This document shows positions 1 to 4,842 of a stretch of 4,842 bases of DNA, in pieces. Under the pieces are notes generated by a model. That model saw nothing but the letters and a program-made list of their open reading frames with translations. It made no database searches and was not told the DNA's origin. How positions within the stretch are numbered: the first letter of the stretch is position 1; each line of letters starts with the position of its first letter. The DNA comes from a virus. Its lineage: Duplodnaviria; Heunggongvirae; Uroviricota; Caudoviricetes. The DNA is taken from positions 1 to 4,842 of the IMG/VR virus record IMGVR_UViG_2541047166_000009. One strand, given 5' to 3'. The position numbers were made by a program, and so were the translations under genes.

Positions 1-684
1 GTTCCACCGTACCGGACGGTGGAGGAGTGGCGGGAATGGCAACTTGCTGAAGGACGAAAACGCAGCGAGGAGATTAACCGCCAGAATCACCAGTTGCGGG
101 TGGAAAAAATCCTGAATCGTTCGGGCATCCAGCCTCTGCACAGCAAATGCTCGTTTGCGAATTATCAGGTGCAGAACGACGGGCTAAAATACGCGCTGAG
201 CCAGGCCAAATCCATAGCTGACGAACTGATGACCGGGTGCACGAATTTTGTGTTCAGCGGTAAAACCGGCACCGGGAAAAATCACCTTGCAGCGGCGATG
301 GGTAACCGGCTGATGGCGAAGGGGCGCAGCGTGATTATCGTCACCGTGTCTGATGTCATGAGCGTGTTGCATGACAGCTACGACAACGGCAAATCCGGGG
401 AAAAATTTTTACAGGAGCTTTGCAGTGTTGATTTGCTGGTCCTGGATGAAATAGGCGTTCAGCGGGAGACGAAAAACGAGCAGGTGGTATTACACCAGAT
501 AATTGATCGCCGGACAGCATCACTGTGCAGTGTCGGGATGTTAACAAACCTGAATCATGCCGCAATGAGTACACTTCTTGGTGAGAGGATTATGGACCGC
601 ATGACCATGAACGGTGGTCGATGGGTGACGTTTAACTGGGATAGCTGGCGTCCAAATGTCAGCAATATGAGGGTTGTGAAGTAA
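1..684 (+). CDS. DnaC-like replicative helicase loader (AAA+ ATPase), 5'-partial; frame is open from base 1, so the true start is probably upstream of the window
   Basis: Walker A GKTGTGKNHLAAAMG and Walker B DLLVLDEIG are present. From recollection the protein is collinear with E. coli DnaC across FxNY, the Walker motifs, GMLTNLN, LLGERIMDRM and FNWDSWR. TAA stop at 682-684. The 19..684 track ORF begins at an internal GTG. Confidence 0.9.
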   Translation, partial: VPPYRTVEEWREWQLAEGRKRSEEINRQNHQLRVEKILNRSGIQPLHSKCSFANYQVQNDGLKYALSQAKSIADELMTGCTNFVFSGKTGTGKNHLAAAMGNRLMAKGRSVIIVTVSDVMSVLHDSYDNGKSGEKFLQELCSVDLLVLDEIGVQRETKNEQVVLHQIIDRRTASLCSVGMLTNLNHAAMSTLLGERIMDRMTMNGGRWVTFNWDSWRPNVSNMRVVK

Positions 685-705
685 TTTTGTCCGGAGGAAA
701 TTTTA

Positions 706-1422
706 ATGGAAACCGTATCTGACGCACTGAAAGCACTGAAAAAAGCCTCTTCACATGTGGTGGCAGCTCGCCTTGGAATTAGTCGTGAAGAGGCTGTCAA
801 CGAACTGTGGAAACTGAAACGCCGTGGAGAAGCGGATAACAAGGGGGCGATATGGTGGCTGACTCAGGCTGGTGAAAGTGAACCGGTGTCACCGGTACCG
901 AAAGTGACGGCGCAAATGCTGACAGAGGCGATTGAACAACATGGCCCACAAACGGCGGATGAACTGGCATTGATGTTCGGAATTACCTCCCGCCGGGCGA
1001 ATTCATCGCTGGCAATGGCAATCAGCAAAGGGTGTCTGATTCGCGTGAATCAGGATGGTAAATTTCGTTACTGCATACCGGGCGTTGATTTACCGGCAGA
1101 GCCGAAAGCAGCATCCGTAGCTGAAACGGAGGGTAAAGCCCTTCCTCAGCCAGCTGGTGTTGCGTTACCAGTCCAGGAAACGGCTGCACAGGAAGAAATT
1201 AAAACAGAAGCGGTGGAGGACATTGTGAAGTTGCAGCAATCGTTCACTGAAGCGAAAGCAGATGACCTGATTCTACCATCGCTGCATGTGGCTAACCGCG
1301 AGCTGCGCCGGGCGAAAAGTAATGTTCAGAAGTGGGAGCGAGTCTGTGCTGCGCTACGGGAACTGAACAAACACAGGGATATTCTCCGGGATATTACCGC
1401 CACCAGAGAGCAGCAGCGGTGA
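706..1422 (+). CDS. Phage protein of unknown function, resembling the DUF1627 family found next to replication genes in enterobacterial prophages; two predicted winged-helix-like N-terminal segments, an acidic Pro/Ala-rich linker and a C-terminal coiled-coil-like region
   Basis: 238-aa ORF with GGAGG at 693-697, 8 nt before ATG 706. It starts 21 nt after the upstream stop. Composition is protein-like. The family name is by recollection only. Confidence 0.8.
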
Positions 1423-1736
1423 GTGGCTGGAAGAAGTGGCGCTGGGCTGAAATCCTGATACTCCGGCAGTGTGCGGGAACGATGAGAGTCGAAAGCATCG
1501 GTTATCTGATTGGCCGTAGTGAGTCAGCCGTCAGGACGAAAGCGCGGGAACTGGGTATCAGCATGATGTTACGGGGTGATTATCACCAGTCAGCCAAATG
1601 TTCACAGCGTGATATTGAGCTGGCGTGGCAACTGCATCAGCGTGGTGTACCCCGACGGGAAATTGCCGAAAAGTTTGGGATGAAGTTGGGCGCAGTGAAT
1701 AACTACGTTTATTTCGACAGGAGGGTTCAGGAGTGA
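1419..1736 (+). CDS. Small putative DNA-binding protein with two tandem HTH-like repeats (about 105 aa); start could instead be ATG 1482
   Basis: GTG 1419 overlaps the upstream TGA as GTGA. Residues from 1419 complete the first of two similar repeats (WAEILILRQ...[21 protein letters not shown] and [31 protein letters not shown]). The track start at 1332 is a GTG deep inside the previous gene and is unlikely. Confidence 0.6.
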
Positions 1737-2035
1737 GGGTGAGGGTTTATATCGCCGGTCCGATGACGGGATATGAAAATTTTAACCGCGAGGCATTTCA
1801 CAAAACGGAAGAGGTGCTGAAACGGGAAGGGCATACCGTTTTAAACCCGGCAGTACTTCCGGACGGGCTGACTCAGCCACACTACATGGATATTTGCATG
1901 GCAATGCTCCGTTGCGTGGATGCGGTTTACATGCTGAAAGGCTGGCAGCAGTCGGCAGGTGCAGGGGCTGAGCTGGCACTGGAGGAGAAACCGGGCCATG
2001 CGGTGATTTTTCAGGAGGTGGGCAGTGAATATTGA
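1733..2035 (+). CDS. DUF4406 / nucleoside 2-deoxyribosyltransferase-like small protein
   Basis: N-terminal VYIAGPMTG motif and a later GWQQSAGAGAELALEE segment match my recollection of this family. GTG 1733 overlaps the upstream stop (GTGA). GTG 1739 is an alternative start, with GGAG 1730-1733 five nt upstream. Confidence 0.8.
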   Translation: MRVRVYIAGPMTGYENFNREAFHKTEEVLKREGHTVLNPAVLPDGLTQPHYMDICMAMLRCVDAVYMLKGWQQSAGAGAELALEEKPGHAVIFQEVGSEY

Positions 2036-2342
2036 CCCGGCGATAACGATTGATATGGCCCTGAACGCCGGCCTGGCACTTCTTGGTTATTTCTACATTA
2101 TGTTCTGCAGCGGACGATGGCTGTCACTGTTGTTCATGAAAAAATGGAATAAACGCCGTAAGCAGGAGCAACGCCAGAAGGCAATGGATGCATTTTTCGA
2201 AGCCTTCGGAATTGACGGCATGGAACCAGGGGATCCAGCTCGCGCAATCAGCAGAGGGGGTGTAGTAATCCTTGTATATCGGAGTGAAGAGAAAAATGAC
2301 GATCACAAAACAACGTGTAGAAGAAATCATATCCCGCATTGA
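2025..2342 (+). CDS. Small hypothetical membrane protein: one predicted N-terminal TM helix followed by a strongly basic stretch (KKWNKRRKQEQRQK)
   Basis: Perfect AGGAGG at 2013-2018, 6 nt before GTG 2025, which overlaps the upstream stop codon. Hydrophobic segment ALNAGLALLGYFYIMFCSGRWLSLLF. Its 3' end overlaps the next gene by 47 nt, so the true extent is uncertain. Confidence 0.5.
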   Translation: MNIDPAITIDMALNAGLALLGYFYIMFCSGRWLSLLFMKKWNKRRKQEQRQKAMDAFFEAFGIDGMEPGDPARAISRGGVVILVYRSEEKNDDHKTTCRRNHIPH

Positions 2343-2613
2343 AATGTATGGACATGGTGCAGGGTATATCGCAGACGAGGTTAATGATCTGGCTATACTG
2401 GCGCTGAATTTATCAAATATCGCGAACCTGAAGCGATACGAGCTTGATATGGGAGGTTGCGACTCGTGCGGTCAGGATTGTGGCGCTGATATGACTGAAG
2501 ATCCTGATGGTGATTATGTCCTGTTTGATGACGTGGTTAAGTTGTTTGAATTTGATACAACCACTCAAAAGTTAGAAATCCCGGCAAAGGAGGCAGCCAG
2601 TGGGCAAGATTGA
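2296..2613 (+). CDS. Hypothetical phage protein (105 aa) with an acidic, Cys-containing C-terminal half
   Basis: ATG 2296 is preceded by GGAGTGAAGAG. Its N-terminus MTITKQRVEEIISRIEMYGHG parallels that of the 3233 gene (MTTITKDRLLTIQHWRETYGPG). The track start at 2272 is a TTG and is less likely. Confidence 0.65.
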   Translation: MTITKQRVEEIISRIEMYGHGAGYIADEVNDLAILALNLSNIANLKRYELDMGGCDSCGQDCGADMTEDPDGDYVLFDDVVKLFEFDTTTQKLEIPAKEAASGQD

Positions 2614-3037
2614 CTATCAGGCACTGCGTGAGGCAGCACAAAACTATCAATCGACGCTGGCGTGGTATCAGGCTACCCCGGACAGCCCAAATGCTGAACG
2701 GGATTGTGATGCGGCTCTTGCTGCGTTTAAGCGTCACATCCGTCATCGGGAAGCGGATATTATCGCTGATTTGCTGGATGGACTGGAAGAAGCAAAATCA
2801 CAACTCAACGAGCAGCGTGAGTATTACGAAGGCGTTATCTCTGATGGGAGCAAGCGTATTGCTGAACTGGAAGCGCGGGAAGTTCAATTACCGACTCGCT
2901 ACGACCTTCGATATGGACACCCGATAAATGCAGATGAGCGACATGTCATGATACCTAAAGAAAATGGCAGTTGGCTTTACCTGATTGACCTAGAACACGC
3001 ATTACGCGTCGCTGGCATTCGCATCAAAGGAGAGTGA
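2600..3037 (+). CDS. ead/Ea22-like family protein
   Basis: AAGGAGG at 2587-2593, 6 nt before GTG 2600. IDYQALREAA, LLDGLEEAK and KRIAELEAREV resemble the conserved N-terminal pattern of Ea22-like prophage proteins as I recall it. Overlaps the upstream gene end by 14 nt. Confidence 0.7.
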   Translation: MGKIDYQALREAAQNYQSTLAWYQATPDSPNAERDCDAALAAFKRHIRHREADIIADLLDGLEEAKSQLNEQREYYEGVISDGSKRIAELEAREVQLPTRYDLRYGHPINADERHVMIPKENGSWLYLIDLEHALRVAGIRIKGE

Positions 3038-3038
3038 G

Positions 3039-3230
3039 ATGAACGGACAAATATCAATTGTTCGACCAGGAGCATGTGACGATCGCGAAATACGAATGAT
3101 TATTCGTCTGGCGATGGGGAAAACAATAACTGCTCTCATTACTCCAGAAAATCTCGCATTAGCATTAACAGGAAAGTCAGACATGCCAGTAGAGCTAAAG
3201 CTGCGAAATGTTGAGATTAAGGTGAAATAG
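3039..3230 (+). CDS. Small hypothetical phage protein (63 aa)
   Basis: AAGGAG at 3027-3032, 6 nt before ATG 3039. Starts 1 nt after the upstream TGA and ends 2 nt before the next start. Confidence 0.6.
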   Translation: MNGQISIVRPGACDDREIRMIIRLAMGKTITALITPENLALALTGKSDMPVELKLRNVEIKVK

Positions 3231-3232
3231 CT

Positions 3233-3790
3233 ATGACCACTATTACCAAAGATCGACTGCTGACAATCCAGCATTGGCGCGAAACATACGGACCGGGTAG
3301 CAACGTTGTGCTTCCAGCAGAAGAAGCGGAAGAGCTGGCACGGATTGCGCTGGCATCACTGGCAGCAGTATCGGATGAACGAGCAGCCTATGAATTATTT
3401 ATGGAGAAGCGTTTCGGAGAATCTGTAGATCGCCGCAGAGCAAAAAATGGCGATAGAGATTACATGGTATGGGATATGGCGCTTGGCTGGATTATCTGGT
3501 GTCACCGCGCCGCCATGCTTCAGGCTGGAAACTTTCGGGAAAATAAGGGTTCGTCAACCAATAATTTTCGGATAATCTCGGAAACGTCAACCAACTCTCC
3601 GGCAATCCCTGATGAGGTGTTGTCCGCAATCCTGAAGGTCGCCAGGCTTCGTGCAGATTTCGATGCTTCTGAAGTGGACAGGCGAGGTATCGGTAGTTGT
3701 CTGGATGAGGCCGAGCAAGAACTTATCGTTACCATTAACGAATACGCCAGTCAGATCGCAGTAGAAGCGACACAGGGGGAGAACCAATGA
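3233..3790 (+). CDS. Hypothetical phage protein (185 aa) whose N-terminus is related to that of the 2296 gene
   Basis: ATG 3233 follows AAGGTGA at 3219-3225. Long protein-like ORF in the operon direction. Confidence 0.75.
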   Translation: MTTITKDRLLTIQHWRETYGPGSNVVLPAEEAEELARIALASLAAVSDERAAYELFMEKRFGESVDRRRAKNGDRDYMVWDMALGWIIWCHRAAMLQAGNFRENKGSSTNNFRIISETSTNSPAIPDEVLSAILKVARLRADFDASEVDRRGIGSCLDEAEQELIVTINEYASQIAVEATQGENQ

Positions 3791-3864
3791 GCCGGCCAGA
3801 TGCATTTGCAGGCGTTGCTATAGCTATTGCTTTTCTAGTATATGTTATTTGTCGGTGGGGGTAA
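3787..3864 (+). CDS. Candidate 25-aa hydrophobic micropeptide (MSRPDAFAGVAIAIAFLVYVICRWG)
   Basis: ATG 3787 overlaps the upstream TGA as ATGA, the same coupling geometry seen elsewhere in the operon. One predicted TM-like segment. Absent from the ORF track, presumably for length. Could be chance. Confidence 0.3.
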   Translation: MSRPDAFAGVAIAIAFLVYVICRWG

Positions 3865-3899
3865 AAACGTTCGCCGGGATTCACACCAAGGGAGGGAAT

Positions 3900-4004
3900 A
3901 TGTCGGATGATATTTCACTGGTAATGGAAGGCGCTCTGGCTGTTATTGCTGTTGTGGGTGTTTACTGCCTGGTTGTGTTTTTGATGGAGCGCCTGGGGAA
4001 CTGA
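3900..4004 (+). CDS. Candidate 34-aa single-TM micropeptide (MSDDISLVMEGALAVIAVVGVYCLVVFLMERLGN)
   Basis: Strong SD AAGGGAGGG at 3888-3896 just upstream of ATG 3900. Hydrophobic core with charged termini. TGA at 4002-4004. Absent from the ORF track. Confidence 0.45.
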   Translation: MSDDISLVMEGALAVIAVVGVYCLVVFLMERLGN

Positions 4005-4014
4005 ATTCATTCCG

Positions 4015-4030
4015 TATGGGAATTCCCATA
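4015..4030. promoter_or_regulatory. 16-bp perfect palindrome TATGGGAATTCCCATA; candidate operator or RNA hairpin just upstream of the hok promoter
   Basis: The sequence equals its own reverse complement. It lies 15 nt upstream of the candidate -35 element. Confidence 0.35.
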
Positions 4031-4044
4031 TCGGGCAAAACGGT

Positions 4045-4072
4045 TTGCTGTAAAGCGAGAGTTAAGTAGAAT
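4045..4072 (+). promoter_or_regulatory. Candidate sigma-70 promoter for the hok/mok mRNA (-35 TTGCTG 4045-4050, 16-nt spacer, -10 TAGAAT 4067-4072)
   Basis: Hexamers read from the sequence. The predicted start near 4077-4080 coincides with the 5' element that is complementary to the 3' end of the locus. Confidence 0.4.
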
Positions 4073-4075
4073 TGC

Positions 4076-4090
4076 TGCGGGTGCTTGAGG
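4076..4090 (+). promoter_or_regulatory. hok mRNA 5' element (tac-like) complementary to the 3' fbi-like element at 4453-4468
   Basis: GCGGGTGC (4077-4084) pairs with GCACCCGC (4460-4467) and TTGAGG (4085-4090) pairs with CCTCAA (4453-4458), giving 14 bp with one bulged C. Confidence 0.5.
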
Positions 4091-4149
4091 CTGTCTGCCT
4101 CGGGCATGCCACCGTAAGGCAGACAGAGAAAAGCCCCAGTTAACATTAC

Positions 4150-4272
4150 GCGTCCTGCAAGACGCTTAACATTAATCTGAGGCCCAATCTATGCTTCACA
4201 AACGTAGGTTAGCCTCTTACGCGCCGAAAGGCAAGGAGAAGCAGGTTATGAAGCAGCAAAAGGCGATGTTAA
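4150..4272 (-). ncRNA. sok: Candidate Sok-like antisense RNA region; boundaries not resolved
   Basis: Expected from hok locus architecture. A weak minus-strand promoter candidate is TTAACA (complement of 4267-4272), 16-nt spacer, CATAAC (complement of 4245-4250). A short hairpin at 4150-4165 could be its 3' end, but no clean U-tract follows. Confidence 0.2.
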
Positions 4273-4403
4273 TCGCCCTGATCGTCATCTGTTTAACCGT
4301 CATAGTGACGGCACTGGTAACGAGGAAAGACCTCTGCGAGGTACGAATCCGAACCGGCCAGACGGAGGTCGCTGTCTTCACAGCTTACGAACCTGAGGAG
4401 TAA
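4191..4403 (+). CDS. mok: Mok-like in-frame N-terminal extension of hok (modulator of killing), 70 aa
   Basis: ATG 4191 with GAGG at 4179-4182. The extension MLHKRRLASYAPKGKEKQV precedes the Hok methionine in the same frame, which resembles chromosomal MokC as I recall it. Confidence 0.55.
   Translation: MLHKRRLASYAPKGKEKQVMKQQKAMLIALIVICLTVIVTALVTRKDLCEVRIRTGQTEVAVFTAYEPEE
4248..4403 (+). CDS. hokD: Hok/Gef-family type I toxin (51 aa), matching HokD/RelF as I recall it
   Basis: MKQQKAMLIALIVICLTVIVTALVTRKDLCEVRIRTGQTEVAVFTAYEPEE has the Hok TM segment and the conserved LCE..IR..G..EVAAF-type periplasmic tail. AAGGAG at 4233-4238, 9 nt before ATG 4248. TAA at 4401-4403. Confidence 0.9.
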   Translation: MKQQKAMLIALIVICLTVIVTALVTRKDLCEVRIRTGQTEVAVFTAYEPEE

Positions 4404-4472
4404 GAGACCAGGCGGGGGAGAAATCCCTCGCCACCGCTGATGTGTCAGGCATCCTCAACGCACCCGCACTTA

Positions 4473-4498
4473 ACCCGCTTCGGCGGGTTTTGTTTTTT
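4473..4498 (+). terminator. Rho-independent terminator of the hok mRNA
   Basis: ACCCGC-TTCG-GCGGGT stem-loop followed by TTTGTTTTTT. Confidence 0.8.
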
Positions 4499-4519
4499 CT
4501 GGTCGTTCTGGTTTACAAT
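4490..4519 (+). promoter_or_regulatory. Candidate promoter for the downstream gene (-35 TTGTTT 4490-4495, 18-nt spacer, -10 TACAAT 4514-4519)
   Basis: Hexamers read from the sequence. The -35 overlaps the terminator T-tract, so this is weak. Confidence 0.25.
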
Positions 4520-4570
4520 CCATCCGTCAGCCTGAACAACTGGCACCTGCTGCGCCAGCAGAGAAAACAG

Positions 4571-4842
4571 ATGGCGCACGATACCAAATTTTACAATTCG
4601 GATAACTCTGCCGCCCCTGCCAGCAGGCACGGGCGGCGTTCTCATGCATTCAAATCTGACTGGTATCAGCACGACCCCTGCACCGAAGAACAGGCTGAAT
4701 GGCTGATTCAGTGTTACCGCAGGCGCGGATACGAGGTTAAAAAAGCCCTCAGTCTCGATTATCGTCACTGGATAATCTCCGTCAGGCTCCCTTACTCCGA
4801 ACGGCCACCGCGTCCGTCCCGCACATTCCAGCAACGGATCTG
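4571..4842 (+). CDS. Hypothetical protein, 3'-partial (continues beyond the window); family not recognised
   Basis: ATG 4571 is the first start after the terminator in a frame that stays open to the window end (90 codons), with a purine-rich AGAGAAAACAG upstream. Not in the track, presumably because it has no in-window stop. A 129-aa ORF on the opposite strand overlaps it. Confidence 0.45.
   Translation, partial: MAHDTKFYNSDNSAAPASRHGRRSHAFKSDWYQHDPCTEEQAEWLIQCYRRRGYEVKKALSLDYRHWIISVRLPYSERPPRPSRTFQQRI

Follow-up and report, generated by a model that had tools for sequence, protein, structure and literature searches.

Two small genes for predicted single-helix membrane peptides adjoin a prophage hok locus

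Immediately upstream of a hok toxin gene, the phage DNA analysed here carries two very short open reading frames, ORF-A and ORF-B, each specifying a hydrophobic peptide, which raises the question of whether they are genes at all and, if so, what their products might do beside a known membrane toxin. An earlier sequence-only reading had described them as an unannotated tandem pair at the end of an operon, had offered small membrane toxins, modulators or lysis-timing peptides as possible roles, and had allowed that ORF-A could be chance; ribosome occupancy, intactness in homologues and synonymous versus non-synonymous change were named as the means of judging them. Within the window, by which we mean the whole stretch of 4,842 nucleotides, both ORFs lie where that reading had placed them, with SD sites and one hydrophobic stretch each (best 17-residue Kyte-Doolittle mean of 2.66 for ORF-A and 2.95 for ORF-B). 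The ATG of ORF-A (3787-3789) does overlap the TGA (3788-3790) of an upstream 185-aa ORF, giving ATGA at 3787-3790. When the entire window was filtered for ATG-initiated ORFs of 20-50 aa with an SD-like motif 4-16 nt upstream and a hydropathy of at least 2.3, ORF-A and ORF-B alone passed, and the same filter returned no ORF from 300 mononucleotide shuffles of the window (0/300). Taking these features together with the conservation data given below, we conclude that both ORFs are genuine small genes for single hydrophobic-helix peptides adjoining hok. The locus is laid out as follows.

3233-3790, plus strand: upstream early-region ORF of 185 aa; its last codons hold the ORF-A SD and its TGA overlaps the ORF-A ATG
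3775-3781, plus strand: SD-like GGGGGAG within the upstream gene, 5 nt ahead of the ORF-A start
3787-3864, plus strand: ORF-A, 25 aa (MSRPDAFAGVAIAIAFLVYVICRWG), an atypical member of the 27-aa MxWPEAF...CRWG family
3870-4042, plus strand: ORF-B cassette of about 173 bp (SD, 34-codon ORF, palindrome), delimited by comparison with loci L130 and L369
3888-3896, plus strand: strong SD of ORF-B (AAGGGAGGG), read from the sequence
3900-4004, plus strand: ORF-B, 34 aa (MSDDISLVMEGALAVIAVVGVYCLVVFLMERLGN), equal to WP_001278460.1 and homologous to ECs_5710 / XECs145
4015-4030, no strand: perfect 16-nt palindrome (TATGGGAATTCCCATA) at the 3' end of the ORF-B cassette
4045-4072, plus strand: inferred hok promoter (-35 TTGCTG at 4045-4050, -10 TAGAAT at 4067-4072), from the sequence and the Rfam 5' boundary
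4079-4403, plus strand: hok/sok type I toxin-antitoxin locus (Rfam sok region 4079-4253, mok 4191-4403, hok 4248-4403)

The upstream 185-aa ORF matches phrog_14306 and gave no match in Pfam; at other loci, the homologous position is occupied by DUF551, Ea22+DUF551 or domain-less genes. The proposed operon end was not borne out, as the same-strand early region of a collinear annotated prophage runs on through hok to DUF968, rusA and Q, and a promoter and terminator scan found no terminator-like site within 3000-4470. The same scan returned no convincing promoter for either ORF-A or ORF-B, and nothing to explain expression of ORF-B in uninduced cells. For hok itself, the Rfam sok/hok 5' model begins at 4079, and the putative promoter was assigned to the sequence ahead of this boundary.

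ORF-B turned out to be annotated already. Its coding sequence is identical to WP_001278460.1, and PGAP annotates it, under this accession or as variants, in every RefSeq genome inspected (ECs_5710 in Sakai); the exact ORF-B sequence occurs on about 1000 contigs of the protein collection. ORF-A is called in a few GenBank submissions only, and to this extent the description as unannotated stands for that ORF. The Sakai Sp6 copy of ORF-B sits in the corresponding place, with a DUF551-type gene on one side and hok on the other, and differs from the window allele only by V8A and E30D. This homologue was reported as XECs145 and found by RIBOseq to be efficiently translated (Hücker et al., 2017; PMC5597208), and it ranks with the better translated of the novel ORFs in exponentially growing LB cultures. 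The published values (RIBOseq RPKM 346 vs RNA 79, RCV 4.35, coverage 0.99; PMC5597208, S2 table) refer to the Sp6 copy, two residues away from the window allele, and may include multi-mapped reads because Sakai has several copies of the block. They supply, for a close homologue, the ribosome footprints that the sequence-only reading had called for. Whereas the study modelled XECs145 as a longer, 54-aa form with an upstream start and predicted an inner-membrane location (PMC5597208), we favour the 34-aa form of this same protein because of its conserved strong SD and the PGAP call. Of the two ORFs, the Sakai paper lists ORF-B only; its cut-off of 30 aa leaves ORF-A too short to enter. The peptide motifs did not turn up in the text of papers, in the EDL933 translatome study or in the supplementary material of 'The Cryptic Bacterial Microproteome'.

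ORF-B was intact in 121 of 121 true copies, so that disruption, which would have spoken against a gene, was not seen, and its pN/pS was 0.19-0.20 in frame as compared to 1.15 and 2.89 in the shifted frames, a substitution pattern indicating that ORF-B is under purifying selection. Its SD is conserved as AA[GA]GGAGGG in all variants and is predicted to be more accessible than the local average, and AlphaFold2 modelled the peptide as one continuous helix spanning residues 3-33 (mean pLDDT 91). ORF-B is confined to E. coli prophages; protein-pattern and DNA-pattern scans of GTDB species representatives recovered no ORF-B block, a result that has no bearing on ORF-A.

For ORF-A, the comparative data reveal a 27-aa family of phage micro-proteins, widespread and uncatalogued, of which the window ORF is an atypical copy. 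We extracted 343 family copies, 317 of them with 27 codons and 26 of the 25-codon window type. Its members are carried by Stx phages (933W, Sp5), by virulent Vequintavirinae and by large plasmids, one of them IncY (P1-type); tblastn matched 99 phage and 196 plasmid records, and IMG/VR held more than 500 confirmed stretches. In 933W and Sp5, a family member lies directly upstream of hokW, and other members map to the early region near int-xis or belong to virulent phages. The K-12 prophages CPS-53, Rac, Qin and DLP12 contain no member of the 27-aa or the ORF-B family, which leaves small-protein catalogues of K-12 without information on either. Models covering the 27-aa family were absent from Pfam, PHROG and NCBIfam; in these libraries and PADLOC, ORF-A, ORF-B and five 27-aa variants gave sub-threshold transmembrane noise only.

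The architecture of the family is uniform. In all 343 copies, the start codon and the stop of the preceding gene share an ATGA, and residue 2 is only T, N, I or S, encoded by A-initial codons. GGAGG or GGGGA motifs occur in the last codons of every upstream gene class. The flanks of the family vary widely: upstream C-termini fall into at least 8 classes, and downstream sequences are of more than 15 kinds. W3 is invariant across all 57 unique 27-codon sequences, and G11, R25 and G27 are invariant in the family while each being written with all four synonymous codons. For members chosen by a peptide pattern at both ends, pN/pS was 0.26 in frame vs 0.97 and 2.93 off frame, ratios that are descriptive rather than formal tests, the sequences being related and redundant. 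Disrupted copies amounted to about 13 of 358. In the selection tests, a low ratio (0.35-0.36) was also obtained for the antisense frame sharing third positions. Frame-specific purifying selection in both families, one of the checks named at the outset, identifies both as coding, and the size of the ORF-A family, its ratio and its invariant Gly and Arg residues contradict the suggestion that ORF-A could be chance. The wider notion that the two are chance openings in non-coding spacer DNA might appeal to their very short length and to the high nucleotide conservation of the whole region, which makes intactness alone a weak argument, but it is scarcely credible given the frame-specific selection, the persistence of the ORF-A peptide in unrelated DNA contexts, the published footprints for ORF-B and the failure of 300 shuffles to yield a comparable ORF.

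The copy of ORF-A in the window departs from its family in two respects. Its start reads R3-P4-D5-A6-F7 as compared to W3-P4-[ED]5-A6-F7 in the family, so that four of the five positions fit and W3 is replaced (W3R), and an in-frame 6-nt deletion ahead of the conserved Gly leaves 25 instead of 27 codons. The core Gly and the C-R-W-G end right before the stop are kept, with GVAIAIAFLVYVICRWG and its stop aligning column for column with the family. Because the DNA of the window block is collinear with that of loci carrying MNWPEAFAITGVAMAIAFLVYVICRWG (27-codon copies; 87-90% nucleotide identity), we consider the window ORF-A a family member by descent. The 25-codon variant is limited to a tight O157-type group of 26 copies and, among close relatives of the window block, pN/pS is barely frame-dependent (0.50 in frame vs 0.72 and 0.79 in shifted frames), indicating weak constraint. 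With W3 and two core residues missing and constraint this weak, the window's particular copy may be decaying, and it is possible, though we regard it as the less likely case, that only ORF-B is functional here and that ORF-A is a relic, open by chance or recency. Against this stands what has been preserved: the deletion does not shift the frame; start codon, ATGA overlap, SD, Gly, CRWG end and stop codon all survive; and the hydrophobic core still measures 17 residues and has the highest hydropathy of the family.

The two ORFs could also be imagined as parts of one protein. ORF-B is read in the -1 frame with respect to ORF-A, no stop codon interrupts this frame in the spacer, and G GGG GTA A is found at the ORF-A stop. 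Programmed -1 frameshifting in the G-run ahead of that stop would join both ORFs into a two-helix protein of about 72 aa, and two database proteins (P0008 and P0009) are exactly such fusions, of 74 aa. The database fusions, however, come from a few contigs (metagenome or Logan), with a single additional G in a homopolymer accounting for them, and an open stretch of about 13 codons arises by chance about half the time. Moreover, codon 27 may be GGA, GGT, GGC or GGG, most members of the 27-aa family have no ORF-B downstream, and ORF-B has a strong SD and an ATG of its own. In view of the additional homopolymer G, the unconserved G-run and the separate SD, we rejected programmed frameshifting as highly improbable.

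Comparison across loci shows ORF-A, ORF-B and hok/sok to be separable modules. The ORF-B cassette is missing from an otherwise collinear junction in 933W-type phages, and in L130 and L369 the micro-ORF stop runs directly into AAACGGTTTGCGGG and the hok promoter. By this comparison, ORF-B behaves as a cassette placed ahead of the hok promoter. It is flanked on both sides by AAACG, and the palindrome at its 3' end is conserved in ORF-B-containing loci (one mismatch in the L069 type) and missing from the 933W type and from the loci of a divergent 29-aa lineage. This lineage, 50% identical to ORF-B at the amino acid level and found by DNA pattern, fills the same slot before hok; its selection test was not counted, as the back-translated search pattern biased the raw test and no frame discrimination was left after removal of the pattern codons. 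On the right-hand side, the similarity between hok-containing and hok-less loci stops at the inferred hok promoter, marking a module boundary. The implied unit of two tandem ORFs plus hok dissolves accordingly, since loci exist with ORF-A and hok, with an ORF-B-like gene and hok, and with ORF-A and ORF-B in the absence of hok.

The close association of ORF-B with hok nevertheless deserves consideration. Hok follows in about 100 of 107 loci of the 34-aa type and in 96 of 106 of the 29-aa type, so that two lineages sharing half of their residues both sit immediately upstream of the hok promoter, and the cassette lies exactly between the ORF-A stop and the hok -35 element. ORF-B might therefore be conceived as a third, protein component of hok/sok that modulates Hok in the membrane, or whose transcription and translation act on the neighbouring hok promoter. 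We consider this unlikely: three loci have an intact ORF-B and no hok/sok, many hok loci lack ORF-B (hok-region DNA matches 4785 of 5426 genomes vs 674 with the micro-ORF block, and hokW of 933W/Sp5 has no ORF-B), ORF-B is unrelated in sequence to Hok (hhalign probability 1.2%), and co-inheritance of neighbouring DNA can explain the linkage. A more ambitious proposal would combine such a protein-level role of the 34-aa product with a 27-aa peptide that, in Stx phages, P1-type phage-plasmids and Vequintavirinae alike, hits one conserved enterobacterial inner-membrane target and depends on obligatory stop-start coupling; taken as a whole, this is a speculative proposal that we think doubtful.

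Short hydrophobic helices beside a known membrane toxin could themselves be membrane toxins, either of type I or lysis-like, and a weak promoter-like match on the minus strand (3865-3837) might be taken to herald an antisense RNA. Such promoter-like matches are hardly above chance, with 4 found as compared to 1.6 expected from shuffles, and Rfam, searched with E values as high as 1, gave no hit to 3787-4004, although an antisense RNA of an undescribed kind is conceivable. Neither peptide matched HOK_GEF or any other toxin family in Pfam, NCBIfam, PHROG or PADLOC. Whereas translation of Hok/Gef toxins is kept off in growing cells, the SD of ORF-B is strong and exposed and its homologue is highly translated in growing cultures; ORF-A is coupled to ordinary early genes and is present on virulent phages and plasmids. 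Holins, antiholins and lysis-timing proteins are encoded in the lysis cassette downstream of Q, by the endolysin and spanin genes, whereas in the collinear annotated prophage the ORF-A/ORF-B pair belongs to the early region and precedes Q, a misfit with the lysis-timing idea as well. A toxin or lysis-timing role of either peptide is thus not supported, and we regard membrane killing as very unlikely. Among the roles offered by the sequence-only reading, that of a modulator is the most plausible and, judged by analogy, ORF-A and ORF-B most likely encode small inner-membrane modulator peptides.

With moderate confidence, we thus view the pair as two independent micro-genes, each encoding a single-pass inner-membrane peptide and borne by the early region of a lambdoid prophage as accessory cargo. 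ORF-A would have no promoter of its own and would most likely be expressed by termination-reinitiation coupling at the ATGA to whatever gene precedes it, using an SD embedded in the last codons of that gene. ORF-B would represent a separate cassette with its own strong SD, inserted between ORF-A and the hok promoter and efficiently translated in growing lysogens, to yield a peptide with an acidic N-terminus followed by one transmembrane helix. Insertion into the membrane would probably proceed N-out/C-in because a single Arg lies at the C-terminal end and aromatic residues flank the core. By analogy, the peptides may act through helix-helix binding to a host or phage membrane protein rather than through pore formation or killing.

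Although few temperate phages have been studied as closely as 933W and Sp5, they carry a conserved 27-codon gene that has remained unannotated. The peptide itself appears to matter, because it is under frame-specific purifying selection and is found on three very different kinds of mobile element, and it thus offers a tractable candidate for a new phage-host membrane interaction. Micro-genes that are coupled to their neighbour by a 4-nt overlap escape gene callers as well as surveys of 'intergenic smORFs'. The hokW locus of Sp5 hence has an unrecognised coding neighbour, and in other prophages an inserted gene immediately precedes the hok promoter and encodes a second small membrane protein, with a homologue whose translation is documented. 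Both micro-genes are worth heeding in deletion constructs and in promoter mapping of hok loci.

MgtS, AcrZ, MgrB, KdpF and PmrR exemplify the small single-pass regulatory inner-membrane proteins of enterobacteria. ORF-A and ORF-B resemble this type in comprising fewer than 50 aa with one predicted transmembrane helix and short charged ends, and the small residues G11, A13, A15 and A17 of the 27-aa family would suit helix-helix packing. The likeness does not extend to sequence homology, the best match being a sub-threshold one to KdpF (14.7 bits vs a cut-off of 26.85), and the present peptides differ in being phage-borne and, for ORF-A, in being expressed by overlap coupling instead of signals of its own. 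With Hok/Gef toxins such as hokW-sokW of Sp5 (PMC8621323), the peptides share small size, hydrophobicity, a predicted inner-membrane location and the same prophage region; they show no homology to them, gave no Rfam match to a Sok-like RNA, and have no mok-like leader ORF, folded long 5' UTR or periplasmic C-terminal domain. The upstream sORFs are not mentioned in the hokW-sokW paper (PMC8621323). Phage morons are small cassettes that were acquired independently (PMC3594210). A classical moron has its own promoter and terminator, neither of which was detected for ORF-B. Like a moron, however, ORF-B is a discrete insertion, of about 173 bp, that is present or absent between conserved flanks and, according to the published RIBOseq data, its homologue is likewise expressed in uninduced lysogens.

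The two micro-ORFs of the window, the 25-aa ORF-A and the 34-aa ORF-B, were found exactly where the sequence-only reading had placed them and with the features it described. The ATG of ORF-A overlaps the TGA stop of the upstream ORF as ATGA, with GGGGGAG located 5 nt upstream of ORF-A, and AlphaFold2 models ORF-B as a single helix (residues 3-33, mean pLDDT 91). When the whole window was filtered for ORFs combining an ATG start, 20-50 codons, a Shine-Dalgarno (SD)-like motif and a strongly hydrophobic 17-residue stretch, only ORF-A and ORF-B passed, and 0 of 300 shuffled windows held even one such ORF. The observation is confirmed, while its interpretation is supported in part only. The window represents the early-right region of an E. 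coli lambdoid prophage, in which the pair is placed between a 185-aa ORF and the hok/sok locus on the + strand:

19-684, + strand, DnaC-like gene
706-1422, + strand, DUF1627-type gene
3233-3790, + strand, 185-aa ORF, the last in a run of small early genes
3787-3864, + strand, ORF-A, product MSRPDAFAGVAIAIAFLVYVICRWG
3900-4004, + strand, ORF-B, product MSDDISLVMEGALAVIAVVGVYCLVVFLMERLGN, preceded by AAGGGAGGG
4079-4253, + strand, sok part of the hok/sok type I toxin-antitoxin locus (Rfam sok model, 114.9 bits)
4191-4403, + strand, mok
4248-4403, + strand, hok

In a collinear O157:H7 prophage, the pair lies outside the lysis cassette and the same strand runs on to DUF968, rusA and the Q antiterminator, which locates the pair inside the delayed-early region and not, as had been proposed, at an operon end. 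The early-region position also counters the idea of a lysis-timing peptide.

The 185-aa ORF is itself mosaic. Over its N-terminal two-thirds it matches the N-terminal part of a DUF551-type protein in the related locus L069 (5118-5630), its C-terminus differs from that protein and is devoid of the DUF551 domain, and its last ~27 nt are still recognisably akin to DUF551 gene ends, which places a recombination junction inside the gene. Elsewhere in the window, a 105-aa GTG ORF (2025-2342) has a hydrophobic N-terminal segment (…LNAGLALLGYFYIMFCSGRWLSLLF…) that gives way to a strongly basic tract; it may encode a further small early-region membrane protein. Directly downstream of hok, the prophage sRNA IsrK gives an Rfam match below threshold (4412-4493; 27.2 bits, gathering score 50, E = 0.006), and this match overlaps a terminator-like hairpin (4472-4489).

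Judged by sequence, ORF-A is a member of a large, uncatalogued family of 27-aa phage micro-proteins. Among close relatives of the window its reading frame remains open, with a pN/pS of 0.50 in frame vs 0.72 and 0.79 in the other frames, an ambiguous result at such short distance, and in a group of ~88% identity an in-frame 6-nt insertion yields the 27-aa form. Tblastn with this form retrieved full-length matches at 60-80% identity in 99 phage records. We inspected loci in Stx2a_WGPS2, ArgO145, VT1-Sakai, 933W, the Vequintavirinae phages TH18 and Av-05, an IncY Salmonella plasmid and a phage deposited as an Actinobacillus phage; every one had 27 codons, the ATGA overlap with the upstream stop and no annotation of the ORF in its record. 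Beyond these, VT2-Sakai (Sp5) carries the family, as do 196 plasmid records, mostly non-mobilizable E. coli or Salmonella replicons of ~90-120 kb, a size class that would fit P1/SSU5-like phage-plasmids, and scans of IMG/VR each confirmed more than 500 stretches. In the 343 copies extracted from 362 loci (24 peptide variants), the overlap with the upstream stop is universal, with an ATGA start in 343/343. Only T, N, I and S occur at residue 2. Each of them has codons that begin with A, which fits maintenance of the upstream TGA within the overlap. The surroundings vary widely, with at least eight kinds of C-terminus in the upstream proteins (DUF551, Ea22 plus DUF551, or no recognisable domain) and more than 15 kinds of sequence downstream.

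Codons 3-27 of 57 unique nucleotide sequences gave a pS of 0.397 and a pN of 0.105, a ratio of 0.26 in frame compared to 0.97 and 2.93 in the shifted frames; these ratios are pairwise sums rather than phylogenetic tests, computed on related and redundant sequences chosen by peptide pattern at both ends. In the same set W3 and W26 are invariant, as are G11, R25 and G27, each of the latter three encoded by all four synonymous codons. Disruption affects only ~13 of 358 copies, and nine of these share one lineage where the stop costs just the last two residues. We found no family model for the peptide in Pfam, PHROGs or NCBIfam and no mention of the family in the literature and supplements searched; a few GenBank submissions call the ORF a hypothetical protein. 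An ORF that had been regarded as possibly due to chance turns out to represent a micro-protein family that is widespread and conserved, in effect without annotation, and invariant in its stop-start overlap.

The window's own ORF-A is an atypical member: R replaces the invariant W3, and two residues before the conserved Gly are missing. Its ATGA overlap, SD and reading frame are all preserved, as are the Gly and the CRWG terminus, and we lean toward this allele still being functional. Relative to ORF-A, ORF-B is in the -1 frame, which stays open through the 35-nt spacer. Two 74-aa database proteins (P0008 and P0009) join ORF-A to ORF-B via one additional G in the G5 run (3857-3861) that precedes the ORF-A stop, and a third, P0005, does so via a shift in a T-run. 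Sequencing errors in homopolymers, or rare mutants, probably account for such fusions, rather than programmed frameshifting.

ORF-B is ordinary insofar as annotation and evidence of translation already exist for it. Described as unannotated, it is in fact carried by RefSeq as an identical CDS, hypothetical protein WP_001278460.1, and this CDS or its close variants (WP_001278459, WP_001278450, WP_001278454) are annotated in every genome inspected. The Sakai copy, ECs_5710, lies in prophage Sp6 with a DUF551 gene on one side and mok/hok on the other. Hücker et al. (2017; PMC5597208) reported it as XECs145, a novel gene for which they modelled an N-terminally extended form and predicted an inner-membrane location; they classed it as 'real' and pointed to its annotation as a hypothetical gene in another strain of EHEC. 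In that study, XECs145 reached an RNA RPKM of 79.1 and a translatome RPKM of 346.1 in LB (ribosomal coverage value 4.35, coverage 0.99), and 121.3 and 150.1 in the BHI control (ribosomal coverage value 1.14), whereas its translation was nearly gone under cold and osmotic stress (RIBO RPKM 1.1). The 271-bp micro-ORF block occurs in 674 of 5426 complete E. coli genomes, and not one of the 121 true copies extracted has a disrupted ORF-B. Variation in this ORF falls mostly on third codon positions, and its pN/pS is 0.19-0.20 in frame vs 1.15 and 2.89 when the frame is shifted; among the remaining frames, a low value (0.36) is seen only in the antisense-strand third-position mirror. Both families are shown to be protein-coding. 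In database searches the ORF-B family is narrow: a word-indexed protein search returned ~24 clusters, from E. coli or Enterobacteriaceae only, exhaustive phmmer against 1.84 billion representative proteins gave six matches, each at least 79% identical, and none of the GTDB species representatives carries it.

Comparison of loci indicates that ORF-A, ORF-B and hok are three freely combining elements, occurring in these arrangements:

ORF-A, ORF-B and hok (window type): ~100 of 107 loci of this block with enough flank
ORF-A family and hok, without ORF-B: 933W, Sp5, pPE4
ORF-B-like ORF and hok, without ORF-A: mEp460_ev081, Evi
ORF-A and ORF-B, without hok/sok: three loci beside Mu-like genes

In 933W-type phages, AAACGGTTTGCGGG and the hok promoter come straight after the micro-ORF stop. 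Relative to this junction, window 3870-4042 is a ~173-bp insertion flanked by AAACG and containing only the SD, ORF-B and a perfect palindrome. In the hok-less loci, similarity stops at about the hok transcription start. A divergent ORF-B lineage consists of a 29-aa GTG-initiated ORF, MLVLKCALAI[TA]AVMAIYCLA[IV]VLMDRLSD, with 50% protein and 64% DNA identity to ORF-B and differences distributed 11:4:15 over codon positions 1, 2 and 3; hok follows it in 96 of 106 loci, and the 27-aa family lies upstream in just 6 of 120.

The palindrome, TATGGGAATTCCCATA (16 nt, 4015-4030), starts 10 nt past the ORF-B stop and ends 14 nt before the inferred hok -35. It is kept in all loci with the ORF-B cassette, with one mismatch in the hok-less L069 type, and is missing from 933W-type and 29-aa-lineage loci. 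As no T-run follows it, it is not an intrinsic terminator, but it may serve as a binding site for a protein. Occasionally hok is inactivated, by an insertion right after CAAGGAGA of its SD (L023, L032, L054) or by an internal deletion (L081), with ORF-A, ORF-B and the sok region intact. In L069 (~4700-9040; also L108 and L112), the pair without hok/sok lies downstream of a chimeric DUF551 gene, adjoins Mu-like repressor, ner-like and MuA-like transposase genes, and is convergent with ParB-like and PAPS-reductase-like genes; this arrangement may reflect insertion of a Mu-like prophage into the early region of a lambdoid one, or recombination between the two. The host assignment of L130 (PP818812.1, 'Actinobacillus phage vB_Apl-pPE4', deposited host Actinobacillus pleuropneumoniae) looks doubtful: its hok region is 95.7% identical to the E. 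coli window, and its micro-ORF is the same as in E. coli phage ArgO145.

The start of ORF-A family members always overlaps the upstream stop, and termination-reinitiation is the probable route of ORF-A expression. ORF-B comes with a strong SD of its own, and uninduced cultures translate its homologue. Folding predictions, which are weak evidence, have the ORF-A start codon base-paired and the ORF-B SD accessible. Both peptides probably enter the inner membrane as single helices. The layout of the 27-aa family, with W3/F7, a 17-19-residue core, Y21/W26 and a single Arg on the C-terminal side, suggests an N-out/C-in orientation, and its helix presents a small-residue face (G11, A13, A15, A17). 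The likeliest action of both peptides would be helix-mediated binding to another membrane protein. The proposal that they are toxins finds neither a toxin family match nor an antisense RNA match, and is disfavoured by high translation in growing cells and by carriage of the family on virulent phages and plasmids. ORF-B has no similarity to Hok, the membrane toxin encoded next to it; ORF-B-type genes recur at the hok promoter in two divergent lineages, a placement that leaves room for a functional link to hok/sok, unlikely as we consider it.

Follow-up and report, generated by a model that had tools for sequence, protein, structure and literature searches.

A complete and probably functional hok/mok/sok toxin-antitoxin locus predicted in a lambdoid Escherichia coli prophage

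Introduction

The 4,842-nt stretch of viral DNA analysed here (hereafter the window) carries a gene for a Hok peptide identical in all residues to HokD of E. coli K-12. The question raised by this gene is whether it belongs to a toxin-antitoxin cassette of its own, or whether it is a Hok ORF alone, expressed at the discretion of its neighbours in the way that K-12 hokD depends on the relBE promoter. A preliminary description of the DNA proposed a self-contained hok/mok locus in the prophage early region, and our analyses agree with this, placing the locus in the early-right (replication-to-Q) part of a lambdoid prophage. Judged from its sequence, the region 4045-4498 is very probably a 'moron' with its own promoter and terminator, namely a hok/mok/sok type I toxin-antitoxin cassette that is complete and transcribed autonomously, and this prophage locus is probably functional. 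As a locus it is already known: RefSeq, PHROGs and Rfam recognise the hok/sok module, and experiments have been done on a near-identical copy.

Results

The hok and mok reading frames

The coding part of the locus comprises the following features:

4233-4403, + strand: hok (SD AAGGAG at 4233-4238; CDS at 4248-4403)
4179-4403, + strand: mok (SD GAGG at 4179-4182; ORF at 4191-4403, 70 aa, frame shared with hok)
4386-4389, + strand: TACG motif at the Tyr47 codon, read from the sequence; a TadA A-to-I editing site at which Tyr to Cys recoding would result

Translation of the window gives a 51-aa product for the hok ORF (4248-4403, + strand), which aligns with the Hok/Gef proteins (Pfam HOK_GEF, 81.6 bits vs. 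a cut-off of 22) and matches PHROG 251 'MokW-like host killing' with 114.7 bits. With the NCBIfam Hok subfamily model, which is centred on other Hok subtypes, the score was 48.5 bits, under the cut-off of 73. With its Pfam and PHROG matches, the peptide belongs to the Hok family, whose members measure about 50 aa and have an N-terminal transmembrane helix and a conserved periplasmic part, and its earlier recognition as a HokD/RelF-like toxin is confirmed. The hok CDS is the same as that of K-12 hokD also at the nucleotide level; for K-12 hokD, editing has been reported at the matching tyrosine (position 46 in the alignment of that paper; PMC5630033), and HokD has served as a toxic control (10.1101/2025.08.07.668861).

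An in-frame Mok extension had been predicted as well, and it was found to start at ATG 4191, with the GAGG motif located 8 nt 5′ of this codon. The locus thus has the overlapping mok ORF of hok/sok loci, with its own SD and a start 5′ of hok. The idea that mok of plasmid R1 is out of frame with hok was dropped, as translation gives an in-frame mok.

Promoter, leader and terminator of the hok mRNA

The signals assigned to the toxin mRNA are listed below:

4045-4072, + strand: predicted hok promoter (−35 TTGCTG at 4045-4050; 16-nt spacer; −10 TAGAAT at 4067-4072; +1 at G4079)
4079-4498, + strand: predicted full-length hok mRNA, ~420 nt (5′ end from the Rfam model start and the R1 alignment; 3′ end from the terminator)
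4091-4126, + strand: 5′ leader stem-loop in the MFE structure (helix 2, 90.9% paired, 4 pairs changed on both sides)
4411-4432, + strand: 3′ UTR hairpin in the MFE structure (helix 20, 95.9% paired, 4 compensatory pairs)
4472-4498, + strand: intrinsic terminator of the hok mRNA (7-bp stem with 5 G-C pairs and loop TTCG at 4472-4489; T run to 4498)

The preliminary description had surrounded hok with a candidate promoter, a structured leader of about 110 nt and a terminator, and all of these were recovered. The −10 hexamer of the hok promoter aligns with TATAAT of hokC and TAGGAT of hokB, and positions 4062-4078 are conserved in 72 distinct loci. A simple sigma-70 consensus scan called neither this promoter, because its −35 fits only 3 of 6 positions, nor that of Sok; both are therefore assigned by homology. 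A + strand promoter flagged by the scan at 4166-4195, within the leader, is regarded as a chance match.

The predicted 5′ end aligns with the start of the R1 hok mRNA (GGCGCUUGAGG), and the leader (4079-4190) measures 112 nt up to the mok ATG and 169 nt up to that of hok. Rfam family RF01794 covers 4079-4253 with its full model (1-157) at 114.9 bits (E 1.6e-26; gathering score 59). The match falls on the hok strand, indicating the conserved leader of hok/sok loci, and the family also matches hokB, hokC, Sp5 hokW and R1-type hok, with no match in K-12 hokD. The name of this Rfam family is 'sok', yet what it actually marks is the hok leader on the sense strand. Within the 5′ stem-loop, the window has a G4093-C4124 pair where most loci have A-U. 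Assignments of isrK (27.2 bits vs. a gathering score of 50) and rsmX (21 bits vs. 56) at 4407-4493 were rejected, because the 3′ UTR hairpin and the terminator account for both scores.

Folding of the hok mRNA

Alignment to plasmid R1, hokB and hokC, along the lines of the check that had been proposed for this region, together with folding of the mRNA, placed elements known from the family, including tac, fbi and the ucb- and dcb-like elements:

4079-4090, + strand: tac, GGGUGCUUGAGG, pairs with 4453-4465 in the MFE structure
4210-4225, + strand: ucb-like box, UAGCCUCUUACGCGCC, overlaps the Sok −10 and is nearly invariant across genera
4438-4450, + strand (approximate): dcb-like element, pairs with ucb in the full-length fold
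4453-4465, + strand: fbi, CCUCAACGCACCC, pairs with tac in the MFE structure

The full-length mRNA folds with an MFE of −174.9 kcal/mol and with 5′-3′ closure. Over 32 diverse loci the structure was 83.4% paired; with slid partners the value was 37-43%. Both partners had changed in 50 pairs, and none of 500 shuffles reached the observed covariation score. The closure itself (helix 1, tac-fbi) was 90.9% paired in these loci and had both partners replaced in 4 pairs, which corresponds to the long-range pairing of hok/sok mRNAs. Nearly every intact locus, in genera ranging from Escherichia to Photorhabdus and Erwinia, has an element complementary to tac 45-56 nt past the stop codon, and the two partners co-vary across genera (GGGUGC/GCACCC vs. 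GGGCGC/GCGCCC).

Conservation of the ucb-dcb pairing was moderate, helices 7-8 being only 62-75% paired in the 32 loci. The duplex of ucb with 4434-4452 has an energy of −10.7 kcal/mol, and the full-length MFE structure pairs ucb with 4441-4450. For tac, the calculated duplex energies are −21.9 kcal/mol with fbi and −19.5 kcal/mol with ucb. When the mRNA was shortened at its 3′ end, tac-ucb was not the MFE pairing in the folds; according to where the cut was made, the partner of tac was 4442-4454 or 4131-4137. Support for a refolding step therefore comes only from the duplex energy and the precedent of the family.

A predicted antisense Sok RNA and a hypervariable island

On the opposite strand, the following features were assigned:

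4206-4234, − strand: predicted Sok promoter (−35 TTGCCT, 4234 to 4229; 17-nt spacer; −10 TAACCT, 4211 to 4206)
4130-4199, − strand: predicted Sok RNA, ~70 nt (15-nt single-stranded 5′ tail, long terminator hairpin, UUUU)
4185-4206, both strands: hypervariable island, 22 nt (+ strand, mok start codon and predicted target loop; − strand, Sok 5′ tail and start site)

With a promoter inside mok, a terminator hairpin and complementarity to the mok initiation region, the predicted RNA has the attributes expected of an antisense Sok. Its 5′ end was modelled on sokC, which is annotated as covering the initial 9 nt of mokC. The predicted fold has an energy of −29.2 kcal/mol (z = −5.55), and the hairpin region (helix 4) was 93.3% paired with 6 compensatory pairs in the 32 loci. 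The promoter aligns with TTGCGC/TATCCT of R1 and is almost invariant among loci. Published work on hokW-sokW (PMC8621323) touches the same positions: the northern probe for sokW maps to the stretch homologous to the predicted Sok, and, judged from primer YO-421, the promoter-less sokW construct was aimed at the Sok −10 hexamer. The Sok gene (promoter 4234-4206, RNA from ~4199 to 4130) and the tac-fbi closure of the mRNA ends are features that the preliminary description had left unplaced.

The 22 nt at 4185-4206 stand out by their variability. The mean pairwise difference is 0.29 in this island (14 variants); it is 0.03-0.04 in the leader around it and 0.008 within the CDS. None of 5000 permutations matched the observed 22-nt maximum. 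Different versions coexist within one genome, with three variants in each of the 2 genomes examined. A speculative reading, which we consider rather improbable, is that the recognition step between Sok and its target is under diversifying selection, such that the Sok of each prophage would protect only against its own hok mRNA. If so, each prophage in polylysogens such as O157:H7 would exert independent control, or addiction. The island may offer a simple handle on cross-talk among co-resident hok/sok loci, and it is the single point here that merits follow-up.

Genomic context and conservation

Many O157:H7 chromosomes carry the 501-bp region of the locus at 100% identity under the annotation hokD, and because of this identity in many sequenced genomes its elements are not a product of chance. 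Similar sequence is present in 4739 of 5426 complete E. coli genomes. The neighbouring genes of the window all lie on the hok strand and include those for an IstB/DnaC-like ATPase, DUF1627, DUF4406, DUF4752 and Ead/Ea22 proteins; in an O157:H7 chromosome that matches 3849-4842 (~99-100%), DUF968, RusA and Q follow downstream. In this lambdoid E. coli prophage, the replication genes lie to one side of the locus and the Q antiterminator to the other. The downstream ORF (4571-4842+) belongs to PHROG 1212, a family of unknown function; its assignment as K-12 Rem was rejected, tblastn having given no match. The prophage sRNA PasA, reported near Sok matches (10.64898/2026.05.13.724894), was likewise rejected for the window, PasA being located between sialate esterase and holin genes.

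Over 62 loci, differences amount to 0.8% in the CDS and 30-57% in the flanking DNA; hardly any variation is seen in tac, fbi, ucb, the two SDs and the Sok promoter. The contrast between these elements and the divergent flanks indicates purifying selection. About 90% of the recovered loci with identical HokD retain the leader; the intact arrangement is the normal form and that of K-12 a derived exception. Disrupted copies were also found. In one (L136), which is 100% identical over the hok locus and the upstream flank and ~99% identical downstream, an IS element lies in the hok SD, and truncations of the K-12 type are seen in L010, L047, L091 and L095.

Discussion

Proposed mechanism

The model outlined here attaches to elements, folds and covariation that are observed in the DNA; for transcription, RNA half-lives, processing, toxicity and the trigger it follows the homologous hok/sok of plasmid R1 and hokW-sokW of Sakai prophage 5 (Sp5). 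A stable mRNA of ~420 nt would be made from the + strand, with tac clamped to fbi and the molecule thereby closed both to translation and to Sok. Slow trimming from the 3′ end would take off fbi and allow tac to re-pair with ucb, which would free the ribosome-binding site of mok together with the Sok target. Hok would be made only if ribosomes translate mok, which starts 19 codons upstream in the same frame. A constitutive promoter would meanwhile supply the short-lived Sok of ~70 nt (4199 to 4130, − strand), which may pair over the mok SD and start codon, block translation of mok and hence of hok, and mark the duplex for RNase III. When Sok is no longer made, the existing pool of processed mRNA would be translated and Hok, an inner-membrane peptide, would collapse the membrane potential. 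Prophage induction, transcription shut-off by an infecting phage and loss of the element are possible triggers.

The most likely role of the locus, by analogy, is release of Hok upon induction, which would advance lysis as measured for Sp5. [quoted passage not shown] 2021, PMC8621323): after mitomycin C treatment, and in a RecA-dependent manner, the sokW Sok vanishes and Hok appears, and presence of hokW-sokW doubles phage release. As the locus of the window runs in the same direction as the early-right operon around it, transcription extending from PR might plausibly disturb the convergent Sok promoter.

Alternative explanations

The neighbour-dependent ORF posed at the outset takes its appeal from K-12, where an identical CDS is so arranged. 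In agreement with the preliminary description, K-12 hokD follows relB-relE. Its homology to the window begins only at ~4234, and it has no Rfam leader match. In the window, tblastn with K-12 RelB and RelE gave no match at E<=10, in line with the earlier statement that no such ORF is present, so the relBEF arrangement is absent; a leader above the Rfam threshold, mok and the Sok promoter are all in place. We regard this explanation as refuted. Far from probable, too, though less remote, is a silent relic, a locus that looks intact and no longer kills but is merely carried along in the prophage. Four of five K-12 hok loci are inactivated, according to the literature, and the chromosomal loci tested reportedly gave no post-segregational killing (for hokA, hokB and hokC, Pedersen and Gerdes 1999); an intact sequence is therefore no guarantee of a killing phenotype in single copy. 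The IS insertion and truncations described above also show that loss is tolerated. Against a relic, no disabling change is visible and all elements are intact, the 62 loci bear the pattern of purifying selection, compensatory changes keep the helices, and the Sp5 locus, ~92% identical, is active (PMC8621323).

A working module could also have been selected for something other than the lysis of its own host, namely for stabilising the prophage by post-segregational killing or for aborting infection by other phages, the two roles named in the preliminary description. This we hold to be possible but doubtful. Later papers cite R1 hok/sok as stabilising plasmids and partly excluding T4, and a prophage survey found hok genes enriched about four-fold in prophages (10.1101/2025.08.07.668861); with its predicted own promoter and terminator, the cassette would moreover be expressed in the lysogen. 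The same survey, however, found no enrichment of hok beside defence systems. Chromosomal loci in single copy reportedly failed in tests of post-segregational killing, and the sole direct data on a near-identical locus show a pro-lysis effect (PMC8621323). Advancement of lysis, stabilisation and abortive infection are not mutually exclusive.

For annotation, the prophage carries a full hok/mok/sok cassette of which RefSeq labels only a 'hokD' CDS, leaving mok and Sok unannotated. Most E. coli genomes hold several copies of such cassettes, which may tune the timing of lysis once Shiga-toxin-type and related lambdoid prophages are induced.

Comparison with known systems

The order and logic of the locus are those of hok/sok (parB) of plasmid R1, in which mok likewise extends hok in frame by 19 codons. 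The R1 Sok promoter has the corresponding position and likewise a 17-nt spacer, and the R1 mRNA, too, starts with tac. The R1-type mok encodes 71 aa vs. 70 aa in the window, and RF01794 scores 87.2 bits for the R1-type plasmid copy vs. 114.9 bits. R1 Hok is only ~44% identical, a figure given for HokW vs. R1 Hok. In the window the Sok hairpin is ~20 nt longer and the 5′ stem-loop shorter than in R1, and the replicon is a prophage instead of a plasmid.

The hokC/mokC/sokC locus (gef) of K-12 shares the in-frame mok with common stop, an identical tac (GGGUGCUUGAGGCU) and a very similar leader (118.3 bits), and HokC is ~82% identical to Hok of the window (calculated from a locus with the same HokC peptide, L019). 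It differs in that the hokC leader has no Sok hairpin extension, that fbi is missing, because IS186 interrupts the locus 20 nt past the stop, and that hokC is chromosomal and lies outside any prophage.

The closest studied relative is hokW-sokW of Sp5 (VT2-Sakai; PMC8621323), also in a lambdoid prophage, with a cassette that matches element for element. Its promoter and its leader are each 90% identical to those of the window, the SD and CDS 95% and the 3′ UTR 90% (72 nt aligned); tac, fbi and the hexamers of the Sok promoter do not differ, and the extension of the Sok hairpin is shared. HokW and Hok of the window agree at 47 of 51 residues, with C-termini VDYESEK and TAYEPEE, respectively. 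The 22-nt segment of Sok tail and target loop differs at 6 positions, the terminator sequence present 3′ of fbi in the window is absent from Sp5, and the flanking genes are unrelated, as in a mosaic context.

K-12 hokD (relF, cryptic prophage Qin) also resides in a lambdoid prophage remnant, 5′ of homologues of DUF968 (ydfU) and Q (ydfT). It shares only ~4234-4498 with the window, starting 14 nt 5′ of the ATG, and over this part it has the identical CDS together with the same hok SD, fbi-containing 3′ UTR and terminator (96% identity). The hok promoter, tac, leader, mok, Sok target and Sok promoter are missing and relB-relE stand in their place. K-12 hokD is a truncated derivative, and the window holds the ancestral complete form.

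Hok toxin, mok frame and features of the locus

The elements of the 4045-4498 locus, read on the strand indicated, were the following:

TTGCTG at 4045-4050, 16 nt, TAGAAT at 4067-4072, + strand: predicted hok promoter, upstream of G4079
ATG at 4191, + strand: start of the mok ORF (70 aa), frame shared with hok
4248-4403, + strand: hok CDS, product MKQQKAMLIALIVICLTVIVTALVTRKDLCEVRIRTGQTEVAVFTAYEPEE
4472-4498, + strand: intrinsic terminator of the sense transcript, from the terminator scan
TTGCCT at 4234 to 4229, 17 nt, TAACCT at 4211 to 4206, - strand: predicted Sok promoter, by homology
~4199 to ~4130, - strand: predicted Sok antisense RNA, by analogy with annotated sokC, whose start lies 9 nt into mokC

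The product of the hok CDS was matched by Pfam HOK_GEF (81.6 bits vs. a cut-off of 22) and by PHROG 251 ('MokW-like host killing', moron category; 114.7 bits), and its sequence equals that of E. coli K-12 HokD, in the nucleotides of the CDS as well. The mok ATG has GAGG 8 nt upstream, and the frame is arranged like that of K-12 mokC (mokC and hokC end at one stop codon) and that of the R1-type plasmid locus, where mok has 71 aa and adds 19 in-frame codons to hok. A HokD-type toxin, an in-frame Mok extension and a terminator had all been claimed in the preliminary description, and all three were recovered here.

The Tyr47 codon TAC lies inside a TACG motif (4386-4389, + strand), the signature of A-to-I editing by TadA. 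Editing of hokD at its TACG site by this enzyme is reported for K-12 (PMC5630033), whose CDS equals that of the window; at Tyr47 it would give a Tyr to Cys change, making a second cysteine.

Leader, promoters and predicted Sok RNA

The structured leader proposed upstream of hok was borne out by a full-length match of Rfam RF01794 at 4079-4253 (+ strand; 114.9 bits, E = 1.6e-26, gathering score 59). This model is named 'sok', runs on the hok strand to the hok AUG and therefore describes the hok mRNA leader; the controls matched on the hok strand of each locus, with 109.7 bits for K-12 hokB, 118.3 for K-12 hokC, 113.5 for hokW of Sakai prophage 5 (Sp5) and 87.2 for R1-type hok. Automated annotation based on RF01794 will give a 'Sok' of roughly double the true length, placed on the wrong strand.

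Both promoters are predicted from homology. The -10 of the hok promoter aligns with the -10s of hokC and hokB; the Sok hexamers align with TTGCGC/TATCCT of the R1-type locus and, judged from primer sequences, with the hexamer replaced by Takada et al. for promoter-less sokW. A simple sigma-70 scan called neither, so that the candidate hok promoter proposed earlier stands on its alignment and was not recovered by the scan. The predicted Sok RNA (70-73 nt) would have a free 5′ tail of 15 nt, then a long hairpin with U residues behind it; its folding energy is -29.2 kcal/mol (z = -5.55), and none of 200 shuffles folded as well.

The hok 3′ UTR (hairpin, fbi and terminator; window 4412-4493, + strand) also matched isrK below threshold (27.2 bits vs. 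a gathering score of 50, E = 0.006), which is probably a chance resemblance of two hairpin-plus-terminator RNAs.

Long-range fold of the mRNA

In the MFE structure of 4079-4497 (-174.9 kcal/mol), the first 12 nt (GGGUGCUUGAGG; the 5′ element tac) are paired with 4453-4465 (CCUCAACGCACCC; its 3′ partner fbi), and this pairing is the tac-fbi clamp known from R1, the family paradigm. When the tac of each of 95 distinct loci was searched against the 200 nt after its own stop codon, the best partner lay 45-56 nt past the stop in nearly all intact loci. The two sides covary: GGGUGC/GCACCC in Escherichia and Kluyvera vs. GGGCGC/GCGCCC in Photorhabdus and Pantoea, and GAGAC/UCUC in place of GAGGC/CCUC.

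When the window MFE structure was applied to 32 aligned, diverse loci, 83.4% of cells were paired, vs. 37-43% with partners slid by 1-3 columns. Two-sided changes occurred at 50 pairs, and the observed covariation score was reached by 0 of 500 shuffles. The paired fraction was 90.9% for tac-fbi and likewise for the 5′ stem, 93.3% for the Sok hairpin region and 95.9% for the 3′ UTR hairpin. One compensatory change is seen in the window, at G4093-C4124, which is A-U in most loci.

Pairing of tac with the nearly invariant ucb-like box UAGCCUCUUACGCGCC (4210-4225) was calculated at -19.5 kcal/mol, close in energy to the -21.9 kcal/mol for tac-fbi. This pairing was absent from the MFE folds of 3′-shortened RNAs, so a refolding of tac from fbi to the box is one that we infer from the family.

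A hypervariable segment in the leader

Among 62 intact HokD-type loci, the mean pairwise difference was 0.8% in the CDS, 3.7% in 4079-4184 and 2.9% in 4207-4247, vs. 29%, with 14 variants, in 4185-4206. The latter is more diverse than any other 22 nt of the mRNA (reached in 0 of 5000 permutations) and spans, over both strands, the mok start, the predicted target hairpin loop and the 5′ tail of the predicted Sok RNA. E. coli ECMA0423 and S. flexneri SFBU1023 hold three co-resident copies each, with variants all different within the genome; the two co-resident sets are L008/L009/L016 and L011/L013/L017 in our collection of hok loci. Sok specificity may have diversified here; a duller alternative is that constraint on the loop is relaxed.

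Indels have shifted mok out of the hok frame in 8 of these 62 loci (L139-type). In seven identical-HokD loci (L077, L081, L088, L090, L118, L128 and L138; four seen directly, the rest from the leader-match pattern), the leader is 22 nt shorter and lacks the Sok hairpin extension, as in hokC. Judged from these two groups, the leader modules appear to recombine separately from the toxin gene.

Comparison with K-12 hokD

In MG1655, hokD lies in the cryptic prophage Qin directly 3′ of relB-relE, and alignment showed its locus to be similar to the window only from ~4234 (the hok Shine-Dalgarno, SD) to ~4498. It lacks the promoter, tac, leader, mok, Sok target and Sok promoter, whereas the window has them all, the promoters as predicted. 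K-12 RelB and RelE, searched against the window, found nothing at E<=10. The preliminary account of a K-12 copy following relB-relE without upstream elements, and of a window free of RelB/RelE-like ORFs, is therefore correct. A Hok ORF dependent on neighbour genes was ruled out by the RF01794 leader match and the lack of RelB/RelE; the K-12 Qin hokD region, unlike the window, gave no match to RF01794.

The intact form is the rule and not the exception. Of 80 identical-HokD loci from IMG/VR, 78 have a leader match (71 of them the full leader), and it is missing only in L091 and L095, which together with L010 and L047 from genomes show the K-12-type junction.

One further IMG/VR contig (L136) is 100% identical to window 3849-4498 and ~99% identical downstream. 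Its positions 1890-2986 are a 1.1-kb IS-like insertion, encoding on the - strand a transposase of 362 aa (rve/HTH), located in the hok SD (window 4234-4239) and flanked on both sides by AGGAGA. The insertion and the K-12 relE-hokD junction fall at the same nucleotide, 4234, which suggests a recurrent break or insertion point uncoupling hok from its leader.

Genomic context and role

All window ORFs with family matches (IstB/DnaC-like ATPase, DUF1627, DUF4406, DUF4752, Ead/Ea22-like) are on the + strand. One O157:H7 chromosome matches window 3849-4842 at ~99-100%; there, cI/cro-like and replication genes lie upstream of the locus, and a small hypothetical gene, DUF968, RusA, antiterminator Q, tRNAs and lysis genes downstream. 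The cassette thus lies within the nin-like part of the early-right operon and is read in the same direction, with its own predicted promoter and terminator.

Directly upstream of the hok promoter, a 34-aa hydrophobic ORF (3900-4004, + strand; MSDDISLVMEGALAVIAVVGVYCLVVFLMERLGN) is annotated as a hypothetical protein in O157:H7 and had no match in Pfam, NCBIfam or PHROG; beside Hok, it could represent another small protein of the membrane. The ORF 3′ of hok (4571-4842, + strand) runs off the window end and is a member of PHROG 1212 (function unknown); its length in O157:H7 is 92 aa. This ORF is not Rem, which follows hokD in K-12; DNA 83% identical to that of the ORF persists further downstream in K-12, so the gene may be a remnant there.

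We are confident that 4045-4498 is a canonical hok/mok/sok cassette in identity and regulatory logic, and it is probably functional. An intact-looking locus could also be a silent, inactive relic, a reading that we hold to be very improbable: the flanking sequences differ by 30-57%, but the CDS and all functional elements hardly vary. We infer that, after induction, antiterminated transcription reading through from PR would meet the Sok promoter head-on, as would fit the RecA-dependent loss of sokW RNA in Sp5. The natural trigger could involve induction-linked lysis help, prophage stabilisation or exclusion of other phages. That post-segregational killing or abortive infection is the main selected role, as first proposed, seems to us doubtful.

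Distribution and relation to known hok loci

Region 4020-4520 (501 bp) occurs at 100% identity in many chromosomes of O157:H7 and other Shiga-toxin-producing E. coli, in which the CDS bears the annotation 'type I toxin-antitoxin system toxin HokD'. It was matched in 4739 of 5426 complete E. coli genomes (median 2 places, maximum 10) and in 79 phage records, under the labels 'host killer protein', 'MokW protein', 'gef: phage maintenance protein' and 'HokD toxin'.

Near-identical HokD was also seen on short contigs of Acinetobacter idrijaensis (L021, 275 bp) and Xanthomonas pisi (L026, 431 bp) and in a Candidatus Scatousia MAG (L059), most likely as E. coli or phage contamination of the assemblies and not as true occurrence.

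Enterobacterial genomes with multiple hok/sok loci were catalogued already in 2006 (PMC1635323), and a 2025-26 survey counted 44,248 Hok homologues, with hok ~four-fold enriched in prophages (10.1101/2025.08.07.668861). Given these studies, the identical copies, their annotations and the work on Sp5, the window locus is therefore already known; the observation made in the preliminary description is confirmed and its interpretation supported. The Sp5/VT2-Sakai copy, 90-95% identical to the window locus in all parts, is the hokW-sokW locus of Takada et al. (PMC8621323), who showed that HokW is toxic and is neutralised by sokW from its own promoter, partly via RNase III and Hfq. In that system, mitomycin C led to loss of sokW RNA and to HokW in the inner membrane, with RecA required, and deletion of hokW-sokW halved phage release.

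Follow-up and report, generated by a model that had tools for sequence, protein, structure and literature searches.

Organization of the hok/mok/sok locus

The window, which is the whole stretch of 4,842 nucleotides that was analysed, lies within a lambdoid E. coli prophage. Its gene content consisted of replication genes followed by a run of small ORFs of the "nin-region" type. In the matching region of EDL933, DUF968, RusA and the Q antiterminator lay just downstream. The Hok peptide encoded by the ORF at 4248-4403 matched PF01848 with 82.9 bits (cut-off 22), and identical copies of this ORF were named 'type I toxin-antitoxin system toxin HokD' by PGAP, the NCBI pipeline. The Rfam family RF01794 covered the leader on the + strand (4079-4253) from end to end and scored 114.9 bits, where the gathering score is 59. 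RF01794 is labelled "sok", yet it models the sense-strand leader of the hok mRNA. From the promoter to fbi, the DNA was 92% identical to the annotated hokW/mokW/sokW of the Stx phage 933W. The elements of the cassette were as follows.

4044-4072, + strand: putative hok promoter, with a -35-like TTTGCT (4044-4049), a 17-nt spacer and a -10 TAGAAT (4067-4072)
4079-4090, + strand: tac (translational activator element), probably the first 12 nt at the 5' end of the hok mRNA, GGGUGCUUGAGG; placed by the Rfam start and a pairing probability of 0.95-1.0
4083-4105, + strand: metastable 5' hairpin of the nascent RNA, GCUUGAGGC (4083-4091) with GCCUCGGGC (4097-4105), 9 pairs
4131-4139, + strand: ucb / anti-SD, AAGCCCCAG; its partner is the mok SD in the full-length form or tac in the truncated form
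4179-4183 and 4191-4193, + strand: mok SD (GAGGC, 8 nt upstream of the start) and mok start codon
4191-4403, + strand: mok ORF, 70 aa from the ATG at 4191, overlapping hok and in frame with it
4212-4216, + strand: dcb (GCCUC), which pairs with the mok SD when the RNA is open, according to the Rfam consensus structure
4129-4199, - strand: putative Sok-type antisense RNA (~71 nt), with coordinates transferred from the sokW misc_RNA of phage 933W (L001 1590-1660)
4206-4234, - strand: putative sok promoter, with a -35 TTGCCT (4234-4229), a 17-nt spacer and a -10 TAACCT (4211-4206)
4248-4403, + strand: hok CDS, 51 aa and stop, PF01848 HOK_GEF
4411-4432, + strand: GC-rich 3' hairpin, at which 3' exonucleases presumably halt and which would form the terminal stem of an active mRNA ending near 4434
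4453-4465, + strand: fbi (fold-back inhibitory element), CCUCAA-C-GCACCC, with C4459 bulged
4472-4497, + strand: intrinsic terminator, a 7-bp stem with a UUCG loop (4472-4489) and then a U run

On the minus strand, the sequence of the Sok terminator hairpin mirrored the hairpin running from ucb to the mok SD, and a U run followed. The layout of the putative sok promoter matched the TTGCGC-17-TATCCT of the R1-type locus L056. A strict consensus scan of the window gave no match for the hok promoter. We also considered AGCCUCUUAC (4211-4220) as ucb. This was rejected, since the Rfam structure and the published description (PMC9841398) give ucb as AAGCCCC (4131-4137), and 4212-4216 is dcb. Over 4407-4493, Rfam gave sub-threshold matches to isrK (27 bits, gathering 50) and rsmX (21 bits, gathering 56). 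These were set aside as reflecting a generic layout of a hairpin plus a terminator.

The cassette was widespread. Related sequence was carried by 4,722 of 5,426 complete E. coli genomes, at up to nine places per genome, and many STEC strains held copies 100% identical to the window sequence. The hok cassettes were found on chromosomes, plasmids and phages.

Transcript start and extent of the end-to-end complementarity

The sequence-only reading had reported that 4077-4090 is complementary to 4453-4467 with a single bulge. This was reproduced: the two segments, GCGGGTGCTTGAGG and the reverse complement GCGGGTGCGTTGAGG, formed 14 Watson-Crick pairs with C4459 bulged. The second segment was also correctly placed just ahead of the terminator, whose hairpin (4472-4489) and T run began 7 nt later.

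The same reading had put the transcript start near 4077. The predicted 5' end of the RNA did coincide with tac, but its position was shifted by 2 nt. Wherever the 5' end of a homolog was intact, a TAnnnT hexamer occupied one alignment column, 6 nt before an invariant GGG. The Rfam model RF01794 started at 4079, which is 7 nt past the -10 box. In the 37-locus alignment described below, conservation of the pairing ended at column 5, which corresponds to 4079. From the conserved -10 box, the Rfam leader model and these limits of conservation, we infer that +1 is G4079. If the mapped +1 of R1 were transferred strictly by position, the start would be 4080, and it is therefore stated as 4079 ± 1.

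The revised start affected the length of the helix. The outermost pairs, 4077-4078 with 4466-4467, lay upstream of the likely +1 and formed in 33.8% of homolog cells of the alignment. For these reasons, the helix of 14 bp was not retained as an RNA structure. The RNA helix is 12 bp with a bulged C4459, in which tac (4079-4090) pairs with fbi (4453-4465).

We then asked how often such a pairing arises in the window by chance. All 13-mers of both strands were compared with the 100 nt located 330-430 nt downstream, which gave 8,804 tests. The mean duplex energy was -8.7 kcal/mol (sd 2.9), and 6 of the 8,804 13-mers reached the observed energy (-21.5 kcal/mol or lower). Three of these six were the tac/fbi site itself in overlapping registers. 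The other three came from two unrelated sites, at ~1520 on the + strand, where two registers overlapped, and at ~2965 on the - strand. The tac/fbi match was in the extreme tail but it was not unique, and one or two such pairings occur per 4.8 kb without meaning. Since the pairing was not unique in a single sequence, the case must rest on context and conservation. What raised tac/fbi above chance was its position at the predicted 5' end of the mRNA and just before the terminator, together with covariation among the homologs.

Conservation and covariation of the helix

The Hok peptide was searched against one genome per species, and 53 loci were obtained. The alignment (A1, n = 37) was built from the 35 of these whose 5' leader was intact, together with phage 933W and the window itself, and spanned Escherichia, Shigella, Kluyvera, Photorhabdus, Pantoea, Citrobacter and phage 933W. 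The shuffle control for pair counts treated the loci as unrelated, and their kinship was left uncorrected. As the sequence-only reading would predict, the pairing was conserved among homologous loci and showed covariation. A tac/fbi helix of 11-12 bp was retained in 35 of the 37 loci, with energies of -18 to -26 kcal/mol in locus-by-locus duplexes. In each of those 35 loci, the fbi site was the best partner of tac inside the interior of its own mRNA.

The inner helix (4079-4084/4460-4465) was paired in 97.7% of the cells of the alignment. RNAalifold, which was given the alignment as its sole input, predicted the same segment as the closing helix. Compensatory changes were seen at several pairs. 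At 4082/4462, 22 loci had U-A, 11 (Photorhabdus, Pantoea) had C-G and 2 had U-G. At 4090/4453, the G-C of the Escherichia groups was replaced by A-U in Kluyvera and most Photorhabdus. Three states were seen at 4089/4454, namely G-C, a G·U in the hokC group and an A-U in Citrobacter L048. The bulged base was C or U in most groups, and the bulge was shifted by 1-2 positions in four loci (L023, L024, L026 and L048). The Photorhabdus helix had no bulge, yet 11-12 bp were kept. For the second half of the helix, one structure string applied to all loci under-counted the pairing (80.5% and 66.5% in two registers), because the bulge was absent in Photorhabdus and shifted in other groups. Per-locus duplexes were used instead.

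The type of substitution indicated the strand on which the constraint acts. A G·U pair on the + strand was present in the helix of 13 of the 35 loci, and the reverse case (C·A) was present in one locus. On the opposite strand or in DNA, such a G·U pair would turn into a C·A mismatch, and the constraint therefore acts on the + strand RNA.

The other pairings of the leader were examined in the same 37 loci. The metastable hairpin (4083-4105) was paired in 96.1% of the cells. Position 4090 of tac also covaried with 4098 in this hairpin (columns 16/24: AU 15, GU 15, GC 7), and this change was coupled to the change in fbi. Such "coupled covariation" is reportedly a signature of alternative pairings described earlier for the hok family (PMC9841398, its references 12 and 30). 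The ucb/SD helix was 92.7% paired, with compensatory changes at columns 65/105 (AU 24, GC 13), and the 3' hairpin (4411-4432) was 95-98% paired. The tac/ucb pairing (99.2% paired) and the SD/dcb pairing (100% paired) were both invariant and showed zero covariation. This invariance is expected for bases with two or three partners, and in itself it is not evidence.

The helix was lost in 2 of the 37 loci, and both were decayed copies. One was L015, which is the gef/hokC type of K-12 whose fbi is cut off by IS186 (PMC3562002). The other was L047, a frameshifted Shigella copy. Further decayed copies in the sample had no tac (L005, L006, L027 and L045).

Folding of the full-length and truncated RNA

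The full-length RNA was folded in two versions, one ending at the terminator (4079-4495) and one ending at the foot of the helix (4079-4467). All 12 tac/fbi pairs were present in the MFE and centroid structures of the full-length RNA, each at a probability of 0.949-1.0. The z-score of the full-length fold was -6.6 against dinucleotide shuffles. The full-length fold also paired ucb (4133-4139) with the mok SD region (4177-4183). Together, the tac/fbi and ucb/SD pairings make up the published "closed" conformation (PMC9841398). The full-length MFE further paired dcb with 4445-4450. This was regarded as a prediction artefact, as neither the hokC nor the Photorhabdus group conserved the partner. 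The R1-type locus served as a positive control, and the same folding procedure recovered its established GGCGCUU/AAGCGCC tac/fbi stem.

It had been proposed to compare the folds with and without the last 40 nt. The helix was present in the full-length RNA as expected. However, dropping the last ~40 nt, to 4452, gave no open form, and the 5' end re-paired. A substitute 8-bp pairing of 4081-4088 with 4445-4452 was left, and 4452 was discarded as the truncation point. Of the truncations at 4452 and 4434, only the one at 4434 refolded to tac/ucb. In the predicted fold of the RNA ending at 4434, GGG.GCUU (4079-4086) paired with AAGCCCC (4131-4137), and the mok SD was freed from ucb. This is the tac/ucb stem of the Rfam consensus, the "open" form. 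In the MFE structure of this truncated RNA, the mok SD paired with 4193-4198 and the dcb pairing was absent.

The end at 4434 was chosen by homology. In R1, the truncated translatable mRNA has a terminal stem at G345...C358 (PMC9841398). In the R1-type locus L056, where +1 is at position 293, this stem corresponded to a GC-rich hairpin directly past the stop codon. The R1 hok transcripts are 398 and 361 nt long, and these lengths were only partly corroborated by the G345/C358 numbering. The active form in the window was taken to end near 4434, because the hairpin at 4411-4432 is the positional homolog of the R1 G345/C358 stem.

Comparison with known systems

One of the closest known systems is hok/mok/sok (parB) of plasmid R1. 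The two loci shared the tac at the extreme 5' end, the metastable hairpin, ucb, the mok SD and a sok on the opposite strand, which is putative in the window. The same order continued with dcb, hok, the GC-rich 3' hairpin, fbi and a downstream hairpin. The tac core GCUUGAGGC was common to R1 and the window, and the in-silico switch was the same. However, the Hok peptides were only ~43% identical, and the helix was 12 bp with a bulge in the window, whereas the R1 type had a core of 7 bp (GGCGCUU/AAGCGCC) and a few further pairs. The mok frame was in frame with hok in the window and out of frame in R1, the ucb-SD hairpin had a ~20-nt extension unlike that of R1, and the host element was a prophage rather than a plasmid.

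The hokW/mokW/sokW of phage 933W and of the Sakai prophage Sp5 was closer still. Besides the 92% identity from promoter to fbi, its tac and fbi sequences were identical to those of the window, and its host was likewise a lambdoid prophage. It differed in its place in the phage genome and in the C-terminal residues of Hok. In 933W, the sequence diverged right after fbi and lacked the terminator hairpin of the window. The hokW-sokW of Sp5 is a type I toxin-antitoxin system that is toxic, repressed by sokW and has a role in phage release after mitomycin C (PMC8621323). The authors of that study stated that whether the smaller hokW RNAs equal the truncated form of R1 'needs to be investigated' (PMC8621323).

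The chromosomal hokC/gef-sokC (sof) of E. coli had a Hok peptide 82% identical to that of the window, the same leader and a mok in frame. The hokC group (L014-L021) also had the tac/fbi helix with the bulged C. It differed in the G·U at 4089/4454 and had no 20-nt hairpin extension, and in K-12-type strains fbi was cut off by IS186 (L015; PMC3562002). There are other type I toxin mRNAs that are locked by long-range or 5'-3' pairing, such as aapA/IsoA of Helicobacter pylori, or activated by processing of an end, such as dinQ and tisB. Their sequences and peptides are unrelated to hok, and the likeness is one of analogy only. They share the logic of an inert and stable primary transcript that is activated by trimming, with an antisense RNA that targets the processed form only (PMC9841398, PMC5066626). 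In dinQ and tisB, activation is by 5' and not 3' processing.

Interpretation and alternative explanations

The analysis showed that the two segments pair, that this pairing dominates thermodynamically, that it is conserved with covariation and that the RNA switches in silico. The best explanation was that the window holds a complete hok/mok/sok-type type I toxin-antitoxin cassette, whose mRNA is locked by tac/fbi until 3' trimming. We put the probability of this reading at about 90%. The identification of the two segments as tac and fbi, which had been made from the letters of the DNA, held up in the PF01848 and RF01794 matches, the helix in the MFE and centroid structures, the compensatory changes in 35 of 37 loci and the blind RNAalifold prediction.

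Four other explanations were weighed. The two GC-rich stretches could be unrelated and complementary by chance, with no function. The equally strong pairings at ~1520 (+) and ~2965 (-) meant that the match in a single sequence was not decisive. However, the pairing lay exactly at the predicted 5' end of the RNA and just before the terminator, the helix was predicted blind by RNAalifold, and 35 of 37 homologs kept it through compensatory or wobble changes despite moved bulges. Chance was excluded by this covariation, and the probability left for it is negligible. The complementarity could also be an inverted repeat that acts at the DNA level, either as the terminal repeats of a mobile hok cassette or as a recombination site. 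The homology between lineages did start near the promoter and end right after fbi, so that the repeats were near the borders of the module, and the cassettes were mobile, as seen from their up to nine places per genome and their presence on chromosomes, plasmids and phages. In contrast, the helix was asymmetric owing to the bulge and only 12 bp long, and neither target-site duplications nor a transposase was seen. G·U pairs kept the helix in 13 of 35 loci and the reverse occurred in one, and tac covaried with a second partner, the metastable hairpin, which is explicable only by an RNA folding pathway. The G·U asymmetry and the coupled covariation excluded a DNA-level repeat, which we considered highly improbable.

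The two remaining explanations accept the RNA pairing and question its role. The locus could be a relic in which the pairing forms but there is no active killer, and the helix merely stabilises a harmless transcript. Chromosomal hokA/B/C were reported to be unable to mediate post-segregational killing (bioRxiv 10.1101/2025.08.07.668861), so the activity of the window copy is not guaranteed, and the sample contained the decayed copies named above (four without tac, L015 without fbi and the frameshifted L047). However, all elements were intact in the window, namely the two putative promoters (hok and sok), tac, ucb and the SD, the mok and hok reading frames, the 3' hairpin, fbi and the terminator. 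Its sequence was 100% identical in many STEC genomes, and hokW-sokW, at 92% identity, has proved toxic, subject to repression by sokW and helpful for the release of Sp5 (PMC8621323). We judged a relic to be unlikely. Alternatively, the end-pairing could primarily protect or define the 3' end, as a block to exonucleases or as the stem of a long-range terminator, with silencing as a by-product. Conservation stopped exactly at the 3' edge of fbi, a T-rich run followed fbi directly in 13 of 35 loci, and the stretch after fbi was U-rich in the R1-type locus as well. However, the window had a separate canonical terminator 7 nt later, the folds coupled tac/fbi to the ucb/SD pairing, and R1 genetics link tac/fbi to translational inactivity and to the inaccessibility of the RNA to Sok (PMC9841398). 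We judged a primary role at the 3' end to be unlikely. A role at the 3' end and translational silencing are not mutually exclusive.

An extension of the translational lock was considered on this basis. The terminator at 4472-4497 was lineage-specific, and 933W and other groups diverged right after fbi. Downstream of fbi, each lineage had a different terminator, or none was obvious (933W). Because the homology ended at the last base of fbi and a U-rich run came next in 13 of 35 loci, the tac/fbi stem may act in those loci as a terminator-like or exonuclease-stop structure. The helix may then define or protect the mature 3' end besides serving as the translational lock. In the lineage of the window, the lock may also be two-tiered, with the 12-bp helix and the back-up pairing of 4081-4088 with 4445-4452. 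Given this 8-bp back-up, activation would need trimming as far as 4434. We offer this extension as a speculative one, with a small chance of being right.

Proposed mechanism

On the favoured reading, that of a tac/fbi-locked hok mRNA, the following course of events is proposed. For the ends of the transcript, its trimming and the biological outcome, this course relies on homology with the hok of plasmid R1 and the hokW of Sp5. The hok mRNA would begin near G4079, and during synthesis tac would at first be held in the metastable hairpin (4083-4105). The role of this hairpin in concealing tac during transcription is the one published for R1 (PMC9841398). After synthesis of the 3' UTR, tac would move to fbi (4453-4465), and the RNA of ~390 nt would be closed in a circle-like form. 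In the closed RNA, ucb (4133-4139) would cover the mok SD (4177-4183), and for this reason neither ribosomes nor Sok RNA would engage the full-length RNA. Slow trimming by 3' exonucleases to the GC-rich hairpin (4411-4432) would remove fbi. The tac segment (4079-4086) would then switch to ucb (4131-4137), and the mok SD and the Sok target would be exposed. The trimmed message may be degraded together with Sok RNA by RNase III. If the labile Sok is gone, it may be translated into the membrane toxin, with Hok synthesis probably coupled to mok translation.

The mechanism invoked in the sequence-only reading, a fold-back lock that is freed by 3' trimming, is the one published for R1 hok (PMC9841398). 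In R1, the 3' processing is slow, the truncated mRNA is translatable, the hok-Sok duplex is cleaved by RNase III and killing occurs upon Sok decay (PMC9841398).

Significance of the locus

The tac/fbi end-pairing in the window is an already known, textbook feature of hok, and no new principle is involved. Since the 1990s it has been the feature that defines the regulation of hok mRNAs. The locus itself, nearly a copy of a cassette already annotated and studied, is ubiquitous in E. coli. The value of the finding is mainly that of a quality check, in that a long-range regulatory RNA pairing was recognisable from sequence alone and was confirmed computationally. For the prophage, the elements identified here suggested that its hok copy keeps every RNA element needed for delayed activation. 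The intact elements fit functional rather than decayed prophage-borne hok loci, as in the case of hokW in Sp5.

Structure at codon 47 of hok

A small hairpin within hok lies over the codon for Tyr47. The features are as follows.
4381-4395, small hairpin within hok, with a CAG/CUG stem formed by 4381-4383 and 4393-4395
4386-4388, hok codon 47, TAC (Tyr)

The loop exposed UACG (4386-4389), spanning the Tyr47 codon, and GAA came next. In the 37-locus alignment (35 loci with intact leaders, phage 933W and the window), the stem covaried. The pair at columns 314/328 was CG in 22 loci and UA in 14, and that at columns 315/327 was GC in 24 and AU in 11. A motif at which TadA edits A to I, so that Tyr is recoded as Cys, has been described in the hokB, hokC, hokD and hokE mRNAs (bioRxiv 10.1101/2025.08.07.668861). 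The hairpin over the Tyr47 codon agrees with this motif, which is known biology, and the window's copy of hok carries no annotation for it.

Variation among hok loci

The hairpin that joins ucb, the anti-SD element, to the SD of mok carried an extension in the window.
4143-4168, extension of about 20 nt, ACGCGTCCTGCAAGACGC, with a stem-loop of its own

This extension was found in the hokW/HokD-type, Kluyvera and some further lineages; the hokC, Pseudocitrobacter and Photorhabdus groups lacked it. The extension also lengthened the terminator hairpin of the putative antisense RNA Sok on the opposite strand.

Several hok copies had decayed so that one side of the lock, the helix between tac at the mRNA 5' end and its 3' partner fbi, was gone. 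On the tac side, L005 had a deletion within tac, L045 had no leader, and in L006 and L027 the leader was swapped for unrelated upstream sequence, putatively relE-like, as in relBEF-hokD of the Qin prophage. In the case of L015, fbi was replaced (the IS186 case), and in L047 hok was frameshifted and fbi damaged.

Hok peptides 96-100% identical to that of E. coli were also encoded on very short non-enterobacterial contigs, namely Acinetobacter idrijaensis (L017, 275 bp), Xanthomonas pisi (L022, 431 bp) and a contig end of the MAG 'Candidatus Scatousia' (L055). These were most likely contamination with E. coli or phage DNA, not genuine hok of those taxa.

The 3' region of the hok transcript

When the RNA was cut at 4452, GUGCUUGA (4081-4088) was predicted to pair with UCAGGCAU (4445-4452), with no switch to ucb. 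The 4445-4452 partner was not conserved in the hokC and Photorhabdus groups. The predicted pairing may be a lineage-specific back-up, or merely noise.

The hok 3' UTR, with its 3' hairpin, its fbi element and its terminator, was covered by a below-threshold Rfam match to isrK (4412-4493; 27.2 bits, E = 0.006, gathering score 50). The match probably reflects only the common layout of hairpin, spacer and terminator. isrK is an Hfq-binding sRNA.

A T-rich run, defined as at least 6 T within the 9 nt 3' of fbi, directly followed fbi in 13 of the 35 intact loci; the loci listed for these bases were L014-L021, L023, L028-L031, L033, L039 and L041. In the window's lineage, fbi was followed by GCACTTAAC (contrast region 4466-4474) and then by a distinct terminator hairpin. 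Phage 933W showed no obvious terminator and no T run 3' of fbi. The last base of fbi was the exact limit of homology between lineages. The long-range tac/fbi helix might help to define the 3' end.
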